A DNA stretch of 64,000 nt. Source: Trypanosoma brucei. Taxonomy: Eukaryota. The stretch covers positions 2,752,001 through 2,816,000 of the forward strand of contig CM000207.1 in assembly GCA_000002445.1 (NCBI GenBank). Reading direction: 5' to 3'. Positions within the stretch are counted from its first letter, which is position 1. The number at the start of each line of letters is the position of its first letter. The translations under genes were made by a program, and so were the position numbers. This document shows, piece after piece, positions 1 through 64,000 of this stretch. The notes below the pieces were generated by a model, which saw nothing but the letters and a program-made list of their open reading frames with translations, was not told the DNA's origin and ran no database searches.

Positions 1-1618
1 GCACTGGCACGCTTTCGGGTTGGGTCTTCAAGACACTATGGATGGATGTTGCGAAAGATCAACCCGAGTGTGCCTCCACAGTGCCGATGGTGCAACCCAC
101 AACATGCAGCGATAGGACCAACAATACAAACAGCCCCACTTGTTGCGACACGCACTCTTCAGAGAACCTCCGAACCGATCAAATGTACGGAATGTGATGC
201 CACATACCAATGCCGCTCGAGTACTGTAACGCACATGGTAAACAAACATGGCTTTGTGCGAGCTGATGCCCTCCGGAGGATCAAATACGGCGATGCAACA
301 CCCGCAGTGGATATCCCCCCGGAGCCCCCTCCAGTGGTGGCGATCGTTCCTCTACCATCGAGCACACGAGTCCCGATGAGACCGCAGGTGCTTCATTGTA
401 CCATCTGTGCCTCCAAATTCGCAGTACCAGGCAGACTATTACACCACCTTAGAACAATACATGGCATAGGCAGCGGTAGTTGCCGCGTGAAAAGGGGGCG
501 AGAGAACGAGGACTCATTGCAAGGAGATGGTAGAGCCCCAGCAGCGCCAGCCTCTCAGGATACACGGAAGCTGTAGTTTCAATGTGACCTGTGTGAGGCG
601 AGCTTCGGTACACGCTCTTCCCGGTCACTACACAAGAAATTCAAACATAAGAGCATAGTGACGGAGGACGGTACCGTGGTGGTGGTGCAATTCCCTCGTA
701 AGCGTGCCCGTGAAGGAAACGTTGACGTCCCGGGGAAAGGCGAGGAGCAGTGTGGTGTGCGCCAGAAAGTGCTCAGTTGCAGGGACTCTCTCATCCGACA
801 CTGTAAGGCTTTCCACTAATGTGAGGAAGTCGAGGTTAAATGCAGCAAAAGCACAAAATTATGTGCCACTGATTCCCCGCATACAAATGCATCCATGTTG
901 GGTGTGACCGACATGCGGAAGGCAGTGTGCTAGCAAAACTGGCCTCACCCTACATCAAAAGAAGATGCACGGTATGAAGATAGAGCGCGCTGTTACCAGC
1001 CAACGCGGCGACTGCGAAGAAACGGCGCTGCACCTGATGAACTGTCCCGATTTGAAGGAGTTACGTGTTAGGTTTGCGGTGGAAGGTGTGTGTGTGTGTG
1101 CAGGATGTATTATTCTCCAAAAGACTGGCGCAGTTTCTCATTGCGGTTGAACGAAGCCGGCCGCATGTGAAGTCCTCCCCTAATGTAACAGTTATACAAC
1201 CCACTTTCCTTTCTGCAACTTTCCCCCTTATTGCCGAGTGTGGAGCTAGCAGGAAAAGCACCGGACGCAGGAATAGTCCAGACACCCTCAGAGACAGAGG
1301 GGGTATGCAATCAACAAGCAACAGAAACAGAAAAAGGGGAAGAGAATAATAAACGAATAACAAAAATCAAAACAAAAGGATTGCTAATTGACATCTTTTG
1401 GAGAGTCTGGGGTGGGAGGTTTCTCGCCCCATCTGCTGTATTCCGTTCAACTGCGGAGCTACAACAAAAGTTATAGAAAGTGTATTAGGCTGAATAAAAA
1501 AGGGAGACTCTGCCACAGTCGCCAGACCGATAGCATCTCAGGGCTCTACGGTGATGGCTGATGGCCGCGCCAGTGGGGGGAAACTCCCACGAAGGCACGA
1601 AGAAAATTCCAAAAAATA
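1..1618 (+). mobile_element. ingi non-LTR retrotransposon, 3' ~1.6 kb (5' part lies outside the window)
   Basis: 1-1618 is colinear and near-identical by eye with 54063-55677, the 3' end of the full ingi in this window. It ends in an A-rich tail at ~1600-1640 and carries the C2H2 zinc-finger ORF. Confidence 0.85.
46..816 (+). pseudogene. ingi ORF C-terminal C2H2 zinc-finger domain, disrupted
   Basis: ORF 46-576 has the motifs CTECDATYQCRSSTVTHMVNKHGF and HCTICASKFAVPGRLLHHLRTIHG. The paralogue 54109-54882 reads through to KAFH, but here a TAG at 575-577 interrupts and the remainder continues in other frames. Confidence 0.8.
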
Positions 1619-1689
1619 TAATATGTTAAATTTTTCAAAATAGCACATTCTTGAAAATTTTCAAAAATTTTATTATGGCATTAAACTCA

Positions 1690-1760
1690 AAAAAGCGTCA
1701 GCCATCAGAGCAATTCGCGTTTTGACGAGGATACTGGAATCACGGAATTTTGTTTTAACT
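1690..1760 (-). pseudogene. VSG 3'-end remnant, about 60 bp of the GPI-signal region
   Basis: cagccatcagagcaa...ttgacgag..actggaatc matches the minus-strand VSG C-terminal block seen at 27860-27915 (CKDSSFLVKKKFALMAAF). Similarity stops after ~60 bp. Confidence 0.5.
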
Positions 1761-2099
1761 CTCTCCTGTCCATCAATGAAATCAATCCATCCGGAGACAG
1801 ATTTCTTTTCTCTTTCAGTTTCCCTGGAGCATTGACACATTTCTCCGGGTTATTATACACGCCACAATTGTGTCTCCTGGTGCTACAGCTTCATCTGTTC
1901 CTTGGTTTGTCGTCCTTTTCTCTCTCTTTGGGTTTGCACCAAGCTGCTGTACAGGTTGCGTTTGTTGTGTGCTGCTTGCTGTCTGCACGCATCGCTGAAG
2001 GTTGCTGCCTATTTGGCGATATGTGCTGATGCTGAATATCGTTCTCCTGCTCCTACTTGCCTCGCCTTAAAAGCACAGGGACGACTGAAGTGAAACTAC

Positions 2100-2880
2100 G
2101 ACGGGGTACCGTAAAAAAACAGCCGCTATATCACTAGAAGAAAAACATGGATCATTAAAAAAATATTGGGTCGATGTGGGGATGAAAAAGAAGGTGGAAA
2201 AAATTTAAGGAAAGATGTATGCTGGATGAAAAACGGTTAGGGTTTGCAGAAAAAAGAGACGCTTAATAATTAAACAAAATTAAAAAATATATTTAAAAAA
2301 ACTAAAAATCAAAAAAATCAAAAAAATGAAAATTTAGAAAAAATTAAAGAGGCAAATTTTTTTAAAACGCTTCTGAAGTACAAAAAATAAAAGCCGCCGC
2401 ACGGCTTGTGAGAATAAGGGTTAAGGTCCCATAACAAAATAGCCGCTGGACGGCTGAAAAAATAAAAACAAAAGCTAAACCCCAAAACGACTCAGAAAAT
2501 TAAAAAATTAGCGTGGAGGAAAATTAACCCTAACCCGAAACACCTCGGCATAAAAAGGAAGGGAGGTCCAAAAAAAACGATATCGGATGGAAAAGGAAAG
2601 TAAAAAATATCAAAGGTCAAAAAAATTTTTAAATTAAAATTCAAAAATTCACGAAATTAAAAAAATGCTGAAAAAAAATTTAAGCATAAAAAAATCAAAA
2701 TTACAATTAAAAAGTTGTTAAAATAGAAAAATTCAAAAAATCTAAAGGTCTAAAAATCTAAAAACTTTGAAAAAACCCTAAAAAATACTAACCCTAAAAT
2801 GTCAAAAAAATTCAAAAAAGGGAGAAAAAATGGAAAAAAATATAGGCGCCAGAAAAAAATCACAGAATCAGAATATTTTA
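2100..2880. repeat. A-rich low-complexity tract with scattered degenerate telomeric hexamers
   Basis: ttaaccctaacccg at ~2524, accctaa at ~2776 and aaccctaa at ~2790 read CCCTAA on the plus strand. One ggttagggtt at ~2237 is in the opposite orientation. The tract lies directly 3' of the VSG 3' UTR at 2881-2961. Confidence 0.6.
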
Positions 2881-2961
2881 CAAAAACACACTATTTTCAG
2901 GTAAATTACCTGTTAAAATATATCAAATAGCAAAAATTTCTTTTAAAAGGGGAAATTTGTT

Positions 2962-4568
2962 TTAGAAAAACAAGGCCACAAAAGCAAAAACACTGAGAGC
3001 GAATTGTTTGTTTACCAAAAAGCTTCCATTTCGGCACATTTCTTTTTCTAGATCAGGCTCATTATCTTTACCCTTCCTCCATGCGCAATTTTGCTTGTCG
3101 CCTGTTTTGCCATTTTTACAAGCGGCTTTATCACTTCCGTGTCGTGCACACCCATTTGAAGCTGCTCCTCCTGTAGCTCCATCTTTTTATGCTTTAGCTG
3201 CTTGTTGTTCTACTGCTGCCGTATTCAATTTGCAGTGTTTTCCATCTTTCGCGTCACCGCCCTCCCATTTGCATTTTCCATTGTTTTTGGAGTCAGCTGC
3301 TACCGTTATGGCTTCGCACTCTTTGGTCAGGTCGTCCGTCTCACGTGGCGCGGTTTGTTCTGCTTTTGTAGCATGGTTTTTGACCTACGTGTCCCATATT
3401 ATGTCCTTTAGCGTCTCATTTAGGTTGTCAATTTGCTGATTTATATCCTTGATGCTTTGCGCTGCAGCTATAATGTGTTCCTGCTGCGTTAGCGCTTCTT
3501 CGAGACTTACTAACCAGGGTACCGTTATTTTTTCGCCAGAAAAATGTTCGCCTTTATAGTGAACGCATTTGCCGCCGTTGGTGTCCGTTTTACCTAGGCA
3601 ACCGTCGGCAGCCGTGCCCGCTGTTATGCCTAATAAATGCATTGTGGCCTCGTTGGTATCGCTTTTTTTTTGCTAGGCTGAGTTTTGAAGTTTGCCACCG
3701 CTGCGTGCAGCGCTGCGGCTGTTAGGCTCTGTCCCTTTGGCAATTTTTGGCATTCTTTTTTGAAGACTGCCCATATCTTTTTGTCTTCCTTGGCGGCTGG
3801 CCAGTCGACGGTTGCCAGGTTGTGTCCGTCTTCTGTGGCCCCACACCCCGGGAAGCACGCTTGGCCAGCGTCGTTGTCAGCGGCTTTAAAAGCGCACAAG
3901 CAATGCAGGTCCCATCTGAGACTCCGGCCGGCCAGAGAAGTGCCTAGGCTGGCGTGGTTGCCGCATCTGTCCGCCAGGCCCGCGCCCCCTGACGCTGTCG
4001 TCTCCATTGTTTCCGTTTGGTCTTTGCCGTAAAGCGCATCTTGCTTTGCTTTTTTTACTGCTGCCGGGGTTAGCTTGTCTTTCTCCAATTTATATTTCTT
4101 GTAAAGCTTGAAAGCCTGCCGAGCCATTGATTCTAGCCGCTTTTTGGCTCTGCTGGTTAGCTTGGCTTGTCGCCACTTTTCGTATTCTGCCTTAGTTTTT
4201 TGTTCCACAAGTTTTTTTAGCCCTAGTTGCCAAAAGTCCCCGTGTTCTTTCCATTTTTCTAACTCGGCGCCGCCTTTTGGCGCTACATCTTTAACTTTGA
4301 GTTGCTCAATCGCATAACATGCCTCCAAAACGTTAGTGAAGACTGCGGAGCTACTTGTTAGATTTATTGCTGCTACCACGGCAACTGCGGCTCCTGGGTT
4401 CTGATCTCATGGTGGTACAATGGTCTTCGTCAGCGCCAAATTTACTAAGTCACAAAGAGCGCCGAACTCCTGTCTTAGTGTGCCTTTTCCTGTGTCAGCA
4501 GCGCTTGGCTGCATATAAAAAAGAACCATTAGTACAGAAACGGCTGCAAGTCGCTGTTTCAGTGTCAT
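2962..4568 (-). pseudogene. VSG pseudogene with several frameshifts and stops
   Basis: Signal peptide and N-terminus MTLKQRLAAVSVLMVLFYMQPSAADTGKGTLRQEFGALCDLV are at 4407-4598(-). Central ORF pieces are 3630-4379 and 3385-3642. The C-terminus CRNGSFLVNKQFALSVFAFVALFF ends at a stop at 2962. The 3' UTR at ~2912-2927 carries the 16-mer TGATATATTTTAACAG. Confidence 0.8.
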
Positions 4569-4975
4569 TTTCTGGCTGATCTGTTCCTTTAACGCCAAAA
4601 AAAAATGCTGATGTATTTTCCGACTGCTGCGCTTTTTTAGGTGTGGATTTTACAGAAGTAAATAAAAAAGAATGTCACAGACCTGCTTCTTTCAAGGATT
4701 GAGGTAAAATACTATTCAGTTAAGACAAAAGTTTCATATTTTAGAATGCTAGGCTACATTGCTCAATATCTGAATCTAAAAAATATAAAAATTTATGGTT
4801 TCCACTTCACGCTTGCAGTTGCTAATCTGGAACCGTAGTTTTGGTTTGGAATGATAAGGTAGTGCAGTTTTCACTCGTTCGCACGCTATTTCGTTTGTCT
4901 TTTTTAGAGGGTGGTGAGAAATTGTACCATTGTAATTTAGTAGTCGGAAATATCGTCACTGCAACCGCTTTTGTG

Positions 4976-5278
4976 CTAACTCGTCCGCTGAGCCCTGGCC
5001 TGGTTAGTACTGTGGGCGTTTTCTCTCTGTTGTCTTCGCAAATTGGCCCGCCATACTGCCGGACTCATTGATGTATTAAGTTTCTGAATTTCCATGTGAT
5101 CGCTAGCTGCTTTTGTGGTGTCGTCTGTTGCCTTTGGTAGTCTATTCGGCAGCTGTATTAAGTCACACAGCTCCCGGTAAAGATATGCGTGTTCACCTTC
5201 TGCTACCGCTGCTTCGAGCCTGTGCAGCATAGTTAGAATTGATAGGCATGAGACTAGGAAACGGCTTGTTGCTAGCAT
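4976..5278 (-). pseudogene. Orphan VSG N-terminal fragment (signal peptide plus start of N-domain)
   Basis: MLATSRFLVSCLSILTMLHRLEAAVAEGEHAYLYRELCDLIQL... is a typical VSG N-terminus. No downstream VSG body follows it. Confidence 0.55.
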
Positions 5279-5597
5279 TTCTGAACCTCTTTACTTTAAG
5301 TGGCTACGTTTCGCTCCTGAATAGAACGATATTGTGTGATGCATCTATTGGCTCATTGCAATTGCTGTGTCCGCGGCAGCACATACATTTAGTGTACTTG
5401 GTAGCGAGCCACCCTTGGGTCTGTACTATAGGGTTCTTCAAAAACTCACAATTATAGAGCCTTAACAAAATCCCCTCCTTTAATCGCATCACAACAAATA
5501 CTTCCACATTTAACCACCCATTCCTTTCCATCTATTGAATACATTTTAATTTTCACCAAATTTCTCGTATTAAATTTCTTCCTTTTAACTATTTACA

Positions 5598-6279
5598 TTA
5601 TGTAAGGGTTTTCACAATTAATTTCGCTTTCTCTTTCCATGCAATTGGCTGTACAGGAAAATGGATGAATGGAACCTTTCCAACTTCACTATTAGTCAGA
5701 ATCAAAAAGTATCTCTCCTCATAATCTAATCCAATCATTCCTCTCTTCAAAACAAATCTCTCTCCAACAGCTTCTTCCTGAATGGCACTCCATATTAGCA
5801 GAGGCTTTGAAATACTTTGATCCGACCACCACTCCTCATTTTTTTTACAATAACTCTTGAAATGCATATTCAAACATTTTAACTGCCCATACTCTTGCTA
5901 TTAAAGGTCAACCACTAATATAAGGTTTTCTACTAGGAGGAGATTTCAGTAAATGAGGTAATTTATTATCCTCCCCTTTTCTGTAACCGACATGAAAAAA
6001 CCAAAAACATCTCTGCACATGCTCCTTGTGATCTGAATTCATAACCAAATCCAACTGAGGCGCATAACACTCTGATGTTGTCATGAATATAATAGGGGAA
6101 ATATGCTTCTCTTTTACTATATCTTCTCCACTAAACTTCTCTTCATTTTCAGCAGTATTTTGTATAAAATATTCCACACCATTCTCATACTTATTTCCAT
6201 CACTAACTATAACATCAGATCCGTCTAAATGGATTACAATATCCTCATCACTTGCATTATGTTTTTTCAAAAATTCCAT
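5598..6279 (-). pseudogene. Unrecognised conserved ORF, copy A; two frames of ~123 aa and 91 aa joined by a frameshift
   Basis: ORFs 5908-6279(-) MEFLKKHNASDEDIVIHLDGSDV... and 5598-5873(-) ...VGERFVLKRGMIGLDYEERYFLILTNSEVGK.... A paralogous degenerate copy is at 22775-23300, and the flanking DNA at 6280-6450 matches 23300-23450. Confidence 0.5.
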
Positions 6280-7354
6280 AACTCATCTAGGTCTCTTAAC
6301 ATGGCTATACAGACCTCCTATCGTAATTACAATAATTTCAACATTTCTTAATTAGCCACTCAATATGAGTCAACACCATCCTTGAGTTCCATGAGTTTGA
6401 ACGACAACGACAAACACTCTTACTTTGCTAGAATTATTTTGTGTTATATTTGTTGTTGTGTTTTATTGAAAATCTATTTCGCTTAAACAAAGTGAATGTT
6501 ATAACAACAATAGATCCCATAAGATAATAAACTTCATCTCCGTAACTCACCTACAAATTTGATTGTTTTATAAACAAAGCTTAGAAACATTAAGGAAACA
6601 AGTCAAATGCGCCACTAAGGTCTTTAGTTAAGGAAAAGATTTCATATAGATAATGCCTTGATGTTTATATATTGGAACTGTGAAGTGTGTATACTTAGTG
6701 TAAATAGCTTATCTTTGGGCACACAAATCTGATACTTTCTTAATAAAATAACTTTTGCTATACCTATAATCACACACTAACTGTATTTCACTGTAGTTTG
6801 CATTTACATATTTTGCGTATGCATTTTTATTACAATTGCAGTAGCGATTCGTATTGTTTCTCTCAAATATACTACGAAGTTTGCTACCCTTACGTGATAA
6901 ATACTATAACCACACTGTTTTATTATGAGAATTCAATTAGTATGGCTTCATAAATTAACAATTCTGTTGTTTATACCTCTATCCCTGAAATAGCATGTAT
7001 TTGCGATTTTCAAACATAGGGATAAATTTCATTAAGTATTATTTTCTTTCTTAGCATATTACAGCGCACCCTATTGTTTCACTCTATATTTATGTTTTTT
7101 TATCTTTTTCTTTTCTGTCTCTATTGATACTGATAACGTAGCTATCAAATTTGGTTTGCATTCTCTACCCTGTTTCTACCTAATTTTCACCTCCATCATC
7201 TCCCTGTGTATAATGTTTCCCTTTGTCATGTTTGTGCCTAAAACTACGCATATTCTATGTCATTCTCTCTCCCCTTGCCTCTCATTCACTCTCGTTGGAC
7301 ACTTAATATTGTTTTAAAAGATTCTAATTTGGCATTATATTTAGTCTTCACCGA

Positions 7355-7440
7355 ATTATTATTACAATATTAGTATATAGACATTCAAAATGCCCTCCTA
7401 TAATTATCACTCTAAAATTATAATTGCTACTAATGTTACT
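7355..7440. repeat. Degenerate 70-bp-type repeat
   Basis: attattattacaatattagtatatagacattc... resembles a 70-bp repeat unit on the minus strand. Confidence 0.4.
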
Positions 7441-7731
7441 ATTTGACCACTAAAATTGTTCCTCTTTTTAATAATGTAAACAAAACAAAGAACGTAAACA
7501 AGAAAGTAAAAATTTCTTACCATAGGAACTGCACTAATTTACACTCATAGTTCACCATCTTGCATATTTGAATAACATTTTCATAATTTTCACATTCTAA
7601 AAAAAATACTAATTTTAACATTTTGCAGAGATTTGCATATTGTCATCAAAAAACAATAAAATATATCAATTATCTCATATTTTGGAAATTTTATTGGATT
7701 TCATAAAATGTAAGGAAAGAACCTTAACATT

Positions 7732-9174
7732 CTAAAATTCTACAAAACCCACAAAAGAAGAAACAATCAGGGCGATTTTTTTGTTTACTAGAATGGAGGA
7801 ATCTTTGCATTCTGTTCCTTCCCATTTGCAACCATCTTTGCACACGGCTTCACTTTTATTATCTTTGCATTTTTCTGTTGTTGTTTCAGGTCCTCCAGTT
7901 TGTGCTTGTGTTACAGAAACACTCTTCTTTTTTGCTTTTTCTGTATCTAATTTGCACTTTTTATTTTCATCAGTTTCTGTTTTGTTAAAACTGCATGCAG
8001 CTGTTGCATTGCAGTCTGCTTCGATTTTAATTTCGTTGCAGCCGCCTTCTGTTGTGATTGGGTTACATTCTGTTGGTGGTGGTGGTGGAGTTATTTCCTG
8101 TGTTAGTTGCGCTCTTTTTGTGGTCTCAGTGCTTTTTCCTGATGCCGTAACTGCGTCCCCTCTAAGCTTTTTGATTGCCTTGTGAGCTGCTTTCAGCGTC
8201 GGTACGGATATTTCTACAGTTTGTTCCGTGTCGCCAAGTCCGAGTTTGGCTTCCGTTGTAGTTATAGCTTTAAAAGTCGGGTTGGGGTCGGCGCTTCCGA
8301 GTGTTGTTAATTGACCGAGTGCCGCCGTCGCTGCGTCTAAGCTTGCGGTACATGTTGGCTTTAGAGCCTTGACTTTGGTTATCGGGTTATTTGTTTCGAG
8401 TGGATGGCCGGTGGACCAGCTAGTCGCCGCTGGTACTGAACCTGTCAGTTTTAGCAAGCCGGCCATAAGATAGATCGTTGGTGCGGTGCCCCCCCCGGCG
8501 CCCATTACTCCGTTTGTGCCGTCAGTTGCTGAGAGTCGGCAGCTTTTGGTGGCGTCGACGCCTTTGCTGCCATCGCCTCCTGTGCCGAAGTTTGTTAGAG
8601 CGTGCTGGGCGCCGGTTAAGGTTGCGACCGCCTCCTTCTTGAAGGTTCGTCTCACGGCGTCTCTGTCCTTGCAGTCGGGGATATCGTTGATGGCTGCTCT
8701 GCCGCCTGCTCCGTCGTTGCTCATGCAATAGTTCGAGCCGCCGTTGTTCGCGGCAAAAAACAGGTGCGTGGTTTCTAGTATCGCACCGGCAACAAAGGCT
8801 CCTTCATTTCCGGCGTCTATCGCTGCTGCCAAGTGTGTTCGCACAGCTGCCTTTGCTTCGTCTACTGTGGTCCTAGTATGCATCAGAAGGTTTATATTGT
8901 CGTCGTTCCTCGCCAGTGTCCCTGATTTCATTAACTTTTTTATGTCGTGGAGTATCGTTTCAACTTCAAAAAGGTGGCTTGTTAGTGTTTTGGTTATTGT
9001 TTCGGCGTAACTACCGTATTTCATCAGCTCGTTGGCAATCTTGCAGCTGTCATCAAATCCCTTGGCTTTTAAGGCTTCTTGTGTGCCCATGGTTGGTGCT
9101 GACGTCGAAATTAGACTCAGGATTGCCAGCAACATCTGGTACAGGACAGGTCTACGTTTGGATGTTTGAGTCAT
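7732..9174 (-). CDS. VSG: Variant surface glycoprotein, apparently intact at 480 aa
   Basis: A single ORF from ATG runs through the hydrophobic signal peptide (LLAILSLISTSAPTMG) and an Ala/Thr/Gly-rich N-domain to the Cys-rich C-domain ending CKWEGTECKDSSILVNKKIALIVSSFVGFVEF. A 70-bp repeat lies ~1.5 kb upstream. Confidence 0.85.
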   Translation of the reverse strand: MTQTSKRRPVLYQMLLAILSLISTSAPTMGTQEALKAKGFDDSCKIANELMKYGSYAETITKTLTSHLFEVETILHDIKKLMKSGTLARNDDNINLLMHTRTTVDEAKAAVRTHLAAAIDAGNEGAFVAGAILETTHLFFAANNGGSNYCMSNDGAGGRAAINDIPDCKDRDAVRRTFKKEAVATLTGAQHALTNFGTGGDGSKGVDATKSCRLSATDGTNGVMGAGGGTAPTIYLMAGLLKLTGSVPAATSWSTGHPLETNNPITKVKALKPTCTASLDAATAALGQLTTLGSADPNPTFKAITTTEAKLGLGDTEQTVEISVPTLKAAHKAIKKLRGDAVTASGKSTETTKRAQLTQEITPPPPPTECNPITTEGGCNEIKIEADCNATAACSFNKTETDENKKCKLDTEKAKKKSVSVTQAQTGGPETTTEKCKDNKSEAVCKDGCKWEGTECKDSSILVNKKIALIVSSFVGFVEF

Positions 9175-10711
9175 TTGAAGTGACTGTTAGAGATCGAACG
9201 TGCGGTGTCGTCCTTTACAAAGTGCTGTGCTGTTCCTATCAATTGTGTGAACATGGAAACTAAAAAGGGTTGGTTTTGTTTTGCCAAGAGTTTCTTTGGC
9301 AGTTCATATTCAACACGGTTATAGCTTTTTTCGGGTTGTGACAGTGTAACTCCTATACAGATAGTCTTTGTGGTTTGTTTTAGCTTGGAACCGCTGTCTT
9401 GCGAGCTCTGAAGATTGTTAATATTGGGAGTTAAAAGGAACAGAGGAAACTTCGGCTTCTTTTGTACCGCAGGTCATGTTGGAGGCTATCGTCTCTGTCA
9501 CTCCGTGTTCTAAGGCAGCTTCTAGCATTTGGTGATGGTGCCTTTAGCCTTTCTTGAATGTTTTTGGAGGAGCTTTTTATTGTGACAATGGGTCTGGTTA
9601 AGGCGGTTAGTTCTCCGTGGCTGCTGTCCGGCTCATATGGATATAAGGGCTTTCTGTGCTTTTTAAAAACTTTACACTGCTATTACAGTGTGGCATTTTC
9701 TAGGAGAATATCCTTATAATTGATTTATACGCGGTAGCATTTTCTTCTCAACCACAAACAGGTCTTTTACGTCCTTTCGAAAGTATGTGCCTATTCCACC
9801 TACTGTGCTCACTATCATTATCCTGCTGCAAGTATTCCGATTTGCTCCGACTTGGTTGAAGTTCCTGAGAAGATTTAGAAAACCACGTTATCTTACCACC
9901 ACTTTTTCTCATTTCTGCTAAACTATGCCGTCCTATCTCAAAGTCTATTCTGGCTATCTACCTTTGCCAATCCAGATATTCATTTTTTAAAATTCAGCAG
10001 ACATTTCTATACATGAAAATTCTGTGCTTATGATCTGTTATTGGTTCTATTAGGTAGAAAACCGTAGTTTCAGGTTGGTAAAGTAACAAGGTAGCAGTAA
10101 TGTGTGCTCCGCGAGTGATTTATTGTAGTCTTTCCTTTATATTTTGTAACAATTTGTATAGAAATTTCCTTATACTGTACAATATGGTTCCGAAAATGCT
10201 ATCGCCGTTGCAGACGTTTAAAAAATACTCAGCGTAAGCTGCGTCTTAGAGACCACTCTACTGTTAACTACTCGCTCCTTTAAGAAGTTTTAGTGTCTGC
10301 GTACTTTATAAATAAGGAAACTGTAGAGTATCAACATTATTCCTCTTCACTTTATAGAGATCCTCCATTTAAACATATGCACCTCTTGTTCTGTTCACGC
10401 TGTTTTTCACTTCCTTTATAGCCAATAGAGTCCATTTTCTGTACAGCTCCGAGCAAAAAATCAGCTAAATTAGTTACTGTTTGTTCAATGTCTCCCTCCA
10501 TGATCGCTGTCTCTATATTTTTTCATATGAAAATTCCTTTGTTGTTTTCTCATTTTAAAATGCTTATAATCCACCCCCTTGCATATTCTTCTATAATGAT
10601 ATTACAGTTCTCTCATATTCATCATTTCACACTCAATTAACTTCATTTCACCGCTTTCATTGCTGTAAGTGCTTCGTTTTCGCCAATCATTTAGCCTCTA
10701 CCACAACTCTT

Positions 10712-10800
10712 TTTACAATATTCGTATATACACAGTCACAACACTCTCCTCTTATTATTATTACTATTATTACTATTAACCTAAATAATATTATTAAAAT
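10712..10800. repeat. 70-bp repeat, minus-strand orientation, about 1 unit
   Basis: aatattcgtatatacacagtcacaacactctcctcttattattattactattatt is the reverse complement of the T. brucei 70-bp repeat core (...AGGAGAGTGTTGTGAGTGTGTATATACGAATATT...). Confidence 0.8.
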
Positions 10801-10989
10801 TAGGAAAACAAACCAAGTAAAAACAGCTTTTTTCAAATACACTATCACTCTACCACTTGCCACACACATGTCACTATCATACAAATTTTCAAAAAATTTA
10901 ACAATCTAAAACGTTTTGACAAAAAGTGTTAAAATATATTAAACTCTCTTACAATAAAAAAATATCATATAATAAAAAACATTCCTCAA

Positions 10990-12571
10990 AATACAAAAAT
11001 GCTACCAAACTCGTAAAAGCAGCAGCCATACTCAGAACAAACTTCTTATTTTATAGAAAACTATTGCTTCCGCACTTCTCCATATTCTAGTCGTCTCCGC
11101 CATCTTTTCCTTTTCTCCATCCACAAACAGAGGTTTGGCAAGCAGTATTGCGTTTTTCACAAGTTGATTTATCCTCATGTTGCTTACAGTTTGTGTTTTC
11201 TCCCTCTGCAGATCCCTCTACTTCTTCTGTTGTGTTTGTCTCTCCTTCTCCATCTTTAGGTTTGCATTCCTTTTTAGTGCCATCACATGTGCAGCTGTCT
11301 TGTGGGCACTCTTTCTGGTTTCTATTGTATTTTTCACATGCTTTCTTCTCTTCTACTGTTGGTTCTTTGTTTCCTTTTGGAGTTAGTGCCGGCATTGTTG
11401 GTACATCCTCGATATTTATTGATTCGTACAATTGCCATGCGCTGAGTTTGAGGTGTTGTAGTTCTGTAGCGGTTTTTTCCTGTTTTGCTTCCTTTTGAGC
11501 TCGTGCTAAAAGTTTGCTTGCCGCATGTTCGATGCTTTTGTAACATTTGATTTCGTTTCTGGGCTCGCTTGGTCACTCCAACATTTCTTTTGTGTAGTCT
11601 ACGCATGCTACTTTTGCTTGGCTTGGGAATTTGCCAGTGGTATGCGGATTTCCTAAGACAACAGTGCCGGGGTCGGCTTGCTTACCGCTCTTAAGCGCCG
11701 CTCTAAATGCTGCTACCGCTGCCGTGATTTCGTGCGCCGTGAGTTTTCCCGTAAACGGCTGGCATTTGGGTTCCAGTGTGTCCCACGCTGTTTTTGGTAC
11801 GAAACTTCCTCCCCAGGCCTGGCTGTGGGTAGCCACTGTGTGCCCGCAGAGCTTGACGTCGGTGGTGGTGCTATCTGTGGCGCGCAGGCAGATCAGGTCA
11901 TCTATGAGGGATTTGTCGGCTGCTGGGATTGCGCAGTTGGCTTCCCTGCTCCCGCTGTGTATTATTGCTGCTGCTTCGCTGCCGTCTTTTGCGGAAGCTC
12001 CTGTACCGTATATGGCGGCATCCAGGTCCGCTCTGATATCAGGTGCTCCGTCAGCCAAACTTGGCTTAATGTTCTTTTCGTAATCGTTGTAGATCGATTT
12101 GGCGTTGTCAGCTATTAGTGCAAGTTGTTTTTGGATCCGCCTGCCTGTGACAGTTTCCTGTGGCCCTCTTTTGAGTTTGAGTTTCTCATTAGTTTTAGAA
12201 CCCGCTATGAATGCCGCTTTGGTGGCCTGCCATTTGGAGTAGAGTGTTTTGCAGTTCTCCTTGTCGTGTGCCATTATCTTGGAGCATGTCGATTCTGCTT
12301 TCTCTGCCTGTGCGTCTTTGACCTCGTCATCGAATTCATTGTACCATGAAGTTACACTGGCTGACATGTTTAGCTGTTCTATTTCGCTGACATCGGCGGT
12401 ACTGAGCTCCGCTACATTTAACCTTGTTAGATCGCTGCGCGCTAATGAAATAAGTGAACACATCACGTGGAATTCCTTCCCGTTTGGCATGTCGCCTTGA
12501 GCAGCTCTTGCATATTTTACCAATTCCGGTAAAAGCAGCAAAACAAAAGCTAATATAACGTGTGAATTCAT
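10990..12571 (-). pseudogene. VSG pseudogene
   Basis: N-domain ORF 11573-12571(-) (MNSHVILAFVLLLLPELVKYARA...) stops. The C-domain piece 11087-11431(-) is in another frame. The GPI-signal region (NKKFVLSMAAAFTSLVAFLYF) is in a third frame at ~10990-11060 and has no clean stop. Confidence 0.8.
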
Positions 12572-13834
12572 CTGGTAGTCTGCTTTGCCTATAGAGTTAA
12601 AAGTGTAGTCAAAACGAAGTTACTGACACATCTGGATAGTTATTAGGTGCGTTTGGTTTTTATTTTTGGCGGTCTAATTGAATTTTGTTTCTGATTTTAA
12701 TTTAGATGTAGTCTGCCACTTCCGCTATTCTGATCTATATCGTTCTATTCCTATATATAAAACAATTAAAATTTATGGTTTCTTTGAGTCAGTCTATTTC
12801 AGTCCAGCTTCTGCTTGCTAAATGCATCGTCTACAATGATATAACGCCAATTGTTTTGCAGCACGCATGATTGTATGTATTTTACACTGTAACCCCAGCT
12901 GATCGTCGGTTTCTTTAGTCTATCACACGGTAACTGCGTAACCTCGTGCACTCTTTTTTCTTTTGAACATTCTTGTTATTCTTCAACACCGCGTCAGCGT
13001 GTATTTTTATGCTAATTAGCCACTCTTGAAACAGTCATAGTGTCTGACCGGTAAAACAATAGGTAGTGGTGGTGTATCATTACAAACTTTTGACACTTTA
13101 CATGAATATTCTTTAACGACTAATTCTCGCACCATTTTAAGAAGTTTTCGCACCTTTACCCTTCTTCTTCTTGCCAAAGAAATTCATTAGTAGTCTTGGT
13201 TTTATACTTATTCTCCCAATAATATAACATTTGTTTCTACAAGGTTTGACCATTACTACTATATTTTATGGGAAAAAGGCTCCCACACTACCTCATAATT
13301 ATCTAATTCCTTCTTTCTGCTGTTGGTGTTCCTATTTATTTAAAGCTGGATATTAGAATTCACCATTAAATTAAAAACCACGTTTGCTACTGTTGTTTCT
13401 TCAATGGCTTATATATCCATTTTTAGTAAAATACGTGGCGTTATCGGTTACTGTTTCATGTGCTTTTTTGTTACGAAGTCTTGTAGTTTATCGTTTTATG
13501 CCATATTTAATTATCTTCTTTTCCTTTTTCCCTCTCTAAACGCTTCGGCAGATGACTTAGAAATTTGATTTGGCTACTAAAGAGGACTCTTTCTATTCCT
13601 CATTGTCCCCCATCATGGCCATGCGCATGATGATGACCATTTTCATGTTTGTGATTGAAACTAGGAATCTTCAAAATTTCTTCCCTTTATGTTTCTCTTT
13701 CTGCTTTCCATTTTATAATGTAACGAGTGCTTGATGTTTTATTTAATTAAACACCCATTTACTTACTTCAATTTCACCATCGTCGTTGCCTTCAGTTTTT
13801 CCATTTGTATACTTATTCAGCTATCAAAAATGTT

Positions 13835-13975
13835 TAATATAATATTCGTATATACACACTCACTACACTCTCCTATTATTATTATTATTACTGCTCTTAT
13901 TATAATATTAGTACAAACACGTTCACAACTGCCTCCTATTATTATAATCTTTATTATCATAACTCTAAGCCTAGC
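13835..13975. repeat. 70-bp repeats, about 2 units
   Basis: aatattcgtatatacacactcactacactctcctattattattattattactg... is followed by ...acaaacacgttcacaactgcctcctattattataatc. Confidence 0.8.
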
Positions 13976-14201
13976 CACTATCCGTAAATAGGTCAAAATA
14001 ACAAAATTAAAATGTTACTCACTTTGTTACACCTTATCACCATAATAAGCGGCATACACAGGACACAGTAATATACATTTTACTAAAATTTCATATTTTA
14101 AAAAATTTCACTAATTTTCACACTTTTATTAAAGGTGTTAAATATATCAAATTTAGAAAACTTCATTAATTTCATAAAGTCGAGGGGAAATCTTAAAAGT
14201 T

Positions 14202-15707
14202 TTATAGAATCAAAAATGCTAGCAAAAGAGGAGCTTTATTGATAACAAAAGAATTACTTACTGTGGTGTTTGTAGCTTTTCCATCTGTCCCTGTTGCTGC
14301 TGTGGTCGCTTTAACTTTGCACTCCCCATCTTTGTATTCACACCCATCCTTGTTGTTGCATTTAGTTTCGTCTTTTTCTCCCTTGCACTCTTCTGATTTT
14401 TTGTTATACACTGTTTCTGATATGTTCTTCATTTTCTCTGCCGTTTACAGTTTCCGCTTGATTCTTATTCCTTCCATTTGGCTGAGAGCTAAGTTTGCTG
14501 CTTGTGCTGTTGTCATGCTTGTAATCTTCTTTTTTTCCTGCTTGACTCTGTCTCTTGTCGGTGTTGTGTCTGCAGCAAAATCTTCTTCAAAACTCGCTTT
14601 AAATGCGTTGGCGTCGTGCCCGAATTTGCTCGAAATCCACTCTGATATTTTTTGACCCTCCGCTCCGCTTTGTGGGTCATCTGCGCTGTCGAATTTGGGG
14701 AGACAGTTGCGTATCGTGCGGCGCACTATTGGGTTATCCTTTAGAGCTGGGCCACTTAGGGTGGGCATCGTTTCTGGCGCAACGTCGGCCTTTAGTGCTT
14801 CGCAGAGTTTCTGGGCGAGTGTTTTGGGGTGATTGGCTGCGTCCTGTGGAGATGCGGCGTCATTGGCACACGCTCCACGCTTCTCGTTCGATGCGAAGAA
14901 TTGAATTTGAGTCTGAGCCGGTTTTCCGACCCAGTTTCCGTGCGTGAACGCGACTTTGCCGTCGCTGGCATGCCATGTGCAGGCGTTAAGCACTGTGCCT
15001 TGGCTACCGCTGCTACCGCCGCTGAAGCCTGAACCGTGGGCTGGGACCAACTTTTTGGTTGGGACGTATTCGTGGAGTTTTGCTGCGTCCGTTACTTTCA
15101 GCTTGTACAGTTTCGTTGCATCTGGGTTTCTGCCTTTACATTCTGGTGTTGCCTCTGGTGCTGTTGGCTTGCAAATCTGTTTACCGGCCGCTTTCGTTTC
15201 AAGGTTTATAGTAACTGTGTGGCTTGCTTTAGTGTGACTGGCGTCCGTTTTCGCCCCTACTACTGTTGTCGCCACCGCTATTGCCGCTTGGGCTATACCG
15301 ATCTGAATATCTATCCTTTGCTGCGCTGCCCGCATAGCGGTCGTTGCTACCGCGAGCTTACCTTCGTTTCTCTCGAGGCTGTTCCCTGCGAGAGCCACCA
15401 GCGCCAGGATGCTGCAGATGTATTCGGCCACCATAGCTTTCGCTGCTGCCAGCCTGTATTTGCGCGCCAAAGTTTTTGAGTCAGCGACTGCTGGGCTCAG
15501 CGACCCGAGTCGGCCTTCAAGCTGTTTCCTAAGTTCTTTTAGGTAGTCGACCTCAGTGCAGGGGTCCGTTATCCCTTTTTCCGCGGCGGGGTCGTTTGTT
15601 TCAGCCGCCGACGTAGCCGTATATTTAGATAAAAGAAGCGCTATGGTTAGTGTCATTGCTTTTTTCAATATCGTGTGGCAGCAGCTTGGTTTACGGTCAA
15701 GAATCAT
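14202..15707 (-). pseudogene. VSG with one frameshift between the N-domain ORF (420 aa) and the C-domain
   Basis: ORF 14445-15707(-) ends ...MEGIRIKRKL. The C-domain ORF 14202-14432(-), CKGEKDETKCNNKDGCEYKDGECK...SNSFVINKAPLLLAFLIL, is in another frame. The same C-domain is in frame in the paralogue at 31014-32546. Confidence 0.85.
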
Positions 15708-16614
15708 ATTGTATATTTCTTCTACTGCTCTCTAACTTGCTTCCAAAAGCTGCATATGTTTTGTTACAGGGTTTTGTGTAAATCACAATTTTTGTTAAAT
15801 TTTTCTGACGGCTCTTAGTTTGATATATAAGAAAATTGGGTTTATACAGTTTATTAAAAATTTTGATGCTAACTCCACTTTGGCTTCCAGTGTACTGATC
15901 AGCATTTATATAAGTAAAAAAAAAACTAACGTAAAACTCGAAAAGTAGTGAATTATTCTATTTTAAAGTTGCATTTGATTGTGGCTTGTTGTATTCATTC
16001 GCCGTCATTTGTTGCTTATATTGTCGCATTGCACGCTCGTTTCAGGATTTTTGTGATTTTGTAAACGATTATTTAGCCTGTTTTAGGGGTAAGTATTGAC
16101 ACGAAAGTCTGTCACAACTATTGATGTGTATTTTATATTCATGCTTTTGATTTAATTGTGAGTGTGCGCACTTTTTTGGCACTTTTTCCTTTTCCACTGT
16201 TTGTTTCGCTTGTAGTCTGGTGTTTGTTGTTCTTTTCAAATACTTGGAATTAGAATACGCCATAAAGTCAAAAACTAGAGTCTTCACCATCATCTCTGCG
16301 GTGCCATCTATTCGAATTTAAGATAAATACCAGCTGACACAATTCCCCCTTCCTCCTCCTGATATATTACCTTCTCTTTCATATTTTTTCTCCGCCTCTG
16401 CAGGTAATGTAGAGAAAACATTTTTCCTGCGCACGGGATTTTGTCTCCACCTTTTTGTTTTCCCCATCATATCCCTGTGTATGATACTGCCTATCAACAT
16501 GTCTGTATACAAAGCTGCTCATTTTTCATTTCCATTTCTTTTAGTCTTCACTAATTCCCATTGCACCATTTCCATTGTTTAGAGAACTTCTATTTCAACT
16601 GTGCATTTACTGTA

Positions 16615-16740
16615 CACTACTCCTATTATAATAGTATTAGTATACACACACACTCACAACACTTCTATCATTATCATTATCATCATCATCATCATTATTA
16701 TTATTATTATCAATATTGCTTATTATTATTACCATTATAG
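16615..16740. repeat. 70-bp repeats
   Basis: tcctattataatagtattagtatacacacacactcacaacacttctatcattatcattatcatcatc... Confidence 0.8.
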
Positions 16741-16957
16741 TCAAAAACTTAAGTAGTATAGATTAAACAAAAAATGAACTAAAGTAGCAAATTAGAATAG
16801 CACTTTTTTCATGCCCTATCACCATGCTATATTACACATTCAGGTGGCTGTCATACTTTTTTTACTAAATTATTTAAAAATAAAAAACTTTCATTAATTT
16901 TATAAATTTCATAAAATTGAGTAACATCCTTAATATACTAAAATACTAAAATGATGT

Positions 16958-18451
16958 CTAACTCACTAAAGCAGTAGCTATAAGAGTGTATTTCTTACTT
17001 AAAAGAAAACTGGAATCTTTGCACTTTCTATCCTCTCATGTGGATCCATCTTTGCAATCTTTTTGTTCCTTTCCTGTGCAAGCAAAAATTGTCCCTGCTT
17101 TTTCATCATCCCCATCTTTCTCGTCTCATTTATCATCTTTTGTAAAAACAAGTTTGCCCATCCGGTTTTCCGCCATCAAAATCACAACCCTTTTCGCCCG
17201 CGCACTTTACGCTACTGTTGTGCTTCTTGCAGTTTCCACATGCTTTCCCTGTGGGTCCTGTTGCTTTCTTCATCTTCTTGTTTTCCTTTTCGAGTGCTAG
17301 AAAAGCTCGTTCATTAACTGCAGTATAGTAAACCAAAACCCTTTCCAGTGTGTCTACATCCCCTAGGGCTTTTATCCGTTGTTGTTCGTTGGTGTCATCT
17401 TTTGAGCCTTTAACATCCTTTTCCTCGAAAGCGGACCACATGGCTTCCAACTTGTTGTTATTGTCAAAAAATAGGTGGTTTTGCGGTTGTAGCTTCACTT
17501 TTGAGTTGTGATGCTTTTTTTGGTTCGTGGCAGCTATGTTTTCTTGGATTAAAATGATTATTGAAGGCTGTTCGGCAAGTTCTTTTAGCAGATCTTTTCC
17601 TTTTTTCTTCCTTTGGGTTGTCGTATCTGGCGTATATCGAGACTGACTTTGTGTGCACGTTTGAATATGCCGAGTGCGCCTTAGCTGCCCGCTTGCTTAA
17701 GTTTTGTTAAGTCGGGTGTGTTCGGTTGATCGTCTGCTGCCACCGTGATGGTGCCGTAACCCATTGTGAAAGTGTCACCGCCCCCCATCTTGATGCCTGG
17801 GTTGTTTGTAACCACCACTGTTGTCGTGAACATTCCGCACTGCGACGCCTGTCCTTGTCCGTTGCTGCCGGTTACTGCTGGGTTTTTTTGGAAATCCTCT
17901 CTGTTGATGGCGTCCGGATCCATTTCGTCGGTGTTTTGCAGTGTGTCTAGTTCCAGTGCTTTGCAGCCTGCATAATCTATCTCGACTTCGCCATTGCCGC
18001 CGTTCTTGTCTACTTTGCTGTTTAGGCAGTAGTTGCTGCTGCCGCCAGCGCTTGCTATCGTCATTATTGGTATCGTTAAAGCAGCTTCTATATCTGGAGT
18101 AATCGAAGTTTCCCTCAGCGCCGTGTCGATGGCCGAGTTGGCAGTGCCTATCGCCTCTCCGCTGAGTTTGGCTGCCTGAGCCGCCAGTACTTCCGCAGCA
18201 TCGTAGTACTCTGATGTTGGGTAAGCCGCTGCATACACTTGGAGTTGCAACTTTATCATGTTTAGGGTTTTGAGGGACTCTATAAGGTTTCCCAGCTTGT
18301 TTTTAGCTTGTCCCTGCGTCGTCCTCAGCTGTGTTTTCAGCTGTAATTGAGCTTTCCAGATGTTTGCTTTCATTTCAAGATGTGCTGCGTCCACTGATCC
18401 GATGATTAAGAGCGCCGTTAGTATCTTTAATTTCATGTGTTCGCTTAACAT
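16958..18451 (-). pseudogene. VSG pseudogene with stops and frameshifts
   Basis: N-domain ORF 17681-18451(-) (signal MKLKILTALLIIGSVDA...). Further pieces are 17464-17658 and 17133-17498. The C-terminus ...CKDSSFLLSKKYTLIATALVS stops at ~16958. Confidence 0.8.
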
Positions 18452-20409
18452 AGCTTGCTTTCTACGTTCACTATAGCACTTTTGTATTCGCCGGCATTCT
18501 GCTAAGATATTTTTTATCGAGAAGATACAGGGTTATTAAATCGGTGGTGACATCTATCTTTCTAAGCTTCTGAACGGTCCTTTTTTTCACAGTTTAATTT
18601 GCGTGTAAATACTACAAAAGAGAGTTTTTTGTGGGCATACGCCACATCGCATGTCGAAATAATACGACTTTAATAGTTGCATGTGGTTGCTTGTTCCGTG
18701 CAGTTGCTTTTATTGTACTTGCCGCTTGCTTGTTACACGTTTCCGCCCTCGAACACAAATAAGTTCATAAACCACTGATTTTCTCATTTATATCCATGTA
18801 CTGCATCTATTTTTGGCCTATAACTGTTTTTGAGATACGATAAGTATAACGCTGCTTCGTGAAAATTACGAGTTAAACCATATTTGAAATTCATAAGTTA
18901 CTTGTCATCACATCCCTAAGCACAAGCTCTGCTATTAGGTGGAGGGGCGGTTGTCAATCACTTGTACGTAAAAACAGCCGGTTTGCACCCCGGTTTTTGT
19001 GGTGATTGCCCCTTTTGTCAAGTCTTTGTGCAATTACAGCCGTTCATGTTGCTGCTGCATTGAATTCAAACATTTCGGTCTCTCCTACGTATTTTATCAT
19101 CCAGTGCAGAACTTATCTATATCCGAGTTTCTCCTGACACCATACCCTAATTCCTTTTTTATACAGCGGGTAGCCTTTAATTGCACTCTAACTGCTTCTT
19201 TAAGCTTGATGTTTTATAAATTTCTTCTCTTGCCACCAAAAGTTATATAAAGCTGTAAGCATCCAATATTACACTTAGAAATGGCCTTGCTACACTTGTA
19301 TACGTTTTTAAAAATAGATAAAATGGCGCTCATGTAACTAACCTCTATCCTAACGTACTAATCCTGTTATTCAACCTGTATTTTCACAACGATTCACGTT
19401 TTCATTCTAAAAATAACAGAATGTTTTCTTGTACTTAATAACTCTGCCAATTTAACCAAACGTGCACATCACTAATGCTCGACGTTTCTACACTTTGTGA
19501 CAAAGCAACAGCCCTTTTATTTCTTCATTTATTTTTACATATAATTTAGCTTACTGTGAGTTTCTCTAACATAAGCGAGTCTTTGAGCATTTTCTAAAAG
19601 CCTGCCTTCATGCAAAACCCATTTATTTTGCTTCCACTTACTCATCTGGTTGTTTATACAGCAGAAACAACTCTTTTATAAATTGCAACTCTTTGAATGC
19701 TCTTAATGTTTTTCCGATTTACCAGTATAGAATTAGTGCTGTTTCACTGCTTATTTTCTTCACTTAATAACGCTCATCTATGTGTTTATATATTCGCTAT
19801 TTAAAGCAGTTTCCGAGGGTATTTTTTTCTATGCTATCCACAGTAATCTATTAGAGGATTTGTTTTAAAATCCCCAGCAGATAATATTATATTGTTTCAC
19901 ACAAATGTTGACCATTGTTACTATACCTGATAAAAAAACTAAGTTTATGTTACCTCATACTTTCTCAATTCCTTCTCACAACTGTTTGTATATCTTTGTA
20001 GCTTTATATTAAAACCTACTGTAAGATTAAAATCTATCCCTTTGATCATTTCAGAGGTAGGATACATCCATTTTTGAGTGAATAGTGGTGCACAATCCCA
20101 TCCAGACGTATCACCATCCTTGGTGCATCGCTGCTGCAACTGCCGTTGTTTCTTCCTTTTTCACTTCTCTGTCGTTTTCTGATGTCTGTTCTCCTGATAG
20201 CGCACTTACTCCATTATGCCTATATACCGGACTCTATCTCTCTTCAGTATTCCCTCCATCATCTTCCTGTGTATGATGATGTTCATCGCTACAATTGTGT
20301 TTAAAACTGCGCATATTACATCTCCTTTATCTCCAAATTACTCCCCTTGCACCCTTTCCATTGTTGTAAGTACTCCCATTTATCCGTCCATTTGGTATTC
20401 GCTACCACT

Positions 20410-20490
20410 ATTTTTATAATAATATTAGTAGATAGACACTAACTACTCACTCCTATTCTTATTATTATTTTGATAACCAATAACTAATAT
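20410..20490. repeat. 70-bp repeat, about 1 unit
   Basis: aatattagtagatagacactaactactcactcctattcttattattatttt. Confidence 0.7.
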
Positions 20491-20739
20491 TCAAAAAAAC
20501 AATAAACGAAGTTAGCCAAATTAAGGTGGCACTTACTTTTTCCTCCCTATTACTACTTTACAACCATAGGTCACTTTCATAGAATAATTATATATTTTTA
20601 AAAATTTCACTAATTTGTGTATTTTGCAAAAGCTCTACAACAGCGTTATAAATTATCGAGTTATCTCAAAATAGCAATTTTTATAATTTTTTATAAATTT
20701 TCATAAATTTCACACTTTTGATCATATGTTCTTAAAATT

Positions 20740-22282
20740 CTAAAATGCTACTAAACTCATAAAAGCAGCAGCCATTAGAGAAAAGTTCTTATTGACGAGA
20801 AAACTGGAATCTTTGCGCTTTTTTCTATCCCATTTGGAGTTGCTGTCCTTGTCGCAAGCATTTTTGTCGGTTCTGTGTTTTGAGCATTTCTCCTCTTGCT
20901 CCTGCTGTTCCCCCGCTGTCTTTCCTGTTCCTGCTAATGGGGCTTCTGTGTCTGCTTTAATTTCATCCGGTGTGCAGGGGCCATCTTTATCGCGGTTTCC
21001 TTCCCATTTGCATTTGTCTGTATTTTCGCATGCCGTCTTGTTGTCTTTGTGCTTCTCACATTCCTGTTGTTTCTCTTCAATTGTCTTATCATTGTTTGCT
21101 TCTTTGTTGTTTGTAATGGCGCTTATGGGTACGACTTTTCGCCTCTATACTGATTCCGCTTGGTTTCTCAGTTTTTTTAGGTTGGCGTCTGTAGTCGCTG
21201 CATGTCTTTGCAGTTTCTGAAATTGCCATACGGCGTTTGCCGCCTGTGCTAGCTCATTATACCATGGTATTTTGCTGTAGCCTTTGTTCTCGCCAATGAG
21301 CAGGTCTTTGTAATTGACACAGTTGTCGGTGTCAGAGGTTGTACAAGTTGTGGCAGACCTTTTACCGACGCCTACAACCGCTTTGGTGGTTTCAAGGTTG
21401 CGTATCCTGCTAGCTACTCGGCCGAGCGCCGCTGTAATTGCAACGTCAAGTAGTATGGCTACGCCGTGGTGTGGACATCCCCCTGTTATCTTTTAAAATT
21501 CGTTGTTTGGTATGTTTCCGTTGGCATTGTTGCCGTGCGCCGCACCGGCTGCACACGCGTCTTCGGTTTTATCAGAGCAAAGGCAAAGAATGTCTGTTGC
21601 CAGGGCTTTGCCATTTTCTTTCTGTGCACACTTCGCCGTTTTTGTCGCCGCTCCGCCGGTTATATCTTTGCACTTTTGCTGCCGTCGTCGTATTTGTGAG
21701 TTGCGTCCGAGCCACACATTGCGTTCTTGAGGTGGTCTTTAATTTTCTGCGCTAATTGTGCTGAATTTTGCCCGTTTTAACTTTCTCGAGTCTTGATTAA
21801 TTCCTTGGCTTTTGCCACTGTGTGGGTTATGAGTTCCTTTGCTTTGAGAAAAAGGTTTTTGTCTGCGGGTTTTGGGTGCTGCTTGCCCCAGTCATTGTCC
21901 GTAGTATGTTTCTTTATATGAGCCATTTGCTCTTTCCATTTTCTCCAGTCGTCTACACACTCCAGTTTGTTTTCGTCAGCTTTTAGCGTTTTTTTATCTG
22001 CTCCCACTATCCTGCCGGGCCGGCCTTGTCAAAGAGGTTCTGCCATGAGTCATCTGCCACGTTAATATTCATTCGCAGAATCTCTTGTAAGTCATCAGGG
22101 GTGACTTCGATGCTGAAAGTTTGCTCCAGGCCTTCCTTGGCCACTATCCAAGCTTCGCATAGAGCCAGGTAGTCCGCCGTGACATCGCCGACTGCTGCTG
22201 TAGCGCTCTGCGTTAGCATGTGGCTCGCTAAAACAAATAGTAGGAATTTTATTAAAACCGATATTGCGCTTTTTGGTTTCAT
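20740..22282 (-). pseudogene. VSG pseudogene, fragmented into at least 4 frames
   Basis: N-terminal ORF 22007-22282(-) is MKPKSAISVLIKFLLFVLASHMLTQSATA.... Pieces are 21777-22007 and 21493-21717. The C-terminus KDSSFLVNKNFSLMAAAFMSLVAF stops at ~20740. Confidence 0.75.
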
Positions 22283-22774
22283 CTGTTTTGTCTGGCAAAA
22301 AAAATACTAAAGCTTGAAAAGGGTTGACTTGCATAAAATATTTTGTAGTTCTGTGTGGGAATATTTGGGGGATTTTTCTTTTCTGTTTCCAGGTGTCATG
22401 GGCACTGAGTGAGACGGAACGCTTGCGGCTACTAAGATTACAGCCCGGTACCGAGGTGCCGCACTGTCGCCTCCACTTTAAAAAATGTTTGTTATTTGGT
22501 ACTATGTGCTGTCACAAAGTGGGGTAAAAATTCACTGCGTGGCTCTGTGGTTAGTTTTCACCTTGTAGTCAGGGGTATAGTTCTGTTCTGTGTTTTAGAC
22601 GCTTTCCGCCTGTAAACTGCGATGTAGTATAGTGCATGCGGCTTGCCTGACCATTCTCGTTACACTTTCTTAGCTTTAAATAACTCCCTTTCTTTGAAAG
22701 AGTCACCACAAATATCTCCATAATTAAAATTCCATTTTTCTCCACTCATAGCATAAGTTCAAATCTTTCTTGAA

Positions 22775-23300
22775 TCATTCGTCATAAACCGCCTTGTTTC
22801 CAACTCTTTCTACTAAGTAAAATTTTTTACAATCAATTTTTCTTTCTCCCATGCAAGTGGCTGAAAAACAAAAATAAATAAATGCAGTCTTTCCAAACTC
22901 TCCACTAGTTGGAATAGAAAATAATGTCTCCTCATAATTCCATCCAATTATTCCTCTTCTCAAAGAAAATTTCTGTACAACAGCTTCTTTTTGAGTTGCA
23001 CTTCACATTGGTAAAAGCGATGAAAACTTTGCTCTAATTTCCATTATTCTCTTCCTCTCAAAAATTCTCCAAATACATATTCAAATATCTTAAATTCCCA
23101 AACTCTGGCTATTAAGCCACCACTAAGATAAGATTTTTCACTAGGAGGTGATTTCAGCAACTGAGGTAATTTTTTATCCTCTTCTTTTTCTTAACCTACA
23201 TTAAAAAACCACTTACATATCTCCATGCTTTTTTACAATATCCTCATCACTTGCATTATGTTTTTATAAAAATTCTATAACATCTAGGTTTTCTGACATG
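22775..23300 (-). pseudogene. Unrecognised conserved ORF, copy B; more degenerate, with a ~250-bp internal deletion relative to copy A
   Basis: ORF 22775-22963(-) ...LRRGIIGWNYEETLFSIPTSGEFGKTAF... is paralogous to 5598-5873. The 5' part at ~23230-23300 encodes MSENLDVIEFL*KHNASDEDIV, compared with MEFLKKHNASDEDIV in copy A. Confidence 0.5.
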
Positions 23301-24404
23301 ACTATACAAACCTCCAATCTAAATTGTAATAATTTCAACATGGCTCCGTTTGGCACTCAGTATGAGTCTACACCATCCTTGAGTTACATAAGTTTGAACG
23401 ACAACGACAAACACTCTTACTTTGCTAGAATCATTTTGTGTTATATTAGTAATGTTATTTATTTTTTCAAAATATCAAGTGATTTTGTGCTTTAGTACTC
23501 TAAATGTAATATCCATGGTAGTGGTAAAATTCTCAAGACACCAAACGTCATTCTAAAATATACTTTTTAAATCTTAAAGTGTTAAAAGAAGAATTAGAAA
23601 CTTTAGGAAAAGAAGTTAGTTGCACCACTAAGGTGAACAGTTAAGGAAACCATGTTTACATATGTAAATAATGCGTTAACATTGTTCTGATATAATTGTT
23701 AAAGGGTATATCCTCACCATCTGTAGCTTATCCTTGAGCACGGATCTCTGGGCTTTGTTTTTTTAAAGTTAGTTTCTATCCGTAGTTGGTTCTGCGCTCC
23801 ACATGCATGCTACTGTTACTTTTTCACATTTCCCCATTCTGCGTAGTTATGGGAACTACAGTAGTTAGTTGTACTGATTATTTCAGATACGCTAGGAGTC
23901 TTACCAGTTGCCTTTGGTAACTATCTCGGTAGCCGCTTTTAGCACGAGACTCTCCTCACCATAGCTTTATTACATACATATTCTCTTGTGCAATCGTTAT
24001 CTATGCGATGGCATCTATCCACTTATGTGTATAAGGTGCTGCACAATCTTTTTCTAGTTTTTCTCTAGAGTACTGCTCTGCACCAAGATGTTTCATTCCG
24101 CATTCCGCATTCCGCATTTCCATTTCCATTTCTTCTTTTTCATCCTCTATTGCTGCTTCTGCAGATAAGAGAGCGAGCTTATCTGAGCTATACATTGAAC
24201 TCTGTGCCTTTCTTAATGTCCTTTCCATTAACATCACATGTGTGATAATACACATCGCCGCGTTTATGCCGCAACTGCATGTATTTAGCCACTATTTTCC
24301 TTAGTCTCTTACCCTCCCTCTCACTCATTCACTTATTTCCATTGCAGTCTTGTCATTTTCTTAAATGCTTTTATTTTCTCTTTTCGTTCGGTTTTCACCA
24401 TAAC

Positions 24405-24480
24405 TCTCAATATAATATTAGTATATTCGCACTCGCAATACAATCATATCGATATCATCATTATTAGTATCAGTACTGTT
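24405..24480. repeat. 70-bp repeat, about 1 unit
   Basis: aatataatattagtatattcgcactcgcaatacaatcatatcgatatcatcattattag. Confidence 0.65.
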
Positions 24481-24734
24481 ATAACCCTACCTATTATTTT
24501 AAAAAATAAACTAAACTAAATTAGAATAACACACATTTTTTACACACTATTATCCTACTACTTTGCACCCATATGCCACGTTCAAACACATGTTACTAAA
24601 AGTCGCACATATCAATCATAAAGTTTTGAAATACATCAACGTTTAGAAAATATTAGCAAACTATTACAAAAGTAATTTTCTTAGAAAACAACATATTTAT
24701 AAATAAAAATACCTAAAATTTTACAAATCCACAA

Positions 24735-24970
24735 AAGCAGCAGCCATCACAGCAAATTTTTTATTTACAAGAAAACTGGAATCCTTGCACTTGCTATCTT
24801 CCCATTTACAGTTGTTGTCCTTTTCAAAAGCTTGTCGATTAGTGCCATGTCTGGTACACCTATCTTTTTTCTAATCTTTACCTCCTTCTTTTGCTGCTTC
24901 TTTTGCTGTTGCGTTTTTCCACCCAATGTGCACTTTTTATCCTCGTTTCCTTTGGGATTTAAAATGCGGC
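24735..24970 (-). pseudogene. Orphan VSG 3' fragment (C-terminal domain plus GPI signal only)
   Basis: agcagcagccatcacagcaaattttttatttacaagaaaactggaatccttgcacttgc... is the minus-strand CKDSSFLVNKK..ALM...GPI block. Similarity to VSG ends ~230 bp upstream. Confidence 0.6.
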
Positions 24971-25141
24971 CATGACAGTTGTGCGGCTTTAGACGTCTGC
25001 TGGCAGGGGCAGATCTGGAAGTCGTTCCTTAACTGCTGATCGTAATAATCTCCTAGTTTCGAATAGCTCTCTTTTTAGATTATTTATACTTTAAAAGCAA
25101 TTCGTTTCGCGCAGCTACACTGCCACGCGCCAGCGTTAAAA

Positions 25142-25166
25142 ACGTATATATATATATATATATATT
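25142..25166. repeat. (TA)12 microsatellite
   Basis: tatatatatatatatatatatat. Confidence 0.9.
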
Positions 25167-25329
25167 TTAATCCGGGCGCAACCCGAAATGCAAACCGGAA
25201 ATTCACAAAAGATTAAAAAGTGGTATTGTAACAATGTGGAAATAAAATAAATAGGTGAAAAATAAGAAGACGAAGTTGCCTACTCTCTGAAGAAGCGCCA
25301 ACCATAATTAAAAAAAGCCGCTGCATCGC

Positions 25330-25480
25330 AAAGAAAAAATGGCAAGTTATAAAAAATTCAAAAAAGGTAAATTAAAACCCTAACCCTAAGCCTAAGTTTA
25401 AGCCTACCTGACCTCCCTAACTAACCCCCTAACTAACCTAACTAACCTACCTAACTACCCCTCCCCACTCCTACCCCCAC
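25330..25480. repeat. Degenerate telomere-like hexamer tract (CCCTAA / CTAACC variants)
   Basis: aaaaccctaaccctaagcctaagtttaagcctacc ... ccctaactaaccccctaactaacctaactaacctacctaactacccc. The C-rich strand is on plus, the orientation expected for a telomere lying 3' of the minus-strand VSG at 25675-27349. Confidence 0.7.
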
Positions 25481-25674
25481 TTCCACAAAAAAAACGGGAA
25501 AGAAGGAAAAAAAAATTTTTAAGTTTCCAGAAAAAATTTCTAGACAATCAGACAGTCAACTTACAAAACACAGAACAAAGAAATCTCGGCTGGTTTTAGG
25601 TGTTAAAATATATCAGAAAGTTTTCAAGTAGCAAAAAATTTTAGCAAAAATTTTTTAAAAAAGAGGGGTAAAAA

Positions 25675-27349
25675 TTAAAAAAGCAAGGCCACAAAAGCAG
25701 CAGAAACCATGCTAAGGGCGAATTGTTTGTTTAGGAGAAAACTGGAAGAGCGGCACCTAAACTCGTCTTTGTCCTTGTCAGCTTCGCCACCTTTTTTCCA
25801 GGCACAAACAGGTTTGTCTTTTCCTTCATTCATTTTTTTACAGCCGCTTTCGTCATTGAAATGCTGTGCACATCCAGTTTGTGTTTTCTCCCTCTGCAGA
25901 TCCCTCTCCTGCTCCTGTTCCTGCTGTGTTTGTCTGTCCTTCTCCATCTTTAGCTGTGCACTTTCCTTTGGTGTCACTCTCTCCTGTCCATTCGCAAGGT
26001 TCATTACATTCTTCTTTCTTGATTTTTTCTGAGCATTTGGGATTCGTTCTGATTGTTTCTTCAAAAGTCTTCCGGCAGTTGGCGGTCCCCTGATACTTTG
26101 CATACATTACCGCTTCCGCTGGTCCTGTTGATGCTTTTTTGGCGAGAGCAGCTAGTGTCTCGGAGGTTTCTTTTCCTGCTATTTTGTAACGTTCTGTCTG
26201 CTCTGCGGCTGCTTTTAGAAAAACGACTTCAACTGAGTCTGTCGATTCGCCTAGAAAGTCCCTGACTGCTTTGGCCTTGTCAGATACAGCTTTGTCTGGG
26301 TCGTATTTGTCTGGGTTTAAAGCTATAACGATTTCCTGCATCGTTAGGTCATTTGCCAAGTCACTCACCTTTTCTGCGCTTACTGTCTTTTGTTTTTTTG
26401 CCTTCTCTGCATTTCCGCGGCACAGCTGTGCCGCCATCAGGTCTGCTGTTACTGTGAGTTTTGTGTCCTTTCCGTCTATGGTTTCACATGTACGATCGCC
26501 GCTGGCTTTGGTGTACTTTGCTGCTTTATTATTCGGCGAGCTTGGCTCCGCCGGTTTCATTGTGTGTATTCCCACTGCGCCGTTTTCTGATCCCTTTGCT
26601 ACGTTGGTACCGCACGCGTTGTTGTTTTGTTGAGTGCTCAGCTCTGCGCTAACTGTTCCTTTACAAACTGCTTTGACTGTTAAGTGTGGTCTTTTGAACA
26701 GATCGTCGTGAACTAATGTTAGAGTTTCATATGTGTCTAAGTGAGTAGCGGCATGATCGAGCTCCTGCGTGTTCGCGTTTTCTGTATCGCATGCGTTTTG
26801 CGGCTTTTCTGCCCCGTCAAATCGAACTGAGCACGCTCCTGTTGAGCCTGCAGTGAAAAAGTCGTTGCCTGCCCCTGAGCTTGCTTGCGTTGTCGCCCGG
26901 GGCTCCGTAAACAAGTCGACCTGCGTTAGCATTGCCAGCTGTCCGCGGCGCTTGTCTATTATTTCCGGTGTCTTTTGCCATTCTTCTGTTTTGCTCGTAA
27001 GCTCAGAAACTTGGGTCTGTAGGCGAGCCGTTGTTAGTGCTGCTAAGGCTGTAAGTTTTTTTTGTGTGGATCCCGTTGGTGTCTTGGCTTTTACCAATTC
27101 TATTAACGCCACGTCATTGGCTAATTCTGCCGCCGCTTTCTGAGTTTCTGCTATCCGCTGCGAAAACCTTGTCCGAATTGCTTTTAAAAATCTTGTCTCT
27201 GAGCATGGCATCGTTATCTTAGCAAGCAATGGAGTGTGTGTCGTGGCTTGTGCCTCTTTTTCTAGCGACACCGCCAGTAGAGCTAGTACAAATTGCAAAC
27301 CGCTTCCTGAAATAGACATAGACCGTATTGACAACGTATAAGCCGGCAC
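25675..27349 (-). pseudogene. VSG with a frameshift between the N-domain ORF (498 aa) and the C-domain
   Basis: ORF 25853-27349(-) has the signal MSISGSGLQFVLALLAVSLEKEA. The C-domain ORF 25675-26103(-) ends ...CRSSSFLLNKQFALSMVSAAFVALLF. The 3' UTR at ~25596-25611 has the 16-mer TGATATATTTTAACAC. Confidence 0.85.
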
Positions 27350-27584
27350 TGTTTGTGTAATTCGCTATCTTTGCTGCGGTATTTAGGGGTTTATTGTCGA
27401 AAGCAATTTTGTTTGGATGCTGAAAGATGGTTATTAGTTCCAATGCCCATCGACTGGCAGATAACTGTTGTTTTAAGTACCTAGGCCAGGTGGTTGTTGC
27501 CACAGACCTCATTTGGTAAGTCATTACTTGCTCGAATACTTTTTGTGCTTATTTTTTCAGTTTTTCCTTGTTCGTCACCACAAC

Positions 27585-27655
27585 TATCATAATCTTAGTA
27601 TATGCACACTCACAACACTTTACTATTATTATCATTATTATTATCAGTATAACCC
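27585..27655. repeat. 70-bp repeat, about 1 unit
   Basis: agtatatgcacactcacaacactttactattattatcattattattatc. Confidence 0.75.
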
Positions 27656-27805
27656 TAACAAATGTCTGCAAAACAAAAAATGGACCAAATTAGAGCAACA
27701 CTAATTTTTCATACCATATCACCCGCTCACCTTACTATAATGCACCCATAGGACACTCACATACAAATGTTTCAAATTCTCAAAATCTGCACATTTTCAT
27801 AATTT

Positions 27806-29417
27806 TCATAAAGTGGAGCGAACATCTTTTAAACATTTAAAATACAATGTTACCAAACTCACAAAAGCAGCCATCAGAGCAAATTTCTTCTTGACGAGAA
27901 AACTGGAATCTTTGCAGTCTGTTTCTTCCCATTTGCAGTTTGCAGTGCATTCTTTCTCTCCTTTACCTACGCAAGTAGAAGTAGTTTTCCCATCATTTCC
28001 CTCTTTCTCTTTTTCTTCTTTTCGTTCATTTAGTTTTGGAAAGTATTTTGGGGTACTGTCTTTATCAAACTCACAGCCTGCCTTTCTAAAAGGTTCATCA
28101 GCGGTGTGACTTTTGCATACTTCTGCCGTTTTCGTTGACTTTGTTTCAGTTTTATTTTGTAATTTCCGCTTGATGTCAGTGATTTCGTTGTTAATCCTCA
28201 ATTTATAATGGTAAAGAATGGCGGTGAGCTCTGTTAACGAGCTGATTGCTCCCAGATTTTTTTTAGGTCAAGCCGGCCACACCCTCCCTGTATTCTATCT
28301 TCGTTAATTATGCCTTCCAGTTCCGTTATTTTGTCTTTGTCTTTGCCTCCTAGTTCATTTGTTATCGCCGCTTTGACGTCGCTTGCCGATTTTTATGTCT
28401 TCCAGTAGCAGTACTCTTTTGACTATATCTGCCAGCTTCGCCCATTTTTCTGTCGATTCTGTGTCGTTTTTAAAATCTGCAGCCTCGTCGGTTACAACTC
28501 CAGTTATTGCTTGATGAGCTTCTTGCCAAGCTGCAGCGGCGTTCGCTCCTTTATTTTTTAGATCGTCGGCTGCCGTTAGGTCGATTTCGCCTGCACTGTC
28601 CAGTATCTTCATATACCCGCCCATTGTGTAGACGGCATTTGCCTCGCTGCTAGTGTGCGTAAATCCGTCTCCGTGGTGGGCTGCTAGTAGGTTGTACTGC
28701 TGTGCTCCGCTGCTCTCCTGATGGGCGTGACTTTTGCCGTTGTTGTGGATCAGCTTCTCGAAGCCTGCAGCCGTTACGTAGGTTCTTGCGCTTTTTTTGG
28801 TTTCTGTCAGCGGTGTGATGTCCAAGAGACAGTCAGTTTCGTGCAGTTTGGCGCCGTTGTTCGGCCTTGTTTGTTGTGCTGTCTGCCTGTAGAAGGCACG
28901 CGTTGTTGTTCAACTTTGTCTGCTCTAGCATTTTGAGAAAGTCATCTATTCGTCCTTTGAGATAGCCAGATTCCTGGGCTCCTCTGATGTTAGATGCCAA
29001 TCCCGTAGTCGCATAGGCGTCTGCGGTTACGCCAGCTTTCGCACTAGGATATTTTGCATAAAGGAACGCTTGCCTAGACCTTTGTGTCCCCAAGTTTTTA
29101 GTTGAATACGCTTGTGCTCGCAGTTGTTGGATTGTCAGAGTTTTAGCAAAGCTTAGAGCTGAGGAACCGTGGGCAAGAACATCACCACCCACTAAACCTA
29201 GTTCTTCGCTGAGTCCGCAAATCGGCTGCCAGACGGTGTTTTTGAGGCCGCGGGATGCTACTGCATCGCTGACTTCGAAGCTCCAGTGAGCTGCCGCCAT
29301 CAGAGCGAAAACTCGCGTGGTTTCCTTTGGGTATTGCATGCTTTGGGTAGTCTCTTGACGGAAGTCTAATGCTGGAAAAAGCTCGTGAGTTGGTGGATGG
29401 TAATTATTACTCCCCAA
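27806..29417 (-). pseudogene. VSG pseudogene in 3 frames, with no N-terminal signal peptide and the stop after the GPI signal lost
   Basis: Pieces are 28833-29417, 28355-28825 and 27806-28201(-). The last is ...CKWEETDCKDSSFLVKKKFALMAAFVSLVTLYF and reads through into KCLKDVRSTL. Confidence 0.8.
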
Positions 29418-30699
29418 AGAGGGTGTGTTTTGTTACGTCATGCTGATGCTTAGTTATTCTTAAAGCTAACGAAGGCAAAACCGTTGATTCTCGTGATTGT
29501 TTGTGAAGAACCGCAGTTTTGTATAGGAACCACGATTTTTGTCTACCGCTTTCGTGTGGCTCCGCCATTTGAATACCTACACGCCTGATAAACAACTGAA
29601 GTCATAGAAGTTTATGACAACTTTTAGTTTTGCGTGACGCTACACAGGTTGCGATTTTCTATAGACTGAAATAAAGGTCGATTCATATTTACGCCTTATC
29701 TAAAAAATCACCCAGTCTTCTTTCGGATATGCCGATTCTGAAGTAAAGAGACCTATGCAGAATCTATGAAAAGCTGTTCCAGAGCTTGCTGTTTCGCATC
29801 AGAATTCACCATCTATTAAAAAATACATCCACAACAAGTTTTAGAAGCTTAGAATAACATTTAGACACAGCGTCTCATCTTTTTAATATGCTGAGTAACA
29901 CTTATATAAATTAAAAAATGAAAAAACTGTATAATTTCAATAATAATTGATTAGTATCTTTTGAAGCTGGATTTCACTACAGTTTGTTGGAACTATTTAT
30001 TGTATTTTTCGGCTTCTAAAGATGCCTATCACGGGTAGTTCTGGATTTTTGTGATGTCATAAACGAATATCTTGCCTATTATATGGCAAATATCTTCATG
30101 CTATTCCGTGACCACTAGTGACTAGATTTTCTTACTGTTATTTTTGAATTTGGTTGTAGTAGAGCGCTATTATCAAGCATTTTCCTTTTCGTCTATTTCC
30201 GTTGTTTTCTCTTGTTTGATTTGTGGCTCGTTATTGTCAACAACTGGACATTGGTGCTCCTCCATCATATTTAAATCCAAGATCATCATCATCTATAACG
30301 TAGAATATATACATTTGTGAGTGAAATATAGAGGTCAATATCCTACTATATCTTTTTTCCCGCTGATTTGTGGTGTCAGATCGTATTCTGTCATTTCATT
30401 ATGCATTTATGGTTCTCTACTTGCTTTTTTGTCTCGAGTTTTTATGGATCACGTGTAAATTGTATTTTATCATACATAGATTCTGTTTTACACCATTTTC
30501 CTTTCTATCATCTTAATGAATGTAATGATACTCATCGTTATATCGGTGTTTGAAACCACAATATTCTGTTTGCCTCTCTCTTTATGTTTAAAGACATTTC
30601 TCGTGCTCTTCCTCACTCCTTTTCACACACTTACACCAACTGCACCGTGCCATCATTTCATTGCTTCATTTTTTCTTGTCAATTTGATGTCCATTACTT

Positions 30700-30780
30700 C
30701 TCTCATTATAATATTAGTATATACACACTCACAACACTCTCTTATTATTATAATCTTTATTATAATATTACTTCTCTTAT
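30700..30780. repeat. 70-bp repeat
   Basis: attataatattagtatatacacactcacaacactctcttattattataatc. Confidence 0.8.
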
Positions 30781-31013
30781 AAATTTATCTAATATCCTCA
30801 AACAAAATAAGCCAATATAATAAATTTTTAATAATGACGCTAATTTTTCATTCACTATCACCATACTGCTTTACACCCATAGGATACTTTTATACTAACA
30901 CTTCATATTTTAAAAAATTTCACTAATTTTCACACTTTTATTAAAGGTGTTAAATATATCAAATTTAGAAAACTTCATTAATTTCATAAAGTCGAGGGGA
31001 AATCTTAAAAGTT

Positions 31014-32546
31014 TTATAGAATCAAAAATGCTAGCAAAAGAGGAGCTTTATTGATAACAAAAGAATTACTTACTGTGGTGTTTGTAGCTTTTCCATCTGT
31101 CCCTGTTGCTGCTGTGGTCGCTTTAACTTTGCACTCCCCATCTTTGTATTCACACCCATCCTTGTTGTTGCATTTAGTTTCGTCTTTTTCTCCCTTGCAC
31201 TCTTCTGGTTTTTTGGTGTCAATTGCTTTGGGTATGTTTTTCTTCTCTGCTTCAAGTTCCCTCTTGATTCTTATTCCTTCCATTAAGCTCACAGCTTGAT
31301 TGGTTTTCTCTGTAGAACTGGTTAGTTCGGTGATCTTTTTGCTTTCTACCTCTCCCTTGTCTCGTATGGGTGTGCTTTCACCCTCAAGTAGGGACTTGAA
31401 TTTGTCGTTGAAATTGTCTGCTGTTTCTCCGTAGCCTTTTTCTATCCATTTTATCAATTCTTTTGCCTTGCTGTTATCCGTTGGGTCGTCTATGTTGTGA
31501 AACGCAGGCCAGCAGTTGCGCACATAGGTTCGGATCGCATGAGACCCGCTGAGGCTTTTGCCGCTATATTCAGATATTTTTGTTGTGTTTGGTGTTAGCT
31601 TCACGCCCTCGCATATCGCCTTGGCTCGTCTTTTCAGTGGCTCATTTGCTGCATCTGCTGCTGTGATGTCTGAGTGGCAGGCTGTCTTGTCTTCGTTGCT
31701 CTTGAAAAAGTGGGTTGCTGTCCTGTAGGCTGATGCTGGCGGTTTGGCTTTTGTTATTTCGACAGCACCTGAGGCGCCGCTGAACGAACATGCGTTTAGT
31801 GCACCCGTAGCGCTTTGGCTGTTTTGCGTTGTGCAGCCGCCTTCGGCTGTAATTTTGATACCGTCCAGTTGATTGGCTTTGTTAACTTTTGATTTATCTG
31901 TGAGGTCCAGTTTAAAAAGGTCTTGCGGTTCCGGTGTTTCCCCTCCGAACGTTTCTTTTGCTTCGTCAGTTTCTAATTTGCACAGGTCTTCGCTTTTCGC
32001 CTTTACTAATTTTAGTGTGGCTGTATAGGGGCTGCCGCCTCCTGTGCTGCTGTGGACGGAACCTGAGTTCATCTTTGCGTGCACTGCCGAAACAGCTAAT
32101 GCTGCTGCTATGACACCTTGTTGCTGCTTGATTGCTGTGGTTGCAGAATTGACTGTTTTTCGGACTCTCTCCAGCTCAAGCTCGTTGGCCTCGAGCGCAT
32201 CGCTTATCGTTAGTTCCAGTGCCGTGAGCAAACACTTTTGTCCCTGTTCCTGCGCTTTGGCTGCTGCCATCCGCCACTTTCTAGCTTCCGTTTTCTGCAG
32301 CCTAATTGTGGCTTTAATGTCGTTTAATTTCCCTTGTATATGCTGGCTGAGCCTCGTTAAATAGGCATGCTCTTTGCACACATCTGTTGCCGCTTCTGCC
32401 GCTGGGTCATTGGCCTTGTTGGCGGTGCAGGTTGTCGCGGCGTTGAAAATGAGTAACAACGTCGGTATTGTTGAGTATGGCATCGGCAGAGTTTTGGTAA
32501 TTAACGTTTCTCTTAATGGACTATGCTCTCCCTGTCGGTTTTTCAT
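31014..32546 (-). CDS. VSG: Variant surface glycoprotein, apparently intact (510-aa ORF; the likely true start is the internal Met before PYSTIPTLLLIF)
   Basis: A continuous ORF runs through the signal peptide MPYSTIPTLLLIFNAATTCTA and the N-domain to the C-domain ...CKGEKDETKCNNKDGCEYKDGECKVKATTAATGTDGKATNTTVSNSFVINKAPLLLAFLIL. The 3' UTR has TGATATATTTAACAC. 70-bp repeats lie ~0.9 kb upstream. Confidence 0.85.
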   Translation of the reverse strand: MKNRQGEHSPLRETLITKTLPMPYSTIPTLLLIFNAATTCTANKANDPAAEAATDVCKEHAYLTRLSQHIQGKLNDIKATIRLQKTEARKWRMAAAKAQEQGQKCLLTALELTISDALEANELELERVRKTVNSATTAIKQQQGVIAAALAVSAVHAKMNSGSVHSSTGGGSPYTATLKLVKAKSEDLCKLETDEAKETFGGETPEPQDLFKLDLTDKSKVNKANQLDGIKITAEGGCTTQNSQSATGALNACSFSGASGAVEITKAKPPASAYRTATHFFKSNEDKTACHSDITAADAANEPLKRRAKAICEGVKLTPNTTKISEYSGKSLSGSHAIRTYVRNCWPAFHNIDDPTDNSKAKELIKWIEKGYGETADNFNDKFKSLLEGESTPIRDKGEVESKKITELTSSTEKTNQAVSLMEGIRIKRELEAEKKNIPKAIDTKKPEECKGEKDETKCNNKDGCEYKDGECKVKATTAATGTDGKATNTTVSNSFVINKAPLLLAFLIL

Positions 32547-33429
32547 TTTTCCTTGATAGTTGCTGCCTTGGTATTACTTGTTGACGCAAGGTTGTGACAA
32601 AAGCTTTAATTGCTTGTCGTGCGAAGCTATGACCTTGTAAGTGAAAAAGACTGAGTTTTGCCGATATTTTCCCCTTTTATAATCAAAACCATATAGCTAC
32701 TTATCTATTTTACCTATTCCGGGCTTCATTAAAGTCCTTCTATTGATCAAAATACTGCACATACCTTCATTCCTGAAAATTCAAATCTCATGGTTTCTAA
32801 TGGCTTCTACTTGAAAGCAAATATCCAGTGCTTTTTGGCGTAAAAAGAAAGCAACGCTGCTGCTTCCCACCGACACGCTCACCCATTTTCCTTTTTTTTT
32901 AAGCTGACAGGGCCTTGTAGCGGTTGTGGTTGAGTTTGCGCAACTTCTGTCCAAAACGAAACTTCCTTGCAACTTTTGTTTTATGTATCGGCGCTGATAG
33001 CTGAGTTTAGGTGACATCTCTTATATGTATTGTTCACCTCTTGAAGTGTTTAGCGACTCTCCAGGGTTAAAAATAAGAGAATGGAGAAGTATAATATAGA
33101 AACTTTCTGTACTTCATAAAGCTCTTCCGTGTGCTCCAGTCCACAGTTTCTTATCCTTGAGTTTCTCCTTTTATTTTCTACTTTATTCAGCATGTTATTC
33201 TTCCTTTAATGCAGCGGACGCCATAGACAGTCCATATGACCAGTTCACTAGACTATCTCTCTTCATCACTGTCCCATCCATCACCTCTTATGCACGATAA
33301 TGACCCCCATCGTATTTCGTTGCTTCAAGCCTTAAATATTTTATCTCTCTTTATTACTCGCCCTCAATTACTCACAATGAACTCTTTCCATTTTTCAAGT
33401 GATACTTTTCTTTATTATTTTCATCATTA

Positions 33430-33525
33430 CTGCTCTTATTATATTATTATTATACACATACACTCACAACAGTCTCCTATCATTATTATTACTATTATTA
33501 TTATTATTGTCAGTATTATAACCCT
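33430..33525. repeat. 70-bp repeats
   Basis: attattattatacacatacactcacaacagtctcctatcattattattactattattattattattg. Confidence 0.8.
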
Positions 33526-33724
33526 TAGTGATATTTATAAAATATACCAAATTGTAAGATCATTAATTTTTCATATATTGACACACTAGCAATTCACACT
33601 CATAAGCCACTATCAAACACATTTTACTACTTTTTATTTTTTATTTTTTCATAATTTTAAATTTTTATTAAAAGGTGTTAAAATATGTTAAAATATTAAA
33701 AGTTCTTGTAAATTCTTAAAATCA

Positions 33725-35253
33725 TTAAAATAGAAAACTAATAACAGAATCAGCCATCATAGCCAATTTTTTGTTTACTAGAAAACTATCATTTCGGAAA
33801 TTTTCTGTATCTTTGTCATCTTCGCCCTTTTATCTTTTCTTAATGCACAATTTTGTTTGTCACCTGTTTTGTCATTTTTACAGGCGGTCTTATCAGTTCC
33901 ATGTTTTTCAAATCCAGTTGTAGCTGTTGACCCTGAAGCTCCATTTGTACATGCTATGTTTGTCTGTCCTTCTCTCTTTTTAGGTTTGCATGTTTCTTTG
34001 TCCTCAGCAGTTCCCTCCAACTTGCAGTTATTATCTGTGCAGGTTGTATTAGTTATGTGATTCCCACAGCTCCTGTCAGCGCTCGTTGGGCTTGCCGTTG
34101 GAACAGGTTTCGTGGTCAACCCGTCCTCTTTCGGCATTTCTGACGCCTTGTAGAGCTCTATTGCTGCCTGAGCTGCTCTTTGTATCTTCGTTTTTGTGGA
34201 CGCCACTTGCTGTTTGTGCTTGTCGTATGTTGTTTGCATTTCCAGCGCTTGTTTCATCTTTTCTAGCCATTCGATGCCGGCGAAACCTTTGCCGTTTTTC
34301 TTTAAGGATTACTGATAATCAACACAACTCGAGGCTTCGTTAGTGCAGTCTCTGGTTATTTTCCGGCCGTAGACAACTCCGCCGTAAACGTCGTCGCCTT
34401 GTCCTAACATGCTTTGAAACGCCGCTATCGCTGTTCTCAGCTGGTTTTCTGACTTGGTGGTGCCCGTTTCTGTCGAACAGTTGCTTAATAGTTCCGCTGT
34501 TGCGCCGGTTTGTAGATTGTTGCCGTTCTCAAGCAAGTTTGTGGCTGTTCCTTGCATGCATTCGCCGTTCGTTCGTGTGGCGCACAGACACGCCATGTCG
34601 GTTAAGACTGATTTGCCTGCTTCTCTGTTGGCGCAGGTGCTGCTTTTGGCATCCGTCGGATTTTTGAGGTCGCGGGCCTGTGTTCCCGCTGTATACTGCG
34701 CTTTACCGCTGCATAATGCCTCTGCTAGTGTCTCATTGATGGCCTTGCGTATTGGCTTATCGTCGATTAGCGGCTGTGACCGCGCCGTTGCCACGTCCCT
34801 TGCAATTTCCCGCGCTAATTCCCTTATTCTCCGTGCTTTGTCGGACCCTGAGGTTGTCTTGGCTGCCCCCTTCGTCTCTTGCGCCCATCTGCTGCTTTTA
34901 TTCGTTAGATCCTTCGCTGATTGGCGCCAATATTCCCATTCCTTCCCGCCGTCTATTTTGTCGTCTTTTGCTTTTGGGCCATCTTTTTTCTTCGCCTACG
35001 TGTTTTCTGGTGTCTGGTCGATGAACATGGCTTGCCATTCTTTCTGGCTTACTGACATGTTCGCCGCTAGAAGTACGTTGTAGTCAGTATCTGTTATGAA
35101 TGCGTCATCGGGTGCCGCTATGAGGGCCTTTGCCGACCTGTAAATTGCACACAGCGTGTCATACTGTCTACCACTTTTTCAGTGATTCGTAGACGACACT
35201 AGTGTTGCCAATGCGATACTAGAGATAAAAACGGCATCAATAACCAGGCTCAT
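33725..35253 (-). pseudogene. VSG pseudogene with multiple frameshifts and stops
   Basis: N-terminus MSLVIDAVFISSIALATLVSS from ATG at 35253. Pieces are 34309-34794 and 33778-34257(-). The GPI-signal region NDSFLVNKKLAMMADSVISFLF is in a separate frame and stops at ~33725. Confidence 0.75.
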
Positions 35254-36804
35254 TCGGTGTACCTAACTTAGCCGGTAGTCTGTGTTATCTACTTAACTTG
35301 GCTTGTTTCCCGTCAGAGGGTCGTTGTTTAATGCGTTTGCAAGTAGAGCACAAAAAAATTAGATGAAAGTCGCTGCTGGCGCTTGGTTGGCCAAGAGGTA
35401 TTGTAAATTAGGCGATTTTAAAGTCTCTTTCACTCACGCCGTAGCGCTGTTTGCGCCTTTGCTCTTTTGTAATGATATTTTCGTGGCGTCACATGATTGT
35501 TACTTATATGCCCTCACATCGAAGCTTTTGAAGTTTATATAAGATATTCGTTATAAGTTTTAGTTCAAAATTTCAATAACTGGCGTTTTGTCGTCAAATT
35601 CAAAACTAACATCTACCCGTTTTGACTCTATTTCCTCTATTTCAAGCATCCCCAATTTCACACATCTGCAGGTCATAACTGTGAGAATACCTTTTTCAGT
35701 CACCATGACTCTAAGCACCAACCTTTCCACTTATTTTTTTACTTCCTCCATCCACTGCCGACTAAAGTGCGGTTTCTTTGAAGTTAGTTGCATCGCTGAC
35801 ATTCTTTTTATTTGGAATTCGTTCGCTAGGGATGAAGACAACATGTACTTAACTGCGTTTCATAGATGGTTTTGGATTTGAGACTTTCTTTGTGTATATG
35901 GCCCAGGGGTTGCCTGCAAAAGTTAGTGACAAATTTTTCTATATGAAGCGTTTTTTAATTATAGAACCAATTGTTTCCAAGTGCAGGTCTTCTTTGTAAT
36001 CCAAGGTCTACGTTACCTCTATTTATAAAGTTTCAATCCACATTCATCACTCATCTATCAAATTCTTATATATTTTCTGTCTAAAAAGTTTCCTTTCGTC
36101 TTAAATCATTGAAAACGTTTTTCATCTAAAATTTAAACATTTATGACTGTCACTGACTTCTACTTTTTACAGTTTTTCTGATTTTACACCTTCTGAAATA
36201 ACAAATAAAGGCGAGTGTTTTTACCGACGTAATTAGTCTGACTCTTCTGTTTTGGAGCCTTCTGCTCTTTTGTTCGGTTCCGGTTTAGAATCTACAATTT
36301 GGTCCAAAAAGCGCATTTCTTATTTTTTTGTTAATAAAATCTGTTAATCCTGCGTTAGAGATCAACTTTATATGAATTACTCGGTTCTTGAAACGTCTTA
36401 ATTCCTGCCAATTATAACTAAAGAGAGTTGGAGGACTGTAACAACGGATTGACTCGGCTTCCTATAGCTCCTCTATTGGTTCTGTTATGAGTTATTTCAA
36501 GCATTTACCGCTTTTTTATTTTGTTGTTTACCGTAATCCATTAATACCCATAGTTTCAAAATACTTCTGTCAATAATATCATATAGTTTCACACAATTTG
36601 TAATCATTACTACTGCATTTGATCATAATAATTTGAGATTTCTTCACTCTTATACAATTTCTTCTTTCTACTTCTAATTTTACTTCTGTTTCTGACGACT
36701 TTACTCACGTACAAGCTCACTCACTTGTTCTCACTACATCCTTGCTACTGGTTCAGACTTTTATATTATTATATCCAGTTGCTTTGCACCACCTTTTTTT
36801 TACG

Positions 36805-36870
36805 TATTGCTATAAACTCACTCACAACACTCTCTTATCAATAAATTATTATTATTATTATGACCCTAAT
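36805..36870. repeat. 70-bp repeat, about 1 unit
   Basis: ctcactcacaacactctcttatcaataaattattattattattatg. Confidence 0.7.
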
Positions 36871-37115
36871 AAATAAACATGAAATAAGTGATGACTATAT
36901 TAGAATAGCATATACATTTTTATATACTATTGCTATACTACTTTACACCCATGATCCACTTTCATACCAAATTTTTCATATTATTTCATTATTCACTAAT
37001 TTTCGGCAGTTTGTATACTTTCGTCAAACAATGTTAAAATATATTAAATTCTCTCAAAATAGCAAATTTAATAAATATCATAAATTTAAGCAAAAATACT
37101 TGAAAAACTAAAACT

Positions 37116-38253
37116 CTAAAAAAAAATATAAGCAGCATCCATTAAAGCCGATTTCATATTGAGGATAAAACTGGAATCTTTGCAAGCATCATTTTCCCAT
37201 TTACAACTAGGAGATTTGCATTATCCTCTCAATTTTTCTTTGAATTTCCCTGTTATTGTTTTTCCGCTGTCTGCACTCCTGTTGCTGGAGTTGCTGTTTC
37301 TTTCTCTGTTGCTTTTGGATTGCACTTCTTTTATTTTTCATCATCATTGCATTTATCTCGAAAGCACGTTGCATTGCTACCGTGGTACTTGTTGCATGCT
37401 TCCTCTGTCGATGCTGCCGTTGGTGCAGTCGCTGCATTCTTTCTGGCTGCTATTACGGTGTTTGTTGTCTCTAATGGCAATTCACTGCTTCCAACTCACT
37501 CGTGCTTCGATCTTCAACGCTGCTGGTTTCGCTACTATTGTGTCACCTGTTGAGTCTAGAGCTTCATTGGAAGCAAGTTTAGAGGCGAGGTTTGCAAGCT
37601 CTTAGCACCACGGTATTACGTTCAAATCTGTTTTGGTCGTTTTTTCAGCGTGCTATACCAGAAACATACGCTACTGTCTTGTGCCCCTTTACAACCTGTT
37701 GGAAGGAACACTCCAATGTACGCGCCTCTTGCCGTGATTGTAAATGAAGACGCTATTGCGGTTAGTGCTTGCTCTACGGCCGCTGCTGTCAGCTTTGTTG
37801 GTTTCTGGCTGCCACACATTTTGATTAGGTCTTGTATCTTCGTTGGAACTTCACCTGCGTTTGTTGGATATGCCGCATCTGCCGCTGTTTCTGACCAGCA
37901 TGTGTCCTGCACTGGTGTCCCCGATGCCCTGTTTGCACATACACAAATAGCTACAGTCGCCAGATTTTCCCCTGTGTTATCGGCTACGTTGGTGTTTTTT
38001 TGCAGCCGGTGACCATGTTGGCAGTTGTGTTTCCTCCATTTAGGATCGCTTCGGATTGTACAGGGTCCGTTCCTAATTTGCCATCTTTTTTTCTCAGAAC
38101 AACCGTAGATATTCTGTCTTTAATATTCGGTGTCAGCTTGCGCCTCAGCCACATTACCTCTAGAGCAACTTCGTTGGGGTATGGTATTGTTGTATATAGA
38201 TTCCGCCAAATTTGTAGGACTATACAAATACCACGCTGTTGGTTTGGTTGCAC
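37116..38253 (-). pseudogene. 5'-truncated VSG pseudogene; about 1.1 kb retained, with no signal peptide or start of the N-domain
   Basis: C-terminus CKDSSFILNMKSALMDAAYIFF stops at ~37116. Pieces are 37622-37912 and 37984-38253(-). No VSG-like coding upstream of ~38260. Confidence 0.65.
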
Positions 38254-39524
38254 CTCCTAATTCCTCTAAGTTTCGTTTCTTTCATTTGTTCCCTCTTCTC
38301 AATATTCCATCCGTAGTATACTTTCGTTTAGATATTACCACTATTTGTCCCAATCAACAATACCCTCACAGCACATCTTCTTACAAGAGCTAGGTAATCA
38401 GCTGTACGGCTATTCTCAACTACTCATGCACAAAAAAGCTGACTTACATCCCAGCTTCGGTCTCTATATCTGATGTTTTTGGTGAGATCTGGTGTAGTCA
38501 TGGCCTCTGACATTGCTTTTACATTGATTGCGGACATTGTTGTTTCGCTCGCTGATCTTTTTTCACGAGTAAAGCCTCTTTATTCAAGAGCTGGTTCCGA
38601 CACAATTCCTTGTATTCCCTTTAATACGGCTCGCAGTCTCTAAATGAATCTAACACTTTCAGCTACATCCATTTATTTTTCCTACTTTTTTCGGTTTCTT
38701 AAAACTTTGTGACACAGAAAGTTGTGAGGAAGATTAAATAATTATTCGGAGTGAATTCTGTCTTCTAACACAGACCGTTCTTACATTTTGTAACTTTCCT
38801 TGGTTTTAACGTACTAAACTACTACTTAATCTGTTATTTCACACTTCAACATGCTTCATTCTAGAAAAATACTTGCTTCTATCTAATAAATTTGTCAATT
38901 TAATTGTTAGTAGAGGCTCCCAAAGCTCACCACTTCTAAACAATCCTGCAATGCAATAGCAGGCTTGTTGCTGCTATTTGCTTATCGGCTCGCTGCATTC
39001 AGCAGTTTGTTGGTATCATTTCTATATTTGATGCTGGTTTTAGTACATTTCTGGACGTTCTTTCAATCATCAGATGCCTCCTTTGACTTCACTTCGGTTG
39101 TTTTGTTACTGCTGATACGGGACACACCTTGAGGCTACATTTATAACCTTTTTCAGTTAAATTCTTTTTCTTAAATTCCTGTGTATCCATAATAGTGCTT
39201 TCAGTAAAATAATGCGTTTTCAATGAGTTTTTGTGAATATATTGGCATTTCGGCAGTTTGTCACCTTCTACTTGCACTACTTCTTTCTGCTCGGTGCAGG
39301 ATCTTCATTTGACTTGTAGACGAGACTCTTTTTTCCCCTCATTGTCTCCTCAATTATTTCCTTAAATGATTATGCCAATTGTCATATTTGTGCTTAAAAA
39401 ATTTAGCACACTTCATATCCGTTTCTTTCCTTTCCTTACGCCATTTCCATTGATGATATTCATTTCTCTCTCCAACTGGCTCTCAATCACTTGTTTCTTT
39501 AAAATTTTCTATTTTTAAATGTTT

Positions 39525-39650
39525 CTATTATCTTAGTATATTTACTCTTCACAATTTTTAATACAATACTAGTATTTTCACAGTCACAGCACACTCCGAT
39601 AAATATTATTATCATGACTTTTATGATTATAGTTACTATTTTATTTGTAA
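39525..39650. repeat. Degenerate 70-bp repeats
   Basis: agtatatttactcttcacaatttttaatacaatactagtattttcacagtcacagcacactccgataaatattattatc. Confidence 0.6.
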
Positions 39651-39901
39651 CTAACATCCAGAAAATAAACAAAAAATTAAAATACCACTCATTTTTCATA
39701 CTGTTTCACTATAGTACCTTTTATCTATCAACCACTATCATGCGGATTTTTCTAAAATTTCACCAATTTAAACATTTCTATAAATTTTTTTGAAATATAT
39801 CAATTTATAGAAAATTTAGCATAATTTCATAATTTTTTATAAAATTGAGAAAAAATCCTTTAAAATTTAAAATGCTACCAAACTCATAAAATCAGCAGTC
39901 A

Positions 39902-41356
39902 TCAAAGCCAATTTGTTATTAACGAGATAAAACTGGAATCTTTGCATTCTGTTCCATCCCATTTGCTACCTTGTGTGCTGCCACTTGTTGTTTCTTTCCC
40001 TGTGGAAGCTGATGTAGTTTTTCCACCTTCTTTTGCTCCCTTTTCTTTTTTTTTTTGGTGTGTATGTCGGATCATTGACGCACTTTCCTTGTTACCCTTT
40101 CCCTCCACTTTGCAGCCCTCTTTGCAGTTATCTCCTGTTCCTTTCTTTTCGCAAGTCTCTTCTGTTTCGGTTGGATCGCGTTTCAGTGGCGCGCCTGCTG
40201 CTGGTGCCTCTGTGGCTGCTGGTCCTGCTCCCAGAATTGCCTGGTCGTAAAGACTCCATGCTGCTGTGCGCACTGCTTGGATTTTTGCTTCAATTGCTTC
40301 AGCTTTCGAGGCGTCTGTTTTCATCTGGACGAGTTCTGTTCGTGCTGCTTCTAATTCTTTTATCCATGGGATGCCGCTGCCGGTGCCTCCCAGCTGCTGC
40401 TTGTAGTTTATGCATTGGCCTTGTCCGCTGCTGCTGTCGCAGGTTCCGCCGGTGTGGGGTTTGCCGAAGGTGAAACTTATTGGCGCGTCTGTCTGTTTGG
40501 TCGTGTGCCGCCCGATTTGCGCTGAGAATGCTGCTATGCGTGTTGTGATCAGTTCGGCTGTTAGGGGCGGCGCGGTCGGCGGCTTTCTGCAGGCGGCCGC
40601 TATTGTCGTCAAGCGATCTTGAGCGTCGGTTCCGGTTGTAGGGTTGGCAAGACCGGTTATTGTCGTTCCTTGTAGACATTCGCCAGCGCTGTTGTCGTCG
40701 GTTGCCGTGCAAAGACATATAAAATCGTAAGCTATGCCGCTGCCCGTTTTGGTGCTGCCGGTTGCTTCCCCACAGTAGCTTTTGAGGTTGGAAGTCAGGA
40801 CCGCTGTATCTAAGTTAGCTTTGTCTTTGCCGTACAGCGCGTTTTTCAGAGCGGTTTGAACTCTTTGTTTCCGCTGCTGCGCCTCGGCTATTATGTTTGC
40901 ATAGACGCTGCTTAGGGTTTTCGCCGACTCTAGCAGTCTTTTCATTGCCGATGCGGTCTGTTTTCTTTGCCATGTGTCCGGAAGTCTCTTGTATTTTTGT
41001 TGACCGTCTGACCCTGGCTTTTGGTTTAACTTTTCCTTTTCTTTTTGCCAGGTTGTTCGAGCTTTCGCATTGTCTTTACCGTCCTTGTCAGAAAGTTCTC
41101 CTTCTTTGTCTTCTAACCATGCGTCACTTGCCGCAGAAAGATTAAGCGTCTCAATTTCTGTCACTGTTTCGGCAACGTCTGAATTGGCATGTGGAGGTGA
41201 AAATACACCAGGGTTGGCTGCCAGGTTGTAAATATCGCACATTGCCCTGAATTCTGCGGCGTTATCGTTTGCTGCTCCCTGGCATTCGGATGTAATCGCG
41301 CAAAGCGCTACCGCTGCGAACCTCCAGAACGCTATGTTTCTCGCTACTGCTGGCAT
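39902..41356 (-). CDS. VSG: VSG with a complete 484-aa N-terminal and C-terminal ORF but a 1-nt frameshift just before the GPI-anchor signal; a probable pseudogene
   Basis: Signal MPAVARNIAFWRFAAVALCAITSECQGA. The ORF ends ...WDGTECKDSSFISLITNWL*. Shifting one nucleotide at ~39935 restores ...DSSF.LVNNKLALMTADFMSLVAF*. Confidence 0.75.
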   Translation of the reverse strand: MPAVARNIAFWRFAAVALCAITSECQGAANDNAAEFRAMCDIYNLAANPGVFSPPHANSDVAETVTEIETLNLSAASDAWLEDKEGELSDKDGKDNAKARTTWQKEKEKLNQKPGSDGQQKYKRLPDTWQRKQTASAMKRLLESAKTLSSVYANIIAEAQQRKQRVQTALKNALYGKDKANLDTAVLTSNLKSYCGEATGSTKTGSGIAYDFICLCTATDDNSAGECLQGTTITGLANPTTGTDAQDRLTTIAAACRKPPTAPPLTAELITTRIAAFSAQIGRHTTKQTDAPISFTFGKPHTGGTCDSSSGQGQCINYKQQLGGTGSGIPWIKELEAARTELVQMKTDASKAEAIEAKIQAVRTAAWSLYDQAILGAGPAATEAPAAGAPLKRDPTETEETCEKKGTGDNCKEGCKVEGKGNKESASMIRHTHQKKKEKGAKEGGKTTSASTGKETTSGSTQGSKWDGTECKDSSFISLITNWL

Positions 41357-43584
41357 TTTCTGAGCTTGGAAAATAGATAATCTGTAGAAGTTGTGTAGTG
41401 GAGCTCTTATGAATTGCAGTGTGCAAGACTATTTTCTAGAAACAGCAGGTGTTGGACGCCTATGGTCACTAAAGGTCGGTTCCGCAGCTACTTCGGTTCA
41501 TCCGCTGTTTGGACTCAGGCTGTAATTGAAAACTCCGGCGCTATTGCGATTTTTTACCGCCTTCGCCTCAATGTCTAGCAAAAACGAATGGTCTGCTGTT
41601 TGCAGTCGGTTGCTCCTCTCCAGTACTGCGGGTTACATCGCTTTGGCTTACACTGCAAGGGGCGCTGTTACATTGAAGGCTTGCGTTCGGCACTTTAATT
41701 TGGTGTTTTATGTTGGGAGATGTTTCGCTACTTGCATATCAGAGTTGCCACAGTGATCGATGTTGTAGAGTAGTTGGGACGAACTAAAAATGTTAGGGCT
41801 CCGCACCGTCTGCACCCCTTGCACTACCTGCATCGACATTGCTTGCTGATATCTTCAGTTGTAACCGGAATACTGTCGCTGCTGTCTGGTGTCGTTGCGA
41901 TGACGTAAAGTGCACTGAGATACTCTGTTATTGCTAAAACGGCTGCTGTAAGCTTTGTGAAACGCATGTCATTGTCCTTTTTTAGTAACATTATTTTGGT
42001 TTGGCCACTAGCTCGATTTTTCTATCGCTTTGAAGTTGCAGTTAGAATGTGGTTGCCGATTGAATTAGCTCACTGAGGTGTTTCTTTTTTGCGGTAGCAC
42101 GTTTTCATGCCGTCGATGGTGGCATCTTTGTGTGGGTTTATGCTGGTTGTAACTTTCAAGTAGAAATAACAGCTCAAAAGAAAATCCTGATGCAGCGCTA
42201 GTAAATATGCTGCTGCGTCCGTGTAGGCAATCCCAGGTTTTTTGTGCTCCTTCCTTTGTTTTGCACTTGTATAGATCATTAGGTCTCATTTTTGTTGTTC
42301 TTTCACGCAGATAAACTATGACATACCCTGTGTGAGCTGCCGGCTAACGCCACCGCCACTTGGCGCTATATGCATACATTCAGTGCCTGTCAGACACTGC
42401 TCGCTTCGATTTGCGGTACAAGTTTTATCCACTTCTATATGAACAATGTCTATTTTACTAAGTTCTTGTTCGATTACGCAGCTTCGGCATGGTTTGTGGC
42501 TGCCGCTCTGCCAAGCTTTTGAAGCTCCCTTAGCTACTTTATCCGCAACCCTAGCGCTAAATTTTGCTGGATAAGCTGCTTAGTCATTTATGCTTTTGAG
42601 TGGTTGAGTTGTTTTATATTGTTGGTTCCACTTTGTTGCTGCTATTTTAGTGTGTTTCTTCCCTACAAGCTGCAACGTAAATGCTGTTGTTATACCCATT
42701 TTTCCTTACTATTATTTCTTTTTTTAAATCTGATCGGCGCAGGAAGCGGTGGGAAAGATAAAATGTTCATGAGAAATAGTTGTTCTTTAGTTACCTCTGC
42801 TTGTTATTTATAAATAAGGTTTCACTTTTCTAAAGTATCACGAATATAACCTAATTAATATGTCATTTAGACACACATTTCAATCTTTATCTGTTTGAAT
42901 CTAAATACAACGATTCGCTCGCTTCTATCCAATAACTTTTTTCAATTTATCTGAATGTACAGACTGCTAAAGCTCACTTTCTCTTTATCGCCTGATGATG
43001 CAACGACATCCATATTGATGCCACCTCTTTCTTTGTTGATGCATTCTTCAGCCTATTTCTAGTATTTATCGATTGTTTCCTGCTTTTAGTACATTTTTAA
43101 AGCTTTGTTGGGGTTATAATTTTGTAGATTCACACCTACTTTGCCACTCTTGGAATTACTGTTGGAAGAACACCTTTAAATGCATTATATCTTGTTTATT
43201 ACCTACATTCTCTGTGCTAAATTACTCCTTGTGCATTATAGTGCTTTAACCGTAACTAATTATTACACAGGGGGTTTGAAAATCATATTAGCAGTGATGC
43301 TATTGTATAATTTTTTTCTCGTTTAAATTAGCTATATCACCGCCGTTTTCCGGTACAATAGACTTTTTTACATCATTTTCTTCATTTGTCAGATTCTTGA
43401 GTATGATGATATCACCATCATAACTTTTTGATGCTACACATACCACATCTCCTTTTTATTCGTTGTCATTCTGCATTTCCTTCAACAATATTACTCATGC
43501 TCTTTTTATTTTTCTCAATGACCCACTATTTTTGGTCGCTTCCATTTTTTTAGTTCATTCGGTTTCACAGGCAATCGTATTATG

Positions 43585-43675
43585 CCATTAGTATATGCAC
43601 ACTCACAACACTCTCCTATCATTATTATTATCACTATTAGTATTATCATTGCTGTTAAAATTATAACCTAACTAA
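43585..43675. repeat. 70-bp repeats
   Basis: agtatatgcacactcacaacactctcctatcattattattatcactattagtattatc. Confidence 0.8.
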
Positions 43676-43711
43676 TATCTATATTTTTTCATATAATTGA
43701 AATTTTTTTTC

Positions 43712-45003
43712 TTAAAATGAAAAAATCACAAATGTAGCAGCTATACTCAGCGCTAAATTCTTATTGAGGAGGAAACTAGAATCATTGCATTTGTTGTCTT
43801 CCTATTTGCACTCCGGATTCTTGCATTTGTTCCCTTTCCCTGCACATTTCTCTTCTTTCTCTTCTTTTTCTTTCACTCCGTCTTTAATTTTTCACTTTCC
43901 ATCTTTGTCAGTTTCTTTCCACTGGCATTTATCATCTTTGTCGCACTCGTCTTTATTTTCATTGTTGCAGCTTGTTGTTGTTTTCTCTGAGATTTCAGAA
44001 GAACTCTTTTGACAGTCTTTGTCAGCTTCTTCCTGTGCCTTTGTGGTCGCCGCTGCAATGACGTATGCTGTTGCGAGCTGCTGTAAGCTGGATAGTGTCT
44101 TCAGTTCTACCGCTGTGTCCCTTTTGTCGAGTTGCAGGTAAAATTTGGTTGTTTCAATTTTGTTCCATATTTTGATTGCGAATTCGTTTTCTTCTTTACC
44201 GTAGATTCTGTTGATTGTCTCTGTGACCTCTGTTTTTTCCGCTTGGCTGAGTTGTTCTTTAAAGGGTTTGTTTAAAATATGCAATCCTATTTCGTGTTTG
44301 AAGGCTTTTTGGCGGTTATTGTATGCTCTGTATGTTGTTCCTTGTTGAATCTGTGTTCTCATCATAGTGTTTAAGAGTCGTTCCGCTTCAGCTATGGCGT
44401 CCGCGGCTGGTTGTGTTGGTGTTAGCCACGTCTTGGTTTGTCCGCTGCTTTTTGTTAGGCGCGCTGTTGTGGTTGTCTGCGTTGCTGTTTCGAATAGCTT
44501 GTGTTGCTTGATGCTTATGTGCGTCACTCCGCCTGTGGTGCATGCCGCCCCTGAAGCTCCAATGCAGCACATCGCTGTTGCCGCGACTTCGGCGGCGGCT
44601 GTTTCTATTTGGTCTATCTTTTTTATGTCGGCTATCCATTGTTCTAACGCTTGTTCAGCTCCTTCGACAGATGACTTGGATACAGGCTCACCCAGCGAAC
44701 AGAACGATCCGGGACTGGCTGCTTTGTCTGATTTAAGTTGGATTTTCTTGTAAGAAACCGCGGTTTTGTGAGCTGTCTGTGATACTGCTGCGATCTCTGC
44801 TTCGCCTACGGCCGTTAGCGTGGCAGTCGTTCCAAGTGCTTGCGCTAGGTTCAGTATGTGTTTTTGGGTTTTTTTTCCAGGTCTTTAGCAGCCACGGTTT
44901 CTGCTGCTGCGCACGAAAAGAGAAGTATCCTTAGGGGCGTCGTCGTCTGCCGATGTTGAGCATCGCTAGTTAAGGCTGTATAAACCTGTAGCTGATGTAG
45001 CAT
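43712..45003 (-). pseudogene. VSG pseudogene, shorter than full length and with frameshifts
   Basis: N-terminus MLHQLQVYTALTSDAQ... from ATG at 45003. ORF 43892-44572(-) holds a Cys-rich C-domain. The GPI signal NDSSFLLNKNLALSIAATFVIFSF stops at ~43712 in another frame. Confidence 0.7.
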
Positions 45004-45649
45004 GGTTTGCGAGCTTTTTTGCTGCCTTTATGCACGTACAGTGGCTTTTATCAGCTCCGCTGCATACTTGTTGGCTTTGTCGATTGCTGTACAGTTATCT
45101 TCGGCTGCTGCTTTTCTGGTACAGGGCTGTATCAAGTGCAGAATCGACCCAGTCAACATTAGTTGGAACAGCATTTTTACTGCTTTTATTGTTCTTGCGA
45201 CTTTTTGCCGTTTGTTGCGATTTTAAAGATAAGGAAAAGGGTTCATTTTTTATCATCATACAGTCTCGAAGTGCCTGTACTTCGCCTCAGTCATTACATT
45301 TTTTTAAGGTTTTGTCCTTTAGCTCACTCCTGTCAAACTTTTTGTTGTTTTCATATAATCACATCGCAGGCTGCCCTTTGATTGTTTTTTTCTGCTATAT
45401 GTCTTTCTTTACCGCTTCTAACTGTAATTATAAAGCTGTTATTGCTATTTGAACTAATATCCGCATGTATCTATTGTATTTCTTTCCCCCAATCCATTCC
45501 ACACCAACTTTAAAATACCGCTCAAATTTCTATGCCTACAAATTTGTTTTTTATGGTTTCTACTTTGTTTTACACTTATTTAGCTGTGCAGTAGTACATT
45601 ACGGACCAATAACAATATAAAGTCTCTGCTGCAGCAGTAAAGACACTAT

Positions 45650-48600
45650 CATTAGGGGTTGTTTCGAAATATCACTGGTTTTATATGTGATTTGTGTAAC
45701 ATTTAGTGACTTGTTTTCCGTTAACAATATCCATTCCTGTCGTGGCATCTTTATTCTCGTCGTTAATAGAGGGTCAGTATCGATACAAATATAAAGCACG
45801 CACTTCTTAAACCCAACAAACCCTCCAAGTGTATGTCATCGTTCAGACCCATCACACGCTCATTAGCACTCTCTTTAAACTTATAGAGAGGATTGCAGAG
45901 AGACACGTACGAGACACAGTAGAGTGTAATCTACAACCACAGCAAGCTGGTTTTCGCCCAGTGAGGTCGAAATCAGACACCGTGATGACACTCACATACT
46001 CTGTGGAACATAGAGTAGCCGTAGAGAAAACTGCCGCTGTATTCACATATTATGTGAGGGCATTTGACTCTGTAGATCACAGGTATATAATAGAATCACT
46101 AAAAAGATATAAGGTAGACACGCACCTCATTACACGTGTTGCAAATTTCCTGGAGGGACGGACTGCAGTGGTACGAATAAACAACATCCCTCTCAAAGAA
46201 AATACAACTCAAGTGTAGTGTTCCACAAGTTTCCCTTTTGACGCCATTCCTATTCATTATCTCAATGGACTCTCTCATGGCGAAAGTAAATGCCTTACAA
46301 GTCCCTAAACACTACTTCTTCGCATACGACATCATGATAATATGCTCCAACACTGACCGGAAGTCATTCGGCAGACACTACAAACAGGATTAGATTGCAT
46401 AGAGAGCCTGTCAGCAGAGCACTATATGGATTTGTCTGCAGGAAAACAAAATGGAATACACGTTCTTTGGTGTGAGGGACAGAGACCCATTGAACCTAAT
46501 GCTAGAAAAGCACAGATTAAGTGAGACAAGAAAGCACAGACTCCTTGGGGTGAAAATGCATCCACACAAAAGTGTAAGCAAACATGTTCACACCATACAA
46601 ACAGCAGCAAATATGAAATCAATAAAACGACGGGCTGTTACATCACCTGGATGTGGGGTAAGTAAAGAAAGCATACAAGCATTTTTCTTAGCTTTAACCC
46701 AGGAGAAGTTATTCTATGGTATCGCAGTATGGTGGTTCAATGCCTTTCAATCAGACAAAAAGCAGCTTGAACGAGTGCAAGCGCAGGAGGCACATGTTAT
46801 TGCGGGTGTTCCAACGTAAGCGAGCAGGCATGTTGTCATAAAGGAGGCCCTCCTTCACCAGATAGATTATATTACTCATAGACGAGCAATATAATACTAT
46901 TGAACAAGGAAGGCGAATAGTAAGGCATCATCCGACACAGTGGAAAGAATCTTCCCACCTAGTCATCTGATATGCACGCTCCTGGAGAATGTGTCATACT
47001 TGTATGAGGAAGTAGACGAACCGGAGGAAACACACACGCAAAGCATATTGCAACTGGTGAGAGGACCGTAATTCAACGCCACAACACCAGGTGGTGTCCA
47101 TTTTGACGCTTCAGACAGCGAAAAGAAAAGACACAAAATGCAAATGGTACGTAGATTTACAGACTACAATTACCGAGTGTGTACAGATGGGTCGGTGATA
47201 CTGGACGAATCCTCTGGTGCCGGGCGATAATATACCCTACACAATGTAATGCGGTAAAAGTCAACAAAAGAAGAGGCAGGTTAGCATGCAGATACAGAGC
47301 CGAGGGTGTAACCATGGAGGAAGTACTTATGAAACTTAAGTCAGTAATAATGATCAACGAGGGCAGAAAAAGGAAAGGGTCAATATTCACATACTCGTTA
47401 CGTTTATTAATGTCACTTAAAACGAGTCCTGCAGTGGCGACAGATTCCATACTGCGACACATATGGAATCTGATCATATACTTCATGAAACTGAGAGTAG
47501 CCATGTCACTTCAGTTTGAGTTTTCGCATTGCTGAATTTCAAGAAATAATTAAGTGGACGAACTCACAAGCAAAGGAAACCACATGACGCAAACTTACCC
47601 TGCATAGATCACCAACATCGTCACAGGTATAACGCGCCAATTACGTAATCAGGCACAACGCGACTTTGCGGAAGGCCGAGGCCCAAACACACACCGCAGC
47701 GCTTTACTAAACCATATAAAACCAACCATTCAAAAAAGGAGCTAGGAAGGGAAGATGAGTCACTGTTGGCTCAATTTAAAACAGGGACTTCAAAACATTT
47801 TGGATGGTTACATAGGGTGATCACACGACAGGTTAACAAACTGGAGTGCATATGGTGTACAAACCACATGGGAAACATTCTCAATAATTTCCCTGTCCCT
47901 ACTCAAAAAACACTGTAAAGATGAAGGAAACCGAGGAAGGCAAGGTGTTAATAGCTACAAGACAGAATGACCCTGTTATATGCCCATTTTGCAATATAGT
48001 GTATGCAGGATGGCAAGCTGGAGTTGTGCACATGAGGAAAATAGATTATTGGATTCGTGAAAATACACTAGCTGCATTAAAGATTGCGCCGAGAGAAGCA
48101 CAGGTGTATAATGACGTCTATAAATGTCACGTATGTGGTAAAGTACTTGACATCAAGGGGTTACTGCAACAACACATGCCACAACACCCTCCGACAACTC
48201 CAGTAGTATGGAGAGAGCAACAAAAGAGGAAGCGAGAAGAAGAAAATTCGGTACAAACAGTCTACAAGTGTCAATGGTTCCCAAAGCAGTATGCCACATA
48301 TGGCTAGTTGACTAGACATATACGTCTTAAGCATCCTAAAAAGCAAACCGAAGTGAGACGACAAACGGAAATGCAGGATGTGAGCAGCGAAGATGAACAA
48401 GAGAAAGCACTATAAGCACACAAAATGTCTCCGCTGAAGACAGATGTATAAAAACCAAACCTTTTTCACCACACATAGGGGCGCTGCGGAGAAGAGTAAA
48501 GGGTAACCAAGAACACCGCCATAGGAAGAACTGTCGGAGAGAGAAAAGAATGTAAGATATGCGGTAAAGAATATCACCACAGTTGGATGTTACGCCATAT

Positions 48601-49790
48601 GAATGCGAAACACCCCTGGAATGATATCTCACTCAGACTCTAGCCGATAAAAAGAGAAAAAGTGATGAATGAGATATCAAAGTTGCAATAAAAGGAAGAC
48701 AATAGTAGCGATAAAAAAGTAAGGATGGCAATGAGTCACTACTTTATGTTTGCGACAAATGCAAGAAGTGTCTCAAAAGCAATACATGGATGGAACGCCA
48801 TAAGTGCGTGGACATCGAGAAAGCGTATCCCAAAAAGTGAGAATGTGAACAACTCTCATAGAGCAATCACCCAACTAGAAACCACTACCAAAAGTAGATC
48901 TAATCCCGGAACCATATATAGAGCACTCCCCAACTCAGACTCGATACACACGCAAAGCTTTATTTCCACGAAAAAAAGAGGAAAATAGGGACTGAGCATG
49001 ACACGGCAACAGATAAGATGGACATATGCGATAATATATAGAGCATAAGCACAAAGAGAAAAGAGCTCAGGGGCACACAGAGAAGCCTCGTAGAGAATTT
49101 ATATGTGGAACTTGTGATAACACCTACATGTCCTGGTGTACACTAGTATTGCATACCAGTACACAGTTCACAAAACTGCAATCACTGTAAAGAGGATATG
49201 TGGTGAAGAAGGATCCCTTCAAATCACGCCACTGGCCTCTCGTGCACCAATGCCCACATTGTTCGAAGGTTTGTGCACAAAAGCAATATCTCACAATGCA
49301 CCTCCAAGCAGCACATGGCCAAGCACGTAGCTCAGATAGGCGAAATGAACTAAGATAGAAATGTAAAGAAACATCAATTCACCTGTTACAGTGTCTCACT
49401 TTGAGTAAACTCCGGTCAGATCATGAAGTGTACAGTCTGAAAGAGGAAGATATGTACTTTAGTATTAAGCTTACAAGCTTTTTAAGGGCATTCTTCATTC
49501 CGACGGTAAATCCGGCTCTTACCATAGACACTAAGAAATTGATAAAACGACCACGAGTAAAGAGAAAGAGATAGAAAGGTTACCATCATGCTAAACATCC
49601 ACTGACTATATGCGACACACTCGGATGGCAGCCAGCGAAATTTTTCTCAATCGATGAAAGACAATATCCAAAAGTGGCTTCCTGAACGAGGCACCGTTAT
49701 CAAGGTCCCGAAGGAGGAAGCGAGTGGCGGATCATGAGGATGGGAAACATATCAGTGAAAGAAGTAGCCGCCATGGCAGTCTATGTAGAT
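45650..49790 (+). mobile_element. 5'-truncated, degenerate ingi-related non-LTR retrotransposon (DIRE-like). It has RT, RNase H and C2H2 zinc-finger regions and no endonuclease domain.
   Basis: 45700-46220 (..FRPITRS..RIAERHVRDTVECNLQPQQAGFRPVRS...) is ~35% identical to ingi RT (YRPVTLTS..RIIAARLRDTVESQLTPQQSGFRPGCS). 46451-46819 matches the ingi RT thumb. 47179-47535 is RNase H-like. 47921-49330 carries multiple CxxC...HxxxH fingers. There are many stops. The 3' boundary is approximate. Confidence 0.65.
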
Positions 49791-49899
49791 TGATTGAGGT
49801 GTCTGCAGAGTAATTCACAATGAAAAAATGTTAAAATATATTAAAATATCTCCAAAGAACAAATTTAATAAGTTCAATAAAACTTCTTTTAAAAATTAA

Positions 49900-50420
49900 T
49901 TATAGAAGAAAAAATTCAAGCAAAAGAGGGGCCTTATTAATCGCAACAGAATTGATTCCTGTGATGTTCGTGGTTTTCCCCTCTTTTGCTTTTCCTCCTT
50001 CTACCTACAGTGGCTTGTAAGTTTTATCCACTACGCACTTTTTTGCTGCTTCACTGACCCGTTTACAGCCATCTTTGCAATTGTCTCCTGTTTCTTTCTT
50101 CTCGCAATTTTAATCTGTTTCGATTACTTTTGCCACTTGCGTTTTCGCTGTTTTTTTGTTTTTCTTCGTTAAGCTGTCGTTGCAAGTCTGCATGCTGGTG
50201 AAGCCACTTAATCTGAGCTAGTAACAGGCTCCGTTTGATGTCATCCTGCTCTGCGCTATCTTTGATAAACGCTGTTTTGATAGCATCTGAAGTTACCCGC
50301 GTGATCGTCTGGTCCGTCAGCTTATAGTATATTTTTCTTCTCTTGTTCACTGTCTTGACCGGCTACTGATTTTTGCAAATCTTCGGTGCCGTAGTCTGCT
50401 TTCGTGTCGGGTGTTGTAAG
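49900..50420 (-). pseudogene. VSG 3' fragment, truncated at its 5' side by the ingi
   Basis: The minus-strand C-terminus ...KEGKTTNITGINSVAINKAPLLLEFFLL stops at ~49900. The 3' UTR-like AT-rich region is at 49800-49900. Similarity is lost at the ingi 5' end. Confidence 0.55.
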
Positions 50421-50651
50421 CTCGGCACCCTGGCGATGCCGGCCACCTCAACGTGGTGCCAGGGTCCAGTACCCCGTATCATCGGGGGAAGCCAAGAGGC
50501 AGCAGCGTTCCTTTCATGGTGAACACTGCTGTGCTCCGGCTACGGCATCATACAGCACAGGGATCAGTAGCGTCTTTCTGGGACACCGTTCTTCATTTGT
50601 CGGTCCCTGGGCACGTGCCAGCGTGCCATCAGCAGTATCATCCGCACTAAG

Positions 50652-60290: not shown

Positions 60291-61817
60291 CCGAATACGG
60301 CAGCTCACCTACTAGGCATACTGCTTTCATTCGTGTTGGCGCCGAAGCAAGCATCAGCGGATGCTCCAAGCATAAAGCTGTCAACGTGGCAGCCAGTGTG
60401 CCACCTAGAAAAGGACACAAGACGTGTACCAGCCAGAGGATACAAGGCAATAACGGCTGCAATAGCCGAAGAACAAGCGATACGCTCGGCGGCCCTAAAG
60501 GTCCTAATATTTGCGGCCGCACACACCAGCGGAGAAGAGCGGGCTCGAACGGAAGCGCTAGGTTTAGACACCATGCAAGCAGCAGAAGCCAAACGACGAG
60601 AACTCGAAACCACGGTAGAGATGGCCCTCAACAGTGCATCCACAAGCCTCGAACTAACAGGCCGAATAGAAGCAACAATGGAAGTCCTAAAAGCCACGCA
60701 CGACAACAACAACAACGGTTGCCTTTCTGACGACGACAGGGACGCCGTGACTAACGGAAACACAAAAAAGCACGGCTGTGAAGGAACAGTTACGGACGTA
60801 GCCAACGACGAAGACACTATAGACGACAGCAACATAGGGCCAACAGGCTACGAAAAGCTAACGGCAGTCCCTGGCAACTCTGGAGTAAGCGGCGACTCGT
60901 CGAAATGCGGCTTTCTAAACAGAGGTGTGGCGGGAACAGCAACGATTATCAGCACCGAGGCGCCCACTTTGCTATCAGGAGTCTTCAAAATAAGCGGTAC
61001 CGACCAATTCCAGAGAATGGCGCAGGTAAACCAAGGAACAGCTGGCGCCCGCCAAAAGACAAACATCCTGAAACAAGCCTACCACGATGCAAGGAAAATA
61101 CAGACCGTAACAAAGCTCGCAGCGACAACTGACGAGGTAACACTGCTTAAAGCAGCGATCACGAGCGGCTACGTCAAGCAACAACTAGCGGCGCAGCTTA
61201 GCCAGCAGCAAGAGAACCCGAACAGCCAACAAAACGACCAGGCGGTTACGGAGATCATCAACAGCAAATTCAAAACAACTGACGACACCATAAAGGACCT
61301 TTGGGCGAAAATAAAAGTAGCAGAAGTCACAGATGTCAAAGGCAAACTGGGATATAAGAAACAACTACAAAACATAGGCGAAGAAACAACATTACAAGCG
61401 ACCTTGATTTACTACGGAAACCAAAATACGCTTAGGATAGCAGCACTGGAAGCTGAAGTCAGGAAATCACAAGAGAATTCAGCTAAAAAGAACCAACAAG
61501 CGCTAGAAGAAGTTTGTAATGCAATAGGCGACAAAAATGAAACTACTTGTAAGAACACGTCAGGGTGTCGTTTTGTTTCTACAAATCCCAAGGGCACAAA
61601 GTGTACCTTAAACCCAGAAGCAGCAAAAGAAGCAGAAAGAGCAGAAGCAAGTCAAGAAAAGAAAACCGACCCCAAGTGCTCCAAACATACCAAAAAGGAT
61701 GACTGTAAATCTCCTGATTGTAAATGGGAAGGAACAGAGTGCGAAGATTCTAGTTTTCTCGTAAATAAACAATTGGCTCTGAGTATGGCTACTTTTTTGT
61801 GTGTTTTCTTTTTTTAA
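60291..61817 (+). pseudogene. VSG: VSG on the plus strand with a continuous ~508-codon frame but no ATG start (ACG at 60297-60299 where ATG is expected)
   Basis: The frame opens after TAA at 60288-60290: PNTAAHLLGILLSFVLAPKQASADA... is a signal-peptide-like stretch with no Met. The tabulated ORF start at 60333 is GTG. The C-terminus is CKSPDCKWEGTECEDSSFLVNKQLALSMATFLCVFFF*. Confidence 0.7.
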
Positions 61818-63468
61818 TTTATTACTTTAAGGAATTTCTCTATTATTTAAAAATTATAATATTTACAAAATTTGCTACTTTGAGATAATTGTCTAAAATT
61901 GATATATATTTATATACTTTAACATATTTGTAAAACCTTTGCAAAAACTAAAAATGTTATAGAACTAAAAATTGTGAGAAACCTGCATCAAAGTGACATA
62001 TGGATGCAACGCGGAGGAATGATATGGCATGAAAAAAGAGTAGTACACTATTTTAGTTCATTTGTATATTTTGTTTATTTTATAGATGTTATTTATGGAT
62101 AAAATAGCAACAGTAGGAAAAATACAGCAATAGGAGAGTTACGTGTATATATTGGAAAAAGGTGATGGCAGAGACTAAGTAGACTAAAAAATAAAAACAC
62201 TAAAGGAAATCACAAAGTTTAAATGGAAGTAACTCGGTGAGTGGAAGGGGACACGTGAGATACTATTAAAAGAAAGGCGAAAAACACAAATAAAGAAAGT
62301 GAATGATTATCGCAGTTTCAAACACAAACATGAAGATAGGAATAATATTACACAAGGAGATGATAGAATGGATATTGAGCAATAGATAGAGTGGAGTGTG
62401 TAGGTCAAATGGTGTCAGTATTAAATGTGAAAAAGCAGCAACAGAGCACAAAAAATAAGTGAACATATGTAATAAAGTAACAGAATACGCGAATTCACAG
62501 ACGAACAGAAAATTGTTTACAGTGACGACGAGTATGCGATTATGTAGCGTATTTCTGTCGGAAAGGGGTAGATAATGTTGCGCAGATGATGGTGCTTTCT
62601 CCAATTTTAAATGTCATTGTGTATTTTATTTTTCAGCTGCGAATAAGATAATGAAAAAGAAAGAAGAATAAGGGGTTGGGTAAGTAAGAATAATGTTTAA
62701 TATTTGTTCCCATCAGATAGAGTAATAATGATCAACATTTGTGGGAAAAGTTATAATGTTTTTGAGAGAGAAAGTTTACGACAGTAATACTAACGTGTTT
62801 CCCTGTACAGAAAGGGAAAGATTAAAATAAAGAGATTCTTTAAATAGCACCTATGCGAGCAGAATGATACGGCTTATGAGATGGAGAGAATTAGTTGTGA
62901 CACTACTCTCATTCCGTATTAGTGTACTAAAAAGACATTAAAGCCTATAAAAAAGCGAGTAATAAGTAGAAAAGTGCTCGCTGACGCAGGTGTAAAGGAG
63001 GTGAGTAATGAAACAAGAGCAGAAAGAAATGAACTTTCTCGTACGAAATTATACAGTGTTAAACGGCATAAACACAACAACAAGACAGATAATTACAAGC
63101 AAAGAACAATCATCAATCGTGTACGTGAGTAACAGCAATGTTACATGGTGATTCGATTAAAAATGAAACCTTCAAATTAACAAATGAAGGAAGAAAGTAA
63201 GAACCATAAACCACAAAGTTTTTATATAAGGATATAGATATAGACCAAAACAGCTTGGAATTTAAACTGGAAATGGTTTAGCTTAACTAAATGCTTTTTT
63301 ACTATAATTTCACGTGATAAACTGCACAATAAAATAGCTTAAACCTTGCAAGCGCCCCTTTGCAGTTGCATAAATTAACAAGTCTCATCTTCGTGTCCTA
63401 CAACAACTTCACCACAAAATCAGATATTAGACTGTAACAAAGCATTCTTTACCACGCCCTTAAAAACA

Positions 63469-64000
63469 TGGCCGTTGCAAAAGTCCTAGCAATTGCTTTT
63501 GCAGTTCTTTTTCTGACGACAAAACTAAAGGAAAGTGCAGAAACGCAGATGGAAGTGCTCAAAATGGATCTTTACAAAGCGTGAGAGCTAGCAATTAAAC
63601 TAAAAGACACCTCAGCCCACGTGCAGTTCATGTTAAACAAACAACACACCGACGCCGGTTACCTCAGTGATCTGTTAGAAGACCTAGAAGCATTATCTCA
63701 AAATGCCACATCGGAAGCCAAAACTTAGATAATGAACCTCGCAATGTTGACCCGAAAGCAAGGACGGCAAACGCTGCGGGCAGTCGCCAGTCAAACACCG
63801 TCTGGCCTTAAACTTGTCTCCAAAGCGGCAACGTATGCTGGAAGAATAGACGAAGTAGCGAAGCTTCTGCTTGAACCGAATACCGGCTCAGCCTCGATGT
63901 ACGTAAGCAGCGCCACCGAATTCAGCGGTGTAGAACCCGCAGCCGCTGTAGCAGTCAAGTGTTTCAGCAAAGCAAACGCAGAATACCACAACCCAGCCGA
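63469..64000 (+). pseudogene. VSG N-terminal region on the plus strand, with frameshifts and stops; continues past the window end
   Basis: MAVAKVLAIAFAVLFLTTKLKESAETQMEVLKMDLYKA* is followed by VSG-like ...LAMLTRKQGRQTLRAVASQ...AATYAGRIDEVAKLLLEPNTGSASMYVSSATEFSGVEPAAAVAVKCFSKANAEYHN in other frames. Confidence 0.55.

Follow-up and report, generated by a model that had tools for sequence, protein, structure and literature searches.

How did two silent genes for the variant surface glycoprotein (VSG), with clearly diverged N-domains, come to share one C-terminal domain (CTD) and 3' untranslated region (3'UTR)? The question is raised by a 64,000-nucleotide stretch of the Trypanosoma brucei brucei TREU927 genome (assembly GCA_000002445.1, contig CM000207.1, positions 2,752,001 to 2,816,000; hereafter the window), a silent, subtelomeric VSG array in which two genes with a common tail lie 16.8 kb apart, in the same orientation and within one array. 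We refer to them as A, a VSG pseudogene (14202-15656, minus strand), and B, an intact VSG gene (31014-32483, minus strand). Segmental conversion, CTD exchange and the repair of pseudogenes by recombination are established parts of antigenic variation in T. brucei. The VSG pseudogenes of the TREU927 archive were reportedly described by Berriman in 2005, and gene conversion among silent archive VSGs is said to have been treated by Marcello and Barry in 2007.

Array context and identity of the two genes

The window has open reading frames (ORFs) that Pfam clearly identifies as VSGs (Trypan_glycop, VSG_B and Trypan_glycop_C); these recur every 3-4 kb, are separated by 70-bp-repeat units and lie nearly all on the minus strand. 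Both A and B are found inside this tandem array, with other VSG cassettes on both sides, and not in a telomeric expression site. One intact-looking A-type VSG is encoded on the plus strand (60333-61817, with a 70-bp-repeat core at 59100-59113; region 59100-61817), all other VSG cassettes being on the minus strand, and this strand switch coincides with a retroelement region. The latter contains an ORF of 852 amino acids with reverse-transcriptase and RNase H domains (51488-54046, plus strand), probably belonging to an ingi-type retroelement, and the 1.6 kb immediately after this ORF (54064-55673) are repeated at the start of the window (1-1616) with 95.5% identity.

The start codons of both genes were placed by comparison with database VSGs. 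The sequence-only reading had started them at the ATGs at 15707 and 32546, whereas the likely start of A is Met18 (15656), which matches the start of Lister 427 VSG-1755 and leaves an in-frame ATG upstream at 15707, and the likely start of B is Met22 (32483), which matches the start of Lister 427 VSG-546. The annotated product of B, 510 amino acids from the upstream ATG at 32546, is exactly EAN77425.1/XP_827755.1 ('VSG, putative', T. b. brucei TREU927), so that the proposed pairing of one pseudogene with one intact copy holds, B being annotated as a VSG in TREU927.

Neither A nor B matched any Pfam family even at E <= 10 (Trypan_glycop PF00913, VSG_B PF13206 and Trypan_glycop_C PF10659 were tested); neighbouring ORFs of the window do match those VSG models. 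Our reading of this result is one of limited model sensitivity for a VSGsur-like subfamily, and not one that speaks against VSG identity. B aligned over its full length to VSGsur (PDB 6z79/6z7c, E = 7e-23), and the family profile matched the CTD of MITat1.2 (PDB 7p56, E = 2.5e-5), the likeness of the A/B subfamily to VSGsur and MITat1.2 being one of sequence alone; the N-domain of A by itself gave no PDB match at E <= 0.01. Screens for VSGs that are based on Pfam would miss this subfamily, despite the full-length match of B to VSGsur. The CTD cysteines of A and B are arranged as C-x9-C-x5-C-x6-C and are followed by ...TNTTVS/NSFVINKAPLLLAFLIL, a hydrophobic GPI signal. This arrangement and the profile match fit a single four-cysteine subdomain, as in the single-domain four-cysteine CTD types 2/4/5 defined in VSGdb (PMC1868767).

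A perfect identity tract at the 3' ends

In an ungapped comparison at an offset of 16,812, all 306 positions of 14090-14395 in A (minus strand) matched 30902-31207 in B (minus strand), and a direct-repeat search of the window independently recovered the same pair (repeat family D2, spacing 16,812). The sequence-only reading had described a near-identical C-domain and 3'UTR of about 350 bp; the identity is real, without the substantial CTD or UTR divergence that would have refuted it, and its extent is 306 bp. Besides the four-cysteine CTD with its GPI signal, the tract takes in the stop codon and a further 112 nt on the 3' side, including a 16-mer-like 3'UTR motif. In A, translation places the 63 codons of the CTD and GPI signal at 14205-14393 and the TAA stop codon at 14202-14204, with the 112 nt flank at 14090-14201 (all on the minus strand) and 14394-14395 contributing two bases of the codon that precedes the first CTD cysteine region. 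The peptide encoded by the 63 codons, directly followed by the stop codon, is EECKGEKDETKCNNKDGCEYKDGECKVKATTAATGTDGKATNTTVSNSFVINKAPLLLAFLIL.

Within the tract no A/B difference was seen at synonymous sites or in the 112 nt of non-coding flank. A run of 306 matches would be expected by chance with p <= 2e-30 at flank-level identity (a background of 80% or less), and runner-up CTD/3'UTR pairs in the window reach 72-85% identity over about 95-190 bp, no other pair in the window exceeding 85% identity at the 3' ends (about 95-240 bp compared). With the 89-amino-acid C-terminus as query, an exhaustive HMMER search through 1.84 billion representative proteins returned 120 relatives. Against database CTDs the tract peptide matched B itself at 63/63 and Lister 427 VSG-546 at 60/63 residues, and the best other CTD among about 118 related ones at only 50/63 (<=79%), in libraries that hold neither pseudogenes nor most of the TREU927 archive. 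Because the identity is perfect at every synonymous and non-coding site of two genes that are both silent, one of them a pseudogene, it points to recent copying, and purifying selection cannot account for it.

Boundaries of the tract

The 5' boundary of the tract lies between 14395 and 14396, in the hinge/CTD region. Directly upstream (14396-14430) only 24/35 positions are identical (69%), and indels follow farther upstream, so that the 350 bp formerly claimed overshoot at this end. Still farther into the hinge (14434-14490), 47/54 positions are identical with a net 6 nt of gaps. By codon alignment, nucleotide identity between A and B is 45% in the N-domain (over 391 codons), 76% in the hinge and 100% in the tract. 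The N-domains are indeed related but diverged, as had been claimed, with 32% amino acid identity over 391 codons (E = 6e-57). The hinge of A (14396-14490, minus strand; MEGIRIKRKL, a stop, then TAEKMKNISETVYNKKS) is homologous to 31208-31296 of B and diverged from it, and the hinge motif MEGIRIKRELEAEKKN is present in 11/120 related database proteins.

On the 3' side, similarity between A and B falls to 67/120 (56%) with 22 gap columns, compared with 63-65% when either is set against other cassettes, e.g. the 24-kb cassette, in an alignment of seven cassette 3' flanks. Beyond the tract, A and B are thus no closer to each other than to unrelated array cassettes, which bears out the 3' boundary and shows no polarity of the exchange. 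The cassette borders are marked by 70-bp-repeat units (13887-13961, minus strand, repeat family D1, in the next cassette downstream of A; 30693-30767 downstream of B, 85% identical to the former unit), and A and B are only 56% identical between the tract and these units. Several VSG cassettes also have a conserved element, with a consensus of about CCTATGGGTGTAAAGTAGTA, that follows the stop codon at ~130-170 nt and lies after the 16-mer but ahead of the next 70-bp repeat (repeat family D5; about 14040-14075, 30865-30900, 20550-20590, 24555-24595 and 27735-27775). The tract is therefore an island of identity with much lower similarity on both sides and homologous surroundings, as is typical of a gene-conversion patch.

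A single nonsense codon in A

A had been described as frameshifted, with the lesion exactly at the junction of N- and C-domain and a junction indel as its cause; none of this was borne out. The 502 codons of 14202-15707 (minus strand) form one reading frame with exactly one stop, a TAA at 14445-14447 (minus strand) that is the sole lesion and is aligned to GAA (Glu) of B, and in BLASTP both sides of this stop align to B in the same frame. The translation around it reads ...MEGIRIKRKL, stop, TAEKMKNISETVYNKKSEECKG... and the stop column is Glu in 6/6 other members of a seven-sequence family alignment (RELE/KELE). The TAA lies within the hinge, 50 nt upstream of the tract boundary. The hinge of A is longer than that of B by a net 6 nt (two in-frame codons), and the reading frame is therefore kept. 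By comparison with its homologues, A is a gene independently inactivated by what was probably a single G-to-T change, which turned a conserved hinge Glu codon into TAA, and nothing links the origin of this stop codon to the recombination junction. With the description of the lesion so corrected, a single nucleotide separates A from an intact ORF. Its N-domain would be expressible only via recombination whose 3' crossover falls in the hinge or the N-domain, upstream of 14447, and such a rescue would be of the mosaic or 3'-donation type.

The closest database relatives of the N-domain of A are Lister 427 VSG-1755, to which A is 88% identical, and EATRO1125 VSG-1125.1518, both of which end before the CTD. 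These proteins are only 287 and 304 amino acids in length, respectively, and diverge from A after '...QIQFFASN', ending shortly afterwards (14448-15656 compared), which makes the TREU927 copy the most complete version of its N-domain among the sequences compared. All three proteins are without the cysteine found within '..GGC/SGC..' in B and five further relatives (GSGF in A), and have an extra cysteine ~40 residues earlier (PECKG). This change, at about 15020-15140 (A residues about 175-215), is a lineage-specific shift in the N-domain cysteine pattern.

The 16-mer in the shared 3'UTR

VSG mRNAs carry a 16-mer in their 3'UTR, canonically TGATATATTTTAACAC (PMC9044945), for which 100% conservation across these mRNAs and an essential role in their stability have been described (PMC13515020). 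Both copies of the tract hold the same variant, TGATATATTTAACAC, one T short of canonical (14135-14149, minus strand, in A; 30947-30961 in B), in an array-cassette context in which 70-bp-repeat units flank both cassettes. Imperfect versions were the rule in the window: of eight recognisable VSG 3' ends, seven were imperfect and only one had the canonical TGATATATTTTAACAC (25600-25615), other 16-mers showing one or two substitutions each (2910-2925, 10926-10941, 33675-33690, 37031-37046 and 49828-49843). This suggests that B, and other array genes like it, may depend on the 3' end of the expression site when activated. If TGATATATTTAACAC is non-functional, B would not be expressible with its own 3' end and 3' donation at the expression site would be obligatory. 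One might go further and regard the copied module as carrying a crippled 16-mer, with conversion inside the archive spreading expression-incompetent 3' ends, an idea that we put forward with considerable doubt; if true, ORF-based counts would overestimate the directly usable VSG repertoire. 'Intact' calls that are based on ORFs ignore the competence of the 3'UTR, and here the 16-mer is imperfect.

Gene B and its Lister 427 orthologue

B is 99% identical to Lister 427 VSG-546, protein AGH61104.1, and the few differences between the two are unevenly placed, with none in the first 391 residues and seven in the last 98 (Fisher p = 1.1e-5). They are E392A, L400A, G403A, P426S, N439S, N440S and N478H, and they start at residue 392 (numbered from Met22), upstream of the A/B tract. 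The pattern may be taken as a second, independent sign of 3'-end replacement, here between strains, and agrees with the finding that cross-strain VSG identity typically stops in the CTD (PMC1934917). Since the differences begin upstream of the tract, a single A/B event would be insufficient to explain them; no fewer than two events would be needed, or else a third donor.

Origin of the shared 3' end

Our preferred explanation, which we consider probable, is that a short, non-reciprocal gene-conversion patch homogenised the 3' ends of two diverged silent VSGs, A and B. The patch would extend over 306 bp: beginning at the first cysteine region of the CTD, it would take in the GPI signal and the stop codon and reach 112 nt into the 3' flank, and it could have arisen by homologous recombination using the general CTD and 3'-flank homology common to VSG cassettes. 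Its direction may have been from A to B or from B to A, or both copies may have been written from a third donor. A conversion patch is favoured over a crossover because identity is bounded on both sides; a crossover is disfavoured since it would leave one-sided identity and a rearrangement. A patch is also the simplest account, given that the island is bounded on two sides within generically homologous sequence (the MEGIRIKRELEAEKKN hinge and the CCTATGGGTGTAAAGTAGTA flank). Among silent archive VSGs, ectopic gene conversion is known to drive evolution alongside duplication and point mutation (PMC3472502), and the boundaries of VSG conversions commonly cluster in the CTD (PMC3708902; PMC13233330). 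The length of 306 bp speaks against a simple patch when set beside the archive N-domain conversion tracts, whose mean is ~14-25 nt in a study that did not cover CTDs (PMC3472502).

A different history, in which a third donor VSG (for example a copy at a telomere or expression site, or an array gene outside the window) supplied the cassette to A and to B in separate events, without direct exchange between the two, is unlikely in our view, although it draws some strength from the Lister 427 comparison. All seven B/VSG-546 differences fall in the last 98 residues and three of them lie upstream of the A/B tract (as does, at its boundary, the P/S change), so that the segment replaced in the lineage of B is longer than the tract, and successive 3' donations are known to yield composite 3' ends (Hall et al., PMC3708902). 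Two independent events that share both boundaries would, however, be a coincidence, and no third sequence with the CTD of the tract was found, the best besides B and VSG-546 matching at 50/63, an argument that is weak in libraries without pseudogenes and most of the TREU927 archive. Rather improbable, too, is a duplication of the whole cassette (70-bp repeat through 3'UTR) within the array, followed by a conversion that replaced the N-domain and hinge in one of the copies with those of a diverged relative. Such a course would give the same end state as a patch, and the 5' boundary in the hinge/CTD region is where N-domain replacements usually end, yet two events would be needed where one patch conversion suffices, and upstream of the genes no residual A/B similarity was seen except for generic 70-bp repeats.

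Readings that do without any recombination fare worse. An assembly or consensus artefact that homogenised two similar repeats is conceivable for any repeat in a subtelomeric assembly and has no specific support here; we hold it to be very improbable, since each copy of the tract sits between unique, well-differentiated flanks, B encodes a protein equal to the deposited reference annotation, and only A has the TAA and the in-frame hinge indels. Common descent, with the CTD and 3'UTR under strong purifying selection, can appeal to the generally higher conservation of CTDs than of N-domains (about 40% versus about 20% identity; PMC1868767), but it has next to no probability left and is already effectively refuted by the identity profile. 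The total lack of synonymous differences, and of non-coding ones over 112 nt of flank, goes together with N-domains at 45% nucleotide identity; identity breaks off abruptly at either end; no related CTD elsewhere is more than 79% identical; and one gene is a pseudogene and both are silent.

If A and B do owe their common tail to a gene-conversion patch, the exchange would be neutral for antigenic variation, because the CTD is buried in the coat and is not antigenically relevant (PMC3708902, PMC1868767). The case is an ordinary and tidy example of segmental conversion in the reference genome, since VSG 3'-end exchange and archive conversion are well documented. Its practical value is small and it raises no new question; it illustrates that the N-domains and 3' ends of VSGs have separate histories and that silent archive copies exchange segments.

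Comparison with known systems

3' donation in the sense of Hall et al. (2013) takes place at the active expression site, where the CTD of the previously expressed VSG is retained during switching (PMC3708902). As strict 3' donation the A/B pair is ruled out, both partners being silent array copies, and only the general mechanism, segmental gene conversion, applies. Of the earlier suggestion of 3'-end donation or conversion between archive VSGs, conversion thus stands, being in keeping with a module bounded on two sides, and strict 3' donation does not. The likeness to 3' donation and segmental conversion (Hall, Wang and Barry, 2013, PMC3708902; Smith et al., 2026, PMC13233330) is nevertheless close in that a chimeric VSG results, with its CTD and 3'UTR from another source than its N-domain, in that the crossover lies in the hinge/CTD region, and in that the partners are of low identity (down to 33% at the nucleotide level in the study of Hall et al., against 45% between the N-domains of A and B). 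Unlike in 3' donation, the A/B tract stops at a defined point in the 3' flank as well, and the homology of A and B right at the 5' boundary (24/35) is lower than the >85% of identified 3' donors (PMC3708902). 3' donation is also the route by which VSGs with damaged 3' regions stay usable, and a duplication followed by overwriting of the N-domain, with the resident 3' end kept, would be its analogue in the archive.

The pair resembles the archive conversions of Gjini et al. (2012) in being ectopic, non-reciprocal and between subtelomeric array copies, and in having a patch whose similarity is sharply unlike the rest of the alignment (PMC3472502). Those authors dealt with N-domains in high-identity pairs, in which imported tracts appear as clusters of mismatches averaging ~14-25 nt, whereas A and B are a low-identity pair in which 306 bp of CTD and 3'UTR stand out by their perfect identity. 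By the archive classes of VSGdb (PMC1868767), B fits 'intact' and A fits 'pseudogene (frameshifts and/or stop codons)', a class within which the damage to A is minimal, amounting to one nonsense codon and no frameshift.

Follow-up and report, generated by a model that had tools for sequence, protein, structure and literature searches.

A T2AG3-like tract behind a VSG pseudogene: candidate telomere-type cassette 3' ends in a chromosome-internal VSG array of Trypanosoma brucei

Duplicative VSG gene conversion classically takes its downstream homology from the block formed by the C-terminal coding sequence and the 3'UTR. The conserved 3' end of VSG genes is said to consist of the GPI-signal coding sequence and of a 9-mer and a 16-mer in the 3'UTR, and the ordinary array cassette reportedly runs from a 70-bp repeat, through the VSG and its 3'UTR, to the next 70-bp repeat. 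Both elements have been described, the 70-bp repeat in PMC4858185 and the conserved 3' end with its 16-mer by Ridewood et al. 2017 (PMC5698767), who report that functional VSG transcripts conserve the 16-mer and that mRNA stability depends on it.

Downstream of the telomeric VSG221 gene (VSG-2, BES1, T. brucei Lister 427, AJ271641 nt 211-322; Glover et al. 2007, PMC1807955; Glover et al. 2013, PMC3610638), 46 bp of T1-2AG1-6 units are followed by 10.5 degenerate T2AG G/A G/A/C repeats, 106 bp in total (PMC1807955). All mapped telomere-healing events fell inside this tract (PMC1807955), which acts as a telomere seed (PMC3610638). In other eukaryotes, short interstitial telomeric sequences reportedly derive from double-strand-break repair or chromosome fusion (for example PMC2246262, PMC6410037).

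The DNA analysed here, called the window, is a 64 kb stretch of a subtelomeric VSG array of Trypanosoma brucei brucei TREU927. It holds about 15 VSG genes, pseudogenes and fragments (units designated u0, u1 and so on), with VSG domains found by Pfam across its length, as well as an ingi retroelement and an rDNA fragment. Two units, u2 and u10, match exactly the TREU927 proteins EAN77424 and EAN77425.

The 70-bp repeat was sought as a TRR run, a GTGTTGTGAGTGTG core and an AT-rich part, some 200-300 nt past the stop codon. It was found some 250 nt and at most ~300 nt after the stop in all of u3-u7 and u9-u14, the flanks of which are mutually alike (pairwise scores 24-87). Against those units, the flanks of u1 and u8 scored only 7-18, which is background, and neither has a 70-bp repeat ~200-300 nt 3' of its stop codon. 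An octamer resembling TAGGGTTA was also seen at the 5' edge of five or six of the ~12 array 70-bp repeats, where 0.05 would be expected per 130 nt, so that telomere-like words are a regular trait of cassette boundaries.

The u8 locus is composed as follows.

27570-27662, minus strand: 70-bp repeat upstream of u8, its GT-rich core at 27618; the start codon of u8 is only ~250 nt away
25675-27319, minus strand: u8, a full-length VSG pseudogene, from open reading frames and translations
25876-25949, minus strand: upstream edge of the distinct 3' module of u8, between the end of VSG 529 homology (~25949) and the frameshift (~25876-25890)
25675-25875, minus strand: second C-terminal subdomain and GPI-signal coding sequence, common to u1 (DNA identity 59% for the subdomain, 82% for the signal)
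25600-25674, minus strand: u8 3'UTR, with a tandem 13-nt duplication (25629-25654) and the 16-mer
25486-25599, minus strand: segment past the 16-mer, closing with a polypyrimidine/T run and similar only to 2811-2909 at u1 (72%)
25372-25477, minus strand: T2AG3-like tract, 106 nt, starting 198 nt past the u8 stop codon
24976-25371, minus strand: non-coding spacer separating the tract from the orphan fragment; unique, with no match elsewhere in the window
~24723-24970, minus strand: u7, an orphan array-type fragment of a VSG C-terminus, ending in CKWEDSKCKDSSFLVNKKFAVMAAAFVDL or DSSFLVNKKFAVMAAAFVDL before a stop, with its own array-type 3'UTR
24400-24489, minus strand: 70-bp repeat after u7, with the TAGGGTTA octamer, a TRR run and a GT-rich core at 24441

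On its upstream side, u8 is like an ordinary array cassette: a 70-bp repeat precedes it, and 13 further minus-strand units are in register with it. It has the N-terminal domain, the Cys-rich C-terminal domain and the hydrophobic GPI signal of a VSG, the last of these containing AAFVALLF. The earlier note had taken the gene to span 25675-27349, a view to be corrected, as the ATG is at 27319 and the N-terminal frame stops at 25853. Three-frame translation revealed a single frameshift, at ~25876-25890, into the second C-terminal subdomain, and the C-terminal frame ends in NKQFALSMVSAAFVALLF before the stop at 25675. By BLASTP, u8 is 62% identical to T. brucei VSG 529 over residues 21-457; the N-terminal ORF had no Pfam match, and the C-terminal frame matched Trypan_glycop_C (E = 4e-17). 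Homology to VSG 529 stops at residue 457, so the 3' module of u8 differs in origin from its N-terminal part. In this module, 60 nt past the stop (25600-25615), lies the only perfect copy in the window of TGATATATTTTAACAC, which we take to be the 16-mer conserved in the 3'UTR of VSG genes. At u1, the 16-mer (2910-2925) has one mismatch and likewise follows the stop by tens of nucleotides.

Downstream of its 3'UTR, u8 departs from the ordinary cassette, as no 70-bp repeat occurs within 300 nt and a tract, a spacer and an orphan fragment are interposed. No 70-bp core is present within 24976-25675; the next one past u8 is that at 24441, beyond u7. The tract reads TTAGGG in the direction of u8 transcription. 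On the plus strand it is of the CCCTAA type, with aaaccctaaccctaagcctaag, then CCTAACTAA/CCTAACTAACCTA variants, then a C-rich end. Read on the minus strand, it has a G-rich start, then TAGG, TTAG, TTAGG and TTAGGGGG units, then TTAGGC TTAGGG TTAGGG, which amounts to 14 T1-2AG1-6 units and five TTAG[GA][GAC] hexamers. When the window was scanned for 18-mers with at most four mismatches to (TTAGGG)3, 28 matches were obtained, all on the minus strand, for 2.1 expected from block shuffles. T1-2AG2-6 units covered 53% of the sequence at the tract and at most 13% in every other 100-nt window of the 64 kb, which makes 25372-25477 the sole strong telomere-like tract in this DNA. One of its strands is rich in G, in runs of 3-5. 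It is not a true telomere, since at most two perfect hexamers are consecutive, and it lies internally, array extending for 25 kb to one side and 38 kb to the other.

The u8 tract has the described traits of the VSG221 one: it is about 100 bp long, two-part and on the VSG sense strand. Both lie a few hundred nt 3' of a VSG, and the lengths of 106 nt (u8) and 106 bp (VSG221) agree, the match being one of verbal description and not of alignment. Likened by description in the same manner, both begin with irregular T1-2AG1-6 units and go on with degenerate TTAGGG-type hexamers, and both then continue into non-telomeric DNA and not into the telomere itself. Unlike that of VSG221, however, the u8 tract sits in a chromosome-internal array, behind a frameshifted pseudogene, and has an orphan VSG fragment and a 70-bp repeat after it, not a telomere; any seeding here is putative. 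It shares with the interstitial telomeric sequences of other eukaryotes the form of a short, degenerate, internal TTAGGG-type block. It differs from them in that it belongs to a larger flank which is associated with a gene and has a known counterpart at telomeres, and is not an isolated insertion at a repair site.

Beyond the tract, the spacer contains no RNA gene detectable with Rfam, and its only ORF, of 40 aa, runs through a TA run ~210 nt from the tract. Around this run, RNA folding gave nothing notable (z = -1.7). One GCGGCT+T-run motif is present at 25310-25321, and three others occur in the u1 flank; only ~10 columns are conserved in an alignment of the four contexts, and the motif is recorded here as an observation only. 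The spacer gives way to u7, which contains only C-terminal domain; the neighbouring units u6, u9 and u12 still hold remains of an N-terminal domain (Pfam). After u7, a normal array cassette boundary resumes at 24400-24489. Two elements that had been proposed at this locus are thus real, the telomere-like tract 3' of the VSG at 25675 and the orphan 3' fragment, placed at 24735-24970 and now mapped to ~24723-24970. The reported (TA)12 was measured as (TA)10.5 (25145-25165) and has no counterpart in 2100-2990.

The unit most similar to u8 at its 3' end, u1, lies some 22 kb away in the following setting.

7732-9174: an intact VSG
2962-4568, minus strand: u1, a degenerate VSG pseudogene of B type, interrupted by several stops and frameshifts and ending in NKQFALSVFAFVALFF before a stop at 2962
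2811-2961, minus strand: u1 3'UTR and T-rich post-16-mer segment, homologous to 25486-25674
2100-2810, minus strand: u1 telomere-type flank, T-rich on the gene strand, with no 70-bp repeat
1673-2000 (upstream limit approximate), minus strand: u0, a degenerate orphan array-type fragment of a VSG C-terminus, ending in FRDSSILVKTRIALMADAFLSLMP before a stop
1-1627, plus strand: ingi copy, 95% identical to the 3' part of the ingi at 54064-55682 (self dot-plot)

The N-terminal domain of u1 is of the Pfam VSG_B type (E = 1e-25). No 70-bp core was found within 2100-2962. The flank is followed by u0, which is recognised by Pfam as Trypan_glycop_C (30.1 bits) and the 3'UTR of which is cut by the 3' end of the ingi copy. 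The telomere-like content of the u1 flank is weak, with six units and 12% coverage, and it answers only faintly to the description of the VSG221 tract. Exact TTAGGG is found only at 2792-2797, 2776-2781 and 2528-2533, the last beside TTCGGG in TTCGGGTTAGGG (2528-2539), and degenerate TTTTTAGA units occupy 2727-2791. These hexamers are nevertheless non-random, as three are present for ~0.035 expected per 277 nt at the background rate of the window. A repeat search also hinted at tandem units of ~320-380 nt in the u1 flank (UTR-like, polypyrimidine, hexamers), but local alignments of these putative units were non-significant (z ~2), and the units are unproven.

At the 3' end, none of the 15 units matches u8 better than u1 does, or u1 better than u8 does (local score 44); scores were 17-34 for the other partners of u8 and 15-39 for those of u1. 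Both end in a FVAL(L/F)F GPI signal, both are pseudogenes, and each flank precedes an array-type fragment reduced to the C-terminal domain. DNA identity is 83% in the 3'UTR, which is interrupted by a 23-nt indel, and 72% over the ~110 nt that follow the 16-mer and lead to a T-run, with the hexamers directly after it at both loci. Similarity past the 16-mer is not a trait of the conserved VSG 3' end as found in the other units of the window: for this segment u1 and u8 scored 21, against at most 14 for every other unit, and only 3 of 500 dinucleotide shuffles reached that score. Further out, the hexamer zones of u1 and u8 gave no alignment, and beyond them local alignment was at background (z = 2.2). 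The N-terminal domains are unrelated, VSG_B in u1 and VSG-529-like in u8. The two loci are alignable only over ~25875-25486, and are not segmental duplicates.

The earlier note had proposed that a composite 3' module, consisting of the C-terminus, the 3'UTR and the telomere-like tract, was shared by the two VSGs and had been duplicated or converted as a unit. The common C-terminus and 3'UTR were borne out (82% in the GPI signal, 83% in the UTR). The suggested pairwise alignment revealed similarity through the 3'UTR and ~110 nt beyond the 16-mer, so that more than a short C-terminal motif is common to the two loci. The mirror arrangement claimed for 2100-2990 proved weak, being limited to three exact hexamers and 12% coverage, and contains no CTAACTAACC repeats. 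Copying of the tract along with the rest was contradicted by the unaligned hexamer zones and by flanks at background beyond them, and the suggested self dot-plot, at stringent settings, gave no block joining the two loci, while it did detect other duplications at 79-95% identity. As to the idea that such a 3' block can delimit gene conversion, it is established VSG biology, and is independent of the telomere-like tract.

How, then, did the two flanks come to resemble each other? Direct duplication or conversion of C-terminus, 3'UTR and tract as one block, between loci 22 kb apart, would account for the mutual best match and for a similarity that stops where the hexamers start in both loci. However, identity is limited to 59-83% with the UTR indel, the hexamer zones fail to align, similarity over the next 400-700 nt is at background, the only non-AT words common to the outer flanks are telomere hexamers and one GCGGCT motif, the dot-plot has no block between the loci and the N-terminal domain types differ. 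Together, the low identity, the unaligned hexamer zones, the lack of a dot-plot block and the unrelated N-termini therefore indicate that tract and flank were not copied between the loci as a unit. Such a duplication is improbable, and as a recent event largely refuted; an ancient one followed by heavy decay would look like common descent from a family of telomere-type flanks. Alternatively, each tract may be a fossil chromosome end, a former arm end at which a VSG lay beside a short or healed telomere and to which distal DNA, starting in the C-terminal domain of another VSG, was joined later; by such steps the array would have grown outward. In both tracts TTAGGG runs along with VSG transcription, on the same strand, which is the arrangement of a real VSG telomere; after 400-700 nt each gives way abruptly to a C-terminal fragment of the array type, and T2AG3-like tracts are proven seeds of de novo telomere formation (PMC1807955, PMC3610638). 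Yet the tract is not fused to the orphan fragment, a non-telomeric spacer of ~400 nt (u8) or 400-700 nt (u1) lying in between; just three near-perfect hexamers are left; T. brucei is reported to be without non-homologous end-joining (PMC12137147); and the tracts would point away from the near telomere, if accessions rise with the coordinate and the array nears the right end. We regard former ends of this kind as unlikely, though less so than the direct duplication.

A role for the tract as a functional interstitial element, for instance a putative site for a telomere-repeat-binding protein, base J or a G-quadruplex in silencing, as a boundary or as a fragile site, could be read from its G runs and from the octamer at array repeat edges. 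But such a flank is present in just two of ~15 units, one of them heavily decayed, both carriers are pseudogenes and the tract is not conserved between the two loci, which leaves this role very improbable. Chance low-complexity sequence or an assembly artefact is harder still to believe. The flanks are indeed AT-rich and repetitive, and the apparent internal repeats of the u1 flank are non-significant; against this stand the excess of telomere-like 18-mers, all on the gene strand, the peak of coverage at the tract, the unique sequence on both of its sides, and the fact that the two loci with telomere-repeat dimers both lie downstream of the two VSGs that end in FVAL(L/F)F.

The reading towards which we lean, with modest confidence, takes 24976-25875 to be the 3' end of a VSG cassette of the telomere type inside a chromosome-internal silent array; it holds that the same is true of u1, and that both were joined to the array by recombination. 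Within this reading u1 and its flank (2100-2961) are an older, more decayed example of a telomere-type 3' end, and the two loci are alike because both descend from a family of such ends, neither having been copied from the other. As VSG221 is a single example, the tract may also belong to a 3'-flank subfamily that circulates in arrays as well.

Each telomere-type unit would have been joined to the array by a recombination event. On the upstream side this may have used normal cassette homology, such as the 70-bp repeat 250 nt upstream of u8. On the downstream side, the usual C-terminal/3'UTR homology would not have been used, and copying or joining would have run past the donor's 3'UTR and T2AG3-like tract into the spacer. 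The event would have ended by a non-homologous or microhomology join in the C-terminal domain of a resident array VSG, of which the orphan fragments u7 and u0 would be the remnants. In its present internal, silent and frameshifted context the tract would most likely be an inert relic, and u8 could presumably give only segments to mosaic VSGs.

In the literature searched, which did not take in Marcello & Barry 2007 or Berriman 2005, we found no paper describing telomere-like tracts, interstitial or internal, within the VSG arrays of T. brucei. The contribution is a small one, as the genome is published and all components are known, and its generality calls for a genome-wide census.

The VSG archive evolves by recombination, and the flow is usually discussed as going from the array to the expression site. 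The occurrence, twice in 25 kb, of a telomere-type flank with an orphan C-terminal fragment might, more tentatively, be the scar of traffic from telomeric sites (expression sites or minichromosome ends) back to the archive, or else of an array that grew outward step by step at former chromosome ends. Array units in which a telomere-type 3' end, with its perfect 16-mer and T2AG3-like seed tract, adjoins a truncated resident gene would testify physically to such reverse flow or to past chromosome ends, and would also mark junctions formed without the usual 3' homology. VSGs written back in this manner were possibly once expressed, or mosaic. If the pattern is general, T2AG3-like tracts together with canonical 16-mers would offer a countable marker of how frequently telomere-resident VSGs are written back into the arrays, and by which type of junction.

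The DNA comes from a VSG array in a subtelomere of Trypanosoma brucei brucei TREU927. When VSGs from the window itself were used as tblastn queries, 14 VSG genes, pseudogenes and fragments were placed on the minus strand (2965-44572) and two VSG units on the plus strand beyond 58.5 kb, and VSG A-type, B-type and C-terminal domains were found by Pfam in ORFs throughout the window. Minus-strand units were named by their 3' ends, from u0 (1673) to u15; the two VSG pseudogenes compared here are u8 (stop codon 25675) and u1 (stop codon 2962). Landmarks of the array are as follows:

7732-9174, intact ORF in the VSG array, exact match to TREU927 protein EAN77424/XP_827754
14445-15707, VSG ORF of u4, without Pfam hit
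31014-32546, intact ORF of u10, exact match to TREU927 protein EAN77425/XP_827755 (contig 3,057,547 bp, as for EAN77424)
51488-54046, ingi-type RT/RNase H ORF between the minus- and plus-strand VSG groups (Pfam)
36830, 33472, 27618, 24441 and 13868 (minus strand) and 59099 (plus strand), 70-bp repeats with GT-rich cores

Inside the array, between the ingi element and a plus-strand VSG (60333-61817), lies partial LSU rDNA: a eukaryotic LSU rRNA gene at 55779-58845, minus strand (Rfam RF02543, model positions 24-2620 of 3401; 625 + 366 + 56 bits), with a VSG C-terminal-like fragment (58645-58800, plus strand) at its edge. Positions 1-1627 duplicate the 3' part of the ingi-type element, forming with 54064-55682 a 1.6-kb direct repeat on the plus strand (95.4% identity, self dot-plot), and the 3' end of this copy adjoins the 3'UTR of u0, about 45 nt past its stop codon. 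A block of about 400 bp, 94% identical between 14073-14478 and 30884-31284, spans the 3' ends and 3'UTRs of u4 and u10; the 3' end was recently converted or duplicated between these array VSGs, which lie 17 kb from each other. A 240-bp direct repeat (6234-6473 and 23233-23473, 85% identical) occupies inter-VSG regions upstream of u1 and u6.

The earlier note placed a VSG at 25675-27349. A VSG is present, but it is a pseudogene, with its ATG at 27319, a stop of the N-terminal frame at 25853, and a C-terminal frame entered via one frameshift near 25876-25890. The pseudogene u8 is itself composite. Its homology with T. brucei VSG 529 extends to residue 457 (about 25949) and ends there, past the first C-terminal subdomain; from that point VSG 529 closes with a short ...SFVINKAPLLLAVLLF signal, while u8 goes on into a second subdomain and an ...AAFVALLF signal. 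A Pfam-A search at E <= 0.001 gave no hit for its N-terminal ORF (25853-27319, minus strand, 488 aa), which is 62% identical to VSG 529. The ORF at 31014-32546 likewise has no Pfam hit; it carries a VSG annotation and falls into a cluster with VSG 546. The N-terminal domains of u8, 14445-15707 and 31014-32546 appear to escape current Pfam VSG models.

The same note suggested that C-terminus, 3'UTR and telomere-like tract had been duplicated or converted as a unit between u1 and u8. Sensitive BLAST gave two adjacent matches, 25642-25756 versus 2928-3037 (72% over 116 nt) and 25489-25615 versus 2814-2925 (65% over 129 nt), and alignment of the two flanks carried the similarity beyond the C-terminal motif, through the 3'UTR and the segment following the 16-mer, the conserved VSG 3'UTR motif. 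Identity between u1 and u8 varied by segment:

Second C-terminal subdomain, 59%
Sequence coding for the GPI signal, 82%
3'UTR as far as the 16-mer, 83%; a 13-nt tandem duplication in u8 accounts for an indel of 23 nt
Post-16-mer segment to the T-run, 72%
Hexamer zone, background (59%, gap-rich global alignment)
Beyond the hexamer zone, background (61%, gap-rich global alignment)

The post-16-mer score of 21 was reached by 3 of 500 dinucleotide shuffles, and other units all scored 14 or less; this similarity is modest but real and specific. Past the T-run, the best local alignment was at background (z = 2.2), and the only shared non-AT words of at least 9 nt were telomere hexamers and one GCGGCT motif. 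The self dot-plot at stringent setting gave no block between the u1 and u8 loci, although it detected duplications elsewhere (1-1627/54064-55682, 14073-14478/30884-31284 and two more). With the hexamer zone and beyond at background and no dot-plot block, the shared part is therefore some 390 nt, from about 25875 to about 25486, ending at the start of the hexamers, and the tracts and flanks were apparently not copied between the loci. Duplicative VSG conversion classically uses the C-terminal/UTR block as its 3' homology.

There is indeed a telomere-like tract 3' of u8. Read on the gene (minus) strand from 25477 to 25372, it starts GGGGTAGGAGTGGGGAGGGG, continues with TAG/TTAGG/TAGG/TTAG/TTAGGGGG units and ends TTAGGC TTAGGG TTAGGG, with 14 T1-2AG1-6 units within 106 nt. 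Coverage reaches 53% per 100-nt window, and 13% in the next best window anywhere. The 18-mers with at most 4 mismatches from (TTAGGG)3 numbered 28, against 2.1 expected from local shuffles; all 28 are on the minus strand, most of them at 25370-25401 and 2519-2543. A TA run does follow the tract (25145-25165), but as (TA)10.5 rather than (TA)12, and it lacks a counterpart near u1. The supposed mirror at 2100-2990 is far weaker, with exact hexamers at three places (2792-2797, 2776-2781, 2528-2533) plus some TTTTTAGA-like units.

To compare flanks, 700 nt downstream of every unit were aligned. In u3-u7 and u9-u14, the next cassette's 70-bp repeat (a TRR run, a GTGTTGTGAGTGTG core and an AT-rich part) lies about 250-300 nt past the stop codon, and these flanks are alike among themselves (scores 24-87). 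Neither u1 nor u8 has a 70-bp repeat at that distance, and they score only 7-18 against array flanks. Their GPI signal reads ...NKQFALS..FVAL(L/F)F, versus ...NKKFA.MAAAF(V/M)SLVAF in most other units. The 16-mer, conserved in functional VSG transcripts and needed for mRNA stability (PMC5698767), is perfect in u8 alone within the window; that of u1 has one mismatch.

Two further motifs were seen. Of about 12 array 70-bp repeats, 5-6 carry a TAGGGTTA-like octamer at the 5' edge of their TRR run, upstream of the GT-rich core (0.05 expected per 130 nt). It is 38-54 nt from the core in most and 105 nt at 13868, and it lies +180 to +265 from the upstream VSG stop, about the same distance as the u8 tract. 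GCGGCT plus a T-run occurs in four minus-strand copies inside the u1/u8 flanks (25310-25321, 2436-2446, about 2389-2400, 2115-2126), two of those at u1 forming AGCCG-N5-CGGCT hairpins, with only one further match across both strands of the 64-kb window.

A comparable tract lies downstream of telomeric VSG221; its 106 bp consist of 46 bp of T1-2AG1-6 and then 10.5 degenerate T2AG G/A G/A/C repeats (Glover et al., PMC1807955). All mapped chromosome-healing events fell inside it (PMC1807955), and PCR confirmed that new telomeres are seeded in it when a distal break occurs (Glover et al. 2013, PMC3610638). The VSG of an expression site is separated from telomeric repeats by 200-1590 nt (PMC2567434). 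The u8 tract equals that of VSG221 in length, two-part composition and strand and resembles it in position, as compared by description rather than by alignment to AJ271641. At a telomere such a tract would serve as a telomerase seed after distal breaks, as shown for VSG221 only.

Beyond each flank comes an array-type fragment consisting of the C-terminal domain only. The orphan proposed at 24735-24970 was confirmed at about 24723-24970 (u7), after the u8 flank, with a normal 70-bp repeat downstream (core at 24441); u0 (1673 to about 2000; Trypan_glycop_C, 30.1 bits) follows the u1 flank. Both group with array units in 3'-end comparisons, not with u1 or u8. Units u6, u9 and u12, first seen as short hits, keep N-terminal domain remains. 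The succession of telomere-type flank and orphan thus occurs at both loci, a parallel that the earlier note does not draw.

It is likely that the 3' region of u8, and more weakly that of u1, represents a VSG 3' end of telomere type lying within the array; the resemblance of the two would then reflect descent from one telomere-type flank family. Direct duplication between the loci is less likely, the tracts and flanks being at background. Chance telomere-like sequence is also less likely, beside the one-stranded excess over shuffles, as is a functional interstitial element.

How such an end entered the array is more tentative. The route we favor, though at less than even odds, is a recombination that relied on the normal homology on the upstream side (u8 has a 70-bp repeat 250 nt ahead of it), continued past the donor's UTR and T2AG3-like tract, and finished within a resident VSG C-terminal domain, in a non-homologous or microhomology join that would leave the orphan. 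The main alternative, that the chromosome once ended at the tracts and distal array DNA was joined there later, is unlikely; a non-telomeric spacer of 400-700 nt between each tract and its orphan speaks against it.

All components of the telomere-type flank are already known, and publication of the genome dates from 2005. Our literature searches turned up no account of T2AG3-like tracts lying inside VSG arrays, although an earlier one may exist. In its silent, internal and frameshifted setting, the u8 tract is most likely an inert relic, and u8 would be limited to donating segments to mosaic genes. The repeated pattern of telomere-type flank and orphan is the one aspect that merits a genome-wide census.
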